This document shows positions 1-64,000 of a stretch of DNA of 64,000 nt, one piece after another. The position numbers and the translations under genes are program-made. Below the pieces are notes generated by a model. It saw only the letters and a program-made list of their open reading frames with translations, made no database searches and was not told where the DNA came from. The stretch is from a virus: the IMG/VR virus record IMGVR_UViG_3300021389_000014, positions 1 through 64,000 of that record; one strand, written 5' to 3'. Position 1 is the stretch's first letter. The number at the start of each line of letters is the position of its first letter.

Positions 1-1184
1 CTTCTGCCACTAACAATCATATTTTGAGCAAGTTTTAAGACATTAAGAAAATCTTGGCCAAGAACACTAGTAGTATATCCCGTCATATCTTTTAAAAAAA
101 CTTCTATATCAATTCCAGTTGCTAAAGATGATACTAACGAATCTGTCATATCTTTTGTAAATATGCCACCAAAATTTGTAATTATACTATTAAATGCATT
201 TTTTTGTTGTTTTGTAAGTGTCGCATAATAAGAAGACACAACTGAGTCATTCATAACTTCCATTCTTCCTGTCAGCATTTCTCTTCTGCTTTGTCCGGTC
301 AACTTTGCCATAGCACTAGTTTGATATAACAATTCATTTAAACTATCTGTCAAATTCAATTGGCTGTTGCCTAAAAGTTGTCCACTTTTTTGTCTTATTC
401 TCATTTCATCCAACAAAACTTGATTTAGTTCTGTTATGGACATACCAAAATAGTTGAAATCTTCACCGGCTTTTTTTAAAAACGAGTTTAATTCTTCTGA
501 AACTAGTTTTAAATAATTATTTGAACTAAGTCCTAGACCTCTAAAAGATTCCGTGTTTTCAGAAATTAACTTTGTAAAATCTTCCATAGACATTGCCGCA
601 TCGCCTGAATATTTTCTAAGATTTATTAATTCTACACCAAATGCAGCACCGCTGTCTGCTAAGTCTATTATAGATTTAGAGAAAACTTGCATTTGCCCAA
701 CAACAAAACCAATTGCAGACGCAATCCCAGAGAACAAAATTCCTAACAGTGGTATTGAAGAAGTTACACTTTTAATAGAATCTAGAACAGAATTTATAGA
801 ACTAAAAGCACCATCTATAGTTCCGATGTCGTGCTGGAATGAACGTGTTAAATCTCTTTTCATATCTGAAAAAATTTTGTTACGGTTTTCTTCCCTTTCT
901 TTTTTCTTTGCTTCTCTTCTTTCTTCCAAATCATGAAATCTTTGTTCTAGTCTGGTTCTATGTTTTTGCTCAGAATCAATACTTGACAAAGAAATGTCTA
1001 CTTTCTTCATTGCATTAGCTATTAATTTATTAGTTTTTTCTGAATTGTTTATATTTTTTAAAATTCCGGTCAATAATTTTGCAGAAGCAACGCCACTATT
1101 TTCTATTTTTTGGAGAGTCTCTTCTGTTGCCCAATCCAATGTAATATAAGTTCCGTTGAAATCTATATCTTTATTTTTTGCCAT
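1..1184 (-). CDS. Probable tail tape-measure protein, 5' part (runs off the window; absent from ORF track)
   Basis: Manual translation from ATG at 1184: MAKNKDIDFNGTYITLDWATEETLQK...; no stop seen in the stretches read. Helical, Ala/Gly/Ser-rich, with a hydrophobic segment (IPLLGILFSGIASAIGFVVG). AGGA SD and late promoter upstream; next to hub chaperone genes. Confidence 0.6.
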   Translation of the reverse strand, partial: MAKNKDIDFNGTYITLDWATEETLQKIENSGVASAKLLTGILKNINNSEKTNKLIANAMKKVDISLSSIDSEQKHRTRLEQRFHDLEERREAKKKEREENRNKIFSDMKRDLTRSFQHDIGTIDGAFSSINSVLDSIKSVTSSIPLLGILFSGIASAIGFVVGQMQVFSKSIIDLADSGAAFGVELINLRKYSGDAAMSMEDFTKLISENTESFRGLGLSSNNYLKLVSEELNSFLKKAGEDFNYFGMSITELNQVLLDEMRIRQKSGQLLGNSQLNLTDSLNELLYQTSAMAKLTGQSRREMLTGRMEVMNDSVVSSYYATLTKQQKNAFNSIITNFGGIFTKDMTDSLVSSLATGIDIEVFLKDMTGYTTSVLGQDFLNVLKLAQNMIVSGR

Positions 1185-1210
1185 TTTTCAAAATCCTATA
1201 AAATATGTAG

Positions 1211-1250
1211 ATAAATACATTTAGTTACATTTTACTATGTAAGTATTTAT
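1211..1250. promoter_or_regulatory. Pair of oppositely oriented late promoters: ATAAATA at 1211-1217 (+) and 1244-1250 (-)
   Basis: Match to the T4 gp55 late consensus (T)ATAAATA, between two divergent structural genes. Confidence 0.7.
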
Positions 1251-1271
1251 GGTATAAAATTAGGAGAAAAT

Positions 1272-2123
1272 ATGTCTGAAAATCCACTATCATCACTATA
1301 TCGTTCAAAATCAAATTATGTATCTCTGCCAAGCAGAGGTAGATTTTACACAAGTGGGATAAAATTATCAATAGATGGAGAACTAGGTGTTATGCCTATG
1401 ACCATCAAAGACGAAATAGAGTTAAAATCGCCAGATTCTCTTTTCAATGGAACTGCTTTAATTAATGTTATAAAAAATTGTGCACCAGATATTGTTGATG
1501 TATCTGAAATACCAATTTGCGACATAGACTCTATTCTTTTTGCAATAAAAGCAGCAAGTGAAGAAAATATGGAAATAGAAGTAGAATGCAAATCATGTAA
1601 AGAAATAAACAGCTATAATTTGAATTTAAATCGCTATCTATATACTGCAAAGCAAATACCAGATGATAACACCATTATTCACGAAGATGGAATCGTATAT
1701 TTAAAACCTCATACGCTGGATACCGTGTCAAAGCAAAAAATACAAGATTTTAAAATTACTCAAATGGAAATGCAATTAAAAGATAAACTGTTAGAAGAAA
1801 ACAATAATGAAATTTTAAATGAAATAACAAATAATCTGAAAGTATTGTATAACGAAACAACAGAAATAACTATTGATATTATGGTCGATAGCATATACAA
1901 AATATCAATCCCATCAAAGGATATAGAAGTAGTAGATAAAAATCATATAAAAGAGTGGGTGTTGAATATCAATCGCGATTTAGTCAAAAATATAAACAAA
2001 AAGATAGGATCACTTAATAAAAATGGGATCAATAAAGAAATTGAAATGTCATGCACTAGCTGCGAAAATAAATTTAAATCTGAATTGGAGATAAATCCTT
2101 TAAATTTTTTCACAAACGAGTAA
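1272..2123 (+). CDS. Baseplate hub/tail assembly chaperone, T4 gp26-like
   Basis: N-terminal LPSRG, MTIKDE, two CxxC pairs (CKSC, CTSC), C-terminal NFF; AGGAG SD. Confidence 0.75.
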   Translation: MSENPLSSLYRSKSNYVSLPSRGRFYTSGIKLSIDGELGVMPMTIKDEIELKSPDSLFNGTALINVIKNCAPDIVDVSEIPICDIDSILFAIKAASEENMEIEVECKSCKEINSYNLNLNRYLYTAKQIPDDNTIIHEDGIVYLKPHTLDTVSKQKIQDFKITQMEMQLKDKLLEENNNEILNEITNNLKVLYNETTEITIDIMVDSIYKISIPSKDIEVVDKNHIKEWVLNINRDLVKNINKKIGSLNKNGINKEIEMSCTSCENKFKSELEINPLNFFTNE

Positions 2124-2128
2124 TCAAT

Positions 2129-2344
2129 ATGTACGGAAGTGAATTAAATTCGTTTCTTAATAATATGATTACTCAAAGAGAACAAATAAAGAAAAATATA
2201 ATCGATCTATCTATATATTCCAATGGTTCCATCAGACTCGAAGATATGTATAATCTTACAACTATAGATGTTGCCAATATTGAAAAGACAATATTGGAAA
2301 AAATAAAGATGGATAAAGGAATCAAATCACAACAAATGCTCTAA
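2129..2344 (+). CDS. Small gp51-like hub assembly protein (possibly the -1 frameshift extension of the upstream gene)
   Basis: Size and position after the gp26-like gene; poor SD; in the -1 frame behind a slippery run. Confidence 0.55.
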   Translation: MYGSELNSFLNNMITQREQIKKNIIDLSIYSNGSIRLEDMYNLTTIDVANIEKTILEKIKMDKGIKSQQML

Positions 2345-2362
2345 GATGTAAATCTCAAAAAC

Positions 2363-2595
2363 TCAATTAAGAAGAACTAAAAATAAAATCACTAGAAAAG
2401 TATTTTTTCTAGTGATTTTTGTTTATTGGTTACGTAGTAACCAATGTGCAGAATAACTAAAGAACATTATATCATAATAGCATAAGAGATACTTGTTCAT
2501 TTCATTCACAAGTATCTTTATGAATCATCTATATATTCACTACGCTTATGCTTCGTTCATATATAGATGATTCATTTATTGAGATTCTTAATTGA
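2363..2595. repeat. Cluster of four perfect inverted repeats (15, 9, 10 and 17 bp stems) enclosed by an 11-bp outer inverted repeat
   Basis: Stems 2385-2399/2405-2419, 2425-2433/2437-2445, 2487-2496/2508-2517, 2520-2536/2559-2575; outer 2363-2373/2585-2595. Confidence 0.85.
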
Positions 2596-2644
2596 TTAGA
2601 TATATGATTATATATTTGAATACTGTATAATATACAATATAAGA

Positions 2645-3127
2645 TAATGAATATCATTACCTTGGATTTTGAACACACTTTGCCTTCCGACGGGCAAAGC
2701 ATGTTCAGACTAGTGGTGTTATTACCTCATCATCATCACACTCTATACAGATCGACCATGTAACGTCTGGAAGAGGCGGTTATCCTGTACCTCTTTACGA
2801 TCTAACTTCCCTACTCAGTATTATTATTATAATACCTTTTGTGACAGCGCATCTCATTGTATAAAGCAGTATAGATTACCGTATACGAGAATGTAGGTTC
2901 CAAGTGATCAGGAGAGCCTACTCATTTTCAGGAGAGTCACCCCTGATACTTACAAGATTATATCTTGACAAAAAACGAACTTTCCGGAATTCTTTTCATC
3001 AGAAAGCACAACTTACCATTCCACTGGCTACGAGCATTACCTCGGCTAGATTTCGGCAGATAAAAAACATTATCATTTGCGTTGCTATATGTTTATAAAG
3101 GGTTCTGTGTTAGCCATATTAGTTATA
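2645..3127 (-). ncRNA. Candidate large structured non-coding RNA (~480 nt), family unassigned
   Basis: No credible ORF; own promoter at 3134-3162; several stems closed by G-U pairs only on the minus strand; four GGUAAU motifs. Boundaries approximate. Confidence 0.55.
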
Positions 3128-3133
3128 AGTTAA

Positions 3134-3162
3134 TTTATACCATATATAATGATTCGGGTCAA
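3134..3162 (-). promoter_or_regulatory. Sigma70-type promoter firing into the non-coding region
   Basis: TTGACC-17 nt-TATAAA(T) with TG extension. Confidence 0.7.
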
Positions 3163-3674
3163 GTCCTTTTACACATTTTTTCAAAAGAATTTGCATTTTT
3201 TTCAAAGAAATCTTCAAACTTAGTTAAACGCCAAGTTCCCCAATTTTCGGATTCATAATCTACAAATCTTCCACATTCAAAATCCTGTGGCAACTGATAA
3301 GCAACATAACGACCAATGTAATCAAATTTCATAAAAATTATGTTTACATCTCCCTCGTCAGATACTTCCATAGTTTGGTCTATGAAATTCTCTAAATCCG
3401 GTATACGGTCGGTAGATAACAATTTGTGAAATTGAAATTCCTTATAACGCTTACATTCACAATTAAAATGAATCCAATCGTCAGGAGGAACAATATCACC
3501 CTTGTGTGAGCGTATTTGTCCCTCTGTGAGCGTATTTTTTCTAGAGGAATTTTTACCCCCTATGTATGCGCCCGACGCCTGAATTCTATGAAAACTGTCA
3601 CTATATAAATCTGAAAGATACTTTGCTACTTCCCTCTCAAATCCACTGCCTTTAACTTTACTTTTACTTGCCAT
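3159..3674 (-). CDS. Holliday junction resolvase-like PD-(D/E)xK nuclease
   Basis: KGSGFEREVA...GDI...ECK motifs; start moved to MASKSK (3674), downstream of the terminator and late promoter. Confidence 0.75.
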   Translation of the reverse strand: MASKSKVKGSGFEREVAKYLSDLYSDSFHRIQASGAYIGGKNSSRKNTLTEGQIRSHKGDIVPPDDWIHFNCECKRYKEFQFHKLLSTDRIPDLENFIDQTMEVSDEGDVNIIFMKFDYIGRYVAYQLPQDFECGRFVDYESENWGTWRLTKFEDFFEKNANSFEKMCKRT

Positions 3675-3679
3675 ATAGT

Positions 3680-3687
3680 TATTTATA
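3680..3687 (-). promoter_or_regulatory. Late promoter TATAAATA, 5 nt before the ATG
   Basis: Perfect T4 late consensus. Confidence 0.75.
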
Positions 3688-3695
3688 TAGTTAAT

Positions 3696-3718
3696 AAAAA
3701 AGGGGCACAAAATGCCCC
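3696..3718 (-). terminator. Intrinsic terminator after gp46
   Basis: GGGGCA-TTTTG-TGCCCC followed by a T run on the minus strand. Confidence 0.75.
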
Positions 3719-3725
3719 AATTTTC

Positions 3726-5483
3726 TTAATTTTCTTCTTCTATAGAATATGCAGTAAATCCGTTTTCTTTTGTAACAGTAAGTATGTTATTCACCCTACC
3801 CATCAACTCTTCTCGGTGGGAAATTAGGAATATAGATTTGTTTCTTTCACGACACATGGTTTTTAATAGTTCAAGTGCAGCTTCAACTCCGTTTCCGTCT
3901 AGGCCATTGTCCATCAGTTCGTCAACTGCCATAAAGTTTATACTATAATTCATACTTTCAAAAACATCGCGGAAACTCCAGCTTAGACCAAGAATAAGAC
4001 GATTTCTTTCGCCACGGCTTAAATTGTCGAAATCTAAATCACGTCCAAGTTCTGTAATATCTACATTAAGATCACTTTGGAATTTAACTTCGTGCGGTAA
4101 TCCTAATTTTTCAAGATAATATGCAAGGCGATTGTTAAGATATACTAAATTTTGTTCAATGATTTTTTTACGAATAAAGCTATCTTTATTTGTAAGTAAT
4201 TTTAATAAGAAGTCTTGATGAGTTTTTAAGTCTGTAAGTTCGTTTAGTTTATCCCAACTAATAGGTTTTAACGCAGTGTTTTTAAGTGTTTCAATTTGTT
4301 CACTATACGGGTCTGATGCTTCTGTTTTTTCTTTTATCTTATTTTCAACATAAGAAACTGAATTTTTATGTTCGTAAGCATCATTTATTGAACTATAAAA
4401 GGTAGATGGCTTTTCAATTATACTGGTATGACTATCTAGTTGTTCTGTTAACCCTGAAAGTTCCGTTGCAAGTATTTCTATTTTTTCATTAAGAGATTTT
4501 ATAGATTCACTTTTATCACCAATAAGAGACAGATGATTTTCATCATGCAATTTCTGTCCACAAGCAAAACATTCGTGATTTTGTAGTTTTTCTAATTCAT
4601 TTTCGTATTTAATTTTTCTTTTATCTAGTTCACTAAGTTGTTTTGTTTTCTCGTTGTGTTTAGATTTTAAATCACGATGTTCTGAAACTGACTTTTCATA
4701 GGACGAGAGTAATTCGTGGTTTTTTATTTCAGTTTCAATATCAATTTTCAGCAATTGTTCAAGGGTTTTTGAAAATTCTTCCAAATCGTTTTCTTTGGTA
4801 GTTTCCCAAATACGCTTTCTGCGTTCTAAATCTTTGATACTTTTTTCTATCTGATCATTTGCTTCGCTTACTGCTTTGTTTTTGTATTCTTCTTCTTTTA
4901 TACGGTCCTTTGTATCTTTTATAAGCTCTTTTAAAACAGTAGCCTTTTCACTAAGCTGTGTTATGCCTAATAATTGCTCAATAGTATCACGTTGTTCTGC
5001 TGCTCTCATAGAAAGAAATGGTTCTGTAAATGTATTAAGACATACTAAGTGTTTAAACATAGTATGACTCATTCCTATTAACTTTTCAATTTCTTCTTGA
5101 GTAAGACGATTTTCCCCTTGTTGTTCTTCGGTTTCGTCTTCCATATCGTTTACAAAGAAACGCAAAGCAACAGGCTTGCGTCCGCGTTCAATACGATACT
5201 TATTTCCGTTTACTTTAAATTCTAGTGTAACCAACATATTTTTATTATTGGTTATGTTTACCATATTATCTTTTTTAATATTGGTTAGAGCAGAGCCGTA
5301 TAGTGCAAAAGAAATGGCGTTAAGCATAACACTTTTGCCAACACCATTTCTGCTACCATTTCCGCCCAAATCTAAGTTATTACCGATAACAAGGGTAAGA
5401 TCACTGTCTTCAAAGTTTATGGCTTGGGTAATGTTACCCACGCTCATAAAATTCTTCATTGTGACATTTTTAAAAGTTATCAT
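3726..5483 (-). CDS. gp46: Recombination endonuclease ATPase subunit (gp46/SbcC/Rad50)
   Basis: KNFMSVGN, Walker A NGVGKS, coiled coil with CFAC zinc hook, signature LSRGE, Walker B AVDELMD, ISH. Confidence 0.93.
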   Translation of the reverse strand: MITFKNVTMKNFMSVGNITQAINFEDSDLTLVIGNNLDLGGNGSRNGVGKSVMLNAISFALYGSALTNIKKDNMVNITNNKNMLVTLEFKVNGNKYRIERGRKPVALRFFVNDMEDETEEQQGENRLTQEEIEKLIGMSHTMFKHLVCLNTFTEPFLSMRAAEQRDTIEQLLGITQLSEKATVLKELIKDTKDRIKEEEYKNKAVSEANDQIEKSIKDLERRKRIWETTKENDLEEFSKTLEQLLKIDIETEIKNHELLSSYEKSVSEHRDLKSKHNEKTKQLSELDKRKIKYENELEKLQNHECFACGQKLHDENHLSLIGDKSESIKSLNEKIEILATELSGLTEQLDSHTSIIEKPSTFYSSINDAYEHKNSVSYVENKIKEKTEASDPYSEQIETLKNTALKPISWDKLNELTDLKTHQDFLLKLLTNKDSFIRKKIIEQNLVYLNNRLAYYLEKLGLPHEVKFQSDLNVDITELGRDLDFDNLSRGERNRLILGLSWSFRDVFESMNYSINFMAVDELMDNGLDGNGVEAALELLKTMCRERNKSIFLISHREELMGRVNNILTVTKENGFTAYSIEEEN

Positions 5484-6502
5484 AGTTTAGAATAAATCTC
5501 CATTAATTTTTTGTTATTTATTACATCGCTATCTACTGCACTAAGTTGATTCACAACAATTTGATCTACATTTTCAATTTCTAAATCACTATCGGTTTTC
5601 CAATCGTCGCTGTCTGCTTCAATTTTCCTTGGAATAAGTGCTAGTTCTCGTAGATTGTATTGTGTTAAAAAAGTGTCTTTTATGTAGTTCGCTTCTTCGT
5701 AAGAAATTGGTATGTCTAGTGTAACACGACAATAGGATTTTGGCAACAAGTATTTTTCAGGTTCGTCAATAAGTGTTGAAAGATTGATAGTAACATATTT
5801 TGGTCCATCTGGCCAATCTATGTAAGTTGGTGTCTTGTCCCATTCTAACACCAACATACCTCTTTCATCGTCCCAAGCATCTGCATAATTATGACCAAAC
5901 GGCGAACCAACATAATTTACTTTTCCGCCACTTTGTCTTTTATGAAAGTGACCACTAAAAACATAATCTGGAATAGTGAAATCTTCTTTTTTCAAACCAC
6001 CATGGTCTGGCATTTCTACCATCGCATTCATTTTAAATTTAGGTAATTCAAAATGTCCGAAAACATATTTTGCTTTTAGTTTTGGTATCTTTTTCCATTC
6101 ATCTTCTACCAGCCAAGGAACCAATGCTACATTTTTTGTAACAATTGGTTTCTCGTTTATGACAGTAATGTTCGGAAATAGTTCTGCAAAAGGAAAGCTG
6201 AATAAATCTCGCTTTTCACGATAATACAAATCGTGGTTTCCGGTTAGGACGTACACCTGTTCAAAACTTTCGCTTAATTTTTTAAGACCAGTGTATCCGT
6301 ATTTTAGAGTAGATATGTTTATACTATTTCTTTGGTGGTTCCAGTCTCCTAAAAAGATGCAAGTTTCGCAATCGTTTGACTTTGCCTGTTCGCAAAACCA
6401 TTCCAAAAAATCTTCGCAATCTTGGTTATGGATTTTTGAATTATTTTTAAGTCCATAATGTATATCGCCAAAAATTGCAGCTTTCTTAAATAAATTAGCC
6501 AT
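5480..6502 (-). CDS. gp47: Recombination endonuclease nuclease subunit (gp47/SbcD/Mre11)
   Basis: Metallophosphoesterase motifs DIH, GD, GNHD, GHFH; likely start MANLF. Confidence 0.92.
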   Translation of the reverse strand: MANLFKKAAIFGDIHYGLKNNSKIHNQDCEDFLEWFCEQAKSNDCETCIFLGDWNHQRNSINISTLKYGYTGLKKLSESFEQVYVLTGNHDLYYREKRDLFSFPFAELFPNITVINEKPIVTKNVALVPWLVEDEWKKIPKLKAKYVFGHFELPKFKMNAMVEMPDHGGLKKEDFTIPDYVFSGHFHKRQSGGKVNYVGSPFGHNYADAWDDERGMLVLEWDKTPTYIDWPDGPKYVTINLSTLIDEPEKYLLPKSYCRVTLDIPISYEEANYIKDTFLTQYNLRELALIPRKIEADSDDWKTDSDLEIENVDQIVVNQLSAVDSDVINNKKLMEIYSKL

Positions 6503-7379
6503 TAATGCCAAAATCCTTTTGTTCTTCAATTACTTTGTTGTCGTATTCTTCGCGCCTTGCTTCCTGTTGTTCTTTTTCATCATTGAACTGGCGAGTATAG
6601 CTAGGCATATATCCGTTGTCTTGTAATAAATCATCGCGAATATCTTGAACTTTCTTTTCATTATTTAATACACCCAAAAATGCGTTATTTAATGTTGTCG
6701 TAAAATATGCAAAAGGATTAGAGCCTTTGCTTTCGTCAAAATAAAGACCAAATTTTGAAAGTTGCAGTAGTGCGTTGCCTTTCATTTCTTCTAAGTAAGT
6801 ATAACCTCTAAAGTTTCCTCGCATAGAATATCTGTCAACCAATAACATCATCATTTTTCCAAGGTGGTCGTTTATTTTTCCTTTTGTGAGAGAAAAATGC
6901 CCTGTTTCTAAATCTCCTTCCCAATGACTTCTCACTGCTTCGTGCCATTCTCCATTCTCTAGCGCAAAATGTTTGTATGGTGGAAAGTTACATCTGATGT
7001 GATAATCTGCTTCTGTTTTTGGTGTTTTCTTTTTTGAACTTGAAGGAATGTGATCAAAACACATTAATCTTATTACTAACGGAGTTTCGTTCGCTTCTTC
7101 TTCTGTTACTGAAAATTGAGATAGCTTTGGTTTTGTTTTTGTTTTCAATTCTCCGCTTTCCCATTTTTTTAATTCTATTTCGTATTTGTTATAAGTCAAT
7201 CTTTTATATTTGTTTTCTATAGTTTCGTCTATTTTTTCTTTTGTTAATTCAGATAAATCGCGAACTATATTGTCGTAATAAAAATATTTTTTATCTTCAA
7301 TATAACAAAAACTCATCTTACTGTTGTGTATTTGTTTTAATAATTCTCTGTTATTTAAATAGTTTGTTCTTTTGGCCAT
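6495..7379 (-). CDS. gp55: Late-transcription sigma factor, gp55-like
   Basis: YLNNRELL N-terminus; NFRGYTY.EEM and NPFAYFT...AF...NEKK motifs; beside gp47/gp46 as in T4-like phages; AGGAG SD before MAKRT. Confidence 0.85.
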   Translation of the reverse strand: MAKRTNYLNNRELLKQIHNSKMSFCYIEDKKYFYYDNIVRDLSELTKEKIDETIENKYKRLTYNKYEIELKKWESGELKTKTKPKLSQFSVTEEEANETPLVIRLMCFDHIPSSSKKKTPKTEADYHIRCNFPPYKHFALENGEWHEAVRSHWEGDLETGHFSLTKGKINDHLGKMMMLLVDRYSMRGNFRGYTYLEEMKGNALLQLSKFGLYFDESKGSNPFAYFTTTLNNAFLGVLNNEKKVQDIRDDLLQDNGYMPSYTRQFNDEKEQQEARREEYDNKVIEEQKDFGING

Positions 7380-7398
7380 TATGACTCCTTTTATATAC

Positions 7399-7427
7399 AT
7401 TATACCATACTTTTTTAAAAATGTCAA
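7399..7427 (-). promoter_or_regulatory. Consensus sigma70 promoter for the gp55-gp47-gp46 operon
   Basis: TTGACA-17-TATAAT with TG extension. Confidence 0.85.
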
Positions 7428-7438
7428 GTTTTTATAGA

Positions 7439-7446
7439 TATAAATA
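7439..7446 (+). promoter_or_regulatory. Late promoter of the baseplate operon
   Basis: TATAAATA 30 nt before the ATG. Confidence 0.8.
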
Positions 7447-7476
7447 CAGTATATATGTATTTAAAGGAAATCTTAA

Positions 7477-8166
7477 ATGTCTGATTTTAGAGTTATGTTA
7501 GTTGGAGGGGTATCACGAGGGGTTGGTACGAGTGGATTTTCATCTCCTGTTGGTCTGGGTATTAAAATAGACGTTGGCGGAATTTTAAGTGGTGGAATAA
7601 GTTCTGGATACGGACCGGACCAAGTTGACCCAAGCCTTGCCAACGCAGTCGGTTCAGGTACACGATCCACTGGTGGTGGAATTATATTTCCTTATACACC
7701 TACTATAACTTTTGGAAATAAATCAAATTACAGTGATTATGATTTGGTTCATACAAATTATGCAATAAATGCATTTGTTAATAGTAGACCAGATAATATT
7801 AGTATATCGGCACCTTTTTATAATCAGACAAAAGAAGAAGCATCGTATACCGCAAATGCAATTTTATTTTTAAGAACTTCGATGAAAATGGATTTTGGAG
7901 TTAACGCAACTGGAGCACCGCCGCCCATATTAAGGTTTAGTGCTTACGGGCCTTATAATTTGCAAAATGTTCCTGTTGTGATTTCTAGTTTTAATACTAG
8001 CTACCCGCCTGAACCGGATTATGTAGATGACGGGAATGGTAATTATTTTCCAACCGAAATGACACTTTCCATAGAACTAATACCGCAATATTCTGCTCAA
8101 TTGCAAAGTGAATTCAGCCTTAAAACATTTGCAAGCGGGAATGCATACAGTAGTGGATATATTTAA
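7477..8166 (+). CDS. Probable tail-tube initiator/baseplate protein
   Basis: GIIFPYTPTI, PPPILRFSAYG, VPVVISSF motifs; directly upstream of the gp53-like gene. Confidence 0.55.
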   Translation: MSDFRVMLVGGVSRGVGTSGFSSPVGLGIKIDVGGILSGGISSGYGPDQVDPSLANAVGSGTRSTGGGIIFPYTPTITFGNKSNYSDYDLVHTNYAINAFVNSRPDNISISAPFYNQTKEEASYTANAILFLRTSMKMDFGVNATGAPPPILRFSAYGPYNLQNVPVVISSFNTSYPPEPDYVDDGNGNYFPTEMTLSIELIPQYSAQLQSEFSLKTFASGNAYSSGYI

Positions 8167-8456
8167 TGGCAAATTATAAAAAAACAAGCGTATATAGTAA
8201 TACTATATTGAATAAAAAATATCTGGGCATATACGAGCCGCCTATAACCCCGAATATTGAAAATATGAAAAAATACACCATAACACAAAAATATCATCGC
8301 AGACCAGATTTGATGGCATATGATTTATATGGTAAAAGTGATTATTGGTGGATATTTACTATACTAAATAGAAGCGTTATCAAAGACCCTCTTTTTGATT
8401 TTGTAGAGGGCTTAGAAATTTATATACCAAATAATTTAACACAACTAGGACTATAA
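8166..8456 (+). CDS. Baseplate wedge subunit, gp53-like (LysM-type)
   Basis: RPDLMAYDLYG...WWIF..LN motif. Confidence 0.8.
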   Translation: MANYKKTSVYSNTILNKKYLGIYEPPITPNIENMKKYTITQKYHRRPDLMAYDLYGKSDYWWIFTILNRSVIKDPLFDFVEGLEIYIPNNLTQLGL

Positions 8457-8459
8457 TAT

Positions 8460-10826
8460 ATGCCATATTCTCCAAATCCATTAAACAGGTTTGCAACATA
8501 TTCTTACAGAATACGAATTTTTATGTATCCAGAATTAGTAACATCTTATGGTGACTATCAAACTGGTGTCATGGTTGCTGATAGCGCATCAACCGCAGAT
8601 TATAATATACAAAGCGTAGAACAGGTTCATCACCTTGGGTTCAATAATGCTAGACATGCGTTCACTAGTGAGTTTACTATACAAATAGCTGAAACAAATG
8701 GTATAACATTTTACCAAACATTGGCTGCTGCGGCAGGAATAACAGGAGTTAGCAATTTTATTTCAAATGCAAAATATGCAATTGAAATATCATTTCCTGG
8801 TCGTGATGATGGAAATGGTATAGGGACAGAAGGGCCATTTATAATACCCGTTATGTTCTTAAAGGTTGACACACAAATAACGGAGCGCGGTTCTTTATAC
8901 AATATAACTGCTGTTGAAATATCAACAAATAGCTACAGTTATAATCTAGGAAATATAAAAAGAACTGTTTCGTTTAATGCGTCTACCGTTGGTCAGGCTG
9001 TTGAAGAATTTCAAAGAGTTGTAAATCAACAAGAAGCTGCCGAATTAGAAACTAATGAAAACATGTTGTCTAGAAATGAATATATTTTTGAATTTGATTC
9101 TAGTGCCGCAGAATGGGCAGATTGGCCAATAGAATTTAATGAAGAAAATCCAGGAAGTGACGACGTTCTTAATACTAGACAGTTTCAAATTGTTGCCGGA
9201 TCATCCATTCAAGAATTTTTTACCAGAATAATGACCAATGCTGCGGAGTATAAATCTTATCCTGTTATAACTGGCGGATATTCTGCTCCAGACCCAGCGG
9301 GTTCTCCTAACAATTTTGATTTGAAAGTTCTTTATAAAATTATAGGAACTGAGGAAGATATTTTTTATGATCCTCTTGCTGGAAGATATACGAAAAAGGT
9401 TACTTACAGAATACGAAAGCATATATCGCCGGAATTGATTGTCAACAGTGAAGAAGTTTCCCATTATCAGAACAATCCCGCCGCGCAAACAACCAGAGTT
9501 CAGCATTTGCTTGGATTGGGTTTATTAAAAAAAAGATACGATTATCTTTATACTGGAAAAAACACAGAAGTTATTAATTTAGATATAAAGATAGAAAATA
9601 GTTACTATCTGATAAGCCCGCAAGCAAGCGGACAGATATTTTCTGCCAGACTTAGCGGCAATACTGCTCTATCAAGAACTAGAATTAATGAACAGAATTC
9701 AACAATTCAGCCAGAAGATAGAGGTTTTGGCATAACTGTTGATGCAAGACGACGCGCGGCAGACATTTCGGAAAGACTACTTGACACAACTCTTTCGGCA
9801 GATGAAAGAAGTTTGTTAATTTCAATGAGAAATTCTTATATATCTGAACTAGCAAGTGGACTGCCGCAAGGTCAATTTATGAGATACACGCATCTTAATG
9901 ATGCGGTAGAACAATCTGTAGTGAACGCTCCAGTCAATGATAATGACACGCAGGCTGTTTTAAGATTTGGTGCATCTATGCAAAATCTTTATAATAGCGG
10001 CGATCTGTTAGAAATAGAAATGCAGATACGTGGCGATCCGTATTGGCTTGGTCTTCCTAATTCTCTCTATGATCTTGGATTGCCTACGGATGCAGCCGAT
10101 TATGAGATGGGAGCAAATTATTTTTTCCTAAAAATAAATCTACCATCTCCGAATGGTCCGAGTAATGATTTTTTGATAACTGGATTATATCGTGTAATAA
10201 GTGTTATTAGTGAGTATAGAAATGGAAAATTTATTCAATATTTAAAAGCTTATCGCGATGTAATAATAAATACCGATACTGTTATTTCTACTTTAGAATC
10301 TGGCGATGGTGTTGCCCCAAATACCTCCCCGAATGCGCCACTTGACGGCTCTAGAACCTCTCCTAATGCGGGCAGTGCTAATCCCACTGTCACGGACCCA
10401 GCCGGATCAGGCAATCAAGGAGATGGTCTTAGCACAACGACAACCGGAGAACCTGTTGGAAACACTGGCGAAAATGGAAGACTACCAGTAGACAGTCTGA
10501 CACAAATAGCTCCTAATCATTATTTGAGAGAAGATGCAGCGGCTGCGTATGAAAGAATGGTATCAAGTGCTGCAGCAGACGGCATACGTTGGGGTATAAA
10601 AGATTCTTATAGAACATATGACGAACAAGTAATACTGGCAAACCGACTTGGATTATACAAAGACGGTGGGTTGGCTGCTGAACCCGGCCAAAGTAACCAT
10701 GGATGGGGTCTTGCCCTAGACTTAGACTTAGATTCACAGTCGCAGCAATGGATTAACCAGAACGCGGGAAATTATGGATTTAACACTATTTCCAGAGAAC
10801 CTTGGCACTGGGAATATAATGGATAA
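8460..10826 (+). CDS. Baseplate hub-like protein with C-terminal M15B (VanY-like) peptidase
   Basis: IRGDPYWL and GLYRVISV hub-type motifs; C-terminal SYRTYDEQ, SNHGWGLALD, EPWHWEY. Confidence 0.75.
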   Translation: MPYSPNPLNRFATYSYRIRIFMYPELVTSYGDYQTGVMVADSASTADYNIQSVEQVHHLGFNNARHAFTSEFTIQIAETNGITFYQTLAAAAGITGVSNFISNAKYAIEISFPGRDDGNGIGTEGPFIIPVMFLKVDTQITERGSLYNITAVEISTNSYSYNLGNIKRTVSFNASTVGQAVEEFQRVVNQQEAAELETNENMLSRNEYIFEFDSSAAEWADWPIEFNEENPGSDDVLNTRQFQIVAGSSIQEFFTRIMTNAAEYKSYPVITGGYSAPDPAGSPNNFDLKVLYKIIGTEEDIFYDPLAGRYTKKVTYRIRKHISPELIVNSEEVSHYQNNPAAQTTRVQHLLGLGLLKKRYDYLYTGKNTEVINLDIKIENSYYLISPQASGQIFSARLSGNTALSRTRINEQNSTIQPEDRGFGITVDARRRAADISERLLDTTLSADERSLLISMRNSYISELASGLPQGQFMRYTHLNDAVEQSVVNAPVNDNDTQAVLRFGASMQNLYNSGDLLEIEMQIRGDPYWLGLPNSLYDLGLPTDAADYEMGANYFFLKINLPSPNGPSNDFLITGLYRVISVISEYRNGKFIQYLKAYRDVIINTDTVISTLESGDGVAPNTSPNAPLDGSRTSPNAGSANPTVTDPAGSGNQGDGLSTTTTGEPVGNTGENGRLPVDSLTQIAPNHYLREDAAAAYERMVSSAAADGIRWGIKDSYRTYDEQVILANRLGLYKDGGLAAEPGQSNHGWGLALDLDLDSQSQQWINQNAGNYGFNTISREPWHWEYNG

Positions 10827-10838
10827 TAAGGAAATAAA

Positions 10839-13073
10839 ATGTCAATGAGGTCAGTTAACAGATTTCAAAAAAAAGTAAGACAACAATATAATCAAAATTT
10901 GATTAATATGGGGGTCACTATTCCGGCAGGGATATATCTCGGAGAAGTTACACAGAACAGTGATCCAGATTATCCAGATATGAGAGTGAAAGTTCACGTT
11001 TTTCGTTTACTTCCTGCTATAACTCCTCAAAATTCTAAAGAAGTAACCGACGATGAACCAGAATTGGGAAGTATTTGGTGCCAAAGAATGTCACCATTTG
11101 CTGCAAATACTGATGATTATTCTTATGGCATGATGGGTCCACCTCCTGAACCTGGAAATACCGTCATTGTTGCATATACTGGTGATTATGCTAGTGGAAT
11201 TATACTTGGTGTTTTGCCGGACCTTAAAAAGAACCAAGGTTTATTTACTGGCGGACAACCAGCAGCGGAAACGTCAGAAGGTATTAATCCTGCAAGTGAG
11301 CCAGATAGTCAAGGAAATCAAACTGCAATACCAGTTGTAGAAGGAACTGCTCCAGATTTATTAAAAGATGATCCTATGAGAAGACCATCTCAGCGATTTA
11401 ATCCAAGAAATACAAGCATTAGTGCAGCGGGAGGAAATCACGTTACTGTTAGTCCAGGTGATCGTGAAGATGGAACTGGCGCAGGTGTTAGAATGGGAAC
11501 AGGACGAGGTGCTCAATTGTTGATGGACAATCGTAGTGATACGATTTATATGAACAATGCTTCCGGAAATGGTTACATATCTATGGATACAAACGGTAAT
11601 ATAGATATGTATTGTGAGGGAACTTTTAGCGTACACGCGGTTGGTGGATTTAATTTTCACACCGATAACAGTTTTGTAATGCAGGCTGATGATGGAATTA
11701 ATATGAAATCTCTTGGCGGCAGTGGTGTAAAAATACAAGCTGCAGGAGGCAATTTGGATTTATCTATACTTAACGATGTTTATATAACTGCACAAGGTGG
11801 TGAGATACATGCCCTTGCTGGCAGTAATATAATAATGAAAGGTTCAAACATTCATCTGAACGGCCCCGATGCTACGCGTGCCACCCCGCCTACAGTTTCT
11901 TCCCAAATGGGAAACACTGGCGTAACTCAAAGCGTAAGTGGTCGTGTTCCAGAAGCAGAACCGTGGAGAGGGCATACGACATATAGTAGAGATGCTGACC
12001 AATCTGGTAACAGAAGTGAATATTCTACTGCACCTGGAGCGGGGATTGACCCAAGTCGTGTAGGAAATGAATATCCGCCAATACCAGAAAATTCTTCTAA
12101 TTTGGTATTTTGGCAAAACGGAGTAGATAGAAGAATTAGTCAACAATTATTTGATGCGCTTGAAAATATTGCTAGAGAATATGGAAAGGCATTAAAAATA
12201 ACAAAAGGTTATGTTATACCTTCTCGTTCTGGTGGAACTAGCAATGCAGATAATAGTTTGCATATGACTGGCCAAGCAGTAGACATTATTCATGCTGAAG
12301 GTAGACCGGAAATTTTACGAGATGAAGTTTTGCAAATTATAGAACTAGCTAAAAACAATGGTATAGGTGGTATAGGGGTTTACAATGATAGAAGACCAGA
12401 TGCTGCATTTGCAAACGAACTACATTTTGATTTAGGTCGTGAAAGAATTTGGGGAGAATGCGCTGATGGAACATTGCAATACGAATGTTTACCTACCGCT
12501 ATACAAAATGAGGCCAGTGAATTAGGATATGATCCAGAAATTCCGATAGAAGATGCTCGATTTGCAACAGGAAACGGAGCAGTCAATGTAGAAGATATAT
12601 CTGGTAATTCCAACGCAGAAAAATTGTATAATTATTTTGTAGAAGAAAGAGGCTATTCCCCGCAACAAGCTGCTGGTGCAGTTGGTAGTTTGATGGGAGA
12701 AAGTTATGAAAGACTAGACCCAACTGCGGTAAACAGTATAGGTGCAACTGGAATTGCGCAATGGCTTGGTCCAAGAAAAAATAATTTATATGAATTTTCG
12801 GCAAATCCAAACGCATTTGATCCTAATTCTTTTGATAGCACTTCTCCGCTAGACCCATTGTCTTTTGACACGCAATTGCAATTCTTAGATTGGGAATTAA
12901 ATAATGATTCTTACGAATCTAGAACAGACAGTCATATGGTTCAAGCTACCAATGCTGCGCAAGCCGCAGAAATATGGACTAGAATTTATGAGAGGCCATC
13001 GGCTGCGGAAATTTCTTCATCTTTGCCCACTAGACAACAATACGCCAACAACGTGTTAAGTTCCTTTTACTAA
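10839..13073 (+). CDS. Central spike (gp5/VgrG-like) with M15-type peptidase and phage-tail-lysozyme domains
   Basis: OB-fold-like N-terminus (RVKVHV, PEPGNTVIV); Gly-rich beta-helix repeats; SLHMTGQAVD...LHFD; AAGAVGSLMGES...GIAQWLGPR...YERP. Confidence 0.78.
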   Translation: MSMRSVNRFQKKVRQQYNQNLINMGVTIPAGIYLGEVTQNSDPDYPDMRVKVHVFRLLPAITPQNSKEVTDDEPELGSIWCQRMSPFAANTDDYSYGMMGPPPEPGNTVIVAYTGDYASGIILGVLPDLKKNQGLFTGGQPAAETSEGINPASEPDSQGNQTAIPVVEGTAPDLLKDDPMRRPSQRFNPRNTSISAAGGNHVTVSPGDREDGTGAGVRMGTGRGAQLLMDNRSDTIYMNNASGNGYISMDTNGNIDMYCEGTFSVHAVGGFNFHTDNSFVMQADDGINMKSLGGSGVKIQAAGGNLDLSILNDVYITAQGGEIHALAGSNIIMKGSNIHLNGPDATRATPPTVSSQMGNTGVTQSVSGRVPEAEPWRGHTTYSRDADQSGNRSEYSTAPGAGIDPSRVGNEYPPIPENSSNLVFWQNGVDRRISQQLFDALENIAREYGKALKITKGYVIPSRSGGTSNADNSLHMTGQAVDIIHAEGRPEILRDEVLQIIELAKNNGIGGIGVYNDRRPDAAFANELHFDLGRERIWGECADGTLQYECLPTAIQNEASELGYDPEIPIEDARFATGNGAVNVEDISGNSNAEKLYNYFVEERGYSPQQAAGAVGSLMGESYERLDPTAVNSIGATGIAQWLGPRKNNLYEFSANPNAFDPNSFDSTSPLDPLSFDTQLQFLDWELNNDSYESRTDSHMVQATNAAQAAEIWTRIYERPSAAEISSSLPTRQQYANNVLSSFY

Positions 13074-13093
13074 TAATATATGGAAAATAAAAT

Positions 13094-13828
13094 ATGATAA
13101 ACAAAAATGCGCCAATATCTGCAAGACTACAGTGGGAAACGTTTGTTATATCTGATTCGCACAGGGCAAATCTTCCGGTTGACAAAACCGTTTTGCAGAC
13201 AAGTGAAGATATGATAGAACTTATACTAGCAAATAACTATAGATATAGAATGTATAGATATTTGTCAGAAGAAGAAAAAACTTATAAAATAGGTTATGGC
13301 TATGGCGATTCGTCATTGCCATATGGCATGACTGAGGACGACGCATATGGCGAATGGATAAAAGAATTTAAGAAAAAAGAGGATCAATTTGCTAGGCAAC
13401 TCCCAATAAATTACTTATCACAATCTCAATTTGACGCACTAATGTCTCTTTATTTTACAACAGGAAATTGGAGATATATTCCTTCAAACACTGTTCCTGG
13501 CAGTTATGATATTCTTAATGCAGTAAAACTTGGAAACTGGGAAGCAGTAGCAAATATGATTTCAGATTGTCCTACAAACAGACATCAAAGATTTGTAGAA
13601 GCTAGAGTTATGATACTTGGGGATTATTCTACTCAAAGAACGAGAAGGTCTATTGCAATTGAGGGAATACAATTTGCACGTGCACAATATGGTGCAAATA
13701 AAATAACAGATTCTGTATCAAAAAAACAGGCAGAATTTGCATATTATCGTCAAACTGGGGGAGGATATTTGCCAAACACCCCTATGCTCAGAAAAATACA
13801 AATTAAAAGACAATATCCTCTAAGATAA
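13094..13828 (+). CDS. Lysozyme-fold (GH24-like) baseplate-associated protein, possibly inactive
   Basis: IGYG, LSQSQFDALMSL, R..EA motifs. Confidence 0.6.
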   Translation: MINKNAPISARLQWETFVISDSHRANLPVDKTVLQTSEDMIELILANNYRYRMYRYLSEEEKTYKIGYGYGDSSLPYGMTEDDAYGEWIKEFKKKEDQFARQLPINYLSQSQFDALMSLYFTTGNWRYIPSNTVPGSYDILNAVKLGNWEAVANMISDCPTNRHQRFVEARVMILGDYSTQRTRRSIAIEGIQFARAQYGANKITDSVSKKQAEFAYYRQTGGGYLPNTPMLRKIQIKRQYPLR

Positions 13829-13849
13829 AAATACCACTTTATTTTAGTG

Positions 13850-13856
13850 ATAAATA
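13850..13856 (+). promoter_or_regulatory. Late promoter ATAAATA, 5 nt before the gp25 ATG
   Basis: GATAAATA-AAGAT-ATG. Confidence 0.65.
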
Positions 13857-13861
13857 AAGAT

Positions 13862-14227
13862 ATGGAAAATAAATTTATTGGATATTCTACGATTGGTATT
13901 GAATTTGGAAGTGTCACATTGACTGATGTGAGTCTTGCTATTAGAGATTTGTACAATCATTTCTATACAAGAAAAGGTGAGAGGTTAGGTGAGCCAGATT
14001 TTGGTAGCATCTTGCCTCTTATGGTTTTTGAGCAATTGGATGATACGTCCATTTTTGCGATTGAACAGGACGTTAAAAACGTCATAAAATCAGACCCAAG
14101 ATGGGAATTTATTAGTATGTCTACAGAAACTGGTGAGAATAGTATCGTATGTGTCGTTCGTGTCAACTATGTAGAAAATGCAACCGCCCAAGAATTATAT
14201 CTAAGATATACAGCAGAAGAGAGTTAA
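13862..14227 (+). CDS. gp25: Baseplate wedge subunit gp25
   Basis: TRKGERLGEPDFGS...DPR; start placed at MENK. Confidence 0.88.
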   Translation: MENKFIGYSTIGIEFGSVTLTDVSLAIRDLYNHFYTRKGERLGEPDFGSILPLMVFEQLDDTSIFAIEQDVKNVIKSDPRWEFISMSTETGENSIVCVVRVNYVENATAQELYLRYTAEES

Positions 14228-14230
14228 AAT

Positions 14231-17200
14231 ATGTCACAGAGTGCAAGGCAGCGTAATTTATTTGCAGCAGAAGATTTTACCGTAGTTTACGATAGCTTTA
14301 AACAGGCCAACTTTAAGGCGTATGATTACGAAACTATAAAAACTGCGATGGTAGACTATATTAGAACAAACTATCCGGAAAATTTTAATGACTGGATTCG
14401 TTCTAGTGAATTTACGTCACTTATTGAACTTATGGCATTTCTTGGCCACAATCTGGCTTTCCGTAGTGATTTGGCAGTTAGAGAAAACTTTTTAAGCACC
14501 GCAGAGCGCCGTGACAGCGTTTTAAAAATTGCAGATTTTCTGGGATACAATCCCGCTCGCGCGTATCCAGCTACTGGTTTCTTAAAAATAAAGAGCATAA
14601 AAACAAATCAAAATGTGTACGGAGTTTCTGGAAAATCTCTAAAAGATGTTAAGGTTGAATTCCAAAATACCACCGATTCTGGATTTCAAAATTTTATGTT
14701 GGTAATTAATGAAGTATTGTCGTCATCTAATTTATTTGGCAAGCCATACGATAGTGTTGGCATAGATGACATAAGTAATGATTTATATTTGACGAATAAA
14801 GTTGCCACAGATAAAGTAGTTTATAGTTTCAAAGCATCGGTTGGTGGGGTAAAATATCCGTTTGAAATACATAATAGTGCCGCATCAGAAGAAAATAGTA
14901 CAATAGTAGAACCAAGCCCAAATCCAGCTAATGCATTTGCACTTTTGTATAAAAATGATAATAAAGGAATTGGTAGTAAAAATACTGGGTTTTTTGTTGG
15001 ATTTAAACAAGGAAGTCTACAATATACTGATTATACAATAGACAATCCAGTTTCAAATTTAAAAATTGATTTAAATGTAAACAATGTGAATGACACCGAT
15101 GTTTGGGTTCAAGCTATTGACGAGACTGGCACAGTAATTGAGACTTGGACTAAAGTTGATACGGTAAATGGCATTTCTCAAATATTTAATCCAAATAACC
15201 AAGATAGCAGAAAATTCTTTTCTGTAAAAACAATGGAAAATGATAATGTTAGTATAAATTTCGGAGATGGCGATTTTGCAGAAATACCAAAAGGGATAAT
15301 CCGTATATGGTATAGAACTAGTTTGAATCAATCTTATACGCTGAACCCAGACGACATTGGAATCATAAGCTTTAGTATCCCATATATCGGAAGTGACAAC
15401 AATCGTTATAATGCAACGTTTACACTAGAATTGCAAGAACCAGTTACAAATGCTTCTTCTCGTGAAACTTTGCAAACTATAAAAAATAAAGCCGGAAGAA
15501 TATTCAATACGCAAGACAGAATGGTAACGGCGGAGGATTATGCCACTTATCCTGTTTCTGTTTCGTCAAATATTATAAAAATAAAAAGTGTAAACAGAAC
15601 GCATAGCGGACATAGTAAATTTATTGATTTTAATGATCCTACCGCGACATATCAAAATGTTGATATTTTTAGCGACGACGGATATTTTTACACCGAAAAT
15701 ATCGTCACTAGGTCAACTATCCCAGAAAATTCAAATTTTAGTGTTTCGCAAATATTTGATGCTTATATAAGGAATATTCCGGCAGATGATGAGCTATTGA
15801 ATTTTTATTATAAGTATTATGAGCCTATAAACAAACCGGATTTAGATTTTTATGAATGGCAGCAAGTCACATTTGGTCCTTCTTCTAGTTCTGGATATTT
15901 TACAAAATTGGAAGAAAGTTCTAATGTTGTTAAAAGAGTTGGACCGTATGCAGACCGCGTATTGCTCGAGTCTATAACTGCAAATTCTATAATAGAGTTT
16001 ATTTTAGATGGTCATGACCCAATATGGGCAAGGGTCATAAGTGTGTATGAAGATGGATTGGGTCTGGAAGACAGCACTGGATATCCTACTGGTCTTGACA
16101 ACAAAGGAAATGGTTCAATAATGTTGTCAAAAACTGTTCCAGATGGATATTATATCAATCGTGTATTTCCGGCATTTTCTAAAAATTTTACAGAAAGTGA
16201 AAAAATCTCTATTTTGAAAAATCTTAATAGTAAAAATAATTTTGGATTACGATATAATAATATTGAAAATTCTTGGACTATCATTGGTCCAGAAAATCTT
16301 TTTCCATATACTCCTCTAATGCAAGATGATTTTAGTTTACAAAATGCAGGAGACGAGAGTTCTTCAAATTTAGACAATAGTTGGTTAATTCGCTTTGATT
16401 ATTCTGGAAATAAGTGGACTGTTCTTACTAGAAATTATCGTATTGTTTTTGGAAGCGAAGAAGCAGTGAGATTTTACAACGTAAAGGGAAACTATAAAAT
16501 TAATGGTTTTAATAAAAAATCAGACAAGGATAAAGTATCTATATTGAAATATAACACTTACCCAGACACCATGATGCCAACAAATAAAACAATAGATGTA
16601 TATGCTCACAGGTATTATACCGAGAATGGTGGCAATCAAGACGACCATAAAATAATAATGACTCTTTCTGATATAAACAATGATGGTTATCCAGATAACC
16701 CAGTTGCTCTTTCTGATTTTATAGGAACAAATATGATACCGATAGCCAAAAAGACGGACGGGATTATTGAATATCAAGTATATGATCCTACTTATACTCC
16801 AAATAAAAATGGAAGAAGCAATGTTGCATTTAAATGGACAAGGATTGCAGAGAGTGATAAAAGAATTGATCCATCAATAAGCAACGTGATAGATACATTC
16901 GTTTTAACTTCTGGATACGATAGAACATTTAGGTCTTGGGTTGCCAATAATCGTGACAAAAAATATTTGCCTGTCCCGCCTACATCTGGTGCTATTTCTA
17001 CGCAATTTGCAAATATCAATAGAAAAAAGAGTATAAGTGATAGTGTTATATATCATAGTGGAAAATATAAAATTATATTTGGAGAATTGGCTGATGTTGA
17101 ATATCAAGCAAAGTTTCGTGTAGTCAAATCTCCAGGAACAAGCTTAAATGACGGAGAAGTAAAGAGCCGAGTAGTTTCTGCAATCAGAGATTTTTTTGAT

Positions 17201-17443
17201 ATAAATAATTGGGATTTTGGTGAAATGTTTTATTTTACTGAGCTTTCATCTTATATACACAATAGATTATCTGGGTTTATTAGTAGCGTAGTTATTGTTC
17301 CTACCCAAGAAAGCAGTGTATTTGGTAATTTATTTGAATTGGCCCCAGAGACAGACGAATTGTTTTTGCCGGATGTAAGTATAGAAGATGTAGACATTGT
17401 TGATAGCTTTACAGAAGCAAATTTGAGACTTAGAAGGAATTAA
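14231..17443 (+). CDS. gp6: Baseplate wedge subunit gp6-like
   Basis: ENFLSTAERRDSV, FGDG, QDRMVTAEDY. Confidence 0.85.
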   Translation: MSQSARQRNLFAAEDFTVVYDSFKQANFKAYDYETIKTAMVDYIRTNYPENFNDWIRSSEFTSLIELMAFLGHNLAFRSDLAVRENFLSTAERRDSVLKIADFLGYNPARAYPATGFLKIKSIKTNQNVYGVSGKSLKDVKVEFQNTTDSGFQNFMLVINEVLSSSNLFGKPYDSVGIDDISNDLYLTNKVATDKVVYSFKASVGGVKYPFEIHNSAASEENSTIVEPSPNPANAFALLYKNDNKGIGSKNTGFFVGFKQGSLQYTDYTIDNPVSNLKIDLNVNNVNDTDVWVQAIDETGTVIETWTKVDTVNGISQIFNPNNQDSRKFFSVKTMENDNVSINFGDGDFAEIPKGIIRIWYRTSLNQSYTLNPDDIGIISFSIPYIGSDNNRYNATFTLELQEPVTNASSRETLQTIKNKAGRIFNTQDRMVTAEDYATYPVSVSSNIIKIKSVNRTHSGHSKFIDFNDPTATYQNVDIFSDDGYFYTENIVTRSTIPENSNFSVSQIFDAYIRNIPADDELLNFYYKYYEPINKPDLDFYEWQQVTFGPSSSSGYFTKLEESSNVVKRVGPYADRVLLESITANSIIEFILDGHDPIWARVISVYEDGLGLEDSTGYPTGLDNKGNGSIMLSKTVPDGYYINRVFPAFSKNFTESEKISILKNLNSKNNFGLRYNNIENSWTIIGPENLFPYTPLMQDDFSLQNAGDESSSNLDNSWLIRFDYSGNKWTVLTRNYRIVFGSEEAVRFYNVKGNYKINGFNKKSDKDKVSILKYNTYPDTMMPTNKTIDVYAHRYYTENGGNQDDHKIIMTLSDINNDGYPDNPVALSDFIGTNMIPIAKKTDGIIEYQVYDPTYTPNKNGRSNVAFKWTRIAESDKRIDPSISNVIDTFVLTSGYDRTFRSWVANNRDKKYLPVPPTSGAISTQFANINRKKSISDSVIYHSGKYKIIFGELADVEYQAKFRVVKSPGTSLNDGEVKSRVVSAIRDFFDINNWDFGEMFYFTELSSYIHNRLSGFISSVVIVPTQESSVFGNLFELAPETDELFLPDVSIEDVDIVDSFTEANLRLRRN

Positions 17444-17446
17444 TAG

Positions 17447-20400
17447 ATGAAGCCCGAAAATACAAAAAAAGTAGACAGAAATATACAAAGCGGAACCACA
17501 AAAATATTACAAGGTTCTAGAAATGTTACAGACTTTTTGCCTAATATTTTCAAAACCCCTACGAATAGAAAATTTTTAAATTCTACACTTGAAAATCTTT
17601 TCAGTTCTGGAACAACCGAAAATATAAATTCATACTGGGGCAAAGTTTCTGGGTCAACATTTGATTACGAAAATGACGTTTTTAATTCTGATACTACCTC
17701 TATTCGTCAAAATTATCAATTTGCTACTGGATTTAAAACTTCTGTAGATAGTCAGGAGGTTGCAACGTCTTATATAAATGCAATCCGTTCTCTTACAAGT
17801 AATGGATATGCCGTTGGTGATATGGACCGTTTGATGGCAGAGCAAGAATATATACTTGATCTTCCTATAAACAGTGACATGTTTGTAAATTACTTGAATT
17901 ATCATTGGCTTATAGATGATATGCCGGTATGCGTAATAGAACCGACCTCTTCTAATCCTATTGATATTGATAAAATTGTGAAAGTTAACTCTTACACTAC
18001 CCCAGTTCTTGAAAATGGAAAAACTCTTACCTTAGTAAATGGAATGAGAATTTCTTTTTCTGGAGTAAATGCAACTAGTAGTTCTGGGAATTATTTTGCA
18101 AATTCAATATATTTTGTTGAAGGAGTTGGTTCCGGTGAGATAACACTAGTAGAACAAATAGATCGGTTTGGAAAAAATGTATTTCCTCGTGCAGTCCCTT
18201 ATACGCCATATATTTATAGAGATGGATGGGATACCTCATTATTTGATTCGGTAGAATATGACGACAGTGTATATATAAATTTGTTAAAAGAGTATGTTGT
18301 TATGGACAGAATGTCCGATGACAAGAATGCTTGGTCGCGAATAAACAAATGGTATAGCATATATGCAATAACCGCCACCGCAGAATACAATGAATTTAGC
18401 ATATCATCTGTAATAAATGAAAAGACTTCGGCAAGAAGACCTATTATACAGTTTGACCCAAATATGGAATTGTATAATAGTGGGAAAAAATGGAAACTTG
18501 TTATAGACCATCATATTGAGGGAGTAACAGAAGCGGAAATTGAAGGAAATTCTCAATACTTCAATAATTATTATTATCTTGAAAATGGTGATAGAGTGCT
18601 GCTGACTGACAAAGATACTGATACATTTGGCGTATATGCCGTTACTGGTGTAGGAAGTAATATAAACTTGACTTCTATTACATCTAGTTTGGCATTCCAA
18701 AAAGACGATAAAATATATGTATCGCATTCGAACGTAGATGAGTTTATTGCAAACGAATTTTATTATGAATTTGGGAAATTGATTCGTGCACAGCAAAAGA
18801 CGCATAGAAGCGATTCTCCGTTATTTTCTTTATACGATTCAGGATCGAAATCTCTAAATAATTATAACGAAACGAATTTTGTAGGTAACGAAATATTTAA
18901 ATATAAAACAAGCGATACTTCTATTCTAGATCAAGAAACTGGACTGAACTTAGCATATGATTTAAATAATCCAGAAGCATACTCGTTTGACATTGCGATA
19001 GAAAGTAAAAAATATTTATATTCTAGTGAAAATGGAATCATAACCAATATTGACGGAGAATATTTTTTTAAAAAACATATTCATTCAGAACAATATGTTT
19101 CGGTATGGTCGCCAACGAAAGATGTTCAACGTTCAAAAGTCAATGAAGTCATAGTTGTTGAAAAAGACGGGCAGAACGTTTCTTATAATATATCTCCCAT
19201 TGAGCATCCAAATAGTTATATTGTTAAAATAAATCAAGACAATGCTATATGGTTTGAAAAAAAATACGGATATATATACAGCGATGGCGAAAAAAATCCT
19301 AATATAACACTTGTTCGGAACATGGATTATACAATAAATTATATATCAAACTACCAATCAGCAACTGGTATTTACTTGGATATTTTTGATCCATACGGAA
19401 ATGTTCCATCTGGGGTAACAATATCAAATGATAATACAAACGAAATTGCATTAAATGTTTCCGATAGTTACGAGTATGATACGCTAATATACAAAGCAAG
19501 TGGCTATGAATATTATGGTATTATTTTCTTGGTAGATTCTATTAAATCTTATGACGTTTTGTTAAATGGAAATTCTGCTACAGACACTGACTACGTTTAT
19601 CAAAATGGAACTATAAAGATAACTTCTTCTTTAAAAAAAGGAGACGTAGTGGAATTTTCATACTACACTGACCAAGCATCTGCCCCGCGTGATATTGCGT
19701 CTAGTTTTAAATATAATCCACTAAATGAGCCAGTATTTGAGTTGAATTCTACTGAAATAGCAGATCATATTATAAAACAAAATATAGAAAATCCGTTCTA
19801 CGACGGAGTGTTTGTCGGAGAAAATACATATTATAAATCTCCGAAAAACACCACTTATGGGGGAAATATCAGACAGCAAATATATTCTCCCGCGCCACAT
19901 TCTATATTTCATGCTAATGAAAATTACGATATTCTTACGTCTATTGATATTATCAAGACTGACTACGAAAACTTTAAAAATATATTTAAGTCCAAAGTAA
20001 CGCAACTTTGGAATAGAAATTCATTTGACAGTATTCGGGATTTGGTAGACGAAACATTGTCTCAAATTAATATAGGAAAGAACGAAACATTTTCATATGC
20101 TAGAAGCAATATGGCATACTATGACAACTTCGAAACATATACGCATAATGTAACGGATACCGATCTAACATTCGATATATCTTTTTTAAAAAATGCGTAT
20201 GGAAATAAAAAAACGAGTTACCAGCTTTGGATCATCACAGATGAATCGACCCAGCAAGAATGGGTTCCTTTAAAAGAAGATAAAGATTTTACATTAAATT
20301 TTGATTTAATAAAAATAAATCAAGAAATCCTCGGCTCTGCAACTAGTGCAACGGTAGAATTAAGATTGTATGATATGGAAGCAAAATCTTATATACCATA

Positions 20401-23400
20401 TAGTCCTGTTGCTCTTGGATTTGCGAAGAAAAGCCTAGTAAGATTTGATGGAAACTATATAATCTGTCATGATGGCTCTAAGCACACAGCTACGACTAAT
20501 GAAATTTTTAATATGTACGATACATCATTTGATGTTGTGTCCGCCGCAGTGTATGATTTAGAAACTAGAATTTATAATAATATATCGGATAGCAAGACTT
20601 CTGTATTCGAATTCTTACCAAGAACTAATACCAGAGAATTTATGAATTATTCTCTTTTAAATACTATGCTAAAAGAAGAGTGTATAAGTTGGTCATCGGC
20701 ATACACCGATGGATACGAAGAAGTAAGAATTTTGGATTTTAATTCTGCTGATAAATTCACTTACAATTACAAATCTGTTACCGAGTATGAAAGTTATAAA
20801 TCTTTATACAAATATATGTTTAACACGGAACGCCCTCATACACATCCTTGGGAAATGTTTGGATTTGTTGACGAGCCAACCTGGTGGTCTGCCGCATACA
20901 GTTGGGTTGATGTTTATAAACGAGAAAGATTGGTTGATTCTCTTAAAAATGGTTCAATTAATTATATTGGAAATCAGACAGAGCCAGACATCGCATACGC
21001 ATATTACAATTATGATTGGGATAACCAAATATTGGTCACAGAAACGGGAGAATTAAATGATCCTATAACTGCGGGAATAATAGATGAAATAGAATTGGGA
21101 ATTTCTAATTTACATAATAATTTTTCTTTCGGAAATGACATGTTTTTGGTTGAACAAAATTGGAAAAATACAAGTGATTATATATTTTCACTGGCGAAAG
21201 CACTGTTTAGATTAAAACCATATAAGATGTGGAACATATTTTGGAAAAAGAATGATTTGATTGAATTAAATCAGACTTCAAAATCTATAAAACTATATGA
21301 TTCTACGAAATCAAGAATTGGCATAAGAGAAAAAAACTTACACTTGTATAAAAATGAATTGAAACACGTTATTGGTTTCAAAATTCCCCAAACACAAACA
21401 GATTATGGTCAGATTTTATCTGTGATTGCTCCGCAAAATGAATTCTATGGACAAGCAACATTCAGTCCTGTTATAAATCAGAGTAGAATTGAGAATATAC
21501 AAATAATAAATTCTGGATACGGGTATAGAAAAGATTTCCCAGTTATTATACAAACCGTGAACGGATATAATACTAGCGAAGTTATGGCAGTAGTTGAAGA
21601 CACGCCAGTTAATACTGTTTTCGGGATGAATGCGTTGCTAGTAGAGCAATATAATAATATTACTAACATAGAAGAACTTCTGCATAACACAGAATCTCTT
21701 CCCATAATACACCTTGGTGGATATAGTAAAAAAGAATTGCTTAAAATAGAGTTGGATGGTAGTTATACTAACGGTAAAATTACTATACCTCCGGAGGATT
21801 ACGGAATATATCTATCAAAGTCTCCAACAATTGCAAGAATACGATATTCTGGGGTTATCGTAAAGAAAACAGAAACTGGCGAATACGAAGTTTCTGGGTA
21901 TAACACTAGAAATAAAAATTTCATTATTTATCAAGTTAATACTAATGGACAAAGTAACGATGTGGTAATAGATCAAACTTACTCCATAACCCGTTACACA
22001 AAATTTAAGAATTTAATAGCAGGTGTTCCATACGGAACCCGCTTTAAAAAACGCCAAGATTTGTATAACTTCTTAACTGGTCTTGAAGAATTTTATAAAA
22101 AAATTGGATTTCATGATATGAACTGGGAACAAGGTTCCTTGTCAATAATGAGATGGACTATGGCAGAAAATGATTCTAATACCACATGGGAAAATGGGTT
22201 AAAAAATAATAGAGTTATATTTAAACAAGGTTCGACTGGAATTGTAAAAGAAATATCAGATTATGATTCATTTAATAATCCGATTTCTAACGTCCTAAAA
22301 TCTCCTATATCTCCAAATAATTTTATTTTCTATAGATCGGAGAATTTTACTGAAATAAAACCAAAAAATGAGGCGAATTTAACAGAAAAAATCTACGGGA
22401 TAACCATAGACCTGATAGAATATGAACATTTGTTGCATATAAATCAACAAACACGGTTTGGTGATATAATTCAAAATAATAAAACCGGATTATTCAACGA
22501 TAGAATAAAGATAAAGGGAGAGCGAACCAAAAACTGGAATGGAAGAATTAATGTTCCTGGTTTCTTGGTAACTGAAAGCGAAATAGTAAACAACTTTGAT
22601 AGCAATATCAGAGAAATAGAAAACGATATTTTGAATTCTTACAACAAAACTCTTAATACGCTGACTAGGTATACAGACAAATACACAGTTGGATACCAAG
22701 AGAAGCCATATTTTATCGATCTTACCGACACCGAAACTTCGGCTTACGAATTTTCAAAAGGTGTAAGAAAATACAAAGGAACCACACAAAGCATTGACGC
22801 CATATTAAAAAATAAAAACATATTCGCGAATAATAGTGATACTATTTCTGAAGACTGGATGATATTTTCAAAAGATTATGGCGATAAGAACGTTTCTGAT
22901 GCAATTCGCGTAGAGGTCCCTCGTGATTTGGTTAAATCTGATCCACAGATAATACGTTTTAATAACAACACGAGCTATGACGATCCATATGATACCGTCA
23001 TTGATATACCAAAAGGTTCCAGTAGCTATATATCTGGTAATTTTGAAAATCCAATACCAACGTTGCCGCCAAAACCATTTAGTTTGAGAAATGCAGATGA
23101 TATTAAATATTTTGAAAACTTTGCAAAAACTTCTGGAATTCCGTTTGAGAGCGAAGTAGATTATGTGGTTGGCGGTATTGGTGATATGCTGGAAGTTTAT
23201 GAATACTCTAGCGATTATGCAAATGTTCCGCTATGGTCTGGTAACGTTTCGTACAAAAAAGGTGATATAGTTCGAAAAGGTCCGCGAGTATATCAATATT
23301 TGTTAGAAACAACTGGATATAATCAGATAGCATCACAGAGTTACATTAGAGGAAATGTGACATTTCCAATTGTTTCGTCTGGTTCTACATTTATAATAGG

Positions 23401-26400
23401 AGTAAGACAAGCAGATGAAACTGAAATAACTTATTACGATATAACTTTTGAAAAAACCCAAGGTGTTGCAGAATACGTGCCTTATGAGTATATTTCGACA
23501 GTTGCAAATCCTGTCACAAATGTCGGGAAAAATCTATCGATCAATGGAAACACAATAGTGTTATCTAGCTCCACGGCTACTAATGTAACTCCTACATCAA
23601 ATTCAATTACTGCGACTGGAACACTTGCCGATTTTAGTGTTATTGGAGAGTATTTAGATCAAATTATAATCGACGACTATCGTATAAGATTGAGTAATAT
23701 TGATGAGTTGCTTAATTCAAAAATAACTTTATTTACTGCGTTGTCTTCAGTAAATGTAGACTTACAGAATGTTGGATTAGATTCAGCCGGTCTATATCTA
23801 GGTAATATCCCAACTAAAATGAATGCTTTTAGGCAGTCTTATATTTCGGAAACTTCTTTACAAGATTGGAAAAATTTCTTAAATAATTATTATTCGGGAA
23901 TATACGAAAATTACGGGTTTAATATAAATTATCTTACAAATTTCTATTCTTCATTGAATGGATTTGAAGATTATTATGATGAGTTTGTTGCATTCTATGA
24001 GAACGAAATAAGTATATACGAAACATTATTTGGTATTACTATAGAAAATGGTGTTACGCAAGTTTCGAGTACAACGTTGAATACTATGATACAATCTATA
24101 GAAAACACTTTATATATTACAAAAATTTCCAGATATATAAAATCTGGTGGTATCATAATCGGCAGTGACAATATTGCTATTCTTGGTACAACTGATAGTG
24201 TTTCTTTAGATTCTCAAGAAATCGTTGATAAAATAAATAATTATTTTTCAAGATTGAATTTGTCGGATTCTTATGCTGCGAATATAATTGATGATAAGTT
24301 ACAAATTGTTAAATATATACCGTTAGCGCAAAACACCGGAAGTTTGTCCATCATTGTTGATACAACTGGTACGAATTTGGGATTTGAAAACGAAATAAAT
24401 GTATATAATGTTCTAGACGAATTGGTTACTACTGAATATTTCGTGTCTTTGGAAAATTTAATAAACACAATAAATTTTTATGCAATAAATGGAATTGTTG
24501 CATCTTCTCAAAACGGATATTTAAAAATAACAAGTAGTAACCCTGAACTCATCATAGGAGAAGGGACTGCAAATTCTGATATTGGATTGGTAGCGGGAAC
24601 ATATGCTTCACAATTCGTGGATGGGACTATATTATTGGATTTAGATGTCAATGATGTTGTTGAGCAAATAAACAACGAAAATATACAAAATGTTGTTGCA
24701 TCAAACATAAATGGTAGCGTTGTTATATCCGCGTCTGTCGCAGAGATAGACATAGGTGCAGGAACCGCAAATTCTGTGTTAGGGTTTTCTGACATCGATT
24801 CTATCGTTACTGTTGGAACAAATGAAAGTGCTGGTAGTATAAGCAATACGTTCAATTCATCTGAATGGACAACTATCTCCGATCCTATTGACTTTAATAT
24901 ATGGGTAAACAATAATCTAGACCCAATTATTGTAAACACAAGCAGAAGTTCTGGATATAATGTTTACCAAGCTATGGATTTTGATCTTGAAATTTTTGAA
25001 ATATGTCCTGGCACATTTTCAAACGATGATGCGATGATAAAATTCTTAAAACCTCATAACTTACAAGTCAATGATTATGTAGTTATAACTGCATCAAATT
25101 CATCTCCGAATGTAGACGGCATTCATCGTGTAACTGCCATATATTCAGATACCATAATATTCATAGAGAGCTATATAAAAAATAATGGTTCTTATGGAAA
25201 ATGTTTTCCATTAAGGCCAGTTAGGTTTTCAAACACACAGCAGATGCTTGATAGCGGATTTGATCAAAAATATCATTCTGGAATTTATGGTTGGAAACCA
25301 GGAATGTACGCATATGTAGATTCTTATGAAGATACGGGTATTCCAGCGGCGTATCGTTGTATTGACGTGAATTTATTTGGTGCTGTTTATTTTGAATTGA
25401 TAAGAAAATTCGAACCAATGGCAGACAATTATAAACTAAAATCTGCATACGCGTATGACTATGGAAAAATGCAAACAAAAACAGAATTTGAAGTATTTGA
25501 TCCAGTAAAAGGAATAATACCTGGAATTGCTGAAATAGAAATTGATATAAAAAGTATATATGACAATGCACGATATACGGATTCTACGGATACTGATGAA
25601 AAAATAGACATGGACAATTATTGGGCAGACGATCATGTCGGAAAAACGTGGTGGGATATGTCAACCGCAGTTTATATGGATTATGAACAGGGGTCTCTTG
25701 ATGGGCGTCAACAAAATTGGGGAAAACTGTATCCAACCTCAAGCATTGATGTGTACGAATGGACAAAAAGCACAGTTCCGCCAGATATTTACGAAGAAGA
25801 GGTTATCTCAAATGCAGTAGTTGGTGGCATTCAACTTACCGGAACTCCGTACTACCGAATCGGAAGATATGGCGACAAAGAATATTACTGGACAGAAAAA
25901 ACGACATTTGACCGTTCACGCGGAATAAATGAAACTTATTATTATTACTGGGTAAAAAACAAAACTACTGTCCCGAATAGCAAGAGAAGATACACAACGA
26001 TTGATTTGGAAAATATAATAAGAAATCCTAGTTCATACGGTATTAATTGGATTGCAGCAATTTCCAATGATGCAATAATTTTATCTGGATTGGCAGATTG
26101 TTTGGCATGTGATAAATCTATTATTAATGTATGGTTCCAAGAAAGCGATGATAGTTATCATAAAGAGTATATCATTCTCTCTGAGGAAGAAAAGGAAAAA
26201 AAGATACCCTATGATTTGCACAAATCGCTCAGAGACAGTCTTGCGGGATATACGGATTATGATATAGAATTAACTTATTCTCCTTGGATGCCATTAAAAA
26301 ATTATAAGAAGGATGACGTGGTAAAATATGAGGATAGCTATTATATCGCCATGTCAAATAACACCGCCGTTACCCCTGCGCCGCAAATATCTGTTAACCC

Positions 26401-28111
26401 TGTTGTGTACGATGGTGTGTGGCATGAACTAAAGTTTTTAAATGCTATACAAAACGAAGATGTGTGGGATATAAAAAGCTATGGATACACATGGGATGAT
26501 GCTTTATGGGATGACACTGATTGGTCGAGAATATTCCCAGACAATTTGGATAATATTGACGGAGAATTGTATATAAAGTCATTGAAAAATATACCAGATT
26601 ATAAAAAACATCCGTTGGTTAAAAATGGTATATCAAAATTCGGTCAAAGTTGGTTTAAAAATGTTTCAGATGCAAGAAGATCGTTTGTTGAAAAATTAAA
26701 TCAGACTTTAAAAATGATTAATATGTATGAAATAAGATCAAGTTGGTATTATTCTTTTAATACAGTATTTCATCCTACTGGTAAAGTGTTTGATTCTTCA
26801 TTCGTTGAATACAAAGTATCTGATATGTATACATATACAGACTGGTATACGGCGGACTATAAAAATATAACAAAAATAAATTATACTATTCAAACAGCAG
26901 AAGAAATAGGAAATATTAATCCTTCTTTGGGAGAAACACTAAAAATTATAGGGATCAAAGACCCAGAAGATGACATCAAACGGTCAAAAATATATATGTA
27001 TGATGGTGTTGCGTGGAATTTGATATACCACGAAAAAGCTACGATCCATTTTTCTGATGACATATGGAATCCAAAAACATCATCAAGAACGTGGTCTGAT
27101 GATTTATGGGATGTTGATTCTTGGGATAGAGATACTGGTCCATATTTCTTTAAAATGCTAGATATTTTATATGAAACGGTATTTAATGGAGAACTAAAAA
27201 GTTTATACAATGAACTTTGGTTTACTATGCTTAGATATGTTCATAGTGAGCAAGATTTTGTAAATTGGGCAGTCAAATCCTCTTACTTTAAATTTGTTCT
27301 TGAAAATGAATTTACGGAAGACAAAAAGTATAAGAAAGATATAATACAAAATGTTCTTGATTATATCCAAGATGTGAAGCCATTTACTAGCAAGATGAGA
27401 GATTTTACGAATAGAAAAAATATCATTGATAGTACGACTATAGGAATTGCAGAATTAGATGACATAAAATCGGTCACTTTGAATTACTCTGATGTGTCAA
27501 CTGATGCAGTGTATAATGGGGATGTAATATTAACAAACACATTTGCTGAACAAGGTGATATTGATACGGTAACATCTGACATGATAACTACCGAATATGA
27601 TTTTATATATGATGGCAACGTCATGGATTATAGTAATGATAAATTTTCAGAAGAACTAATTCCATCAAGAATGAGAGATGCGGTTGGTATTTTCATTACT
27701 AGAAATGAGGTAGGAGACACAGAAACCGACACCACTAAGCAATATGTTATGCATGTAAACAATAAAAACAAAATTTCGTATAGTATATCTGAAAACACTG
27801 ATATTTCTCAATTGACAAATAATATACTCAAAACTGATACCTCTATAGAGGTAGATGATGGAAGTAAATTCTTGTTTAATTCTGGAAACACTATATCTAA
27901 AAGTTCTGGCGTAGCTTGGATAAACGGTGAAAGAATTGAGTATAAAAATGTAATTGGAAATATTCTTTTGAATTGTGTAAGGGGGACTGGCGGAACTGCG
28001 CCACGAGACCATATAGCAGGCGACGATATGCTTTATACCAATAATGAAAATGTGGATTATCCACCGATTGAATTGAGCACTATACTGTATGATGCTATCA
28101 ATTTTAATTAA
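17447..28111 (+). CDS. Giant (3554 aa) baseplate/virion structural protein (gp7 position)
   Basis: Uninterrupted ORF after gp6; FLPNIFKT..N.KFL N-terminus, VKPFTSK near the C-terminus, CBM-like motifs. Confidence 0.7.
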   Translation: MKPENTKKVDRNIQSGTTKILQGSRNVTDFLPNIFKTPTNRKFLNSTLENLFSSGTTENINSYWGKVSGSTFDYENDVFNSDTTSIRQNYQFATGFKTSVDSQEVATSYINAIRSLTSNGYAVGDMDRLMAEQEYILDLPINSDMFVNYLNYHWLIDDMPVCVIEPTSSNPIDIDKIVKVNSYTTPVLENGKTLTLVNGMRISFSGVNATSSSGNYFANSIYFVEGVGSGEITLVEQIDRFGKNVFPRAVPYTPYIYRDGWDTSLFDSVEYDDSVYINLLKEYVVMDRMSDDKNAWSRINKWYSIYAITATAEYNEFSISSVINEKTSARRPIIQFDPNMELYNSGKKWKLVIDHHIEGVTEAEIEGNSQYFNNYYYLENGDRVLLTDKDTDTFGVYAVTGVGSNINLTSITSSLAFQKDDKIYVSHSNVDEFIANEFYYEFGKLIRAQQKTHRSDSPLFSLYDSGSKSLNNYNETNFVGNEIFKYKTSDTSILDQETGLNLAYDLNNPEAYSFDIAIESKKYLYSSENGIITNIDGEYFFKKHIHSEQYVSVWSPTKDVQRSKVNEVIVVEKDGQNVSYNISPIEHPNSYIVKINQDNAIWFEKKYGYIYSDGEKNPNITLVRNMDYTINYISNYQSATGIYLDIFDPYGNVPSGVTISNDNTNEIALNVSDSYEYDTLIYKASGYEYYGIIFLVDSIKSYDVLLNGNSATDTDYVYQNGTIKITSSLKKGDVVEFSYYTDQASAPRDIASSFKYNPLNEPVFELNSTEIADHIIKQNIENPFYDGVFVGENTYYKSPKNTTYGGNIRQQIYSPAPHSIFHANENYDILTSIDIIKTDYENFKNIFKSKVTQLWNRNSFDSIRDLVDETLSQINIGKNETFSYARSNMAYYDNFETYTHNVTDTDLTFDISFLKNAYGNKKTSYQLWIITDESTQQEWVPLKEDKDFTLNFDLIKINQEILGSATSATVELRLYDMEAKSYIPYSPVALGFAKKSLVRFDGNYIICHDGSKHTATTNEIFNMYDTSFDVVSAAVYDLETRIYNNISDSKTSVFEFLPRTNTREFMNYSLLNTMLKEECISWSSAYTDGYEEVRILDFNSADKFTYNYKSVTEYESYKSLYKYMFNTERPHTHPWEMFGFVDEPTWWSAAYSWVDVYKRERLVDSLKNGSINYIGNQTEPDIAYAYYNYDWDNQILVTETGELNDPITAGIIDEIELGISNLHNNFSFGNDMFLVEQNWKNTSDYIFSLAKALFRLKPYKMWNIFWKKNDLIELNQTSKSIKLYDSTKSRIGIREKNLHLYKNELKHVIGFKIPQTQTDYGQILSVIAPQNEFYGQATFSPVINQSRIENIQIINSGYGYRKDFPVIIQTVNGYNTSEVMAVVEDTPVNTVFGMNALLVEQYNNITNIEELLHNTESLPIIHLGGYSKKELLKIELDGSYTNGKITIPPEDYGIYLSKSPTIARIRYSGVIVKKTETGEYEVSGYNTRNKNFIIYQVNTNGQSNDVVIDQTYSITRYTKFKNLIAGVPYGTRFKKRQDLYNFLTGLEEFYKKIGFHDMNWEQGSLSIMRWTMAENDSNTTWENGLKNNRVIFKQGSTGIVKEISDYDSFNNPISNVLKSPISPNNFIFYRSENFTEIKPKNEANLTEKIYGITIDLIEYEHLLHINQQTRFGDIIQNNKTGLFNDRIKIKGERTKNWNGRINVPGFLVTESEIVNNFDSNIREIENDILNSYNKTLNTLTRYTDKYTVGYQEKPYFIDLTDTETSAYEFSKGVRKYKGTTQSIDAILKNKNIFANNSDTISEDWMIFSKDYGDKNVSDAIRVEVPRDLVKSDPQIIRFNNNTSYDDPYDTVIDIPKGSSSYISGNFENPIPTLPPKPFSLRNADDIKYFENFAKTSGIPFESEVDYVVGGIGDMLEVYEYSSDYANVPLWSGNVSYKKGDIVRKGPRVYQYLLETTGYNQIASQSYIRGNVTFPIVSSGSTFIIGVRQADETEITYYDITFEKTQGVAEYVPYEYISTVANPVTNVGKNLSINGNTIVLSSSTATNVTPTSNSITATGTLADFSVIGEYLDQIIIDDYRIRLSNIDELLNSKITLFTALSSVNVDLQNVGLDSAGLYLGNIPTKMNAFRQSYISETSLQDWKNFLNNYYSGIYENYGFNINYLTNFYSSLNGFEDYYDEFVAFYENEISIYETLFGITIENGVTQVSSTTLNTMIQSIENTLYITKISRYIKSGGIIIGSDNIAILGTTDSVSLDSQEIVDKINNYFSRLNLSDSYAANIIDDKLQIVKYIPLAQNTGSLSIIVDTTGTNLGFENEINVYNVLDELVTTEYFVSLENLINTINFYAINGIVASSQNGYLKITSSNPELIIGEGTANSDIGLVAGTYASQFVDGTILLDLDVNDVVEQINNENIQNVVASNINGSVVISASVAEIDIGAGTANSVLGFSDIDSIVTVGTNESAGSISNTFNSSEWTTISDPIDFNIWVNNNLDPIIVNTSRSSGYNVYQAMDFDLEIFEICPGTFSNDDAMIKFLKPHNLQVNDYVVITASNSSPNVDGIHRVTAIYSDTIIFIESYIKNNGSYGKCFPLRPVRFSNTQQMLDSGFDQKYHSGIYGWKPGMYAYVDSYEDTGIPAAYRCIDVNLFGAVYFELIRKFEPMADNYKLKSAYAYDYGKMQTKTEFEVFDPVKGIIPGIAEIEIDIKSIYDNARYTDSTDTDEKIDMDNYWADDHVGKTWWDMSTAVYMDYEQGSLDGRQQNWGKLYPTSSIDVYEWTKSTVPPDIYEEEVISNAVVGGIQLTGTPYYRIGRYGDKEYYWTEKTTFDRSRGINETYYYYWVKNKTTVPNSKRRYTTIDLENIIRNPSSYGINWIAAISNDAIILSGLADCLACDKSIINVWFQESDDSYHKEYIILSEEEKEKKIPYDLHKSLRDSLAGYTDYDIELTYSPWMPLKNYKKDDVVKYEDSYYIAMSNNTAVTPAPQISVNPVVYDGVWHELKFLNAIQNEDVWDIKSYGYTWDDALWDDTDWSRIFPDNLDNIDGELYIKSLKNIPDYKKHPLVKNGISKFGQSWFKNVSDARRSFVEKLNQTLKMINMYEIRSSWYYSFNTVFHPTGKVFDSSFVEYKVSDMYTYTDWYTADYKNITKINYTIQTAEEIGNINPSLGETLKIIGIKDPEDDIKRSKIYMYDGVAWNLIYHEKATIHFSDDIWNPKTSSRTWSDDLWDVDSWDRDTGPYFFKMLDILYETVFNGELKSLYNELWFTMLRYVHSEQDFVNWAVKSSYFKFVLENEFTEDKKYKKDIIQNVLDYIQDVKPFTSKMRDFTNRKNIIDSTTIGIAELDDIKSVTLNYSDVSTDAVYNGDVILTNTFAEQGDIDTVTSDMITTEYDFIYDGNVMDYSNDKFSEELIPSRMRDAVGIFITRNEVGDTETDTTKQYVMHVNNKNKISYSISENTDISQLTNNILKTDTSIEVDDGSKFLFNSGNTISKSSGVAWINGERIEYKNVIGNILLNCVRGTGGTAPRDHIAGDDMLYTNNENVDYPPIELSTILYDAINFN

Positions 28112-28117
28112 TAAATA
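28111..28117 (+). promoter_or_regulatory. Late promoter ATAAATA
   Basis: Consensus upstream of 28144. Confidence 0.6.
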
Positions 28118-28143
28118 CTATCATATATTAACAGGAAGATAAA

Positions 28144-28722
28144 ATGATAAATGATACTGAAAATATGAACTTTAATGTAGAAGGTCACGTAAAGATCGTC
28201 AATTTAGACAATAATTCTGTTATATTAGATAAACGCAATGCAGTAAACTATCAGAATTTTGCCAAAATTATTTCACAGATTTTGGCAAATTCTGGAAGTG
28301 GTGCAGGAATTCATTCTATGGCTTTTGGCAATGGTGGAGTGAATATTGATAGTTTGGGAAATATAACATACAAACCTACAAAAACATTCGGTTCAGCCGG
28401 AAGCTTATACAACGAAACTTATTCAAAGATTGTTCAAAATGATCCGGTCGTTGATGAGTTTAATAATATTTCTTATACTTATATAGACGGCAATAATTAT
28501 AGTGATACGATTATTACCTCTACACTGGATTATAGTGAGCCGAGCGGTTATCCAGAGTTTGATACAACCGACAATATAAGTAGCGATTATATTTTTAATG
28601 AAATATCACTAAAAACTATAAACGACGAATATCTAACACATATTATCTTCCATCCTGTTTTGAAATCGCAAAATAGAAGAATTCAAGTAATTTATACACT
28701 AAGACTGACTATAGGAGCATAA
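28144..28722 (+). CDS. Virion structural (baseplate/fibre-attachment) protein
   Basis: GHVKI, MAFGNGG, FNEISL, HPVLKS..R.IQVIYTL; tail context. Confidence 0.6.
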   Translation: MINDTENMNFNVEGHVKIVNLDNNSVILDKRNAVNYQNFAKIISQILANSGSGAGIHSMAFGNGGVNIDSLGNITYKPTKTFGSAGSLYNETYSKIVQNDPVVDEFNNISYTYIDGNNYSDTIITSTLDYSEPSGYPEFDTTDNISSDYIFNEISLKTINDEYLTHIIFHPVLKSQNRRIQVIYTLRLTIGA

Positions 28723-28723
28723 A

Positions 28724-31078
28724 ATGATATATACCGTTGATTTCAGCAATCCCGCAAAAACTCCTATATTGGTTAACATTGGCGAATTAGACAATTCTAC
28801 TTCTCTTTCCCTAGTTGGCAAAAACTACACAAGATATGGCGAAGTTTTTGCAGAAAATTATGTTCATTTACTTGAGCATTTTGCATATAGCGATCCTCCT
28901 TTGAATCCAGTAGAAGGCCAGATTTGGTATAAATCGGATGAGCAGTTGTTAAAAGTTTACGACGGAACACAATGGAAAGGTCTGACAGAGGGCGGCGATG
29001 CAGGTCCAACTGTTAAAAATGTATATTATGTTTCTGAAAGTGGAAGTGATTCTAACACTGGAGAATCTCTTGGTCAATCGTTTTTGACTATAGACCGTGC
29101 GTTGGAGAGAATACACGAAATTGATACAGAAGCAACGGAATATCGTCATCCTGTTACTATTTTTGTAAAAAGCGGAACATACACAATAAACAATCCGGTT
29201 GTAGTTCCAGAGAATGTTTCTATTGTTGGTGATAATCTACGTTCAGTGAACATAATGCCACAAAATGCAGACCAAGATATATTTTGGGTTAAGAATGCAG
29301 ACTATTTTGCAAATATGACATTTAGAAATCATGTATCGCCAAGTGCTGCTATTGCGTTTCCTCCTGATGGAAGTGCCGGAAGAATAACCACTAGCCCATA
29401 TGTGCAAAATTGTTCAAGCATAACGACAACAGGAACGGGTATGCGAGTTGACGGAGACCATACAGAAGGTCTAAAATCTATGGTTGTTGATGCATTCACC
29501 CAATATAATCAAGGTGGTATTGGTATTCATATGCTTAATCGCGGAAATACTCAATTGGTTTCTGTATTTACTATTTGCTGTGATAAAGCAATAATGTGTG
29601 AAAGTGGTGGATTTTGTTCGTTGACTAACAGCAATTCGAGTTTTGGGAATTACGCACTTGCATGTGACGGCGTTAGTTCACCAATATATACCGCTAATGT
29701 AGTTTCGCAAGATGCGGTTAATATTTTCACCTTTAACAATTTAACAAGAAAGCCTACCATTGGCGATGCCGTTAGTTTTGCCGGAGATGCAAATTATTAT
29801 ACCGTATTCGAAACAAGTGATTTAAGTATAGATAATACCGCAATATTTTCTCCATCTTATACCACACAGTCTTCCACACTGCAAAACTCACGTCAGACTA
29901 TATTGGACAATGCAGATATTTTAAAATCACAAACCATTGAATTCATAGTTACTAATTATCCAGACTTGGATTTTGATCAATTCTTGTGTTCCAGAGATGT
30001 TGGGATTGTACTTAATTCTATAGCGGATGATATGGTGTTTGGTTCTACTTATCTATCTACTGTTGCAGGAATAAGCTATTACAAAAATTCTGCTACCGAC
30101 GTAATTGATTTACAATTAACAGAAACAGTTGATGCAATTGATTTCTTAAAAAACAAAGTATTATCCTTGTTTTCCGGAACGAATACAGTTACTAGTAGAA
30201 TTGCAGAAAACTTCAACATAATACTAAACATTCTTCAAAATGGTAAATTATCTGCAGTTGACCCAGCGTATACTGATCCAGAAGTAGTAAATCAAAATGC
30301 GGTATATGCAAAAAACATGCTTATAGCAAATAGGCCATTTGTCGTGGCAGAAGCTGCGGCATATATGAGCGCAAATTATCCAAGTTATATATACGATATT
30401 GCAGAATTTAACGAAAATATAGAATACATATACAACGCCATGATATATGATATTCTTTATTTTTCAAATAAAGAAACAGCAGATGCTGCTGACGAATTCT
30501 TTAATGGAGGATTTATGGAGATTCCAGAACCCGACAGAACAAAATATGTAGATATGTTTATCTACTTGAAAAATATTACAAGAGACATACTTGGTAGTGT
30601 AAATATATCTCCAATTAATACTTCGCAGCCGCAAATCACTGCTCTGCCAGTAACAAACGAAACGCAAAAACAGCGCGCAGATTCGCTTTATGATATAGTT
30701 CTAGAGTTAATTGAGAATGGATACACTGTTACCGCCACGTTTGAAGAAGCTGCAACTGGAAGTTATGCATTGGGAGATGCGACTAACTTTCATCAATACA
30801 GTTTAATAACCGCATCGGGCCATACATTTGAATGGGTAGGTGCCGGAACTGACATCAATACCTCACTGCCATATCTTGGAGGCACAGCGATTGTTGAAAA
30901 TCAAGTATTGCAAGAAAATGGCGGAAAAGTATATTTTACCGGAACTGATGAACGTGGAGATTTTAAAATCGGAACTGATTTCACCATAAATAGAGCTAAA
31001 GGAACAATTGAAGGGCGCGTTTTCCGTAGAAGTTTGTATGGAATACTGACACCTTATATATTGGCATTACAGGAGTAA
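28724..31078 (+). CDS. Tail fibre/spike with pectin-lyase-like beta-helix
   Basis: N-terminal fibre anchor (ENYVHLLEHFA...EGQIWY); YYVSESGSDSNTG, VKSGTY, SIVGDNLR. Confidence 0.7.
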   Translation: MIYTVDFSNPAKTPILVNIGELDNSTSLSLVGKNYTRYGEVFAENYVHLLEHFAYSDPPLNPVEGQIWYKSDEQLLKVYDGTQWKGLTEGGDAGPTVKNVYYVSESGSDSNTGESLGQSFLTIDRALERIHEIDTEATEYRHPVTIFVKSGTYTINNPVVVPENVSIVGDNLRSVNIMPQNADQDIFWVKNADYFANMTFRNHVSPSAAIAFPPDGSAGRITTSPYVQNCSSITTTGTGMRVDGDHTEGLKSMVVDAFTQYNQGGIGIHMLNRGNTQLVSVFTICCDKAIMCESGGFCSLTNSNSSFGNYALACDGVSSPIYTANVVSQDAVNIFTFNNLTRKPTIGDAVSFAGDANYYTVFETSDLSIDNTAIFSPSYTTQSSTLQNSRQTILDNADILKSQTIEFIVTNYPDLDFDQFLCSRDVGIVLNSIADDMVFGSTYLSTVAGISYYKNSATDVIDLQLTETVDAIDFLKNKVLSLFSGTNTVTSRIAENFNIILNILQNGKLSAVDPAYTDPEVVNQNAVYAKNMLIANRPFVVAEAAAYMSANYPSYIYDIAEFNENIEYIYNAMIYDILYFSNKETADAADEFFNGGFMEIPEPDRTKYVDMFIYLKNITRDILGSVNISPINTSQPQITALPVTNETQKQRADSLYDIVLELIENGYTVTATFEEAATGSYALGDATNFHQYSLITASGHTFEWVGAGTDINTSLPYLGGTAIVENQVLQENGGKVYFTGTDERGDFKIGTDFTINRAKGTIEGRVFRRSLYGILTPYILALQE

Positions 31079-31087
31079 GAAAACAAA

Positions 31088-31429
31088 ATGGCTTCACCAT
31101 TATTACCGTTAAACAAATTTTTAAATGTTGCTACTAAAGTAACAACCGTTGACCAGATAGCTTACACGGTTCCTTCGGGAATTTCTTCTATCGTGCTGTC
31201 GGCTATATGCACAAATTATACTGGAAACCCAGCGACACTAAACGTAAGAATTTCAAAAGCAGGAACAAGTTATTATCTTATTCCAAATATTGAATTGCCA
31301 GCAAATGAAGTAATGGATATTATTTCTGGAAGAATGGTTTTGACCGAGGGCGATCAAATTATTATAAAATCTAATATTGCAGATTCTGTTGATTTCGTTA
31401 TGAGTCTGAATGAATCGGCAAATGAGTAA
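31088..31429 (+). CDS. Small beta-rich virion structural protein
   Basis: AYTVP, MVLTEGD; fibre cluster. Confidence 0.5.
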   Translation: MASPLLPLNKFLNVATKVTTVDQIAYTVPSGISSIVLSAICTNYTGNPATLNVRISKAGTSYYLIPNIELPANEVMDIISGRMVLTEGDQIIIKSNIADSVDFVMSLNESANE

Positions 31430-31438
31430 GGAAAATAA

Positions 31439-32791
31439 ATGAGTGGTTATAAATCTAGATATCCGATAACTGGCCGTTACAAAAATACTGATTTTGATGA
31501 ATTAACGGCAGTCAGATATGATTATGTTAAGCCTGCGGAAAGTGAACCAAATCTTGGACTTCCTGCGGCTGATGGTTATGCCCTTTTGGGAAACACGAAT
31601 GGAACAAGATATTGGGCATTTGTCAATACAGGAGGTTCAGAAGGACCTCCAGGACCCCCAGGACCTCCAGGAGCAGTCATTGATCCAGAGACTGGGTTTG
31701 TTATTGGCCCACCTGGACCCACGGGATACGCCGGAAGCCGTGGAGCTACTGGACCCGTTGGTCCGGTAGGCGCTACAGGTACTCCAGGATTGCTTGGTGA
31801 TACTGGACCGATTGGGCCTGTAGGATATGTGGGTTCAAAAGGTGCGCCAGGAACCCCAGGAATCGCTCAAGTTGGATATACTGGTTCTGCCGGAGAAAAT
31901 GCAACTGGATACAGTGGTTCGTCAGGAGCAGACGGGTCAAGCGGTGTTCCTAGTGCTATAACAAGTGAAACAGTTGTTCCTAGTACAACTATTTCCGAAT
32001 ATGTTTTTTTTAACATACCTTCTTATTCTTCATCTGTCTTCGTAGATTGGAAATTTACAAGTTACTTAAATAGTCCATATTATATATCTTTATTTGTTGA
32101 CGACTATGAATATACTGGTAATGTTTTGTCATATAGCACGGGGCCGCAAGGCGATGATCCCTATCCGGTTTCTGAAGAACAAAGTTTAATGATAAACATG
32201 AACGATGGGACAGTTTTTAAAGTATGGTCCACCGACACCGTAGACACAGCATACGCGTCCCCAGATGAAAAAAGGTCTGGTATTACGAGAATGGGAACTC
32301 TTAATTCTAGGGTAACTGAAATTAAAGTTGCGATAAAAACACTGGCATCCGGTGTTACTACAGTTGACGGAAGTACGGCAGATATTCCTGATATAAATGT
32401 ATATTATGATAACCCACAGGCAGAAACTGGAACAATCCCGCCTCCAGAAGGTGGAACAGAAATAATACAAAGTATTGTTTCAGATCAGGTATATACCACT
32501 ATACAGTATCCAGCGTATACGGCACAGGTTTTCTCTAGGTTTACTGCTGGCCAAGTCTCTGACAGAGAACCAGTAGGTTCGTTGACTGTTAGCGCATATA
32601 TTAGACAAAATTCGAGTTCTAATTGGCAAATAGTAGGAACAAGAACGAGCGATCTTGTTAATTTTGGTGCTACCCCGCAGTTCATTAATATTAATTTCAC
32701 TGTCCCAGACAACTGGGAATACAAATTTGTATATTTTGCAAATACTCTCGACGTAAGTAATCCGAGTGGAACGGCAACGATTGTGTGGTAA
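31439..32791 (+). CDS. Collagen-like repeat fibre protein
   Basis: GPPGPPGPPG and extended G-X-Y run, including GY(A/V/T/S)GS repeats. Confidence 0.75.
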   Translation: MSGYKSRYPITGRYKNTDFDELTAVRYDYVKPAESEPNLGLPAADGYALLGNTNGTRYWAFVNTGGSEGPPGPPGPPGAVIDPETGFVIGPPGPTGYAGSRGATGPVGPVGATGTPGLLGDTGPIGPVGYVGSKGAPGTPGIAQVGYTGSAGENATGYSGSSGADGSSGVPSAITSETVVPSTTISEYVFFNIPSYSSSVFVDWKFTSYLNSPYYISLFVDDYEYTGNVLSYSTGPQGDDPYPVSEEQSLMINMNDGTVFKVWSTDTVDTAYASPDEKRSGITRMGTLNSRVTEIKVAIKTLASGVTTVDGSTADIPDINVYYDNPQAETGTIPPPEGGTEIIQSIVSDQVYTTIQYPAYTAQVFSRFTAGQVSDREPVGSLTVSAYIRQNSSSNWQIVGTRTSDLVNFGATPQFININFTVPDNWEYKFVYFANTLDVSNPSGTATIVW

Positions 32792-32819
32792 AATATGTTA
32801 ACAGTACAGATAATTAAAC

Positions 32820-32826
32820 ATAAATA
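32820..32826 (+). promoter_or_regulatory. Late promoter ATAAATA
   Basis: Consensus upstream of 32851. Confidence 0.6.
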
Positions 32827-32850
32827 CTTTTATATTGATAAGGAAATGGA

Positions 32851-33246
32851 ATGCAACATTATATAACGTATGATAAAACAACTGGAATGATAAAAACGTC
32901 AGGATGCGTTGACGATATAAGTCAGGTTAGGTTAAGAAATAACTGCGAGTTGGTAAAAGTGGGTGGACTTGTAAAATCAAATTTGCATTATGTTGATCTA
33001 GTTACAAAAAAAGTAAAAAAAAGGCCACAAAACACTTGGCAATCGGGGATTTCGGTTTCGGTGAACGAATCCTTTATATTTGAAAATGTTCCTAACGAAA
33101 CTTCAGTTTATATTGATGATGATTTTCTTGCTACGATTTCTGACGGAACGTTGGAGTTGGATATACCATTAGCTGGATTATACAAATTAAAAATTGATCC
33201 GCCATTTCCGTATTATGAACATATTGTAAAAGTAGAGGTGGTTTAA
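32851..33246 (+). CDS. Hypothetical, probably fibre assembly protein
   Basis: AAGGA SD; follows a fibre gene. Confidence 0.5.
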   Translation: MQHYITYDKTTGMIKTSGCVDDISQVRLRNNCELVKVGGLVKSNLHYVDLVTKKVKKRPQNTWQSGISVSVNESFIFENVPNETSVYIDDDFLATISDGTLELDIPLAGLYKLKIDPPFPYYEHIVKVEVV

Positions 33247-33247
33247 T

Positions 33248-33436
33248 ATGCCAAAAATAACAGCAGACATAACGAAATTAAAAGAAAAAAAGAATTCCGA
33301 AACTGATGCAAACAGGATGCAGGCGTATCGCGAAGAATCTGATCCGCTATTCTTTAAAGCCCATCGTGGAGAAATTGAACTTCAGGAATGGTCTGACAAA
33401 ATCCAAGAAATAAAGCAAAGGTTCCCAAAAGTATGA
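33248..33436 (+). CDS. Small tail-fibre-assembly-like protein
   Basis: R..AYREESDPLFF...W..KI.EIK.RFP. Confidence 0.55.
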   Translation: MPKITADITKLKEKKNSETDANRMQAYREESDPLFFKAHRGEIELQEWSDKIQEIKQRFPKV

Positions 33437-33446
33437 GAGACATAAT

Positions 33447-35570
33447 ATGAGTTATTCAATAAATTATTCCGATTTATCAAAAGTTCCATTAATAATAGAA
33501 GATGGAACAATAAACGCAACTACAGACTTGGCATTGCTGGGAAGAAGTGTCGGCGGCTACGGGCAATATATTGCGCAAAACTTTTTACACTTAGTAGAAA
33601 ATTTTGCAAGCCCGACACCACCAGAGGCTCCGACTCATGGCCAGATGTGGTATGATTCCCAGAACGATTTGCTAAAATATTATAATACAAGTAGTCAATG
33701 GAAAAATGTAAATTCAAGCAATGTGAATGCGTTTGGTCCTCCAGAAATAACCGGAGACACCACCCTAAATTACGCATCTGCCGAAGGCGACATTTGGTAT
33801 GATACCACAAAGGATTATCTTTATATCTATGCAGAAGGCCAGTGGTTGAATATTCTACAATTTGACCAAAATAATCGCTTTTTTATGGGAAATCGCTACG
33901 ACAATGTGGGAACTCTTCATAAAACTATGGAATTTATAGTTAATGGAAAAGTTGTTTACATTCTTTCAACCGACGATCAAGAATGGATACCAAGTTCTTA
34001 TGGGACTACAGCCGAAAGATTGCCAGATGGTAGACTGATGGTTTCGGATTATCCCCTTGTTAAGAAGGGTATAAATTTAAATTATGATCGTTCATATAAC
34101 TTGCATTATTATTATGTTACTATGTTAAACGAATTAACAGTTGACGTTGGGTTGGGAGATGTATACTTAGAACAAAATCAATTTGACGGAAATGGTCCTG
34201 GATTCACATTTAGGCCAAGCAGTGACCCAGATGATCAATCAAGTTTCTTTTCTCTTAGAAGTTTTGCAAATGATTCCAAACTTTGGGTTGGTTCAGAATC
34301 CACCACAGTTGCAAAAAATAATTTTGCTGTAGGATTTACTGGCGATAACGGCGAAGAACACGATTTAACAAAATATAACTTTGTTGTTGATACTGATGGA
34401 AATATAAATGCTTCTAGCATCCAGCTATCGGGGAATGCAGTTGTTTTGGGAGATGTAAGTGCTGCGACCGCCTCTGGTGATTGGATTGCAACAGTGGACG
34501 ATGTAACTGAAGGAACCTCTTTAGAAAAAATAATAACACCTGCTACGTTACGACAAGGAATAGCTCCAGTTACATATTTTGGAGAAAATACTAAAATCGT
34601 AAAAACAGAAAGAAAATCAAAAGCTGGCGGAACATATGAAATTTTGGAACATATAGTTAATGACGAAATTGTAAAAATTACATATGCATATGATACATAT
34701 ACTTTAATTGAATTCAATGATAGTGAACTAGACTACCAAGGAAGACAGTTGAATACTATGTTTAATACTATTATCCCAGGTGATAATTTTCCTTCTAGTG
34801 TTTTATCTATTATTAATCCTACTAGTGCGGAAGATTTGACAGCTTCATTGCAAGTTGGAAGAAAAGCTCTTCCTGCTGATCATGACCCAGAACAACCTAG
34901 ACTTTATAATCTTAATTATATACTAAGTGACACTATGACCGATGTGTATTACGACCCAGCTAATCCAGATGAAAATGTGGTATATACTGGTGGTCAGCGT
35001 GTTTCAAAATCTCTTTCATTTGGTTCGAGATATTCTACTACGGTAACGGCTGATGTATATTCGGCAGGAGACCCAGAACATGTTCAGGAAGAAGGAGTTT
35101 GGAAGGACGTTGTTACGATTCCTATAAGAGTTAGATATCGTGAATGGATACCATTATATAATTTTGAAATAAACGTTTTTTCGAATTTCATAAACGCAAA
35201 CTCATTTTCTGTTCGTGCAGTTCAAGAAGAAATACCAAATGTCGAAGTTGTTAAAGAATTTTTTACTAAAACTTGGGATATTGCAAATATTTCAAATTAT
35301 TCCTCAACTGATTTTATCTATAAATTTGTCTATGCTCCGTCAATATATGCATTTCTTGATCCGTTGTATGAATCTAATGGAAATTACACAGATGTCTCCA
35401 TAAAAATTCAAACACAAATCCCTACCGGAACGTTTGGCGCTGGAACCGAAATAAAAGTTTTTGAAGCGTATGGCACTGCTGAACTTGGGTATATGGCTTA
35501 TAGTGATTATCAAATCCGGGGCACCGCGAATGATTATGATGTTGAACGTTTAAAAAATATAGACGCATAA
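33447..35570 (+). CDS. Tail fibre/baseplate-attached protein, paralogous N-terminus to 28724
   Basis: QNFLHLVENFASPTPP..P..GQMWYD. Confidence 0.65.
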   Translation: MSYSINYSDLSKVPLIIEDGTINATTDLALLGRSVGGYGQYIAQNFLHLVENFASPTPPEAPTHGQMWYDSQNDLLKYYNTSSQWKNVNSSNVNAFGPPEITGDTTLNYASAEGDIWYDTTKDYLYIYAEGQWLNILQFDQNNRFFMGNRYDNVGTLHKTMEFIVNGKVVYILSTDDQEWIPSSYGTTAERLPDGRLMVSDYPLVKKGINLNYDRSYNLHYYYVTMLNELTVDVGLGDVYLEQNQFDGNGPGFTFRPSSDPDDQSSFFSLRSFANDSKLWVGSESTTVAKNNFAVGFTGDNGEEHDLTKYNFVVDTDGNINASSIQLSGNAVVLGDVSAATASGDWIATVDDVTEGTSLEKIITPATLRQGIAPVTYFGENTKIVKTERKSKAGGTYEILEHIVNDEIVKITYAYDTYTLIEFNDSELDYQGRQLNTMFNTIIPGDNFPSSVLSIINPTSAEDLTASLQVGRKALPADHDPEQPRLYNLNYILSDTMTDVYYDPANPDENVVYTGGQRVSKSLSFGSRYSTTVTADVYSAGDPEHVQEEGVWKDVVTIPIRVRYREWIPLYNFEINVFSNFINANSFSVRAVQEEIPNVEVVKEFFTKTWDIANISNYSSTDFIYKFVYAPSIYAFLDPLYESNGNYTDVSIKIQTQIPTGTFGAGTEIKVFEAYGTAELGYMAYSDYQIRGTANDYDVERLKNIDA

Positions 35571-35573
35571 TAC

Positions 35574-35602
35574 TTGACTCCTATGTATTTTTCGTGTATA
35601 AT
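35574..35602 (+). promoter_or_regulatory. Sigma70-type promoter of the replication block
   Basis: TTGACT-17-TATAAT. Confidence 0.8.
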
Positions 35603-35632
35603 ATATCTTACGAATCATACATAGGAGAAGAT

Positions 35633-35884
35633 ATGACAAGAGTTTTTAACGATTCTGAAAAAACAAAAATTAAACAAGTTATCAAAGAAGGCGTAAGCAT
35701 AACCGGAGAGATAGAAGCTCTGCGAGGTGGCCTAAGCGATACGGTAAAAGCGGTTGCCGAAGAACTTGATATTAAACCTGCGCTGTTTCGTAAAGCAATT
35801 AAAATTGCACACAAAGCAGATGGACAAAAACAGCGCGAAGAGTTTGATGAACTGGATTCTATCTTACAAACGGTTTCGCAATAA
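35633..35884 (+). CDS. dsDNA-binding protein, T4 DsbA/GapR-like
   Basis: Helical EIEALRGGLSDTVKAVAEELDIKPALFRKAIKI pattern; AGGAG SD before MTRVF. Confidence 0.6.
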   Translation: MTRVFNDSEKTKIKQVIKEGVSITGEIEALRGGLSDTVKAVAEELDIKPALFRKAIKIAHKADGQKQREEFDELDSILQTVSQ

Positions 35885-35938
35885 TATACTGTCAACAGAC
35901 TGCATTAGCGGTCTGTTTTATTTTTTAAGGAGAATATA

Positions 35939-38716
35939 TTGAGTTATATTGATGCGTTTTTAGATAGAGAAAAGGACGCCATTCACATAGTTGAAAGACG
36001 AAATGGAAAGAGAATATTTTCAAAATTTCCAGTAAAATATGTCTTTTATTATCCAGACACAACGGGAAAATATACTAGCATTTTTGGTGAACGATTGACC
36101 AAAGTAACCTGCAATAACAAGAAAGAATTCAACCGTGAGAAAAAGATTAATAGTCACAAAAAGTTATACGAAAGCGACATAAATCCTCTTTTTAGATTTC
36201 TTGAAGAGAATTATACTGGAAAAGATGCTCCCGAACTTAACCTTGGATTTTTCGACTTGGAAGTCGATTTTAATAAAGAATTGGGATTTGCCCCGCCAGA
36301 CGATCCATTCAATCCTATTACTGCAATTGCACTTCATTTGACACATTTGGGTAAAACTATTTGCCTAGCTGTGAAGCCAAAAACACTGACTACTGAGCAA
36401 GCAAAAGAAATAATGGACAAATTTCCAGATTCGTATCTTATGGATTCTGAGGAAGATTTGCTACTGACTTTTCTTGACTTGATAGATGACGTTGATGTTC
36501 TCAGTGGTTGGAACAGCACAGGCTTTGATATCCCATATACAGTTAATAGAATTACTCGTATACTTGGAAGAGAATATAATAGGAAATTGTGTTTTTGGGA
36601 TCAATATCCTAGTCGTCGGGAATATGAAATGTATGGTAAGATGAATGAAACCTACGATCTTGTAGGACGCCAGCATCTTGATTATTTGGAATTATATAGA
36701 AAATATACATATCACGAAATGCACAGCTATAGTTTGGATGCAATTGGCGAATACGAATTGAACGAACGAAAGATAGCATACGAAGGGACTTTGGATAAAC
36801 TATACAACGAAGACTTTGAAAAATTCATTGATTATAACCGCCAAGACGTTGATTTGTTGGTAAATCTTGATAAAAAATTGCAATTCATTGATCTTGCCAA
36901 TGTTATTGCGCATGATAACTGCGTTATCTTACCAACAACAATGGGGTCTGTTGCGCAAATTGACCAAGCTATTGTGAACGAAGCACATAAACGAGGAATG
37001 ATTGTTCCAGATCGTGTTCGCAAGAATAACGACAAGTTTTCAAAAAAATCTAAGAAAATAGAAACAGAAGACTTGTATGATTACGATGACCGTGATTTTT
37101 TCGTAGATAGCGAAGAACCTGAAAATAAAATAAACGAAAACGAGTCGGTCGCTGGTGCCTACGTCGCTGTTCCAAAAACAGGGATACATGAATGGATTGG
37201 TAGCATTGACTTGAATTCACTTTATCCTAGTATTCTTCGTGCATTAAATATGAGTCCTGAAACGCTAGTCGGACAAATTCGGCTAGACTTGACCTCACAG
37301 ATGTTATCACAGTTTGAAAAAATTAGTGAGGCTTGGGATGGAAAGTTTGCCACACGAGAATACGAACTTGTCATGGAACGAGACCGCGAAACACTGTTAA
37401 AAGTTGATTTTCAAAATGGAGAAATTATCGAAGGCACTGGTGCGGAAATATACAAAATTATATTTTCAGAAGGACACCCTTGGATGCTGACTTCTAATGG
37501 AACTATATTTACAACAGAAATAAAAGGTATTATTCCAGGTTTGCTAGAAAGATGGTATAGTGAGCGTAAAGAATTACAAAAGAAAGCAAAATCTTTCAAA
37601 GGAGAAGACGAAGAACAGTTTAAGTTTTGGGATAAGCGTCAACTTGTTAAGAAAATTTTGCTTAACTCCCTGTATGGCGCACTTCTGAATGTAGGTAGCC
37701 GTTTCTTTGATGCTCGTCTTGGACAAAGCACTACGCTAACTGGTCGTTGTATAGATAGGCACATGGCTGCGATGGTTAATCAAGTCGTTACAGGAGATTA
37801 TGACTATAAAGGCAAAGCAGTTATTTATTGCGACACCGATAGTTCGTATTTTAGTGCTTATCCGATTTACAAGGAACAGATAGAAAGTGGTGAAGTAAAA
37901 TGGGATAGGGATACTGTTGTAGAACTTTATGATGCAATTTGTGAAGAAGTTAATAAAACTTTTCCTGAATACATGAGAAACAATCATCGTTGTCCTGATA
38001 GCTTTAATCATACTATTGCGGCAGGTCGTGAAATCGTTGGTTCGAAGGCAATTTTCATTAAAAAGAAAAGATATGCCATCATGGTTTATGACAATGAAGG
38101 GTTCCGAGAAGATAGCGGCAATACACCCGGTAAAGTAAAAGCCATGGGTCTTGATCTTAAAAGAAGCGATACGCCTACGTTTATGCAGAATTTCTTAAAA
38201 GACATTCTATTGATGATCCTAGAGGGTAGCAACGAAGAAGATATTATTTCTAAAATTAAAGATTTCAGAAAAGTCTTTAGAGACATGAAACCTTGGGAAA
38301 TAGGAACGCCAAAAAGAGTGAATAAACTCACATATTATTCTGGTTTAGAATATGGCAAAGATAAAGACGGTGACGAAATTTACAAAGGAAAGGCCAGAAT
38401 ACCTGGGCACGTTCGTGCAGCGATAAACTATAATCGTCTTCTTGATTTGCATAATGATAACTTTAGTATGCGTATTAGCGATGGCATGAAAACTATTGTT
38501 TGTAAATTAAAACAAAATCAACTTGGATTTACTAGTGTTGCAATTCCTATTGACGAATCGCGTATTCCGCATTGGTTTAAGGAATTGCCCTTTGATGTGG
38601 ATGCTATGGAAGAAGCGATCATTGATAAAAAAGTAAAAAATCTTATCGGTGTTCTAAAATGGAAGATAGAAAATAGTTACAACAAGACAAATTTTGACGA
38701 ATTGTTCGAATTTTAA
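35939..38716 (+). CDS. gp43: Family B DNA polymerase (gp43-like)
   Basis: Exo DLEVD, GWNSTGFD, YNRQD; polymerase DLNSLYPS, KILLNSLYG, YCDTDS, KKRYA. Confidence 0.96.
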   Translation: MSYIDAFLDREKDAIHIVERRNGKRIFSKFPVKYVFYYPDTTGKYTSIFGERLTKVTCNNKKEFNREKKINSHKKLYESDINPLFRFLEENYTGKDAPELNLGFFDLEVDFNKELGFAPPDDPFNPITAIALHLTHLGKTICLAVKPKTLTTEQAKEIMDKFPDSYLMDSEEDLLLTFLDLIDDVDVLSGWNSTGFDIPYTVNRITRILGREYNRKLCFWDQYPSRREYEMYGKMNETYDLVGRQHLDYLELYRKYTYHEMHSYSLDAIGEYELNERKIAYEGTLDKLYNEDFEKFIDYNRQDVDLLVNLDKKLQFIDLANVIAHDNCVILPTTMGSVAQIDQAIVNEAHKRGMIVPDRVRKNNDKFSKKSKKIETEDLYDYDDRDFFVDSEEPENKINENESVAGAYVAVPKTGIHEWIGSIDLNSLYPSILRALNMSPETLVGQIRLDLTSQMLSQFEKISEAWDGKFATREYELVMERDRETLLKVDFQNGEIIEGTGAEIYKIIFSEGHPWMLTSNGTIFTTEIKGIIPGLLERWYSERKELQKKAKSFKGEDEEQFKFWDKRQLVKKILLNSLYGALLNVGSRFFDARLGQSTTLTGRCIDRHMAAMVNQVVTGDYDYKGKAVIYCDTDSSYFSAYPIYKEQIESGEVKWDRDTVVELYDAICEEVNKTFPEYMRNNHRCPDSFNHTIAAGREIVGSKAIFIKKKRYAIMVYDNEGFREDSGNTPGKVKAMGLDLKRSDTPTFMQNFLKDILLMILEGSNEEDIISKIKDFRKVFRDMKPWEIGTPKRVNKLTYYSGLEYGKDKDGDEIYKGKARIPGHVRAAINYNRLLDLHNDNFSMRISDGMKTIVCKLKQNQLGFTSVAIPIDESRIPHWFKELPFDVDAMEEAIIDKKVKNLIGVLKWKIENSYNKTNFDELFEF

Positions 38717-38718
38717 TC

Positions 38719-38747
38719 TTGACAATAGCTCATTACTGTGCTATTAT
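38719..38747 (+). promoter_or_regulatory. Sigma70-type promoter
   Basis: TTGACA-17-TATTAT. Confidence 0.75.
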
Positions 38748-38787
38748 TATACTACAAATTAATACTAATAATGGAGAAAATATAAAA

Positions 38788-39537
38788 ATGGCTGAATTAA
38801 AAGATATAGTAGCTGATATTGTAAAGCATACCGCTACTAATTTTATTGAGCATGTAAAAATAACAGATAGCAGCGAAGAAACCATAATTGAAACAATGGA
38901 TGTAGATAAGACTGTTATTGTTAAAGGAAAGATTCATGATCCTATCGGTGAAATTGGTAATGAAATCGGTTTCGGAAACCTAAAATTCCTTAAAGGAGTT
39001 CTCAATCTTTCGAATTACCGTGTAGACGGTTCCACCGTATCGGTAGAACATCGTGAACGAAATGGGGAAAATATTCCTGATAGTTTACTGTTTAAAGATG
39101 TATATGGCAACACAGACCGTTATCGGTTTATGAGTAAGCAGGTTATTGACCAGAATTTAAAAACTGTAAAATTTAAAGGTGCTACTTGGAATGTTGAAAT
39201 AGAACCAACAAAACAAAAAGTAAGTGAACTACAAAGTGCTGCTGCGATTTATGGAGGCAGCGACACAACTTTTCAGTTGAAAACAGATAACGGAGACCTT
39301 GTAATTACTTTTGGTTCAGAAAAAAGCAGTTTTTCGGGAAAACGTATTTTTGCAACTGATGTTTCTGGTGACTACAAAGAACAATATCAGTGGCCATTGG
39401 CAAAAGTATTAGCTATTCTAGACTTGGGTATGTCTGGGAAATGTAAAATGTCTTTAAGCGATTTGGGAGTTTTGCAAATAAGTGTTGATAGCGGAATTGG
39501 TCAATACAATTATATACTACCAGCTTTAACTGCTTAA
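38788..39537 (+). CDS. Sliding clamp (gp45/PCNA-like)
   Basis: ~250 aa directly after the polymerase, ending YNYILPA; polymerase ends with a clamp-peptide-like FDELFEF; start at MAELK. Confidence 0.65.
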   Translation: MAELKDIVADIVKHTATNFIEHVKITDSSEETIIETMDVDKTVIVKGKIHDPIGEIGNEIGFGNLKFLKGVLNLSNYRVDGSTVSVEHRERNGENIPDSLLFKDVYGNTDRYRFMSKQVIDQNLKTVKFKGATWNVEIEPTKQKVSELQSAAAIYGGSDTTFQLKTDNGDLVITFGSEKSSFSGKRIFATDVSGDYKEQYQWPLAKVLAILDLGMSGKCKMSLSDLGVLQISVDSGIGQYNYILPALTA

Positions 39538-39540
39538 TAT

Positions 39541-39840
39541 ATGGAGAAAAACATGAATAAATTAGTTGCACTAAGTGATATTAAATACGATCTACTTAAA
39601 ATTATTGAACCATACGATGGGCGTTTGTCTAGAAATGAGTGGAGACCAGTGGACAGACTGTTTACCAATTATCTTTTTGACCTAAAAAGAGATAGAGCAA
39701 TTCGTGATTTTAATAGCACTTATACTATAAAAGAAGGAACTATCATTTACGATGTGGGTATAAAACTATCAAATGATAGAAGCCCGAAGAAACTAAAAAT
39801 ATATGTTTCTACGTATAATCATCCTTGGGTATCTAAATAA
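39541..39840 (+). CDS. Hypothetical protein
   Basis: ORF with GGAG SD (likely start MNKL); followed by a terminator. Confidence 0.6.
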   Translation: MEKNMNKLVALSDIKYDLLKIIEPYDGRLSRNEWRPVDRLFTNYLFDLKRDRAIRDFNSTYTIKEGTIIYDVGIKLSNDRSPKKLKIYVSTYNHPWVSK

Positions 39841-39842
39841 TA

Positions 39843-39866
39843 GGGGGCCGTTGTGCCCCCAATTTT
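39843..39866 (+). terminator. Intrinsic terminator
   Basis: GGGGGC-cgttgt-GCCCCC then AATTTT. Confidence 0.6.
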
Positions 39867-39989
39867 AAAGAAGTTTTATATGAAATATAAAGAGAAAAAT
39901 CCAGAATTAAAAGCGATAAAATAAGGATATGAGATAATTTTGAAAAATCTACAAGTATACGAAGTTATTATAGACGGAAATGTTGAAAA

Positions 39990-40562
39990 ATGATAGGAAC
40001 ACTTACTTCTATTATGGGTCCAATGTATGCTGGCAAAACTAGTGAATTAATGAAGAGAATTCTTTGGTTAAATCACCAGAATCTACCATTGATGGTAATT
40101 AAGCCCGCTATAGATAATCGTTATAGTAAAAATAAAGAAATAGTCACACATACTGGTCACAAGTTTGAATGTTATTATTTGCATCTTGGTTCTATTGACG
40201 AAAACAATATATTTAACGACAATACGGTATTACAAGAAGCAGAGAATATGAATACTATATTCATAGACGAAATACAATTTTTTGATCCAGAAATACAAGA
40301 TTACATTAAGAAATGGATTTTGAGTGGAATACATGTGGTTGTGTCTGGATTGGACCAAGATAGTTCCGGTATGCCATTTGCTCTGTCTGCAAATATGTTA
40401 GCAATGAGTGATGAAGTTGTTAAGTTGCGAAGTTACTGTAACACTTGCGGTCAACCTGCCGCAAAAACACAAAAACTATATGACACAGGAAATCGTGTTG
40501 ATGTTGGCAGCAATGGAATGTATGAGGCAAGGTGTTTAGAACACTGGACTCCAAAAAAATAA
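39990..40562 (+). CDS. tdk: Thymidine kinase
   Basis: GPMYAGKT, KPAIDNRY, IDEIQF, GLD, CNTC and YEARC..H. Confidence 0.93.
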   Translation: MIGTLTSIMGPMYAGKTSELMKRILWLNHQNLPLMVIKPAIDNRYSKNKEIVTHTGHKFECYYLHLGSIDENNIFNDNTVLQEAENMNTIFIDEIQFFDPEIQDYIKKWILSGIHVVVSGLDQDSSGMPFALSANMLAMSDEVVKLRSYCNTCGQPAAKTQKLYDTGNRVDVGSNGMYEARCLEHWTPKK

Positions 40563-40572
40563 AGGATATAAA

Positions 40573-40863
40573 ATGAGTTGGTTTAAGAATTTATTTTCTA
40601 AAAAAGAAGAAAATAAACCAGATAATAATTTAGTAGAAATAGAAAACAAATATAATTCAAGTGAGCCGTGGGTAGATGTTGTAAAAATATCGATGGAAGA
40701 TGAAAGCAATCCATCTAGTGGATATTTTGAACTTGACTGGAATCGTGCATTTGTTGAACAATTAACAGAGGCGGGATACAGTGGTCGCACAGAAGAAGAA
40801 ATTGTTGAACAGTGGTTTAATGACTTATGTCGTGGTGTTGTAAGTGACACACTTCCAGAATAA
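40573..40863 (+). CDS. Hypothetical protein
   Basis: AAGGA SD; GYFELDWN...QWFNDLCR. Confidence 0.65.
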   Translation: MSWFKNLFSKKEENKPDNNLVEIENKYNSSEPWVDVVKISMEDESNPSSGYFELDWNRAFVEQLTEAGYSGRTEEEIVEQWFNDLCRGVVSDTLPE

Positions 40864-40866
40864 CAG

Positions 40867-40895
40867 TTGACACGCTTCTAGTAGCGTGTTACTAT
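40867..40895 (+). promoter_or_regulatory. Sigma70-type promoter with palindromic spacer
   Basis: TTGACA-17-TACTAT; ACACGCT...AGCGTGT inverted repeat inside. Confidence 0.7.
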
Positions 40896-40926
40896 CATTC
40901 CATGATAAACAATAGAAAGATTTTAA

Positions 40927-41913
40927 ATGAGTTATATTTTAGTTGATACCCAGAATTTATTTTATCGTGCAAGGCATGTTGTGAGGGCTGGCGATCCAGA
41001 ACTAAAAATAGGAATGGCTTTTCATATTCTGTTTTCTAGTATTGCAAAATCCTATAGAGATTTTAGCGGTTCGCACGTAGTATTTTGCCTAGAAGGCCGT
41101 AGCTGGCGCAAAGATTTTTATAAACCTTATAAAAATAACAGAAAAGTTGCACGTGACGCCATGTCGCCAGACCAAAAAGCAGAAGACGAAATGTTTTTTG
41201 AAGCATTTGCGGAACTGGTTGAATATGTCCGGAATGACACAAAATGCACGGTATTGCAGCACCGAAATTGTGAAGCAGATGATTTTATTGCACGATGGAT
41301 TCAGCTTCATCCAGAAGAAAAGCATGTAATTGTTTCTACCGATAGTGACTACTATCAATTACTCAATGAAAATGTATCACAATATAATGGTGTAACTAAC
41401 CAGCACATTACTATTGATGGGATTTTTAATGATAGTGGAAAGCCCCTTGTTGATAACAAGACTGGTGAGCAAAAAACTATAGGAGACCCAGAATATCTTT
41501 TATTTGAAAAGTGTATTCGTGGCGACATAAGCGATAATGTTTTTAGTGCTTATCCTGGGGTTCGTACAAAAGGAACAAAGAATAAAGTAGGAATTCTAGA
41601 AGCATTTGCTGACCGAAATGATAAGGGGTTTGACTGGAATAATTTTATGTTACAACGTTGGACCGACCATGAGAATACAGAACACGTTGTATTGAGTGAT
41701 TATAATCGCAATAAAACTCTTATTGATTTAACGCAGCAACCGGAGCATATTAAAGAAGAAATGGACAAAACTATTCTAGAAGCATCTCAGAAAGAATATC
41801 CGTCTCAAATTGGTATACGTTTTATGAAGTTTTGTGGAAAATATAGTTTGCTCAAAATGAGCGAACGACCAAATGATTTTACTACGTTTTTAAACGCTGG
41901 ATGCAAAAATTAA
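40927..41913 (+). CDS. rnh: RNase H / 5'-3' exonuclease (T4 rnh, FEN family)
   Basis: LVD, SWRK..Y..YK.NR, EADD, STDSDYYQL, GDISDNV. Confidence 0.88.
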   Translation: MSYILVDTQNLFYRARHVVRAGDPELKIGMAFHILFSSIAKSYRDFSGSHVVFCLEGRSWRKDFYKPYKNNRKVARDAMSPDQKAEDEMFFEAFAELVEYVRNDTKCTVLQHRNCEADDFIARWIQLHPEEKHVIVSTDSDYYQLLNENVSQYNGVTNQHITIDGIFNDSGKPLVDNKTGEQKTIGDPEYLLFEKCIRGDISDNVFSAYPGVRTKGTKNKVGILEAFADRNDKGFDWNNFMLQRWTDHENTEHVVLSDYNRNKTLIDLTQQPEHIKEEMDKTILEASQKEYPSQIGIRFMKFCGKYSLLKMSERPNDFTTFLNAGCKN

Positions 41914-41958
41914 AATTTTAGATAAATACATCTATAGTAAAAATATAGGTGTATTATC

Positions 41959-42252
41959 ATGTCTAGACCAAAACCAACCGTATTAATATCTAAAAAAGAA
42001 TTAGATTCATACAAAATAGAAGAAATACTCGACGCAGAAGGGGTATATGCTGTATTCTATAAAGGTTCTCCTATTAGTATAAAATGGGGGAGCGAATTCG
42101 TAGATGACATGCAACCAAAATATAGAAAAACATTTTTTCCAAGTGCAGCACATGCTTACAACTTAGCAGATAGATTGAATGAAAAATTTGAAACATCTGA
42201 TTTTGAGGTATTCAAGTTAGATAGTGGGACAAAAATGTCAAGAAATGTCTAG
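41959..42252 (+). CDS. Hypothetical protein (late promoter ATAAATA at 41922-41928)
   Basis: ORF with AGGT SD and late promoter. Confidence 0.65.
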   Translation: MSRPKPTVLISKKELDSYKIEEILDAEGVYAVFYKGSPISIKWGSEFVDDMQPKYRKTFFPSAAHAYNLADRLNEKFETSDFEVFKLDSGTKMSRNV

Positions 42253-42568
42253 TATAAGAACCCAGATAACTAGTTATTTTCAAAAGTTATATCAAGATAC
42301 TGACATAACGGAATATACGATGTTTGGGACTTATTCTGGAAATAGGCTATCTGAAGTTGGGAATAAGTTGATGATGAAAGAATTTAATCATCATGTTTTT
42401 CCGGTAAATAATGAAATTTCATTATACAAGAAAACAATTTTAAACAAAAATATGCCTAGACCATATTTTCTGTCAGATAAAAAAATTATATTGTATGATG
42501 ATAATGACGCTTCCTCTCTGCTGATGATGGAAGATATTTCTCTATGGATAGAATCAGTGACCATGTAA
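42245..42568 (+). CDS. Hypothetical protein
   Basis: Overlaps the upstream stop; likely start MSSIR. Confidence 0.55.
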   Translation: MSSIRTQITSYFQKLYQDTDITEYTMFGTYSGNRLSEVGNKLMMKEFNHHVFPVNNEISLYKKTILNKNMPRPYFLSDKKIILYDDNDASSLLMMEDISLWIESVTM

Positions 42569-42577
42569 ATAAAGTGC

Positions 42578-42619
42578 TTGACATATTGCATCGTATGTGA
42601 TATCTTACTCATATAAATA
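42578..42619 (+). promoter_or_regulatory. Sigma70-type promoter followed by TATAAATA
   Basis: TTGACA-17-TATCTT; TATAAATA at 42612-42619. Confidence 0.65.
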
Positions 42620-42640
42620 ACGTCATATGAGGAGAAAACG

Positions 42641-42943
42641 ATGGAACAGGGTTTGGTGGCAGCGGGAATTGGGATTCTTATTGCACTTATTTCATATTCT
42701 TATGGGAAAACAGCAGGAAACCTAGTAACTACTAAAAGAAGTGCAGATTTTGCAGATGGTGTTAAGTATGGAACGACATCTGTTATAGCTCTTTTGATCA
42801 AATCAAAAGTTATAAACATGGACATTTCGAATGGATATGATTATAAGCTTACTGGAAATTCAAATAAATCAGTCACGATGACCGAATTGACAGAACTTGT
42901 TGAAACTAATGGCGTCGGAGCATTCAACAATGATAGTATCTGA
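42641..42943 (+). CDS. Hypothetical membrane-anchored protein
   Basis: GAGGAG SD; N-terminal hydrophobic helix. Confidence 0.65.
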   Translation: MEQGLVAAGIGILIALISYSYGKTAGNLVTTKRSADFADGVKYGTTSVIALLIKSKVINMDISNGYDYKLTGNSNKSVTMTELTELVETNGVGAFNNDSI

Positions 42944-43106
42944 AAACACAATGTCGTTGTTCTATAACGATTTTAAGTTGTATCCAGAACCAGAGAAAAT
43001 AAAAGAAGCTTCCGAATGGTATAAAAATTACACGGGTACGACATATCGCGGCGAAGACAAAAAAGAACTTGTAGAAATCTACGCAGCTTTCAAAAAATTG
43101 GGTTGA
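42930..43106 (+). CDS. Small hypothetical protein
   Basis: GGAG SD before MIVSE. Confidence 0.5.
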   Translation: MIVSENTMSLFYNDFKLYPEPEKIKEASEWYKNYTGTTYRGEDKKELVEIYAAFKKLG

Positions 43107-43131
43107 CATCCCAGAGCAAATCAAATAGATT
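43103..43131 (+). promoter_or_regulatory. Sigma70-type promoter of the MoxR gene
   Basis: TTGACA-17-TAGATT. Confidence 0.65.
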
Positions 43132-43172
43132 ACGAATCATAGCAAATACACAGTCAACTGATGGAGAAATAA

Positions 43173-44273
43173 ATGACTGAACAAACTCGCACTGTAAAAC
43201 TCAGCGAAGCAAAAAAGTATATCAAGCATCACTTCAAGAAAAAGCGTCCCACTATGCTTTGGGCTGGCCCCGGTGTTGGCAAAAGTGATCTTGTTGCAAG
43301 CATTGTAGAAGAGATTCCGAATTCTGCCCTCATTGATGTTCGTCTTCCTCTTTGGGAACCTACTGACATTAAAGGTATTCCGTTTTACAATTCTACTTCC
43401 AATACGATGGAATGGGCTTCCCCTGCAGAACTTCCTAGCGAAGAATTTGCAAGCAAGTACAATACTGTTGTTCTTTTCTTGGACGAACTTAATGGTGCTG
43501 CTCCTGCTGTCCAAGCTGCTGCATATCAGCTTATCCTCAATCGCCGTGTTGGAACGTATGAACTACCTGACAACGTTGTTGTTGTTGCTGCTGGCAACCG
43601 TGAAAGCGACAAGGGCGTTGCTTATCGTATGCCTAAGCCTCTGGCAAATCGTTTTGTCCACTACGAAGTCCGTGTTGATTTCAACGACTGGCAGCAATGG
43701 GCGCTTGGTAATGGTATTCATCCTGACGTGGTTGGTTATCTGACATTCTCTAAGCGTGACTTGCATCAGTTTGATCCTAGTTCGTCTGATCGCAGTTTTG
43801 CTACCCCGCGTTCTTGGTCATTTGTTAGTGAACTTCTTGATGATGTAGAAATGTTTTCTCCGCAGGAAATCACTGACATGGTTAGTGGTGCTATTGGTGA
43901 GGGAATTGCATTGAAATTCAACGCACACCGTGAGGTTTCCAGCCTCTTGCCTGATCCTAGCCTCATCCTTGATGGTAAGATTGACAATCTAAAAACCAAA
44001 GAGATTTCTGCAATGTATTCGCTTGCAACTTCTCTTTCCTATGAACTTAAAACAGTTTATGACCGTATTGGCAAAGATGTAGAGCAAGATGATTTTAACG
44101 AAAAGCTGGACAACATGCTGGAATTCTGCCTGAAGAATTTTGAACCGGAAATGAGCATCATGAGCGTTCGTGTTCTGGCAACACAATACAAAATGAAGTT
44201 GCCACTTCGCAAAATTCCGAATGGTGTGAAATTCTTTGACAAGTATGGTGATCTTGTTCTTGCCGCTGCATAA
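43173..44273 (+). CDS. MoxR-like AAA+ ATPase
   Basis: Walker A GPGVGKS, Walker B LFLDE, AAGN, PLANRF, TPRSW. Confidence 0.9.
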   Translation: MTEQTRTVKLSEAKKYIKHHFKKKRPTMLWAGPGVGKSDLVASIVEEIPNSALIDVRLPLWEPTDIKGIPFYNSTSNTMEWASPAELPSEEFASKYNTVVLFLDELNGAAPAVQAAAYQLILNRRVGTYELPDNVVVVAAGNRESDKGVAYRMPKPLANRFVHYEVRVDFNDWQQWALGNGIHPDVVGYLTFSKRDLHQFDPSSSDRSFATPRSWSFVSELLDDVEMFSPQEITDMVSGAIGEGIALKFNAHREVSSLLPDPSLILDGKIDNLKTKEISAMYSLATSLSYELKTVYDRIGKDVEQDDFNEKLDNMLEFCLKNFEPEMSIMSVRVLATQYKMKLPLRKIPNGVKFFDKYGDLVLAAA

Positions 44274-44275
44274 AC

Positions 44276-44301
44276 AAAAAGGGGCTTCGGCCCCTTTTTT
44301 T
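44276..44301 (+). terminator. Intrinsic (bidirectional) terminator
   Basis: AAAAAGGGGC-TTCG-GCCCCTTTTT. Confidence 0.88.
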
Positions 44302-44302
44302 C

Positions 44303-44345
44303 TTGACAACCGCGCTTATGTGTGGTAGTATTAAATATATAAATA
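44303..44345 (+). promoter_or_regulatory. Sigma70-type promoter followed by TATAAATA
   Basis: TTGACA-17-TAGTAT; TATAAATA at 44338-44345. Confidence 0.7.
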
Positions 44346-44360
44346 ACTGATGAGGAAATC

Positions 44361-45542
44361 ATGTCTGATACTGCTGAAAACAAACTTGTAAAGGCCCGTC
44401 TTAAACTGCTGTTTAAGCATCCCTTCTTTGGTCAGATGGCCTTGCGTATGCGCTTGATTGATGTCACCGATGACGGTTGGTGTCCAACTGCCGCAACGGA
44501 TGGTCGCAACTTTTACTATAATGCCGACTTTGTGAATAAACTTGATCAAGACGAAATTGTTTTTCTTGTTGGTCATGAGCTTGGTCACTGTATTTTTGAA
44601 CATTTTTTGCGCGTAGATAAGCGTGACAAAAAGCTTTGGAATATGGCAGGCGATTATGTTATCAATCTTATGCTAGAACGTGAACGAATTGGACGAGTAA
44701 TCACAACTGTTCCTATTCTTTTGGATAACAAATACCGTGGACTTGCTACCGAAGAAGTATATGAAGACCTTGTTAAAAATGGTGCCGAGGAAAAAGATAC
44801 GCTTGACATTCACCTTGAAATTGGTGGTTCTGGCGAAGACGATGAAGAAGGCAATGGCGACAAAGATGGAAAAGGCAAAAAGCCAACTATCTCTGCCGAA
44901 GATGCGAAATCAATTTCTGATGATATTCGCCAAGCTGTTTTGCAAGCCGCGTCTGCATCTGCTGGTAATCTACCATCCGAGGTAAAGCGTATTATCAAAA
45001 ATCTTACCGAGTCTAAGATGGATTGGCGTCAGCATATTCGTTCATCCATTGAAAGTAGCATTAAGAGTGACTTTTCTTGGATGCGTCCTAACCGCAAAGG
45101 CTGGCATATGTCGGCTATCCTTCCTGGAATGACCCCAGGTCAAGAGATTGAGGTTGCTATTGGTATTGACACAAGTGGTTCTATTTCACAGAAAACACTT
45201 GAAGATTTTCTTGGTGAAGTAAACGGTATCATGGAGCAGTTTGAGCAATATACTATTCGTATTTGGCAATTTGATACCCGTGTATATGGCTACGAAAAGT
45301 TCACACATGATGACGGTAAGGATATTCGCGAATATGAAATTCGCGGAGGTGGTGGCACCGACTTCATGGCCAACTGGGAATACATGAAAAACAATGACAT
45401 TGACCCAAAACAGTTTATCATGTTTACAGACATGATGCCTTGGAATAGCTGGGGTGATCCGAATTACTGCGATACGCTATTTGTTGCACATAGCACAAAA
45501 ACCATTCAAGCACCATTTGGAACCACGGTATACTATGAATAA
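44361..45542 (+). CDS. Zincin-like metallopeptidase + vWA domain protein (DUF2201 type), MoxR partner
   Basis: TAATDG, HELGH (HExxH), WNMAGDYVIN; MIDAS DTSGS, GGGGTDF, FTD. Confidence 0.88.
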   Translation: MSDTAENKLVKARLKLLFKHPFFGQMALRMRLIDVTDDGWCPTAATDGRNFYYNADFVNKLDQDEIVFLVGHELGHCIFEHFLRVDKRDKKLWNMAGDYVINLMLERERIGRVITTVPILLDNKYRGLATEEVYEDLVKNGAEEKDTLDIHLEIGGSGEDDEEGNGDKDGKGKKPTISAEDAKSISDDIRQAVLQAASASAGNLPSEVKRIIKNLTESKMDWRQHIRSSIESSIKSDFSWMRPNRKGWHMSAILPGMTPGQEIEVAIGIDTSGSISQKTLEDFLGEVNGIMEQFEQYTIRIWQFDTRVYGYEKFTHDDGKDIREYEIRGGGGTDFMANWEYMKNNDIDPKQFIMFTDMMPWNSWGDPNYCDTLFVAHSTKTIQAPFGTTVYYE

Positions 45543-45544
45543 TT

Positions 45545-45568
45545 TATGGCACTTCGGTGCCATAAATA
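45545..45568 (+). terminator. UUCG hairpin whose 3' arm merges with a late promoter (ATAAATA 45562-45568)
   Basis: TTATGGCAC-TTCG-GTGCCATAA-ATA. Confidence 0.65.
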
Positions 45569-45592
45569 ACTATATATAAAATAGGAGATAAT

Positions 45593-45820
45593 ATGACAGA
45601 ACAAACATTAAATACGGAGACTGCGCCAGTTTCTTTATCTGTAAAAGATTTGGCAGACGCAGCAAGTTACATAGATTTGGCGTTTAAAAAAGGAGCATAC
45701 GGCGCAGAAGAAGCCTCTGAAATTTCTAATCTGTATAAAAAAATCGTTGTATTTATAAATGCAACGATTGAAACGCAACAAAAAGCGCAAGAGGCAAACA
45801 AAGAAGGTAATACACAATAA
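45593..45820 (+). CDS. Hypothetical protein
   Basis: AGGAG SD. Confidence 0.65.
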   Translation: MTEQTLNTETAPVSLSVKDLADAASYIDLAFKKGAYGAEEASEISNLYKKIVVFINATIETQQKAQEANKEGNTQ

Positions 45821-46461
45821 TGAAACATGTAGGAAGAATAGAAAATACTGGAAAACGCTGTGTCGTTGTTTTTAGAGAAATATACGATGAAACTGGAAAG
45901 GTCGTTGAATCTGACAAGTGCCTAGTAGTCGAAACAGATTCTCTGCCAGATTTCGCACACCAGGACATCATGTCCATAGTTGAAAGCGAACCTTCTCAGC
46001 GCGAAGGAGAACTGTTTAACGTTCTCGCACGAACTCGGTTGAGCAATGGTGATACTGCACTACCGTGGCTGCATTCGCAGGGTAGGCTCAGGAAGTATGA
46101 CACTGATAATATCGTGTTGATTCCGAATAGCAACACAAAGATCAAATTGAACGTTCTTAATAGAATTATTGAACTTCAAAAGGCAGGATATAGCGAAAGC
46201 GACATTCAACGAATCGCGAACGACATGCAATCTGAGAAAAAAACAAATCCAGATAAACAAAATGTTTCTGAACAAAAGCCAGCAAACGCCGTATTGACGG
46301 ATGAAGATTTGGCAAAAAATCTTATTTCGCAAGCGGAAACACTAAAAGCTGAGGTAGAAAGACTGGAGAAAGAGGCATATACTCTTGCTCCAAGTCTTAA
46401 ACCCACCAAAAGAAAAAGGGTCTCTGCTAAAAGTAAAGAAACTGTTATTGAGAGTAGTTAA
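45820..46461 (+). CDS. Hypothetical protein with C-terminal coiled coil
   Basis: Coupled TAATG start. Confidence 0.7.
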   Translation: MKHVGRIENTGKRCVVVFREIYDETGKVVESDKCLVVETDSLPDFAHQDIMSIVESEPSQREGELFNVLARTRLSNGDTALPWLHSQGRLRKYDTDNIVLIPNSNTKIKLNVLNRIIELQKAGYSESDIQRIANDMQSEKKTNPDKQNVSEQKPANAVLTDEDLAKNLISQAETLKAEVERLEKEAYTLAPSLKPTKRKRVSAKSKETVIESS

Positions 46462-46752
46462 ATGGCTATAATCAAAAAAGAACGAGCATTTTCACAAATA
46501 ATGGGGGACGTTGAAGTCAACGAAGTCCCCATTATATTTGTAAAAAAGTTATCAATTTTATCCACTGAGCAAAAAGTTTATACTCTTTTAAAAAATGATC
46601 TTTCAGACTTTTCAAGTTTAGAAGATGCTATAAATTCTTTTCCTCATGAAATCCAAGATATAAACATTGAATTAGATATGAAGCTAATTGAAGATACTGT
46701 GAAATATGAACAGAATCGTTTACTTGGAGAAAACGGTAACGAAGATGATTAA
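46462..46752 (+). CDS. Hypothetical protein
   Basis: In-operon ORF. Confidence 0.6.
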   Translation: MAIIKKERAFSQIMGDVEVNEVPIIFVKKLSILSTEQKVYTLLKNDLSDFSSLEDAINSFPHEIQDINIELDMKLIEDTVKYEQNRLLGENGNEDD

Positions 46753-47242
46753 AGCTATTTTCGCGTGTGATGATACGTGGGGCATCGGTAAAAACGGTGC
46801 CCTTCCATGGCCTCACAACCCAGAAGACTTAAAATGGTTTAAGCAATGCACAGATGGTGATGTTGTTGTTATGGGTCGTAAGACTTGGGAAAGTCTGCCC
46901 CGTAAGCCTCTTCCAAATCGTATAAACTATGTAGTTACATCAGACCATAACATTGAAAAAGGCTATTATGGAAGATTTACTAGCAAGGATGTTGGCAGAG
47001 CAATACGTTCTATAATTGAAGGTCGTATTGAGCCAATGCCAGATATTTGGATTATTGGTGGTGCGCAATTATTTGAGAGTTGCATTGATATAATTGAAGA
47101 AGTTCATTTATCTAGGATAGAAGGCGATTTTGATTGTGATGTTTTTTTACCAAAATGGAAATTAATGAGAAATTTTTACCTTGACAGTGCCAATATCCAT
47201 ACAAATAAACTCAATACCGAACATTGGAAAAAACGACAATGA
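46745..47242 (+). CDS. folA: Dihydrofolate reductase
   Basis: GIGKNGALPW, DLKWFK, VVMGRKTWESLP.KPLPNR, IIGG; start MIKAIF. Confidence 0.94.
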   Translation: MIKAIFACDDTWGIGKNGALPWPHNPEDLKWFKQCTDGDVVVMGRKTWESLPRKPLPNRINYVVTSDHNIEKGYYGRFTSKDVGRAIRSIIEGRIEPMPDIWIIGGAQLFESCIDIIEEVHLSRIEGDFDCDVFLPKWKLMRNFYLDSANIHTNKLNTEHWKKRQ

Positions 47243-47276
47243 ATGATAGAATGAGAGAATTGAGCGGAGTATTAAT

Positions 47277-48155
47277 ATGAAAGAATATTTAGATTGTTTA
47301 CGCTATATTATGGATAACGGCGTGGATACTGACGACAGGACTGGCGTAGGAACTAGAAGTGTTTTTGGATACCAAATGCGATTTGATTTGTCTAACGGAT
47401 TCCCAGCAGTAACTACGAAAAAATTAGCATGGAAGCCATTGGTATCAGAATTACTGTGGTTTTTGGAAGGAAGCACCGATGAGCGTAGGTTAGCAGAAAT
47501 TCAATATGGAAAGCCAATAAATGAATTAATTGATAAAACAACAATATGGACTGCAAATGCAGATGCCCAAGGAAAATCACTCGGCTATTACAATGACGAA
47601 TATGTCAAAGAATTGGGTCCAGTTTATGGTACGCAATGGCGAAACTTCGGCAGTAGTTATGCCACATTCGAAAACAGCCGAGGTGTAGATCAAATTTCAT
47701 GGGTGATAAATGAAATTAAAACAAATCCAGATTCTCGTAGGTTAGTTGTATCTGCGTGGAGTGCAAATCAAATTCACGAAATGGCGCTTATGCCGTGCCA
47801 TTACTCATTTCAGTTTAATGTAATTAATAATAAGTTGAATTGTATATTCAACATGAGATCAACGGATTCTTTTTTGGGCTTGCCATTCAACCTCGCATCC
47901 TACTCACTGTTGACACATATGATTGCACAGGTATGTGATTTGGAAGTAGGAGATTTGGTATATTCTGGTGCAAATGTTCATATATATAAAAATCATTTTG
48001 ATGCGGTAAATGAGCAATTGTCAAGGGAGCCATTGCCACTTCCAACATTGTGGTTAAATCCGGAAATCAAAAATATAGATGATTTTACCATGGATGATAT
48101 AAAATTAGTCGGTTACGAATCCCATCCTGCTATAAAAGCACCGATGGCGGTTTAA
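47277..48155 (+). CDS. thyA: Thymidylate synthase
   Basis: DRTGVGT, ELLWFL, LGPVYG.QWR, MALMPCH, RSTD..LGLPFN. Confidence 0.96.
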   Translation: MKEYLDCLRYIMDNGVDTDDRTGVGTRSVFGYQMRFDLSNGFPAVTTKKLAWKPLVSELLWFLEGSTDERRLAEIQYGKPINELIDKTTIWTANADAQGKSLGYYNDEYVKELGPVYGTQWRNFGSSYATFENSRGVDQISWVINEIKTNPDSRRLVVSAWSANQIHEMALMPCHYSFQFNVINNKLNCIFNMRSTDSFLGLPFNLASYSLLTHMIAQVCDLEVGDLVYSGANVHIYKNHFDAVNEQLSREPLPLPTLWLNPEIKNIDDFTMDDIKLVGYESHPAIKAPMAV

Positions 48156-48796
48156 CGATAATAAAACCCCAGCCTAGTATTGGGCAAGTTACTATCACTG
48201 TTATCTTTATTTTCAATATACTGCCAATCTTTATAAGATTGGTGGTATTTTTTATTCTCCCATACGGGTATTATCTCAGTTGCATTTTCTGGAAAATCTG
48301 ATCCATGACGTAAATGAATTTCTATTATTTTATTTCCTATAAATTCTATGTTTAATTCTTTAGAATCTATTTCTTCTATAAAATCTGGTAATTTTATATT
48401 TGGTATTTGGATTTTTTTCCAACGATTAAATTGATAGAGTGGGTCGTCGTCTTCCCTAAATCCCTGACATGCAAATATAGGGGTCCATTTTTTATTTTTG
48501 TTAATAAAATCAATGCTTAAATGATTTCCGTAAAATCGTTCACACCAGAAATACCCTGCTGGTATTATAGTATCCGTGTTATTATTAAAAAATACAAAAG
48601 ATGCACCGACTCCCATACCGCCAAGATTATATATTGGTCTAACACAGTATTCTCCGGAATTTGACACATCTGTTCCGCTTGGCCCACAATCATACCCCAA
48701 TCTTAAACTTAATTCTAATTTATTGAATGTCCATCTAAGATTGGGGTATTTATTCCAAGCTTGGTAATCTTCTTTTATTTTTTCTTCGGGACGCAA
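48152..48796 (-). CDS. Hypothetical protein, possible ATP-grasp fold
   Basis: VRPIYNLGGMGVGA, FWCERF.G.HLSID, NIEFIG.KIIEIHLR pattern. Confidence 0.5.
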   Translation of the reverse strand: MRPEEKIKEDYQAWNKYPNLRWTFNKLELSLRLGYDCGPSGTDVSNSGEYCVRPIYNLGGMGVGASFVFFNNNTDTIIPAGYFWCERFYGNHLSIDFINKNKKWTPIFACQGFREDDDPLYQFNRWKKIQIPNIKLPDFIEEIDSKELNIEFIGNKIIEIHLRHGSDFPENATEIIPVWENKKYHQSYKDWQYIENKDNSDSNLPNTRLGFYYR

Positions 48797-49806
48797 TTCG
48801 GAACTTCTTTTCCATTTTTCATTTTAGTGCCAACTGGTTCATACCCGTCCCAGCAAGGATTGTCTTTGGGGTTTTTCAAGCTTTTCTTCTTCTTGGCTTC
48901 ATTTACTTTTCCCCAACCAGTTTTTGCGCGAATTGCAAATTCTAGTTCATTTTCTAGTTCATAATCTTTTGAACCTTTCTTGTGTGGGCCACGTCCTTTT
49001 ACTTTGGCAAGTTCGTCTCTAAGCTGTGCAAGGCTTTTTCCAGAATGCTCACCAGTTGATTCGATCTCGCTGTCGCCTTCCCATTTTTCCCTTACTGGCA
49101 TAGCGCCTAAAGAAACCACAGGCTCTGCCGAAACTATGTCCGTTCCAGTAGGCTCCATCGGTATTTCTTGGTGTTCTCCGCGCGTCATTTGATATTCCAT
49201 ATAGTGCTTTACCGCAGATAGGTCTTCGCTTGCACGGGTTATCTTAGCCTGAACCCATGGCTCCAAATCGTCTGCGTCGTTAATCATTTGATGTAGGGCA
49301 ATTGCATATTTTGCAGTTTTATATAACTGGCTCTTCGCCATCCATCCATCGTCGTCTTCTGAATCGAGAACTCCCTCAGTTACCATAATTCTCATTCTTT
49401 TTCCAGTTTCGCTATTTTTTACAACAGCGGGTTTCCCTACGGAAATGTCAAAATCCGTTTCCCATTCGCCGTCTTGAATTTTCTTTTCAATCTCTGCTTT
49501 TGTCATTTCGCGAGATTCTTTCATATTTTTAGAAATAGCTTTTCTCTTTTTCTTCAAATATTCGTCAGTAGAATCAGTTTTTCCATCGTTATTGACATCA
49601 TCATCTTCTTTTCCAACGGGGTCTAGTTTTGATTCATTCATCGCTTTTTTTGTTGCAGTTGCATACATGACATCTTTCCATTTATCTCCATATGCATCTT
49701 TCATGCGCTTTTCGTCTTTTTTCATTCCTTTGACAATTTCTTCACGCTTTTCTTTTTGCGGGCCTGTCATCTTTTCTTCTAGCATTTTAATTCTCTTAGA
49801 TACCAT
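48775..49806 (-). CDS. Modular, highly charged protein; putative internal head polyprotein
   Basis: Short modules separated by hydrophobic-x-E sites; includes DxNNDG, MAKSQLY and CWDGY...VPNCVP modules. Confidence 0.6.
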   Translation of the reverse strand: MVSKRIKMLEEKMTGPQKEKREEIVKGMKKDEKRMKDAYGDKWKDVMYATATKKAMNESKLDPVGKEDDDVNNDGKTDSTDEYLKKKRKAISKNMKESREMTKAEIEKKIQDGEWETDFDISVGKPAVVKNSETGKRMRIMVTEGVLDSEDDDGWMAKSQLYKTAKYAIALHQMINDADDLEPWVQAKITRASEDLSAVKHYMEYQMTRGEHQEIPMEPTGTDIVSAEPVVSLGAMPVREKWEGDSEIESTGEHSGKSLAQLRDELAKVKGRGPHKKGSKDYELENELEFAIRAKTGWGKVNEAKKKKSLKNPKDNPCWDGYEPVGTKMKNGKEVPNCVPKKK

Positions 49807-49829
49807 TATAAAAATCCTCTTTTATATAT

Positions 49830-50024
49830 TTACGATTTTTTCTTTCTCTTTTTCTTTTTAGGGTTGTCGCCAAAAAATCCAGTATCTTGATCCAATGCGT
49901 TTACCGCAGTTCCATTTGGATTTCTTCGTTGCGTTCCGCCTATGCTTCCGCTAACTGATGCTATTCCTCCGGCGCTTGTCGCGCCAGAAGAAGCAGTCTC
50001 TCTTAAAATATCATTTATTTTCAT
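49830..50024 (-). CDS. Small putative head protein with MKINDILRE propeptide
   Basis: GGAG SD; basic C-terminus. Confidence 0.55.
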   Translation of the reverse strand: MKINDILRETASSGATSAGGIASVSGSIGGTQRRNPNGTAVNALDQDTGFFGDNPKKKKRKKKS

Positions 50025-50247
50025 TTTTACTCCAGTCAATTTTTTTTGCTAATTTGGACATTGTGCGTTGATGTTTTATATCACTTCTAACCATTTTTCT
50101 TTTTTTACAAATTACTGTTCGGTATTCCTCTGGGGTTAGCGGTCCTTTTCCTTCTACCCCAGCAAATACGATGGCATCATATATTGATGTTTTTTCCATT
50201 GAACCAATAGTGTCTTCAAAGTTTGATTTTTTAACGTTTTTGTGCAT
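50011..50247 (-). CDS. Hypothetical basic protein
   Basis: AAGGAGG SD before MHKNV. Confidence 0.6.
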   Translation of the reverse strand: MHKNVKKSNFEDTIGSMEKTSIYDAIVFAGVEGKGPLTPEEYRTVICKKRKMVRSDIKHQRTMSKLAKKIDWSKNENK

Positions 50248-50273
50248 ATTACTGCCCTCCTTGATTAAAACTA

Positions 50274-53141
50274 TCATCGTTTGCCCTCTCTGCCCTTATT
50301 TTTCTTTCTACGGTCAATCATATATGGCAAACTAAACCAATGCTCAAACCATTCAGGAGTTCCCGGTTCAAGTCCTTTTTTCTTAGCCAACCTAGCAGTC
50401 TCTGTGCCAGTTATGCTTATATTTTCTTTTATATAATTTATAAAATCTTTTGATATTTTTCCATCTTTGAAAAATGTATTTTCGCCAACCAATCTACCAC
50501 GATAGGGATGTGGTTGTTCACCAGTCTTAGATGGTTTTGATTTTTTAGGCATTTTTTCTTTGCCTTTTACTTGATCTGGCTTTTTCTTTTCATTAACACG
50601 CTTTGGTCCCGTGAATGTAGTATATCTTTTTTCGCCAGTTTCAAAATTTATAAGCTTGTCTAAATCAAATCCACTGTTTGAACCAGCCATCTCCCCTGCC
50701 ACTTCTTCTGCATAAACCATCGGTTGATAAAATTTTCCATCAACTTCTATAAATTTTGCAGGACCGAAATTGTGTTTTTTTCTAAATTCTAATTGATGAT
50801 TGGGCAAGGTGCCAGTTTTGCTAGTTTTCATACTTAGGCCCAATACTTTATAAGATGCGCCATTTGATAGAGTAAATCTCATCCCTGGTCTAAAATCTCC
50901 AAATATTCCTTGTTCTTGTGCAATGGTGAACGCTTCACGTTTTAATTCTGCAATAGATTTTACATCGTCTGACATTTTTTTATGAAAGTCTTTTAGTTTT
51001 TTATCTTCTCGTTTCTTTGATAAATCAAATATTTCGCTTTCATTTATTTTTCCAGAACGTGTCATTACTTCTACATATTTGTTAAAGTATTTTTTTCTGT
51101 TTTCCAAATGTTTCATAGCTGGATTAATTTGACGCGTGACAGATTTTACGTCAGAAAAATCACTAACGTCTGGTCTTACAACATTAAGCCAAAACCATAA
51201 TGCAGTTTTTGCCGCAATTTTTGGATTTTCTACCATTTCTGGATTTTTTACTAGATCAATTCCCAAATCTTTTGAAGCTTCCGTATAATTATATTTTCCA
51301 GTTAAATGAATATAACCTCTTCCTTTATACTTGTATCCATCTCCAGGTTCGGTGTTCCCTAATGTTTTTGCTTTTTTTTCCGCGTATTCTGGGTCATATT
51401 TTTTGAAGTAACTTTTTCCTCCCAGTTCTTTTAGATGATTATACAATCCCGTTTCTTGTGCAGTCTGTGCAAGAAATGCAGCAAGTTCAATTCCTTTTAA
51501 TCCAGCGTTTTCTGCTGCATTGATTAGGTAAATTTCACTTGGCTGATCTGTTATTCTGACAACAGGTCTAGGATTTGGTCTTAGACTTTGTTTGGGAGCA
51601 GTATCAGTCGGTTCTTTCTTGGCTTCTGGTTCGTTAGAAAATCTTGAGTTCGGTCTTAAACTTGACTTTGGTGCAGAAGATTTACTATCGTCAGGAATTT
51701 GTTGTGTCTGAACTGGTTCGCTTGCATTTGCTTTGTTGATTCCGCCGTATCCTACTGCTCCCATTGCGCCAACTGTTCCCAAAGAACCCGCCACTGCCGC
51801 TGCTTTTCCTATCCTACGAAGTGCATCGCGAGGGCCTTCTTCTAGGGTACGCGCGTCTTCTATAATGGCTTTTTCAGATAATCCCATATTGAATAATTTA
51901 GTTGACGTAGTATTTTTTCTAGCTTTTTTGTTTAGTTCCGAAGGGTATCCGTCTTTGTTGACTTTATTTCCAAATTTTGCCGCTTGTGTTTTTATCTCAT
52001 TTGGACCAACATCCACTGTCGTGTTGACTCCCTTAACAACACGCCCACCGTGTTCTTTTATTGGCGATACCGTACTGCTTAGATTATTCCCAACGCCTAG
52101 TTTTCTTTTTATTTCTGCAAGCAAATCTATGAATATCTCTTTCACCTCATTTAGTCCTGCAAAAAAGTTCATAAACTTTTGCATAGTGAGAGACGCAACT
52201 GAGTTCATCATGTTTTGAAATACATCAAGTTTTTCAAATAACTCTTCTATCATTTCGCCTTTTGCAAAATTTACAAATTCGCTAAGTTTTGAATACTGAG
52301 TTATTCTTGACCAAATGAATTTAACAAATCCATACATTCCTAGCTTATAAAGCAATCCTTTCCATCCTCCTAGCTGGACTGCTTTTCGCTGACCAGTATA
52401 GAACATTTCTATTATTTGATTTATTTTTCCAATAGCTTGGTCTATTATTTTATTGTTAGTAGATGTTTGAAGTTTTGTGACCGTTCCCTTTATGGTTTTT
52501 AATTGATTTAGTGATCTTTTTCCGATTTGAATTGATGCTTTTTCTAAAATATCTGCATTGCTTATTATATCTTTTATTATTATTCCAGCATCTTTAAAGT
52601 TAGTTATTGTAGAACTAACATCAGACATCGTGTCGTCTGCCTTACTTTTTAAGAAATTTTTTATACTGTCGAGGAATCCTTCATATAATTCTATTTCTTC
52701 AAAAATATAGTCGGCTGTTATGCTTTCTGTTAGCGGAAATGTTGGAAAAATTACAGTTGCCAAAAAATTACTTTTTAAGTGATTTTTATGCTCTCTCAAG
52801 AAAGTGCTAACGATTTCTATATTTTCTCTCATATATAATCTCATAGCACGAGTTATCGCGTGTTGTATATCCTGGGCGGCTGGCTTTTCATTAAATACTT
52901 TTATTATGTTTTCTGGATTCAATTTGCTATAAAGTATCCAATTTCCACCAACTTCTCTTGTAGAAAACAATTCAAGTTTCCCGTTTTCGCTCATCTCTTG
53001 GTATTTGTCGAATAGCTCTCGTGATCTTATATTTGGTATGTATCGTGATACGGTAAACGCTGCATTTTCTGTGCTAATTTCTGGATTATCTTTTATAACT
53101 CTGTCCATATAGGTCAAGCCGATAATAAACTTATTTTCCAT
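50274..53141 (-). CDS. Multi-module protein with internal GH19 (chitinase/lysozyme-like) domain
   Basis: AAFLAQTAQET, LGNTEPGDGYKYKGRGYIHLTGKYNY, TALWFW, VTRQIN; start MENK with AAGGA SD; late promoter at 53173-53180. Confidence 0.8.
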   Translation of the reverse strand: MENKFIIGLTYMDRVIKDNPEISTENAAFTVSRYIPNIRSRELFDKYQEMSENGKLELFSTREVGGNWILYSKLNPENIIKVFNEKPAAQDIQHAITRAMRLYMRENIEIVSTFLREHKNHLKSNFLATVIFPTFPLTESITADYIFEEIELYEGFLDSIKNFLKSKADDTMSDVSSTITNFKDAGIIIKDIISNADILEKASIQIGKRSLNQLKTIKGTVTKLQTSTNNKIIDQAIGKINQIIEMFYTGQRKAVQLGGWKGLLYKLGMYGFVKFIWSRITQYSKLSEFVNFAKGEMIEELFEKLDVFQNMMNSVASLTMQKFMNFFAGLNEVKEIFIDLLAEIKRKLGVGNNLSSTVSPIKEHGGRVVKGVNTTVDVGPNEIKTQAAKFGNKVNKDGYPSELNKKARKNTTSTKLFNMGLSEKAIIEDARTLEEGPRDALRRIGKAAAVAGSLGTVGAMGAVGYGGINKANASEPVQTQQIPDDSKSSAPKSSLRPNSRFSNEPEAKKEPTDTAPKQSLRPNPRPVVRITDQPSEIYLINAAENAGLKGIELAAFLAQTAQETGLYNHLKELGGKSYFKKYDPEYAEKKAKTLGNTEPGDGYKYKGRGYIHLTGKYNYTEASKDLGIDLVKNPEMVENPKIAAKTALWFWLNVVRPDVSDFSDVKSVTRQINPAMKHLENRKKYFNKYVEVMTRSGKINESEIFDLSKKREDKKLKDFHKKMSDDVKSIAELKREAFTIAQEQGIFGDFRPGMRFTLSNGASYKVLGLSMKTSKTGTLPNHQLEFRKKHNFGPAKFIEVDGKFYQPMVYAEEVAGEMAGSNSGFDLDKLINFETGEKRYTTFTGPKRVNEKKKPDQVKGKEKMPKKSKPSKTGEQPHPYRGRLVGENTFFKDGKISKDFINYIKENISITGTETARLAKKKGLEPGTPEWFEHWFSLPYMIDRRKKNKGREGKR

Positions 53142-53172
53142 TATTAATTCCTTTAACAATATATATATTGAG

Positions 53173-53207
53173 TATTTATAAAAAAACCCCCGCTAAAAGC
53201 GAGGGTT
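53173..53207 (-). terminator. Terminator directly followed by late promoter TATAAATA
   Basis: AACCCTCGC-TTTTA-GCGGGGGTT-TTTTT then TATAAATA. Confidence 0.75.
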
Positions 53208-53230
53208 AATTTGTTATTATAACAGATTAA

Positions 53231-53659
53231 TTATGGTGCAGGATCATCTGCTTCAAAATCATCTTCGTCAGTAGACGCAGATGTAATAACCATGTCGTCA
53301 CCCGCTTCTTCCATCTCTGCATAACCATCGTCGGTTGCATCCGTCCAGTTCCAAGCAATTGTGTCGCCAGTGCTTAGAGTTACACGGTGTGCGGAAATTT
53401 TAGAAACTTGAAATACGGTTCCGGCATCATCTTTGACAGAAATGCTCAGTTCTCCGTCTACAAGGTCTCCCGTTGCTTTTGGAACAAGATAGCACTCTTT
53501 GGTTACTGTCCCGTCAGTGCATACAAAACGCTTACTTCCAGTTTGCTTAACAATCCATCCATTTACGCTTCCGGCACCGCCAAAGTGAAATTGAACTTTG
53601 ATTTCATCGCCGCCTACTGTTGGTGGCCCGAAATATCTTTTATTTAATGGTCTTCCCAT
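53231..53659 (-). CDS. Probable virion structural protein
   Basis: MGRPLNKRYFG...IVKQTGSKRF; strong AAGGAG SD; own terminator. Confidence 0.6.
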   Translation of the reverse strand: MGRPLNKRYFGPPTVGGDEIKVQFHFGGAGSVNGWIVKQTGSKRFVCTDGTVTKECYLVPKATGDLVDGELSISVKDDAGTVFQVSKISAHRVTLSTGDTIAWNWTDATDDGYAEMEEAGDDMVITSASTDEDDFEADDPAP

Positions 53660-53747
53660 TGGTATTCTCCTTTTTGTTTGTCAGTTACGGGTTCTAACCC
53701 GCTACGGGGAAGGAATGTATTCAAACCCCATAAAGACCCAACAAGGA

Positions 53748-54782
53748 TCAATTGACAATAGTATTTAGCGATTTTGCATAATTATATAGCTGCAAACTTG
53801 CCAAATTCTTGTTTTTTGCTTCTACCATAATATCAAAATCGTCCCAAAAAGATAGCGCCCAGTCGTTACATGCACGGCTGTGCATCATATCGCTATGTGC
53901 ACGTAGTTTAGTTTTTTTATGTCCTTCATTCAATAGTTGATTCATATCTGGCAGAATTGTACTATCTTTGATATATTCTTCCCGACTAACACTATAGTGC
54001 ATAGTCGGACGAACACCCCGCCAGCTATTCAAAATGGCCTTGATTCTTTTATCACTTGGATGAATGAATTCGCCCCCTGTTCGGATGTAATGGTGATGAA
54101 TGTCCAGAACAATTGGAATAATATCAGAAAGTTCAAGACACGAATCAATGCCCCACCCGAATTCATCGTTTTCGATTGTAATACTATTTCGTGCTTCGCT
54201 GCTTAATCTATTGTAAACTGCACGAATTCCATCTGGTCCGCGCTTGCCGCCAATATGAACATTGCACTTGAAATCTTGGAATTTTTGTCCATATCCCATC
54301 CAGCGAATCATGTCACAATGATATTCAAATTCGTGGATGCTATTTTCTACAACATTAGGATTATCGGAAGCCAAAACGGTGAACTGGCCAGGATGCATAG
54401 ACAAGCGAACATCAAGCTCACGAGCAATATCACCAATTCTGGCGAATGATTGTTCAAGCCATCTTTTTGTATCTTGGCTATCATAGAAGTAACTCCAATG
54501 CTGCTCAGTATAAAGAGGAAGAATATCTGAACTAATGCGAAGTAAACGACACTCATTTTCTAGTTTTCCTACATAATTAATAAGATTTTTTACAGATGAT
54601 ACGTTGTGCTTCACAACTTCTTCTAGTCGTTGTTCGGCAACGCGTTTTGATTGACGATTTAGCCAAGCGCGAGTAACCGAACGTGTATTGTATGGTTGTT
54701 CTACACTTTTCTTTTCTTTTGCGGACAGCATCTGGTCTTGATGCATGTATTTACATGCAAAGCCAATACGGTTTGTAGTCAT
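53748..54782 (-). CDS. uvsE: UV-damage endonuclease (UVDE/UvsE)
   Basis: RIGFAC, RISSDILP, RLSMHPGQF, IEND, LDIHHH, AHSD, MVEAKNK. Confidence 0.92.
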   Translation of the reverse strand: MTTNRIGFACKYMHQDQMLSAKEKKSVEQPYNTRSVTRAWLNRQSKRVAEQRLEEVVKHNVSSVKNLINYVGKLENECRLLRISSDILPLYTEQHWSYFYDSQDTKRWLEQSFARIGDIARELDVRLSMHPGQFTVLASDNPNVVENSIHEFEYHCDMIRWMGYGQKFQDFKCNVHIGGKRGPDGIRAVYNRLSSEARNSITIENDEFGWGIDSCLELSDIIPIVLDIHHHYIRTGGEFIHPSDKRIKAILNSWRGVRPTMHYSVSREEYIKDSTILPDMNQLLNEGHKKTKLRAHSDMMHSRACNDWALSFWDDFDIMVEAKNKNLASLQLYNYAKSLNTIVN

Positions 54783-54833
54783 TTGGGTTCCTTTCGAATC
54801 ATAGCCTTATATTGCTACAATTCGCAAGGGAAG

Positions 54834-55379
54834 TCAACTAAAAAGATAAGGATGCGATTTAATTATTTTTACTAATTGTTCGTTTGTAAAGTCTATTCGT
54901 TTTTTATAATCTTCCGGAAGAATGCTCCAATCTCGTAAACTAGGGTGCGTCTGTTCTTCTAAATTATAATACCCAGAGTATCGCCAGCCTTCATTGATTT
55001 TTTTGTCTACCCAACGATTGTGCAAAAATTTAGAAAGAGTCTCACATATCTCTTCCTTCAATTGCTCGTCAATAATATATTCTGATATTTCTGATTTGTG
55101 TGTTTCGTCGTATTTTGTAGATACTATGAAATCACCATCATAATAATGATCCCATGCAGTTACTATATATTCTGCATCTGTATTACTAATGTCTTTTTTT
55201 AAGAATACCTTATACTTGTACACTTTTGATGTTTTTTGTGAAACTATTTTGTGTTGCGATATTGTTCCATTTGTCAAAAATTTAAGAATAATATTTAACC
55301 ATTTTTCTTTTTGTTCGTCCGAAAGTGGTTCCGGTGTTTCTAATAAAATATAATTCATAATAATCTCACTCAAAATCAT
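54834..55379 (-). CDS. RyR-domain-containing protein
   Basis: HNRWVDKKINEGWRY...THPSLRDWSILPE. Confidence 0.75.
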   Translation of the reverse strand: MILSEIIMNYILLETPEPLSDEQKEKWLNIILKFLTNGTISQHKIVSQKTSKVYKYKVFLKKDISNTDAEYIVTAWDHYYDGDFIVSTKYDETHKSEISEYIIDEQLKEEICETLSKFLHNRWVDKKINEGWRYSGYYNLEEQTHPSLRDWSILPEDYKKRIDFTNEQLVKIIKSHPYLFS

Positions 55380-55683
55380 CCAATGATGGTACTTCGTCTT
55401 CTCCGAAATCTCTGTTTCTATTTATTTCTGGCGGGTCGCTTGGGGCTGCTGCACGTCCATTAAGATATAATCCAAACCAAGCTGCGCCAGCGCCAACTAT
55501 CACAGATACAAGTGCAGATTGTTCCATATTGGGATCAGTTAGAGACATAAACCAAGTAACTACTTCATATAACAAGTATATATACATTGAAATAAAAACA
55601 CGTGGAAAAATCCTCCATCTATCCAAATATGCGGGAGCGTTCCACCATAGTGTTTTTCGAAAGTCTATTAGTTTTTTTGCCAT
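55366..55683 (-). CDS. Two-TM membrane protein, holin candidate
   Basis: Two hydrophobic helices and acidic tail; late promoter at 55705-55712; GGAG SD. Confidence 0.5.
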   Translation of the reverse strand: MAKKLIDFRKTLWWNAPAYLDRWRIFPRVFISMYIYLLYEVVTWFMSLTDPNMEQSALVSVIVGAGAAWFGLYLNGRAAAPSDPPEINRNRDFGEDEVPSLDDFE

Positions 55684-55704
55684 CAATATACTCCCATACA
55701 AATA

Positions 55705-55738
55705 TATTTATAAAAAAAGGGGGCATATGCCCCCTTTT
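55705..55738 (-). terminator. Terminator directly followed by late promoter TATAAATA
   Basis: AAAAGGGGGC-ATAT-GCCCCCTTTT then TATAAATA. Confidence 0.8.
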
Positions 55739-55761
55739 GATTTAGTATTTATTGATTAACC

Positions 55762-56139
55762 TTATGCCAATTCACTGAATGCCAACGTCAACGCAGCAAC
55801 AGTTACGTCGGTTTTGTTAGTTGCATCAGAAATTAGTGCATCTATTGCAGCAGCAACATCAGTGTCAGTATTGGCTGATACATACGCGCCAGCAGTTGCA
55901 CCATCTACCATTACAACGAAACCTTCGTCTTCGCGCTCACCGATGTGAACAACAGACATCTGTGTTTGAATTGCACGAATTGCTTTACCGAAGTTTCCTT
56001 CAACAAAAGCAGCTTGTCCGTCTACAGAAGGGGTGTCTGCAGTTCCGATATCACCAGCAGTGTTAGTGATGCTGAATACTAGTGGGTCATACCCGTAAAA
56101 ACTTCCAGAAGCGGTTAATCCATTTACCTTATTTACCAT
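55762..56139 (-). CDS. Probable abundant virion (decoration-type) protein
   Basis: Ala/Thr-rich; AAGGAG SD; own late promoter (56185-56192) and terminator. Confidence 0.55.
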   Translation of the reverse strand: MVNKVNGLTASGSFYGYDPLVFSITNTAGDIGTADTPSVDGQAAFVEGNFGKAIRAIQTQMSVVHIGEREDEGFVVMVDGATAGAYVSANTDTDVAAAIDALISDATNKTDVTVAALTLAFSELA

Positions 56140-56212
56140 TTTTATTTCTCCTTAATATATTGCATCGTCTTTGATGCTTAATTGTATTTATAAAATTTAT
56201 TCAAAAAAATGC

Positions 56213-56878
56213 TTATAAGTTAATATATTCTACAAAAATTCTCATACTTCCTGTCGTAGCGCCATTTATATTAATAGATAGCTGGTCTCCCGTGGAATAA
56301 AACTTATCTAGAGAATATATATACATCCCAATTCTATCACCGAGTATTTCACCAGATGCGATCAATGTTTCACTACTGTCAGATATAGAAATATTAGTAG
56401 TATCATATGCTTCGTCAATATGAATACTTATAGCTTTTAATTGGCTATTATCTGGTAACGTATCGCCAATAGTTTCTGTGGATATTCCAAAAGAACTAAC
56501 ATTTGATATGACAATATTTTTTAAGTTATTAGTGTCTTGCCATACGGGCAATCCATTTAATGACGTAATTACTTGTTGACTATCACCTGTTCCTACAGGC
56601 AACACATCTAGCGAACCTGTTTCGTTGGCATATAAAATATCTCCTGGATTGTATTGGTCTAATCCAGTTCCGCCTTTATCTAGCGGCAGAACTCCTACAA
56701 TATTATCGCCTGATAAATCAATTGTAAAATAATCTGGAAACGCGATTTCTTGTGCAGTAAATGCACCAACTGATGCATCCCATCTCAATAAGTAATTATC
56801 ATCTATTGTTGCAGGATCAATGACAATAAGAGGAATTGTTTGTGTTGTGATCGTAGATGTACTTGCATATATTGCCAT
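56213..56878 (-). CDS. Probable structural protein with fibre-like repeat
   Basis: LPLDKGGTG...PGDILYA motif; AAGGAG SD. Confidence 0.55.
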   Translation of the reverse strand: MAIYASTSTITTQTIPLIVIDPATIDDNYLLRWDASVGAFTAQEIAFPDYFTIDLSGDNIVGVLPLDKGGTGLDQYNPGDILYANETGSLDVLPVGTGDSQQVITSLNGLPVWQDTNNLKNIVISNVSSFGISTETIGDTLPDNSQLKAISIHIDEAYDTTNISISDSSETLIASGEILGDRIGMYIYSLDKFYSTGDQLSININGATTGSMRIFVEYINL

Positions 56879-56889
56879 ATGAACTCCTT

Positions 56890-57297
56890 TTATATATTTA
56901 GTATAATTTTATCAATTGTTCCATGAACCGTAGAATTGTATGCGGTTTCTGGAAGATAAGAACGGTCAATACGTGCACGAATGTACAAAAGGTTGGCACG
57001 AAATGTGAAGCCCTCAGTAACGGTGTCTCCATCATTTGTCCCAGTAGGCGATACTGAATTTATTGGGTATTCACGATAAGGAGTCCCGCTGGTTAAATAT
57101 ATTGGAAACCAATCATCTTCTGTTGGATTGAGCGCAATTGTGCCTTCAACATAAAACCTGCCAACAAAGTTATTAACAGATATACTTACCGTATGCAAAT
57201 TTTGGGTCATTCCAGAAAATATGTCAGTTCTTGTTGCATCTCCAGTAAATGATAGTTCTGTTTGGTTTGTCAATATAGTATAACTAGTTTTACTCAT
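56890..57297 (-). CDS. Hypothetical beta-rich (structural?) protein
   Basis: HTVSISV..FVGR...EGT...P.EDDWF...FRAN..YIRAR. Confidence 0.6.
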   Translation of the reverse strand: MSKTSYTILTNQTELSFTGDATRTDIFSGMTQNLHTVSISVNNFVGRFYVEGTIALNPTEDDWFPIYLTSGTPYREYPINSVSPTGTNDGDTVTEGFTFRANLLYIRARIDRSYLPETAYNSTVHGTIDKIILNI

Positions 57298-57317
57298 TTT
57301 TCGTTCCTCTATATGAA

Positions 57318-57340
57318 TAATGCCCGAAATTCGGGCATTA
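57318..57340. terminator. Hairpin after clpA
   Basis: TAATGCCCGAA-A-TTCGGGCATTA. Confidence 0.6.
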
Positions 57341-57347
57341 TCGTTTC

Positions 57348-59576
57348 TTACTCTATATTTATCTTATTTTCTTTTAATTTTATTTTTATATCTTTGTTGT
57401 TTTTAGAAAATAGTATTTTTCTGGCCAATTCTTTTTTAATGTTATCATTGATAACTCGTGCCATAGGTCGCGCACCCATTAGAGGATCAAATCCTTTTTC
57501 GGAAATCCATTCTACTACATCATTATCCCACGTGAGATTTATAGATTGTTCATCTGTGAGAGATTTGAGTTCGTTTAGGAATTTCTCTGAAATATGATTA
57601 ACATTTTCGCGTCTTAGTTTGTCAAACTTAACTACTGAATCAAGGCGATTTCTAAATTCTGGTGAGAAGAATTTTGTCACAGCTTCATCTTGTGCGTCGT
57701 CGTGCTTGTCGCCACCGAATCCAATAACATTTCTTTCACTATCCGCCGCGCCCAAGTTGCTTGTCATGATAATGATTGCGTTTCTTGCGCTTGCAGATTT
57801 GCCATTTCCGCCAGTCACTATTCCATCGTCCATCAATTGTAGAAGAATGTTCAATACATCAGGATGTGCTTTTTCTACTTCATCAAGCAATAAAATGCAA
57901 TTTGGATATTGCTCTAATTTATTAATCAGTGCACCACTGCCTTGGCCACCATCACCATAACCAACATATCCAGGAGGCGATCCGATGAATTTCGCAACAG
58001 TATGCTTTTCTTGAAATTCGCTCATATCAAATTTTACTAATTCAAGATTCATAGATTTAGAAAGAACTTTACAAACCTCGGTCTTACCAACACCAGTTGG
58101 GCCAGTAAACAGATAACATCCTACTGGTTTGTTTTGTGGCTTTAGTCCTGCTTGGCTGATATAAAGAGAATCGGATAGCCAAGAAATTGCAGCGTCTTGA
58201 CCAAATATGCTTTTCTTTAATACAGAATCGATGTCAACTGTCTTTTTGCTCTTTTCTGATGCAGACGTAATACTATCAAGGGGAATTCTGCATATTTTAG
58301 ATATTTCGATCTTAATATCCTTCTCAGTGATTTTCTTTGTTTTTGTGTTTGTAAAAATCTTTTTACGTGCTGCGCTGCTGTCAATTATCTCAAAAGTCTT
58401 GTCTGGAAGTTTCTTATCAAGCATATACTTGACACTAAGATCAACTGCAAGATCAATTGCTTTTTTATCGAATTTTACTCCATGAAACTTTTCATAAGCT
58501 CCGATGCTCTGATTTAGAATTTTCTTTGTTTGTTCTGGTGTTGGTTCTTCTACGTCAATTTTATTGAAGCGACGAACTAATGCAGAATCTTTCTCAAATT
58601 TTTCACGATACTCATTATACGTCGTGGAACCTATACAACGGATTTTGCCATGTTGCAAGGATGGTTTAAGAAGATTGGCAACATCTAGGCCCCCGCTGGT
58701 TCCAGTTCCTGCGCCCATGATTGTATGAATTTCATCAATAAAAAGAATGATATTGTCAGATTTTTCTATCTCACTTAGAATGTTTTTAATTCTCTCTTCT
58801 ATATCCCCGCGATACTTTGTTCCTGCCATAAGCAATCCCATATCGAGGCTATAGATAACATAATCATATATCTCTTCCGGAACTTCGCCATTTACAATTT
58901 TGTGTGCAAGTCCCTCAACGATTGCTGTTTTACCAACTCCGCTTTCACCTACTAGAATTGCATTATTTTTCTTTTTTCTGGATAGCGTTTGAATTAGCTG
59001 TTCTATTTGATATTCTCTACCAATAAGCGGATCAACTTTATCACTAAACGCCAACTCGTTTAAATTTACACAATATGAATTTAACGAGCTTTTGTTCCTT
59101 CGGGAACTAGTTGTCATTTCGTCCCTTGTGCCTTCGTTGTATGGTAGTTCAGATTCACTAATCATGTTGTGAATTAGTGTTTCTCTTTCCATGCCAAACT
59201 TTTTAAAAATATAAAAAGATGGAGTTTCGCTTTCATGTAGAATAGAAAGAAGGAGATCGACCGTATCTATTGTGCGTTTTCCTGAAAAAATTGCTTGTGC
59301 CAACGCACGATTAAAGACACGTTCTATAGAAATTGTCTTTTTTGGTTTTTGCGTTTGATCTGTGATAAAATCTGATAATTCTTGTTTGATGTAATCATCT
59401 ATTTCTAATTTAATGTTATCGCAGTCGCAATTTAGAGAATCGCATATTTGTTTAATATGTATATCTTCTAGCAAAGAAGAGGTCAAATGTTCAACAGTAA
59501 CATACGAATGGTTGTATTTTTCTGCCAATTCGTATGCATTCTCTATAATATTTTCAATTGGTGTATTTGTTGTCAT
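57348..59576 (-). CDS. clpA: ClpA-type AAA+ chaperone/protease ATPase subunit
   Basis: Clp N-domain; [14 protein letters not shown]; [18 protein letters not shown]; IGF ClpP-docking loop; no ClpB middle domain. Confidence 0.92.
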
Positions 59577-59605
59577 TTTTTACCTTTATTTTGTTATATG
59601 TCTGT

Positions 59606-59634
59606 ATATTACAGCATTTTTTCGCCGTTGTCAA
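59606..59634 (-). promoter_or_regulatory. Sigma70-type promoter of clpA
   Basis: TTGACA-17-TAATAT. Confidence 0.72.
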
Positions 59635-59642
59635 ACAGAAAG

Positions 59643-60026
59643 TTACTCATTAGGTGAAGTTTCTTCGTAATAGTTTTCATAAGCAACAATTACTGCTCGT
59701 TGTTCGCGTATCAATCTTAAAAATTCCGCTTGGTTCAGGCCAAGATTTTCGTAATTTTCTGTAGTTAATGCAAATAGAACTGGATTTTTTCCTTGTTCTC
59801 TAAGATTTTGAAACGTTTCTTCTACATTGTCATCGGTGACGACGATCCATTTTGCGGACAAGGTAGTGATTTGTGTGGTCTGCGGTAATACTAACTCTGG
59901 TCGCTGTCTGTGCGTTTGGACTACCTCCACTGGTTTCTGTGGTGGCGAAACGCATCCACTAGTTATCGTAATTAGGGTTAGCAATGTCGCTACAGTAATT
60001 GTTGATTTCGCTAGGTCTAGTTGCAT
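59643..60026 (-). CDS. o-spanin (outer-membrane lipoprotein)
   Basis: Signal with lipobox-like TSGC, Pro-rich start; overlaps the end of the i-spanin gene. Confidence 0.72.
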   Translation of the reverse strand: MQLDLAKSTITVATLLTLITITSGCVSPPQKPVEVVQTHRQRPELVLPQTTQITTLSAKWIVVTDDNVEETFQNLREQGKNPVLFALTTENYENLGLNQAEFLRLIREQRAVIVAYENYYEETSPNE

Positions 60027-60414
60027 TTATTTCCTCTGTGGTTAATGGGCTTCCGCTCATAATTTCAAAGCATCTATTTAAATCTTGTGTAGCAGAGTTT
60101 ACACGTGTTTCTATCATTTGCGGTCTTTCAACAGCAAGTTCTCCCAAATCATGTTCTCTTAGTAATCTTCTTAACTCGGTAACTACCAAATTTGCTCTTT
60201 GAAATTCATCTGAAACATTTTCGCTTTCTGTGGCGATCTGTCTTACATCTTCTAAAATGCGGTCTAACTCCTGACGGTTTTGATTGGCTGCATTTTTTAA
60301 CTGTGTGTTTTCGGAGGCTAGTGTGGTTATGGTATTCATTGTGGAATTGTACATATAATATCCTGTTCCAACAAGAGAGCCAACAACCGATATTATTAAT
60401 ACATATTTCCACAT
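59959..60414 (-). CDS. i-spanin
   Basis: N-terminal TM helix, coiled coil, two C-terminal Cys. Confidence 0.72.
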   Translation of the reverse strand: MWKYVLIISVVGSLVGTGYYMYNSTMNTITTLASENTQLKNAANQNRQELDRILEDVRQIATESENVSDEFQRANLVVTELRRLLREHDLGELAVERPQMIETRVNSATQDLNRCFEIMSGSPLTTEEINATRPSEINNYCSDIANPNYDN

Positions 60415-60419
60415 TTTAC

Positions 60420-60638
60420 TTATCCATGTCTATATATAATTCTTCCTTTTGAAAGATCATATGGCGTCATTTCAACATCCACCTTATCTCCCATAAGTAT
60501 ATTTATATTAAATTTTCTTATTTTTCCACTAATTATTCCTATGACAGTATGTCCGTTATCTAGTTTTACTTTAAATGTAGCGTTTGGAAGGCATTCTATT
60601 ATTTTGCCAATAAAAGTTATTGTATCTTGTTTTCCCAT
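60420..60638 (-). CDS. infA: Translation initiation factor IF-1
   Basis: 72 aa; [14 protein letters not shown]...[31 protein letters not shown]. Confidence 0.95.
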
Positions 60639-60639
60639 G

Positions 60640-61134
60640 TTAATAATTTATTAAAAAATCCATTCTTTCTTTTATAGATGCTTTTTCATCTTTTTTTCTA
60701 TACTTTTCGTCGTATTCTTCTGCTGTCGAAATTATATATTTTTCTAAATTTGATTCATTTAGTGCTATTTCTTCGTCTAATTGGTATGTAACAAATTTCC
60801 AATCATTTGTTTTATACTCAGTTATATTATTTATATCATCTAACAATGATATTATCTTATTATATACATTTGGCGTTCTTGCAAATTCTACAAATACTTT
60901 GTATGAACCATCTTGATTTGGAACAGACGAAGACTCTACGTCTAGATGTTCTATTGCACTTGTGCTTATAAAATTAGAAAGATCGTCGGCAGGCTTGTCG
61001 TATTTTGTAGTCAATGCAACAACAACCGTATCTGCATCTGTTCCGATTTTTGGTTTATACTGATCTATGCTTACTGTGGTATCTATGATACCATCAAGAT
61101 TTCCATTAGATAAACCTTCAGATATTGTTTTCAT
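60640..61134 (-). CDS. Hypothetical protein
   Basis: AGGAG SD; MKTISE-GL start resembles a propeptide. Confidence 0.7.
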
Positions 61135-61651
61135 TTTTTTCTCCTGAAATTTGTTTTACCGTGTCAAGATCGTTGTCTGAAGCGTCATTTATAGAACTCA
61201 TATCTAAGTCAACGCCGTTTATTTCTAATTTTTCCGTGCTATAATCATCTATAAGATGTCTCGGAATTAAAATTTCAACAAACCAAACATCTGAATTCTC
61301 TTTTTTTGGTTTTCGTTTTCCAGTTCTTGCTTCCATTTCCATATCTTCTGGTGATTCAACATTGACGCTCATTTTGTATGTTTTTTTAGCATACTTTACT
61401 ACGCCACCATGTTCCACTATTCGCTTTGCAGCACTAGGATCAGGCATCATGCTATACGGATACATCAGCGTTACTTTAACCCAGTATCGGTTTACTTCTG
61501 GGCCTTTAACGACTTCGCCTTCTATCCAATTTTTATAGGCATATATGTGCATGTTGTCTAGTATTTTTTCAAATTCTAGCAAAATATCCAATGAGCTATT
61601 TCCATCATATATACTTTTTATATTGTCTATTATCTCTTTATAATCAATCAT
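61118..61651 (-). CDS. Hypothetical protein
   Basis: AAGGA SD; late promoter at 61676-61682. Confidence 0.7.
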   Translation of the reverse strand: MIDYKEIIDNIKSIYDGNSSLDILLEFEKILDNMHIYAYKNWIEGEVVKGPEVNRYWVKVTLMYPYSMMPDPSAAKRIVEHGGVVKYAKKTYKMSVNVESPEDMEMEARTGKRKPKKENSDVWFVEILIPRHLIDDYSTEKLEINGVDLDMSSINDASDNDLDTVKQISGEKNENNI

Positions 61652-61675
61652 TTTGTAGTCCTTGACTTATACTAC

Positions 61676-61737
61676 TATTTATGTTTTCGCAATTATTTTG
61701 CTATAAACTGACTGTTTTTTATGTTATACAATAAATA
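61676..61737. promoter_or_regulatory. Divergent late promoters ATAAATA (61676-61682 on -, 61731-61737 on +)
   Basis: Consensus matches between divergent genes. Confidence 0.65.
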
Positions 61738-61780
61738 CCATTACAACTTGGAATCAGCCTCTCAAAAAGGAGATCACATT

Positions 61781-62527
61781 GTGACAAAGCATAGAGCTAG
61801 AAAAACCAAAAATTCTAAACCCCAAGATATGGGACAGAATGCTCATCAAGTTGTAGACTTTCAGAAATACAAAAATCGTAAAAAAAATGTTGTAATCTTG
61901 CCAAAAAATTTGGCACAGGAGGATTATATTGCATTGATTGACGATAATAGAACCGATGTAATTTTTGCTATTGGTCCTGCGGGAACTGGCAAAACTATGA
62001 TCGCTGTATTGGCTGCAATTAGAGCATTAAAAAATGGCGAGTGTGAAAAAATCGTCATTACCAGACCAGCCGTAAGTGTTGATGAACAACACGGATTTTT
62101 GCCAGGAAATCTTGTTGATAAAATGGCACCATGGACAAGACCAATTTTTGATGTAATAGAAGAATATTATTCACCAACAGAAATAGAAACAATGATAAAA
62201 GAAAATATCATTGAGGTAGCTCCGTTAGCATACATGCGTGGTAGAACATTCAAAAATGCTTATATCTTATTTGATGAAGCACAAAATTCTACGCCCAATC
62301 AGATGAAAATGATACTCACGCGTTTGGGAGAAAATAGTAGAATAATAACTACCGGAGATTTAAATCAGCACGATAGAACATTTGAAGAAAATGGTCTAAA
62401 GGACTTTTTAGAACTATTGAAAAGTTCTTCTACTGGAAGAATTCAGTTTGTTGAATTCTCCCGTGAAGACGTAGAAAGACATCCAACAGTTCGCGAAGTC
62501 TTGTGCATATATGGCGACGAAAGATAA
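61781..62527 (+). CDS. phoH: PhoH-family ATPase
   Basis: GPAGTGKT, ITRP, GFLPG, YMRGRT, DEAQN, TRLG, GD..Q.D; GTG start after AAGGAG. Confidence 0.94.
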   Translation: MTKHRARKTKNSKPQDMGQNAHQVVDFQKYKNRKKNVVILPKNLAQEDYIALIDDNRTDVIFAIGPAGTGKTMIAVLAAIRALKNGECEKIVITRPAVSVDEQHGFLPGNLVDKMAPWTRPIFDVIEEYYSPTEIETMIKENIIEVAPLAYMRGRTFKNAYILFDEAQNSTPNQMKMILTRLGENSRIITTGDLNQHDRTFEENGLKDFLELLKSSSTGRIQFVEFSREDVERHPTVREVLCIYGDER

Positions 62528-62563
62528 TCTAAATTAAACTACTTGCTGATTCCAAGTTGTAAT

Positions 62564-63136
62564 TTACTTTATGATTTCGCAAATATGATTCCAGTTCTGA
62601 ACACGAGTTATGCGGTCATCTTCAAAATACTGGTTATGAGGATGGTTTATCAGGATAGATTTTAATCCAAAATCTGCCCCCATTACTGCGTTCTTTGGCA
62701 AATCCTCAATCCAATACAATCCGCTATCTTTATACGACTCAAGATGTTTTCTTTTGTGTTCACTGGTTTCCACACAATGGATGTCTACAAATGTATTTTT
62801 ACCAAAAAGATTTTCTAAGTTTATTTTTCTCAGCATTTCGGTATGATAATTGCTTCCGACACTAGTGATTCCAAGAAATTTATATCCACGCTCTTTTAAG
62901 ATAGCTACACCACTTAGCGCATCTCTAAAAGCTGGCAAATCGATAAGATATGCGCTGGTATTAAATTCTTGAACACACTTTTCGGCTCTATCCTGTGCAA
63001 TATCATAGCAATCATGCATTTCATATATGTCAGATTTTACAATATTATAACCACGGTCGTTCATCCACTTATGGAATTGCGATTCCCAGTCTAGGATCAC
63101 GCCATCGCAATCTGTTAGTATTAGTTTTTCCATCAC
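62564..63136 (-). CDS. HAD-superfamily phosphatase (T4 gp30.2 / 5'-nucleotidase-like)
   Basis: LTDCDGVILDW, ITS, WIED. Confidence 0.8.
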   Translation of the reverse strand: MMEKLILTDCDGVILDWESQFHKWMNDRGYNIVKSDIYEMHDCYDIAQDRAEKCVQEFNTSAYLIDLPAFRDALSGVAILKERGYKFLGITSVGSNYHTEMLRKINLENLFGKNTFVDIHCVETSEHKRKHLESYKDSGLYWIEDLPKNAVMGADFGLKSILINHPHNQYFEDDRITRVQNWNHICEIIK

Positions 63137-63855
63137 ATTAAAGACTTTCCAATTTTATTTCCAATTTTGTATGATACATATGCGGTTCCTGCGGTTATAG
63201 CAGCACCTTTCAAAAAACCGCCACCACGACGATTTTTTCTTTCTTCTTTTTTAAGCTCTTTAATAAGCTTTGCTTCTTCTTTGGACCATGCAGCAGCTTC
63301 TTGTTCTGCTATGATCCGAGCACGTTCCATCTCTTGGAATTCGCGAGTATACCTACTAGGATTGACCACAGGGACATCATCAGGAATGATGAGACCAGTT
63401 TCATCATATTTGCGACCGTCTTCGCCGTATGTATAATACACGCCGTATGTTTCGTCGTATCCATCGTAACCGCCGTATTCGTCTTCATAGACGTATTCGT
63501 TTTCTTCGGAATTTTCTCTTTCATCCATAATCTGAAACAACTCTTCTAAAAACTCACTCGGAGATTGTGTATCGGGCGTTGTTTCTTCTTTTAGTGCATT
63601 ATATGCGTTTACTTCAATAAGAAGGCATTGTAGGCTCTCAGGATATTCATAAGATGTTCCCAAATCTTGATTAATCCCATCAATGGTTGATTTCCATTGA
63701 TGGGCAATCTTTTCTTTGTATTCAGAAGGAGATTCCGATATACCATCAATGGCTAATATAAGGTCAATTCTATCGTCGGGAAGATCAAAAAAACTAGTTT
63801 TTTCTTTAAAGTCTTTATTAATCTTTTCAATCATCTGTGTTACTTTGTTTGTCAT
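63133..63855 (-). CDS. Hypothetical early protein, acidic/Tyr-rich middle, Gly-rich hydrophobic C-terminus
   Basis: AAGGAG SD; promoter TTGACA-17-TATTGT at 63877-63905. Confidence 0.7.
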   Translation of the reverse strand: MTNKVTQMIEKINKDFKEKTSFFDLPDDRIDLILAIDGISESPSEYKEKIAHQWKSTIDGINQDLGTSYEYPESLQCLLIEVNAYNALKEETTPDTQSPSEFLEELFQIMDERENSEENEYVYEDEYGGYDGYDETYGVYYTYGEDGRKYDETGLIIPDDVPVVNPSRYTREFQEMERARIIAEQEAAAWSKEEAKLIKELKKEERKNRRGGGFLKGAAITAGTAYVSYKIGNKIGKSLM

Positions 63856-63882
63856 ACCTGATTCTCCTTTATATAAACAATA

Positions 63883-64000
63883 CTATGCTTCTTCTAGAAT
63901 GTCAACCTCTGTGTAGTAGCTTTCTAGCGCATTTAGAAACCGATTTATCTCGGATATTGACATATCTCGGACTGGTTCTGGTAGAACAAAATTAAGATAA
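63883..64000 (-). CDS. 3' end of a hypothetical protein (partial)
   Basis: Open frame ...YLNFVLPEPVRDMSISEINRFLNALESYYTEVDILEEA*. Confidence 0.5.
   Translation of the reverse strand, partial: YLNFVLPEPVRDMSISEINRFLNALESYYTEVDILEEA

What the first reader, a model, noticed from the sequence alone, without database searches (positions are those of the whole stretch)
2363..2595. Nested DNA-hairpin cluster with cGNAg loops at the RNA's 3' end: candidate RNA-primed replication origin
Seen: four perfect AT-rich inverted repeats (15, 9, 10, 17 bp) enclosed by an 11-bp outer repeat, adjacent to a very AT-rich stretch (2596-2660). Loops are C-GTA-G (2433-2437) and, on the minus strand, GAATGAAATGA and GAACGAAGCATAAGCGTAGTGA (containing CGAAG and CGTAG). 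Established: cGNAg triloops are exceptionally stable in single-stranded DNA, and both T4 origins and ColE1 use a transcript-formed R-loop as primer. The core stems lack G-U pairs, unlike the RNA region. Inference: promoter, then structured RNA, then AT-rich unwinding element, then ssDNA hairpins may form one unit, an origin primed by a folded RNA or a packaging/terminus signal. The first hairpin may simply be a terminator for convergent transcription.
Basis: partly seen in the sequence, partly recalled or inferred. Interest (0 to 1): 0.8.

Follow-up and report, generated by a model that had tools for sequence, protein, structure and literature searches.

The report
Hairpin tail of a phage RNA gene
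The hairpin cluster is real and conserved, and is most likely the 3' tail plus a two-way terminator of a new, widespread non-coding RNA gene of giant T4-like marine phages; a role as a replication start site is not excluded but has no direct support.

Summary
Observation confirmed.

In four relatives the hairpins persist while their stem sequences change: 23 of 32 pairs change on both sides. They lie 3' of a covariation-supported minus-strand RNA (core 2940->2656), found behind the same PDDEXK nuclease gene in 45 of 160 related loci.
- hp1 (2385-2419) is a bidirectional intrinsic terminator.
- hp3 and hp4 carry a family-wide, strictly strand-specific apex of tandem G.A pairs plus a GAA/GNNA loop: 36 sense, 0 antisense hits in 1.55 Mb.
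- Their stems are Watson-Crick only, whereas about 12.6% of core pairs are G.U. The apex loops fit DNA mini-hairpin rules better than GNRA rules.

Points that do not favour an origin:
- The outer repeat, the hp2 cGNAg loop and much of the A+T stretch are not conserved.
- GC skew in a 318-kb relative follows the coding strand only.
- No MotA box is present.

That relative carries four copies of the RNA, each with its own hairpin tail.

Best reading: RNA 3' tail plus terminator (0.55). An ssDNA origin or priming signal is about 0.2.

This scan has already noted the same twin-hairpin tail on other jumbo-phage DNA.

The parts
2129..2344 (+). gp51-like 71-aa ORF, last gene of the convergent plus-strand unit. 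The gp26-like baseplate hub gene lies upstream at 1272-2123.
   Evidence: ORF list. The hub gene matches PF12322 and phrog_150. The same gene order is seen in L005, L096 and L006.
2363..2373 (.). Left arm of the 11-bp outer inverted repeat; the partner arm is 2585-2595. Lineage-specific and probably without function.
   Evidence: p about 0.009 in the window, but 7 bp or less (p > 0.5) in L085, L005, L096 and L006. This arm lies beyond the minus-strand terminator.
2385..2419 (.). hp1: bidirectional intrinsic terminator, a 15-bp stem with T runs after it on both strands.
   Evidence: The terminator scan hits both strands. A perfect hairpin with U runs sits at the same place in four relatives, with unrelated stem sequences in L096 and L006.
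2425..2445 (.). hp2: 9-bp palindrome ATTGGTTAC/GTAACCAAT. Loop is GTA on the plus strand and UAC on the minus strand.
   Evidence: The hairpin is kept in four relatives, with compensatory G-C to A-T in L085. Loops vary (TTC, CCTACGA, TATA, TAAA on the minus strand), so cGNAg is not conserved.
2487..2517 (-). hp3: 10-bp stem capped by GA / AU / GAA / AU / GA, that is tandem G.A pairs, two base pairs and a GAA triloop.
   Evidence: The Y-R pair under the triloop covaries: U-A in the window, C-G in L005. The stem and cap seen here recur in G001 copy A.
2520..2575 (-). hp4: 17-bp A+T-rich stem with an extended G.A-rich apex (GA-AC-GAA-GC-AUAA-GC-GUA-GU-GA).
   Evidence: The lower stem sequence differs in every relative yet is perfect in each; 15 of 19 pairs of the helix that holds it change on both sides. 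The apex architecture is conserved, with GAAA in L005 and GUAA in L085.
2576..2655 (-).
   Evidence: 84.6% A+T. Sequence and length vary, and 36 positions are missing in L085.
2656..2940 (-). Conserved core of the structured non-coding RNA.
   Evidence: 23-sequence alignment A3: 37 pairs, 28 with compensatory changes, about 12.6% G.U cells in the minus orientation. nhmmer finds it in 45 of 160 loci. No Rfam match.
2941..3133 (-). More variable 5' part of the RNA unit. It includes the conserved word CACAGAACCC and TAACYAA direct repeats at about 3108-3133.
   Evidence: Alignment. The repeats are evenly spaced at 11 nt in L005 (5 copies), L006 and L064.
3134..3162 (-). Sigma-70-type promoter TTGACC-17-TATAAA. 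Its -35 hexamer overlaps the stop codon of the PDDEXK gene.
   Evidence: Sequence. TTGAC is kept in L085, L005, L096 and L006. Each paralogous copy in G001 has its own TTGACx-17 promoter-like site.
3159..3674 (-). PDDEXK_15 (PF24608) putative endonuclease gene, 171 aa, followed upstream by gp46/gp47/gp55 homologues.

Best explanation
The cluster is the 3' end of a minus-strand transcription unit of about 750 nt. The unit has its own sigma-70-type promoter (3162-3134). It encodes a structured RNA (about 3127 to 2656), then an A/U-rich linker, then two adjacent hairpins (hp4, hp3), then a small palindromic hairpin (hp2). It ends at hp1.

hp1 is an intrinsic terminator that works in both directions, so it also ends the convergent gp26/gp51 late mRNA.

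The tips of hp4 and hp3 are built from tandem G.A pairs and a GAA-type loop. They are a dedicated, strand-specific module that travels with this RNA family. I infer that they act in the transcript, as a recognition site for a phage or host protein and/or as a 3'-end forming and protecting structure.

Shown: the anatomy, conservation, compensatory change, strand specificity and terminator features. Inferred: that the hairpins act as RNA, and what binds them.
For: 1. The RNA core upstream is a genuine minus-strand RNA: 28 of 37 pairs have compensatory changes, and many G.U pairs would be A.C on the other strand.
2. hp4, hp3 and hp2 lie between that core and a terminator with a U run in the RNA's direction. 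The order is the same in the window, L085, L005, L096 and L006. No terminator-like site was called in the gap other than hp1.
3. The stems are maintained by compensation: 23 of 32 pairs change on both sides, 90% of cells are paired, 0 of 500 shuffles reach this, and slid controls give 29-48%.
4. The G.A/GAA cap is found only on the RNA-sense strand: 36 sense, 0 antisense and 4 reversed-sequence control hits in 1.55 Mb. Most sense hits lie a few hundred nt behind the PDDEXK gene end.
5. In L077 a HAD-like gene starts about 14 nt after the twin hairpins on the same strand. There the hairpins must be transcribed.
6. Each of the four RNA copies in the 318-kb relative G001 has its own promoter-like site and its own twin-hairpin tail.
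7. The purine-rich loops (GAA, GAAA, GUAA) and tandem G.A pairs are ordinary RNA building blocks (established knowledge).
Against: 1. The tail stems have essentially no G.U: 0 in about 250 pairs of five close relatives, and nothing above background when G.U is allowed. The RNA core has about 12.6%.
2. The family's apex loops include GAUA, GUUA and GUCA. These break the RNA GNRA rule but fit the DNA mini-hairpin rule GCGNAGC/GCGNNAGC (PMC13037366).
3. Between the window and L085 the RNA gene (2656-3162) is 96-99% identical, but the tail only 70-87%. The tail therefore evolves, or is exchanged, apart from the RNA.
4. No transcript data exist, so the 3' end of the RNA is not mapped.
Confidence: 0.55

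Rival explanations
1. Replication origin or priming signal. Transcription from the promoter makes the folded RNA. An RNA-DNA hybrid forms in the A+T-rich spacer. The displaced non-template strand has the RNA's sequence and folds into very stable DNA mini-hairpins. These keep the bubble open and/or are read by the phage primase-helicase loader. Several copies per genome would then be several origins.
For: - Stems are Watson-Crick only, in contrast with the G.U-rich RNA core.
- Apex loops in the family are GAA, GATA, GTTA, GCAA, GAAA and GTCA closed by C-G. They include exact GCGAAGC, GCGTTAGC and GCGATAGC. The same words occur at the G4, St-1 and alpha3 complementary-strand origins and at RSF1010 ssiA (PMC13037366).
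- The signal is strictly on one strand.
- An A+T-rich spacer is always present.
- There are four copies in a 318-kb relative, and T4 has at least five origins (PMC3016281).
- 11-nt evenly spaced direct repeats follow the early-type promoter in this copy's lineage. This recalls T4 oriE, which has an early promoter and 12-nt iterons (PMC3016281).
- The locus sits where transcription changes strand.
Against: - GC skew in G001 follows the coding strand. It turns at about 40, 195, 245 and 285-305 kb, not at the RNA copies at 12, 120, 252 and 315 kb.
- The spacer is not conserved, and 36 of its positions are missing in L085.
- The window's own caps are not canonical mini-hairpins: U-GAA-A, and single C-G closures in CGAAG and CGTAG.
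- No MotA box is present.
- The promoter is about 470 nt from the A+T stretch, whereas T4 oriF/oriG need only about 100 bp (PMC3016281).
- The direct repeats are absent from the other three copies in G001.
- A+U-rich hybrids are weak (established knowledge).
- Everything here is equally present in the RNA.
Confidence: 0.2
2. Nothing more than a stack of terminator or stabiliser hairpins between convergent transcription units. They fold in both RNAs, which would explain the Watson-Crick-only stems, and have no specific recognition role.
For: - hp1 scores as a terminator on both strands.
- The cluster lies exactly between convergent genes.
- Perfect palindromes fold equally on both strands: -66.0 versus -63.8 kcal/mol.
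- Other terminators of this phage are also perfect palindromes with A/T flanks, at 44276, 45542 and 55715.
Against: - hp2, hp3 and hp4 have no U run on either strand.
- The caps are conserved in sequence and strand, whereas plain terminators drift.
- Relatives keep the twin hairpins where the next gene is on the same strand and no convergent transcription exists (L077, G001 copy B).
Confidence: 0.1
3. Double-stranded DNA palindromes that extrude as cruciforms and are cut by the neighbouring PDDEXK resolvase-like nuclease and gp46/gp47. This would give a programmed break that starts recombination-dependent replication or cassette exchange.
For: - These are the two longest perfect palindromes of the 64-kb window.
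- They sit next to a PDDEXK/RusA-like gene and SbcCD-like genes.
- Identity between the window and L085 breaks sharply at the spacer/tail (99% to 70%), as expected at a recombination joint.
Against: - The loops of 11 and 22 nt in hp3 and hp4 disfavour cruciform extrusion (established knowledge).
- The strand-specific caps have no meaning in a cruciform.
- The other RNA copies in G001 have tails but no nuclease gene was detected next to them.
Confidence: 0.05
4. A miniature inverted-repeat mobile element of 233 bp bounded by the 11-bp repeats.
For: The terminal 11-bp inverted repeat is statistically unusual.
Against: - It is single copy in the 74-kb record.
- The repeat is not conserved in relatives although the interior is.
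- No target duplication is seen.
- The interior belongs to a larger conserved unit.
Confidence: 0.02

Closest known systems
3' hairpin tails and bidirectional Rho-independent terminators of bacterial and phage non-coding RNA genes
   Same: A stem-loop with U runs on both strands lies between convergent units. Extra hairpins and an A/U-rich linker sit upstream of the terminator, inside the transcript.
   Different: Two of the hairpins carry a conserved tandem-G.A/GAA cap that is kept across a whole phage family. Stems are long, A+T-rich and strictly Watson-Crick.
DNA mini-hairpins GCGNAGC/GCGNNAGC at single-strand initiation sites (G4, St-1 and alpha3 complementary-strand origins; RSF1010 ssiA; PMC13037366)
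   Same: A sheared G.A pair closes GAA/GNNA loops on C-G pairs, with strand specificity. Relatives carry the exact words GCGAAGC, GCGTTAGC and GCGATAGC.
   Different: Those sites act on packaged single-stranded DNA or plasmid ssDNA. Here the genome is double-stranded and the motif lies inside a transcription unit. The window's own caps (U-GAA-A, CGAAG, CGTAG) do not meet the two-G-C-pair consensus.
T4 oriF/oriG and oriE (PMC3016281)
   Same: A promoter-driven transcript runs into an A+T-rich stretch. There are several copies per genome, and the locus is at a switch of transcribed strand. An early-type promoter with evenly spaced direct repeats recalls oriE.
   Different: There is no MotA box. 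About 470 nt of conserved folded RNA lie between the promoter and the A+T stretch. T4 origins have no hairpin module. No sequence similarity.
ColE1 RNA II preprimer with downstream primosome assembly site
   Same: A folded RNA of about 500 nt with its own promoter is followed by hairpin-forming DNA.
   Different: No antisense RNA I equivalent and no G-rich hybrid anchor were seen. The setting is a phage, not a plasmid. The resemblance is recalled, not tested.
Phage processive antitermination RNAs (lambda nut boxB, HK022 put)
   Same: Small adjacent hairpins with purine-rich GNRA-like loops act in the nascent transcript; put is a pair of stem-loops.
   Different: No sequence or size match. Here the hairpins follow a large RNA and, in this clade, precede a strong terminator. 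This is a lead only.
GOLLD / ROOL / Polynucleobacter-1 (large or orphan structured RNAs, partly phage-borne)
   Same: A large, ornate, phage-borne RNA of unknown function.
   Different: No Rfam model matches the window or 11 relatives. RF01718 finds nothing at E of 10 or less in three records.

Membership tests
Bidirectional intrinsic terminator (hp1) | Stable stem-loop immediately followed by a T/U run, on both strands | tested here: met
   plus strand 2385-2419 with TGTTTATTGG, minus strand 2419-2385 with ATTTTTAGTT. T runs are present on both sides in four relatives.
Bidirectional intrinsic terminator (hp2, hp3, hp4) | T/U run after the stem | tested here: not met
   No run of 5 or more T follows these stems on either strand.
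Conserved RNA/ssDNA secondary structure | Pairs kept by compensatory changes across relatives | tested here: met
   23 of 32 pairs change on both sides, 90.4% of cells are paired, 0 of 500 shuffles reach this, and slid controls give 29-48%.
DNA mini-hairpin (GCGNAGC / GCGNNAGC) | Two G-C pairs closing a GNA or GNNA loop with a sheared G.A pair | tested here: inconclusive
   The window has U-GAA-A (hp3) and CGAAG/CGTAG with a single C-G (hp4), so the consensus is not met. Relatives carry exact GCGAAGC, GCGTTAGC, GCGATAGC and GCGCAAGC.
DNA mini-hairpin at an initiation site | Primer synthesis or primase binding at the hairpin | not testable with these tools
   Needs biochemistry or RNA-DNA junction mapping.
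T4 oriF/oriG-type origin | MotA-dependent middle promoter | tested here: not met
   No MotA box (WWWTGCTTNA) and no late TATAAATA in 2000-3400 on either strand. The promoter is TTGACC-17-TATAAA.
T4 oriF/oriG-type origin | A+T-rich unwinding element just downstream of the promoter, within about 100 bp | tested here: not met
   The A+T-rich stretch lies about 470 nt from the promoter and is partly deleted in L085.
T4 oriF/oriG-type origin | Persistent R-loop used as leading-strand primer | not testable with these tools
   No RNA or replication data; no RNA run was listed.
Replication origin in general | Turn of cumulative GC skew at the locus | tested here: not met
   In G001 (318 kb) the skew follows the coding strand and turns elsewhere. 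This is a weak test for T4-like phages.
Any Rfam 15 family, including Polynucleobacter-1 (RF01718) | Covariance-model match | tested here: not met
MITE-like mobile element | Terminal inverted repeats conserved, with multiple copies | tested here: not met
   Single copy in the 74-kb record. The repeat is not conserved.

The most novel reading that the evidence does not exclude
The twin G.A-capped hairpins are single-stranded-DNA signals, not RNA ones. Transcription of the large RNA opens the A+T-rich spacer, and the displaced strand snaps into DNA mini-hairpins that recruit the phage priming machinery. Each RNA-plus-hairpin unit would then be one of several RNA-primed origins of giant T4-like phages. 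That would make it a conserved, sequence-recognisable origin module for phages whose origins are so far unknown.
Probability: 0.2. Interest if true: 0.85.

Novelty: new variant of a known kind. Interest (0 to 1): 0.5.

Why it matters
The cluster is not a curiosity of one sequence. It is the local, elaborated form of a two-hairpin module that accompanies an uncatalogued large RNA in many uncultured jumbo T4-like phages of sea and lake water.

The module combines three unusual properties: strict strand specificity, strictly Watson-Crick stems next to a G.U-rich RNA, and loop words that obey DNA rather than RNA hairpin rules.

If it acts as RNA, it defines a new protein-recognition or 3'-end motif. 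If it acts as DNA, it would be the first recognisable origin signature for this large phage group. Either way it gives a short, searchable marker for finding and orienting the RNA genes.

Tried and rejected
Searches that found nothing:
- Rfam at gathering and E-value thresholds on the window and 11 relatives.
- RF01718, suggested by earlier notes: no match at E of 10 or less in G000, G001 and G002.
- tRNA/tmRNA scan.
- blastn of 1200-4000 against cultured phages.
- The closest cultured phages by the PDDEXK protein, SCTP-2 and PA5oct (40-43% aa), have no homologue of the RNA or the cap motif at that locus.

Tools and data limits:
Relatives were fetched with the search for related loci instead.
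- Sequencing runs: no RNA holder is listed. The laid runs are DNA contigs only, so transcript ends and expression could not be examined.

Tests that gave no support:
- GC skew of a 318-kb relative: no turn at the copies.
- T4 late promoter and MotA box: none in the gap.
- Plus-strand TGTATAAT at 2623-2631: lost in L085, so not a conserved promoter.
- A 41-codon ORF starting at the AUG after CCAAGGUA in the spacer: destroyed in L085, rejected.
- Simple GNA/GNNA hairpins are not enriched in the window or in G001, so the signal is the capped hairpin, not GNA loops in general.
- The outer repeat as an element boundary: not conserved.
- The neighbours of the other three RNA copies in G001 gave no telling annotation, apart from a CCA-adding enzyme gene after copy B.

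Full report
SETTING

The window is the first 64 kb of a 73,957-bp IMG/VR virus record, estimated about 20% complete. Gene content is T4-like.
- Plus strand: a gp26-type baseplate hub (1272-2123) and a 71-aa gp51-like ORF (2129-2344).
- Minus strand: a PDDEXK_15 putative endonuclease (3159-3674) and homologues of gp46, gp47 and gp55.

The finding lies in the only long gene-free gap, 2345-3158, between these convergent blocks.

The four perfect inverted repeats (15, 9, 10 and 17 bp), their loops, the 11-bp outer repeat and the A+T-rich stretch are exactly as described.
- Either strand of 2355-2605 folds 8 to 10 standard deviations better than shuffled sequence.
- The window has 17 perfect hairpins with stems of 10 bp or more, against 0-6 in shuffles. 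The two longest are here.

WHAT LIES NEXT TO IT

I aligned homologues of the PDDEXK protein and used the alignment to fetch 160 related loci.
- Iterated nhmmer finds a homologous non-coding element directly behind that gene in 45 of them.
- A 23-sequence alignment of its core (window 2940->2640, minus strand) gives 37 consensus pairs, 28 with compensatory changes. About 12.6% of cells are G.U or U.G in this orientation. Those cells would be A.C on the other strand.

So a structured RNA is encoded on the minus strand, as the same reader proposed in a separate note.
- It has a TTGACC-17-TATAAA promoter whose -35 hexamer overlaps the stop codon of the nuclease gene. TTGAC is kept in relatives.
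- No Rfam model matches the window or 11 relatives. Polynucleobacter-1, which earlier notes of this scan named as a sister, finds nothing in three records.

THE CLUSTER IN RELATIVES

Four relatives keep the same order in the RNA's direction: core, A/U-rich spacer, hp4, hp3, linker, hp2, hp1, U run. They are L085 (85% identical over the gap), L005, L096 and L006.

hp1: its stem sequence is replaced outright in L096 and L006, yet it is perfect in each and has T runs on both sides. The terminator scan scores it on both strands. hp1 is therefore a bidirectional intrinsic terminator for the RNA unit and for the gp26/gp51 mRNA.

hp4: the lower stem differs in every relative and is perfect in each.

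hp3: the stem and cap are conserved.

Formal count on six sequences:
- 23 of 32 pairs change on both sides.
- 90.4% of cells are paired. The exceptions come mostly from one row out of register.
- No shuffle of 500 reaches this.
- Slid controls give 29-48% paired.

THE CAPS

Read on the minus strand, the 11-nt 'loop' of hp3 is GA-AU-GAA-AU-GA. That is tandem G.A pairs, two base pairs and a GAA triloop.
- The inner pair covaries: U-A here, C-G in L005.
- hp4 carries an extended version, with GAAA in L005 and GUAA in L085.
- More distant loci (L163, L164, L115, L047, L117, L077) have a capped hairpin of the same build followed at once by a second small hairpin.

I searched strictly for stem of 5 or more, GA, 2-5 bp, 3-4-nt loop, GA, stem. 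This finds 36 sites on the RNA-sense strand of the 160 loci (1.55 Mb), none on the other strand, and 4 in reversed-sequence controls. Most sense hits lie a few hundred nt behind the nuclease gene.

Plain GNA/GNNA hairpins are not enriched.

WHAT IS NOT CONSERVED

- The outer 11-bp repeat: 7 bp or less in all four relatives.
- The cGTAg loop of hp2.
- The plus-strand TGTATAAT.
- Much of the A+T stretch: 36 positions are missing in L085.

The 'nesting' is therefore a local accident, and the spacer is constrained in composition at most.

AN ODD PROPERTY THAT IS REAL

The tail stems are Watson-Crick only.
- In about 250 pairs of five close relatives there is no G.U on the RNA strand. There is one C.A.
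- Allowing G.U in the motif search adds nothing above background.
- The neighbouring RNA core has about one G.U in eight pairs.

The family's apex loops are GAA, GATA, GTTA, GCAA, GAAA and GTCA on C-G closures. Half of these break the GNRA rule of RNA tetraloops. All fit the DNA mini-hairpin rule GCGNAGC/GCGNNAGC. That rule is known from the G4, St-1 and alpha3 complementary-strand origins and from RSF1010 ssiA (PMC13037366).

Against it, the window's own caps do not meet that consensus, and every letter is also present in the transcript.

TESTS OF THE ORIGIN IDEA

I fetched the whole 317,722-bp record of L005 (G001, 85% complete).
- Its GC and AT skews follow the coding strand bin by bin. They turn at about 40, 195, 245 and 285-305 kb.
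- It carries four copies of the RNA, at 12, 120, 252 and 315 kb. Each is co-oriented with local genes and has its own TTGACx-17 promoter-like site and its own twin-hairpin tail with perfect stems. None sits at a skew turn.
- The multiple copies recall T4's five or more origins (PMC3016281). They fit a multi-copy RNA gene equally well.
- There is no MotA box or late promoter in the gap.
- The A+T stretch is about 470 nt from the promoter, unlike the compact T4 oriF/oriG of about 100 bp.
- The PDDEXK-linked copy has evenly spaced 11-nt direct repeats just after the promoter: five in L005, weaker in the window. This is reminiscent of T4 oriE, but the other three copies lack them.
- No RNA run holds the sequence, and only DNA contigs could be laid. 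Expression, transcript ends and replication starts remain unmeasured.

EVIDENCE THAT THE TAIL IS TRANSCRIBED

- In all five close sequences the only terminator-like site called in the RNA's direction lies after the hairpins.
- In L077 a HAD-like gene begins about 14 nt after the twin hairpins on the same strand, which leaves no room for a separate promoter.

A FURTHER DETAIL

Between the window and L085 the RNA gene (2656-3162) is 96-99% identical. The flanking genes are 59% and 77% identical, and the tail 70-87%. The RNA gene has evidently been exchanged, or conserved, as a cassette whose downstream edge is the spacer. The tail is a separable module and perhaps a recombination joint.

VERDICT

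The cluster is the 3' tail of a new, widespread phage RNA unit plus a two-way terminator. The outer repeat and the hp2 loop are incidental. The twin capped hairpins are the meaningful part.

I put 0.55 on action in the transcript, as a recognition, processing or 3'-end structure. The rest goes to plain termination, cruciform/recombination and mobile-element readings.

The same twin-hairpin tail has already been noted several times by this scan on other jumbo-phage DNA. Here I re-derived its strand specificity, Watson-Crick rule, loop spectrum and multi-copy nature independently. I did not confirm the claimed kinship with Polynucleobacter-1.

Noticed in passing
G001 (record of L005): 12.1-12.45 kb (-), 120.3-120.7 kb (+), 251.6-252.4 kb (+), 314.9-315.1 kb (-): The large RNA is multi-copy. 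There are four paralogous copies in one 318-kb genome, each in its own gene-free gap with its own promoter-like site and twin-hairpin tail. Only one copy is seen in the 74-kb record of the window.
   Followed up: partly
window 3108-3133 (minus strand); L005:6576-6630; L006:6568-6600; L064:6543-6575: Evenly spaced 11-nt direct repeats (TTTAACTAAYA type; five in L005) sit right after the RNA promoter. They are iteron-like, but absent from the other three copies in G001.
   Followed up: partly
window 2656-3162 versus L085: The RNA gene is 96-99% identical between two phages whose flanking genes are only 59-77% identical. The identity breaks sharply at the stop codon of the nuclease gene and at the A+T spacer. 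This looks like exchange of the RNA gene as a cassette.
   Followed up: partly
G001:12024-12050 (+): A G.A/GAA-capped hairpin lies on the opposite strand, about 75 nt beyond the tail of RNA copy A. It is the only antisense-oriented example seen near a copy.
   Followed up: no
L171:1103-1450 and 1490-2542 (G001 121.1-122.5 kb): A tRNA nucleotidyltransferase (CCA-adding enzyme) gene just downstream of RNA copy B appears split into two ORFs.
   Followed up: no
window 2100-3300, public runs: About twenty studies of sea, estuary, aquaculture, sediment and fresh water hold 7-21% of the 31-letter words of this stretch. The contigs that were laid cover mainly the RNA part: a 260-nt contig identical over 2850-3109, and a 781-nt contig over 2644-3297.
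   Followed up: partly
L077:6818-6900: In this distant relative the twin hairpins are followed within about 14 nt by a same-strand gene with a HAD-type DMDGVL motif. No terminator lies between them.
   Followed up: no
window 48692-48749, 35578-35627, 11574-11611: Other long perfect inverted repeats (14, 11 and 11 bp) with large loops of 16-30 nt occur elsewhere in the window. Typical UUCG-loop bidirectional terminators are at 44276-44299 and 45542-45567.
   Followed up: no
L181 (Pseudomonas phage PA5oct, NC_071039.1 75.7-77.2 kb): Upstream of the PA5oct homologue of the PDDEXK gene lies about 1.5 kb annotated only with 38-50-codon hypothetical ORFs, next to a baseplate hub gene. It has no similarity to the RNA here but may be a non-coding region.
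   Followed up: no

What the first reader, a model, noticed from the sequence alone, without database searches (positions are those of the whole stretch)
2645..3162. Promoter-driven ~480-nt structured non-coding RNA in the only large ORF-free gap
Seen: in a densely coding genome, 2345-3158 has no credible gene, yet a good sigma70 promoter (TTGACC-17-TATAAA, 3134-3162) fires into it on the minus strand. The predicted transcript carries many stems: 15-bp UGAACAUGCUUUGCC/GGCAAAGUGUGUUCA (2670-2707), AAGAGGU/GCCUCUU (2771-2795), GUAGG/CCUAC (2893-2921), UCAGGGG/CUCCUGA (2928-2946), CAAGAU/AUCUUG (2953-2967) and CGAG/CUCG (3031-3044). Their mismatches are G-U wobbles on the minus strand but A-C on the plus strand, which points to selection on a minus-strand RNA. 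Inference: a large ornate phage ncRNA. I cannot match it by eye to a tRNA, tmRNA, RNase P, intron, ROOL or GOLLD, so it may be a new class.
Basis: partly seen in the sequence, partly recalled or inferred. Interest (0 to 1): 0.9.

Follow-up and report, generated by a model that had tools for sequence, protein, structure and literature searches.

The report
Large structured RNA gene, jumbo phage
The only gene-free gap in this marine giant-phage fragment holds a real, roughly 480-base folded non-coding RNA that belongs to a widespread phage RNA family absent from the RNA catalogue; it usually follows a small nuclease gene, carries a 7-letter word written twice that always changes in both places together, and has no known job.

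Summary
Positions 2345-3158 are the only stretch of 250 nt or more in the window without an ORF of 70 aa or more. All six named stems exist, and their four mismatches are G-U on the minus strand.

A close relative (L199) is about 97% identical from 3143 to 2664. Its flanking genes are only about 75% identical, and identity falls to 45-65% below 2663. This marks out a discrete element of about 480 nt.

Two covariance models built without the window's clade match 2652-2808 (31.7 bits, E 8e-5) and 2774-2929 (40.6 bits, E 8e-7). The 278-nt core therefore belongs to a family seen in about 150-200 IMG/VR contigs. Helices in that family covary strongly. Rfam 15, ARAGORN and GenBank phage isolates give nothing.

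Family hallmarks:
- a GGUACNG-NNN-RACCGCC hairpin;
- a long hairpin flanked by two identical 7-nt words (AGGUAAU here; identical in 92-94 of 96 relatives), with no complementary partner found;
- a small nuclease gene directly upstream (GIY-YIG in 94 and PD-(D/E)xK in 9 of 132 loci).

The sigma70 promoter is conserved only in the window's clade. Function is unknown; a nuclease-linked RNA cofactor is my leading, weakly supported guess. This scan has already reported the same and sister RNAs on other DNA.

The parts
3134..3162 (-). Candidate sigma70-type promoter: TTGACC, 17-nt spacer, TATAAA, with TG at 3142-3141 (extended -10). The -35 box overlaps the stop of the nuclease gene. The predicted start near 3127 is an inference.
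   Evidence: Sequence read. Conserved in L199 (TTGACA-17-TATAAA) and L004 (TTGACA-17-TATATT). Not listed by the scanner. Not conserved across the wider family (2 of 124 loci).
2930..3127 (-). Lineage-specific 5' domain. Hairpins: CGAG/CUCG 3031-3044 (loop GUAAUG), a GCUUUC/GAAAGU stem around 2975-3008, CAAGAU/AUCUUG 2953-2967, and UCAGGGG/CUCCUGA 2928-2946.
   Evidence: About 97% identical in L199 and in contigs of runs X4/X5. Two of the roughly ten substitutions turn G-U into A-U (3007, 2941) and none breaks a predicted stem. L004 is not alignable here except for a compensated CAGG/CCUG to UCGG/CCGA hairpin. The GCCGAG-GUARUG-CUCG hairpin is shared with L274.
2774..2929 (-). Conserved central domain: AAAAUGAG, then stem GUAGG/CCUAC (2893-2921) enclosing GGCUCU...GGAACC, a hairpin with a conserved loop (2845-2885), GCGCUGUCAC, an AU-rich inserted hairpin, and GAAGUUAGAUCGUAA.
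   Evidence: CM R2, built from 24 relatives without the window clade: 40.6 bits, E 8.2e-7, full length. There are 3 compensatory pairs in GUAGG/CCUAC against L004 (GUGAA/UUCAC). The family stem covaries.
2775..2791 (-). Signature motif GGUACAGGAUAACCGCC inside the hairpin AAGAGGU/GCCUCUU (2771-2795): a 5-bp stem, a 3-nt ACM bulge, a GG/CC stem and an NNRA loop.
   Evidence: Motif positions are invariant or nearly so in 66 non-redundant relatives, which were recruited by this motif. The closing pair shows GC 59, UA 6 and CG 1; the next pair shows AU 40 and GU 26.
2652..2808 (-). Conserved 3' domain: helix AGAUCG/CGAUCU (about 2800-2805 with 2748-2753), the signature hairpin, UAUAGAGUGUGA, word 1, the long hairpin and word 2.
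   Evidence: CM R1, built from 66 relatives without the window clade: 31.7 bits, E 8e-5 on the window, full length. The same model gave 0 hits on 80 bacterial loci that carry the 18-nt motif by chance.
2721..2727 (-). Word 1, AGGUAAU.
   Evidence: It is the same word in L199 and L004. In the family the homologous word is NGAURAW and is identical to word 2.
2670..2707 (-). 15-bp hairpin UGAACAUGCUUUGCC / GGCAAAGUGUGUUCA with loop CGUCGGAA, lying between the two words.
   Evidence: All 15 positions pair and 2 are G-U. L004 keeps it, with U-A changed to C-G and G-U changed to or from A-U or C-G. In the family helix, 5 of 8 pairs show changes on both sides.
2656..2662 (-). Word 2, AGGUAAU. Identity with L199 collapses immediately downstream of it.
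2576..2651 (-). Very AT-rich, fast-evolving linker.
   Evidence: 45-57% identity to L199, with a 31-nt deletion there.
2385..2575 (-). 3' trailer of hairpins: HP1 2520-2575 (loop GAACGAAGCAUAAGCGUAGUGA), HP2 2487-2518, HP3 2426-2446, and a bidirectional terminator-like hairpin at 2385-2419 followed by a U-run.
   Evidence: The TGAACGAAG motif and a c(GNA/GNRA)g hairpin followed by U-rich sequence (UUUUAAUAU) recur at the same relative place in distant relatives. Whether this is part of the mature RNA is unknown.
3159..3710 (-). Upstream same-strand gene: a small PD-(D/E)xK nuclease (183 aa).
   Evidence: PF24608 at 2.3e-22; phrog_244.

Best explanation
Shown: window 3127-2652 (minus strand) is a gene for a folded non-coding RNA of about 480 nt.

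Its 3' 278 nt (2929-2652) is a divergent, AT-rich member of a large family of structured RNAs of uncultivated T4-like jumbo phages. No Rfam model covers this family.

The family core has five parts:
- a three-way element, AAAUG-stem-GGCUCU...AACC-stem;
- a hairpin with a conserved loop;
- the invariant GGUACNG-NNN-RACCGCC bulged hairpin, closed by a covarying helix;
- a long hairpin;
- on either side of that hairpin, two copies of one 7-nt purine-rich word. The word differs between lineages but is the same in both places.

Inferred: in this clade the RNA is made from its own early sigma70-type promoter. It is also made by read-through from the nuclease gene just upstream. Transcription ends in the hairpin and terminator cluster at 2385-2575.

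Most likely mechanism (inference, about 30% likely): a trans-acting RNA partner, either a cofactor or a regulator, of the small structure-specific nuclease encoded directly upstream. On this reading the twin words are the specificity elements, read by a partner that is dimeric or occurs twice.

The confidence given below is for the shown part: a real ncRNA gene that belongs to this family.
For: (1) Discrete conserved block. Against L199, and against contigs from two further studies, identity is 90-100% from 3143 to 2664. It is 50-90% in the flanking genes and 45-65% below 2663.

(2) Not coding. No ORF of 70 aa or more lies in the gap. The 57-aa and 64-aa ORFs are broken in L199 by a 31-nt and a 1-nt deletion.

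(3) Compensatory changes against L004 in four stems.

(4) Independent CMs hit the window at full length, at E 8e-5 and 8e-7. The negative control on 80 chance motif sites gave 0 hits.

(5) Family covariation. In A2, 97.3% of cells are paired against 88.3% in shuffles, and 83 cells show changes on both sides against 19.8 (0 of 500 shuffles). In A3 the figures are 97.5%, and 22 against 7.2.

(6) Strand. G-U is frequent in the family: AU 40 and GU 26 at one pair, and UG invariant at another. The window has four G-U pairs.

(7) Twin words. In 96 loci chosen only by their upstream ORF, the two variable purine positions are identical in 92 and 94 loci (MI about 1 bit). In the window an otherwise invariant A is G in both copies.

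(8) Nuclease link. Among 132 family loci with enough upstream DNA, the gene directly upstream on the same strand is a ~145-aa GIY-YIG-only protein in 94 and a PD-(D/E)xK protein in 9. These are two unrelated folds at one position. Most relatives also lack a promoter of their own, which implies co-transcription.
Against: There are no expression data.

The fold z-score is only -2.2 and is equal on both strands.

The family was recruited with a motif taken from the window clade, so membership is partly circular. The full-length CM hits and the negative control mitigate this.

The 5' ~200 nt has almost no independent homologues.

Against the nuclease-partner idea:
- Adjacency may be inherited synteny, with non-orthologous replacement of a resolvase.
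- 22% of loci have another gene upstream.
- No complementary partner of the words was found within about 450 nt either side of the signature motif, or within +-7 kb.
- A phage's own word is neither depleted nor enriched in its flanks: 88 against 83, and 55 against 57.
- Seven nucleotides is too short for a unique guide.
Confidence: 0.85

Rival explanations
1. RNA-primed replication origin. The promoter-driven structured transcript would form a persistent R-loop in the AT-rich tract (2576-2651), and the hairpin cluster would prime leading-strand synthesis. The models are ColE1 RNA II and T4 oriF/oriG, and T4 oriF lies in uvsY next to genes 25-26-51.
For: The layout fits: a promoter, then a structured RNA, then a very AT-rich stretch, then hairpins with c(GNA)g-type loops. 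The locus sits beside gp26/gp51-like hub genes, and in 105 of 165 motif-carrying loci with enough downstream sequence the hub gene is convergent downstream. It also lies at the end of the recombination operon. The T4 parallel comes from my own knowledge.
Against: The AT-rich tract and hairpins evolve fast, while the RNA core is under extreme constraint, with invariant single-stranded nucleotides. That pattern is atypical for a mere primer. No iterons or initiator gene were seen. No promoter is conserved across the family. An earlier agent found no origin marks on a look-alike stretch in another genome (unchecked).
Confidence: 0.1
2. A cis-acting 3' untranslated element of the gp47-gp46-nuclease operon. 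It would act as an mRNA stabiliser, an exonuclease block, a processing site, or an insulator between convergent transcription units, and would have no trans function.
For: It lies directly after the last gene of the operon on the same strand. Most relatives lack a recognisable promoter of their own. Terminator-like hairpins follow it.
Against: A 280-nt core with several covarying helices, invariant loops and identity-coupled words across roughly 150-200 contigs is far more than a stabiliser needs. The window clade keeps a dedicated promoter. The RNA is more conserved than the gene it would serve.
Confidence: 0.12
3. RNA-only homo-oligomeric assembly of unknown role, as cryo-EM showed for GOLLD, ROOL and OLE.
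For: The size, the ornate multi-helix fold, the phage setting and the lack of a protein-like partner signal all fit. The precedent is PMC12286853, which I saw only in abstract.
Against: There is no sequence or model similarity to those families. No palindromic kissing loop was identified. Identity-coupled words are not what an isologous RNA-RNA interface predicts.
Confidence: 0.15
4. Not an RNA gene at all. It would be a decayed protein gene, a DNA-level site (pac or recombination site, or iterons), or the conserved target of the neighbouring homing-type endonuclease.
For: Small GIY-YIG genes are often homing endonucleases that sit beside conserved targets. The two identical words could be DNA repeats.
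Against: G-U wobble pairs are strand-specific and frequent. Compensatory changes keep the helices. There is no conserved reading frame, and indels are not multiples of three.
Confidence: 0.04

Closest known systems
GOLLD (RF01998) and ROOL (RF03087) large ornate RNAs
   Same: Both are several-hundred-nucleotide, multi-helix, highly conserved non-coding RNAs carried by phages or prophages, with no known biochemical function.
   Different: No Rfam model matches the window or ten related loci. The size here is 480 nt, against about 580-800 nt. The hallmarks differ: the GGUACNG...ACCGCC hairpin, the twin identical words, and a fixed site after a small nuclease gene in T4-like jumbo phages.
The ~350-nt 'resolvase-downstream' RNA of freshwater jumbo phages
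   Same: It has the same genomic slot, immediately after the PF24608 nuclease gene and convergent with the hub genes. It has the same strand and the same kind of downstream GAACGAAG/terminator hairpins. There are motif-level resemblances: GGGC(A/U)(A/C)U...AACCC stem, GCGUUGCUGA against GCGCUGUCAC, and UACAGAGCAACCG against UACAGGAUAACCG (by eye).
   Different: Its HMM does not hit the window, L004 or L199. My two CMs do not hit its loci. Homology is therefore unproven. It may be a sister family or a positional analogue.
HEARO / IscB omega-RNA and TnpB reRNA (nuclease-associated guide RNAs)
   Same: Each is a large structured RNA encoded next to, and probably co-transcribed with, a small nuclease gene. 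Each has a short segment that varies between lineages.
   Different: The nucleases here are PD-(D/E)xK or GIY-YIG, not RuvC/HNH. There are no transposon ends. The variable segment is only 7 nt and is duplicated. No self-avoidance or nearby target was found. There is no Rfam match.
ColE1 RNA II / T4 oriF origin transcripts
   Same: A promoter-driven structured transcript is followed by an AT-rich, easily melted tract.
   Different: No origin function has been shown. The core conservation pattern resembles that of a functional RNA rather than a primer.

Membership tests
Uncatalogued jumbo-phage RNA family with the GGUACNG-NNN-RACCGCC hairpin (defined here; alignments A2 and A3) | 3' domain: signature hairpin, long hairpin and flanking modules, scored by a covariance model built without the window clade. 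| tested here: met
   R1: window 2652-2808 minus, 31.7 bits, E 8e-5, model positions 1-142 of 142. L199 scored 32.1 and L004 20.5. There were 0 hits on 80 chance motif loci.
Uncatalogued jumbo-phage RNA family with the GGUACNG-NNN-RACCGCC hairpin (defined here; alignments A2 and A3) | Central domain: AAAUG-stem-GGCUCU...AACC-stem, hairpin, CCGUUG-like strand. | tested here: met
   R2: window 2774-2929 minus, 40.6 bits, E 8.2e-7, full length.
Uncatalogued jumbo-phage RNA family with the GGUACNG-NNN-RACCGCC hairpin (defined here; alignments A2 and A3) | The same 7-nt word on both sides of the long hairpin, about 50-65 nt apart. | tested here: met
   AGGUAAU at 2721-2727 and 2656-2662. In the family, the words are identical at the two variable purine positions (scored separately) in 92 and 94 of 96 loci.
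Uncatalogued jumbo-phage RNA family with the GGUACNG-NNN-RACCGCC hairpin (defined here; alignments A2 and A3) | A small nuclease gene directly upstream on the same strand, and a baseplate-hub gene convergent downstream. | tested here: met
   In the window: PF24608 nuclease at 3159-3710 and PF12322 hub at 1272-2123. In the family: 103 of 132 loci have a nuclease, and 105 of 165 motif-carrying loci with enough downstream sequence have the hub gene.
~350-nt resolvase-downstream RNA of freshwater jumbo phages (earlier scan findings) | Sequence-profile or CM similarity to its conserved blocks (CCUCCUUGAGG, ACCGAGAGGGCAAUCG, ACUUUACAGAGCAACCGG, GGUAGUGCU hairpin). | tested here: not met
   nhmmer with a 34-sequence profile found no hit in the window, L004 or L199. 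R1 and R2 do not hit its loci. Only synteny and by-eye motif resemblance remain.
Any Rfam 15 family (GOLLD, ROOL, OLE, HEARO, raiA, RNase P, tmRNA, group I/II introns, 6S, riboswitches) | A covariance-model score at or above the gathering threshold. | tested here: not met
   There were 0 matches in the whole window. The best E-value-mode hits are hairpin matches to miRNA models at 25 bits against a cutoff of 90. There were 0 matches in ten related loci.
tRNA / tmRNA | ARAGORN cloverleaf, or tRNA-like domain plus tag. | tested here: not met
   0 genes in the window.
Nuclease guide RNAs (OMEGA/HEARO type) | An adjacent RuvC/HNH nuclease; a guide of 12 nt or more matching targets; transposon ends. 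| tested here: not met
   The nuclease is PD-(D/E)xK or GIY-YIG. The variable word is 7 nt. No target enrichment or self-avoidance was seen. Transposon ends were not examined.
RNA-primed origin (ColE1 RNA II / T4 oriF type) | A persistent R-loop at a DNA-unwinding element, and initiation of DNA synthesis. | not testable with these tools
   Only the layout (promoter, RNA, AT-rich tract 2576-2651) can be seen.

The most novel reading that the evidence does not exclude
The RNA and the small nuclease encoded just upstream (PD-(D/E)xK here, GIY-YIG in most relatives) form a previously unknown phage ribonucleoprotein. In it, a large structured RNA supplies specificity or regulation to a minimal nuclease that lacks a DNA-binding domain. 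The two identical, rapidly co-varying 7-nt words would read a two-fold symmetric or duplicated nucleic-acid partner, for example the homologous arms of a recombination intermediate.
Probability: 0.15. Interest if true: 0.92.

Novelty: new variant of a known kind. Interest (0 to 1): 0.78.

Why it matters
Large, intricately folded RNAs without a known job are rare. Each one solved so far (RNase P, group II introns, HEARO/IscB omega-RNA) opened new biochemistry.

This family is abundant in uncultivated aquatic jumbo phages. It is more conserved than the proteins around it, and it sits at a fixed place between the recombination genes and the baseplate-hub genes.

Two features make it experimentally tractable. 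First, it is tightly linked to two unrelated minimal nucleases. Second, a pair of words is kept identical while changing between lineages, which is a form of covariation that ordinary base pairing does not explain.

The window adds a divergent marine, AT-rich branch. This branch has its own sigma70 promoter, an extra 5' domain, and a word that changes an otherwise invariant position in both copies.

Tried and rejected
- **Rfam.** Gathering and E-value modes on the window and on related loci gave nothing usable.
- **ARAGORN.** No genes.
- **GenBank phage isolates.** blastn with the gap and with two family cores found no match.
- **Wasted collection scans.** The 14-mer TCTGTATAGAGTGT, and the signature motif typed with the wrong spacer length NNNN, returned only chance hits. 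Loci L085-L198 and L279-L494 are junk.
- **Genome-contig scan with the correct motif.** Of the 120 hits, the 80 listed were tested with R1 and none scored. Presence in bacteria was therefore neither shown nor excluded.
- **nhmmer with the freshwater-type profile.** No hit in the window clade.
- **Expression.** No RNA holder was listed for the stretch. Read laying gave DNA contigs only, so it gave no information on starts, ends or strand.
- **Complementary partner for the twin words.** I tried mutual information over 630 aligned nt, G-U-tolerant complement scans about 450 nt either side of the signature motif, and exact complement scans in the flanks of about 7 kb. Nothing was consistent.
- **Self-avoidance of a phage's own word.** Not seen.
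- **Ideas considered and dropped:**
  - T4 gene-60-type translational bypass. The words read as a sense codon plus UAA/UGA and lie about 50-60 nt apart, but the second word is also followed by a stop and there is no ORF.
  - A mini-CRISPR array. The modules are only about 60% alike outside the word.
  - A two-state switch in which the hairpin's 5' strand pairs with either module. This is possible in the window but not conserved.
  - A purine-motif triplex with the hairpin. There is no covariation with the stem.
  - RNase P or tmRNA likeness of the freshwater type. These were by-eye resemblances only.
- **Complex prediction.** Not used, because it does not take RNA.

Full report
**Setting.**
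- The window is the first 64 kb of a 74-kb IMG/VR virus record that CheckV rates about 20% complete, so it is a jumbo phage.
- Contigs holding the stretch come from seawater metagenomes.
- On the minus strand lie SbcD- and SbcC-like genes (gp47/gp46 equivalents) and a 183-aa gene at 3159-3710. PHROGs calls that gene RusA-like, but it matches Pfam PF24608, 'phage putative PDDEXK endonuclease', at 2.3e-22.
- On the plus strand, converging on it, are a T4-baseplate-hub-like gene (1272-2123, PF12322) and a 71-aa ORF (2129-2344).
- The 814 nt between them (2345-3158) is the only stretch of 250 nt or more in the whole window without an ORF of 70 aa or more.

**Checking the observation.**
- The promoter TTGACC-17-TATAAA (3162-3134) is there and has an upstream TG (extended -10). 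I read this.
- The consensus scanner skipped it because the final -10 base is A.
Four pairs are G-U on the minus strand and would be A-C on the plus strand.
- Thermodynamics alone is weak: z = -2.2 on either strand.
- Rfam gives nothing at gathering thresholds for the whole window. Relaxed thresholds give only chance hairpin matches. ARAGORN finds no tRNA or tmRNA.

**Close relatives mark out the element.**
- A search with the nuclease protein found two close relatives. L004 is a 317-kb IMG/VR contig with 75% protein identity. L199 is a 3.3-kb metagenome contig with 78% protein identity.
- Against L199, flanking coding DNA is 50-90% identical. The block from 3143 to 2664 is 90-100% identical (about 97%). 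Identity then drops abruptly to 45-65%, with a 31-nt deletion.
- Contigs from two other studies carry the same variant. They show about 10 substitutions in about 500 nt of RNA, against more than 30 in the next 140 nt of the nuclease gene.
- The block runs from just downstream of the -35 box (through the spacer and -10) to the second 'word'.
- The deletions in L199 break the only small ORFs in the gap, so the region is not coding.
- Two of the roughly ten substitutions turn G-U into A-U in predicted stems, and none breaks a stem.
- L004 is diverged enough to test pairing:
  - GUAGG/CCUAC becomes GUGAA/UUCAC, with three compensatory pairs.
  - AGAGGU/GCCUCU becomes UAAGGU/GCCUUA.
  - The 15-bp hairpin keeps pairing, through U-A to C-G and G-U to A-U or C-G changes.
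  - AGAUCG/CGAUCU loses one base on each side.
- The promoter is kept in both relatives: TTGACA-17-TATAAA and TTGACA-17-TATATT.

**A large family.**
- About 60 of the 80 IMG/VR loci found with the nuclease show the same synteny, with a 650-900-nt ORF-poor gap.
- 116 of all 160 loci carry, right after the nuclease gene, a strongly conserved ~350-nt RNA with obvious covarying hairpins. It has no Rfam match. Earlier agents of this scan have repeatedly reported this freshwater type.
- Its profile does not hit the window clade.
- The loci without it hold other gap sequences, and several of these share blocks with the window.
- The sharpest shared block is GGUAC(A/C)G-NNN-(A/G)ACCGCC. About 150-190 of them are true members by further features.
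- I built two covariance models from non-redundant relatives, leaving out the window, L004 and L199:
  - R1 covers the 3' domain (66 sequences, 142 positions). It matches window 2652-2808 at full length with 31.7 bits, E 8e-5.
  - R2 covers the central domain (24 sequences, 121 positions). It matches 2774-2929 with 40.6 bits, E 8e-7.
- As a control, 80 bacterial loci that contain the 18-nt motif by chance gave no R1 hit.
- Neither model hits the freshwater-type loci. That RNA is a positional counterpart whose homology I could not show. By eye the two share an ordered set of short motifs.
- Family helices covary:
  - On A2, 97.3% of cells pair against 88.3% in shuffles, and against 37-58% when partners are slid. 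83 cells show changes on both sides against 19.8 (0 of 500 shuffles).
  - On A3, 97.5% of cells pair, with 22 cells showing changes on both sides against 7.2.
- The abundance of G-U (for example AU 40 and GU 26 at one pair) fixes the RNA strand as that of the nuclease gene.

**The twin words.**
- On each side of the long 3' hairpin sits a module [AAGUGUGA - about 9 nt - YCU - word].
- The word is NGAURAW in most relatives: AGAUAAU, GGAUGAU, GGAUAAU, AGAUGAA, GCAUAAU and others.
- I took 96 loci selected only by having the GIY-YIG ORF upstream. The two variable purine positions were identical between the copies in 92 and 94 loci (mutual information about 1 bit). No other column within 630 nt reached 0.4 bit.
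- In the window both copies read AGGUAAU, so an otherwise invariant A is G in both.
- RGGTAAT occurs only 8 times on both strands of the 64-kb window, where shuffles give 18 +- 4. Three of those are inside the RNA.
- I found no complementary partner:
  - not within about 450 nt either side of the signature motif, even allowing G-U;
  - not in the ~7-kb flanks;
  - and a phage's own word is neither avoided nor enriched in its flanks.
- Identity coupling is not what intramolecular pairing gives. It suggests that one external reader meets both copies.

**Neighbours and transcription.**
- Among 132 family members with enough upstream sequence, the gene directly upstream on the same strand is:
  - a ~145-aa protein that is only a GIY-YIG domain (PF19835, about 1e-36) in 94;
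  - a PF24608 PD-(D/E)xK protein in 9;
  - something else in 29.
- The hub gene is convergent downstream in 105 of 165 motif-carrying loci with enough downstream sequence.
- A strict sigma70-type promoter at the end of the upstream ORF occurs in only 2 of 124 family loci (background 1.9%).
- The dedicated promoter is therefore a feature of the window clade. In most relatives the RNA is probably co-transcribed with the nuclease gene, or uses a promoter type I did not model.
- Downstream of the core come a fast-evolving AT-rich linker and hairpins. Their motifs (GAACGAAG..., and a c(GNA/GNRA)g hairpin followed by U-rich sequence) recur in distant relatives. These are probably the terminator region.

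**What it does.** Nothing here shows function.
- The pattern is a core more conserved than the neighbouring proteins, invariant unpaired nucleotides, several covarying helices, and a lineage-specific specificity-like word. This is the pattern of a trans-acting functional RNA, not of a terminator or a primer.
- The strongest contextual clue is the recurrent pairing with two unrelated minimal nucleases, in what looks like one transcription unit.
- I therefore rank 'RNA partner or regulator of the adjacent structure-specific nuclease' first, at about 30%. Inherited synteny with non-orthologous replacement of a resolvase explains the same data.
- The rivals are an RNA-only assembly like GOLLD/ROOL, a cis-acting 3' element, and an RNA-primed origin. 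The T4 oriF parallel for the last comes from my own knowledge. None can be excluded without experiments.

**Novelty.**
- I found no description in Rfam 15 or in the paper library, and no copy in GenBank phage isolates.
- Within this scan the family, or its sister, has been reported several times on other genomes. The present window is a new, divergent, marine member rather than a first sighting.

Noticed in passing
The PHROG label 'RusA-like' looks like a misnomer. In most relatives of the RNA the same slot is filled by a ~145-aa GIY-YIG-only protein, whose PHROG (phrog_447) is labelled 'NAD synthetase'.
   Followed up: partly
window, whole; RGGTAAT sites at 2656, 2721, 3036 (-) and five others: RGGTAAT, counted on both strands, occurs 8 times in 64 kb against 18 +- 4 expected from dinucleotide shuffles, and three of the eight are inside the RNA. 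Outside the RNA the word and its complement look under-represented in this genome. A pooled test on relatives' flanks showed no such avoidance.
   Followed up: partly
window 2520-2575 (-), and the same relative place in L004, L006, L020, L022, L203, L237, L274: Downstream of the RNA core there is a conserved hairpin whose loop reads GA-GC(G)-NNNN-GC-GAA (in the window, GAACGAAGCAUAAGCGUAGUGA). It is followed by a perfect hairpin with a c(GNA/GNRA)g loop. It is conserved across subfamilies that otherwise share no alignable sequence. It could be a processing or terminator signal, or a protein site.
   Followed up: partly
L004:4590-4640 (+): In L004, the part corresponding to the window's 5' domain contains three tandem copies of TAACATTTAAC that are absent from the window.
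   Followed up: no
window 3702-3718: A GC-rich bidirectional terminator-like hairpin (GGGGCACAAAATGCCCC plus T-run) sits between the SbcC-like gene and the nuclease gene, and overlaps the listed TTG start of the latter. The nuclease gene and RNA may therefore form a transcription unit separate from gp47/gp46, and the true start of the nuclease gene is probably further downstream.
   Followed up: no
loci L019-L083 and L208-L277, first ~370 nt after the nuclease gene: The freshwater-type ~350-nt RNA (116 of 160 loci) has very strong conservation and covarying hairpins and no Rfam match. Some type-2 members (L030, L250, L259, L274) combine its 5' motif CCNNUUGAGG...GGAUCUUGGG with the window-type 3' core. 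This hints that the two families are related or mosaic.
   Followed up: partly
window 2099-2131: An earlier first-reader note proposes a -1 frameshift joining the hub-like gene to the 71-aa ORF 2129-2344. The 71-aa ORF is conserved in L004 (about 51% identity by tblastn). I did not examine the frameshift.
   Followed up: no
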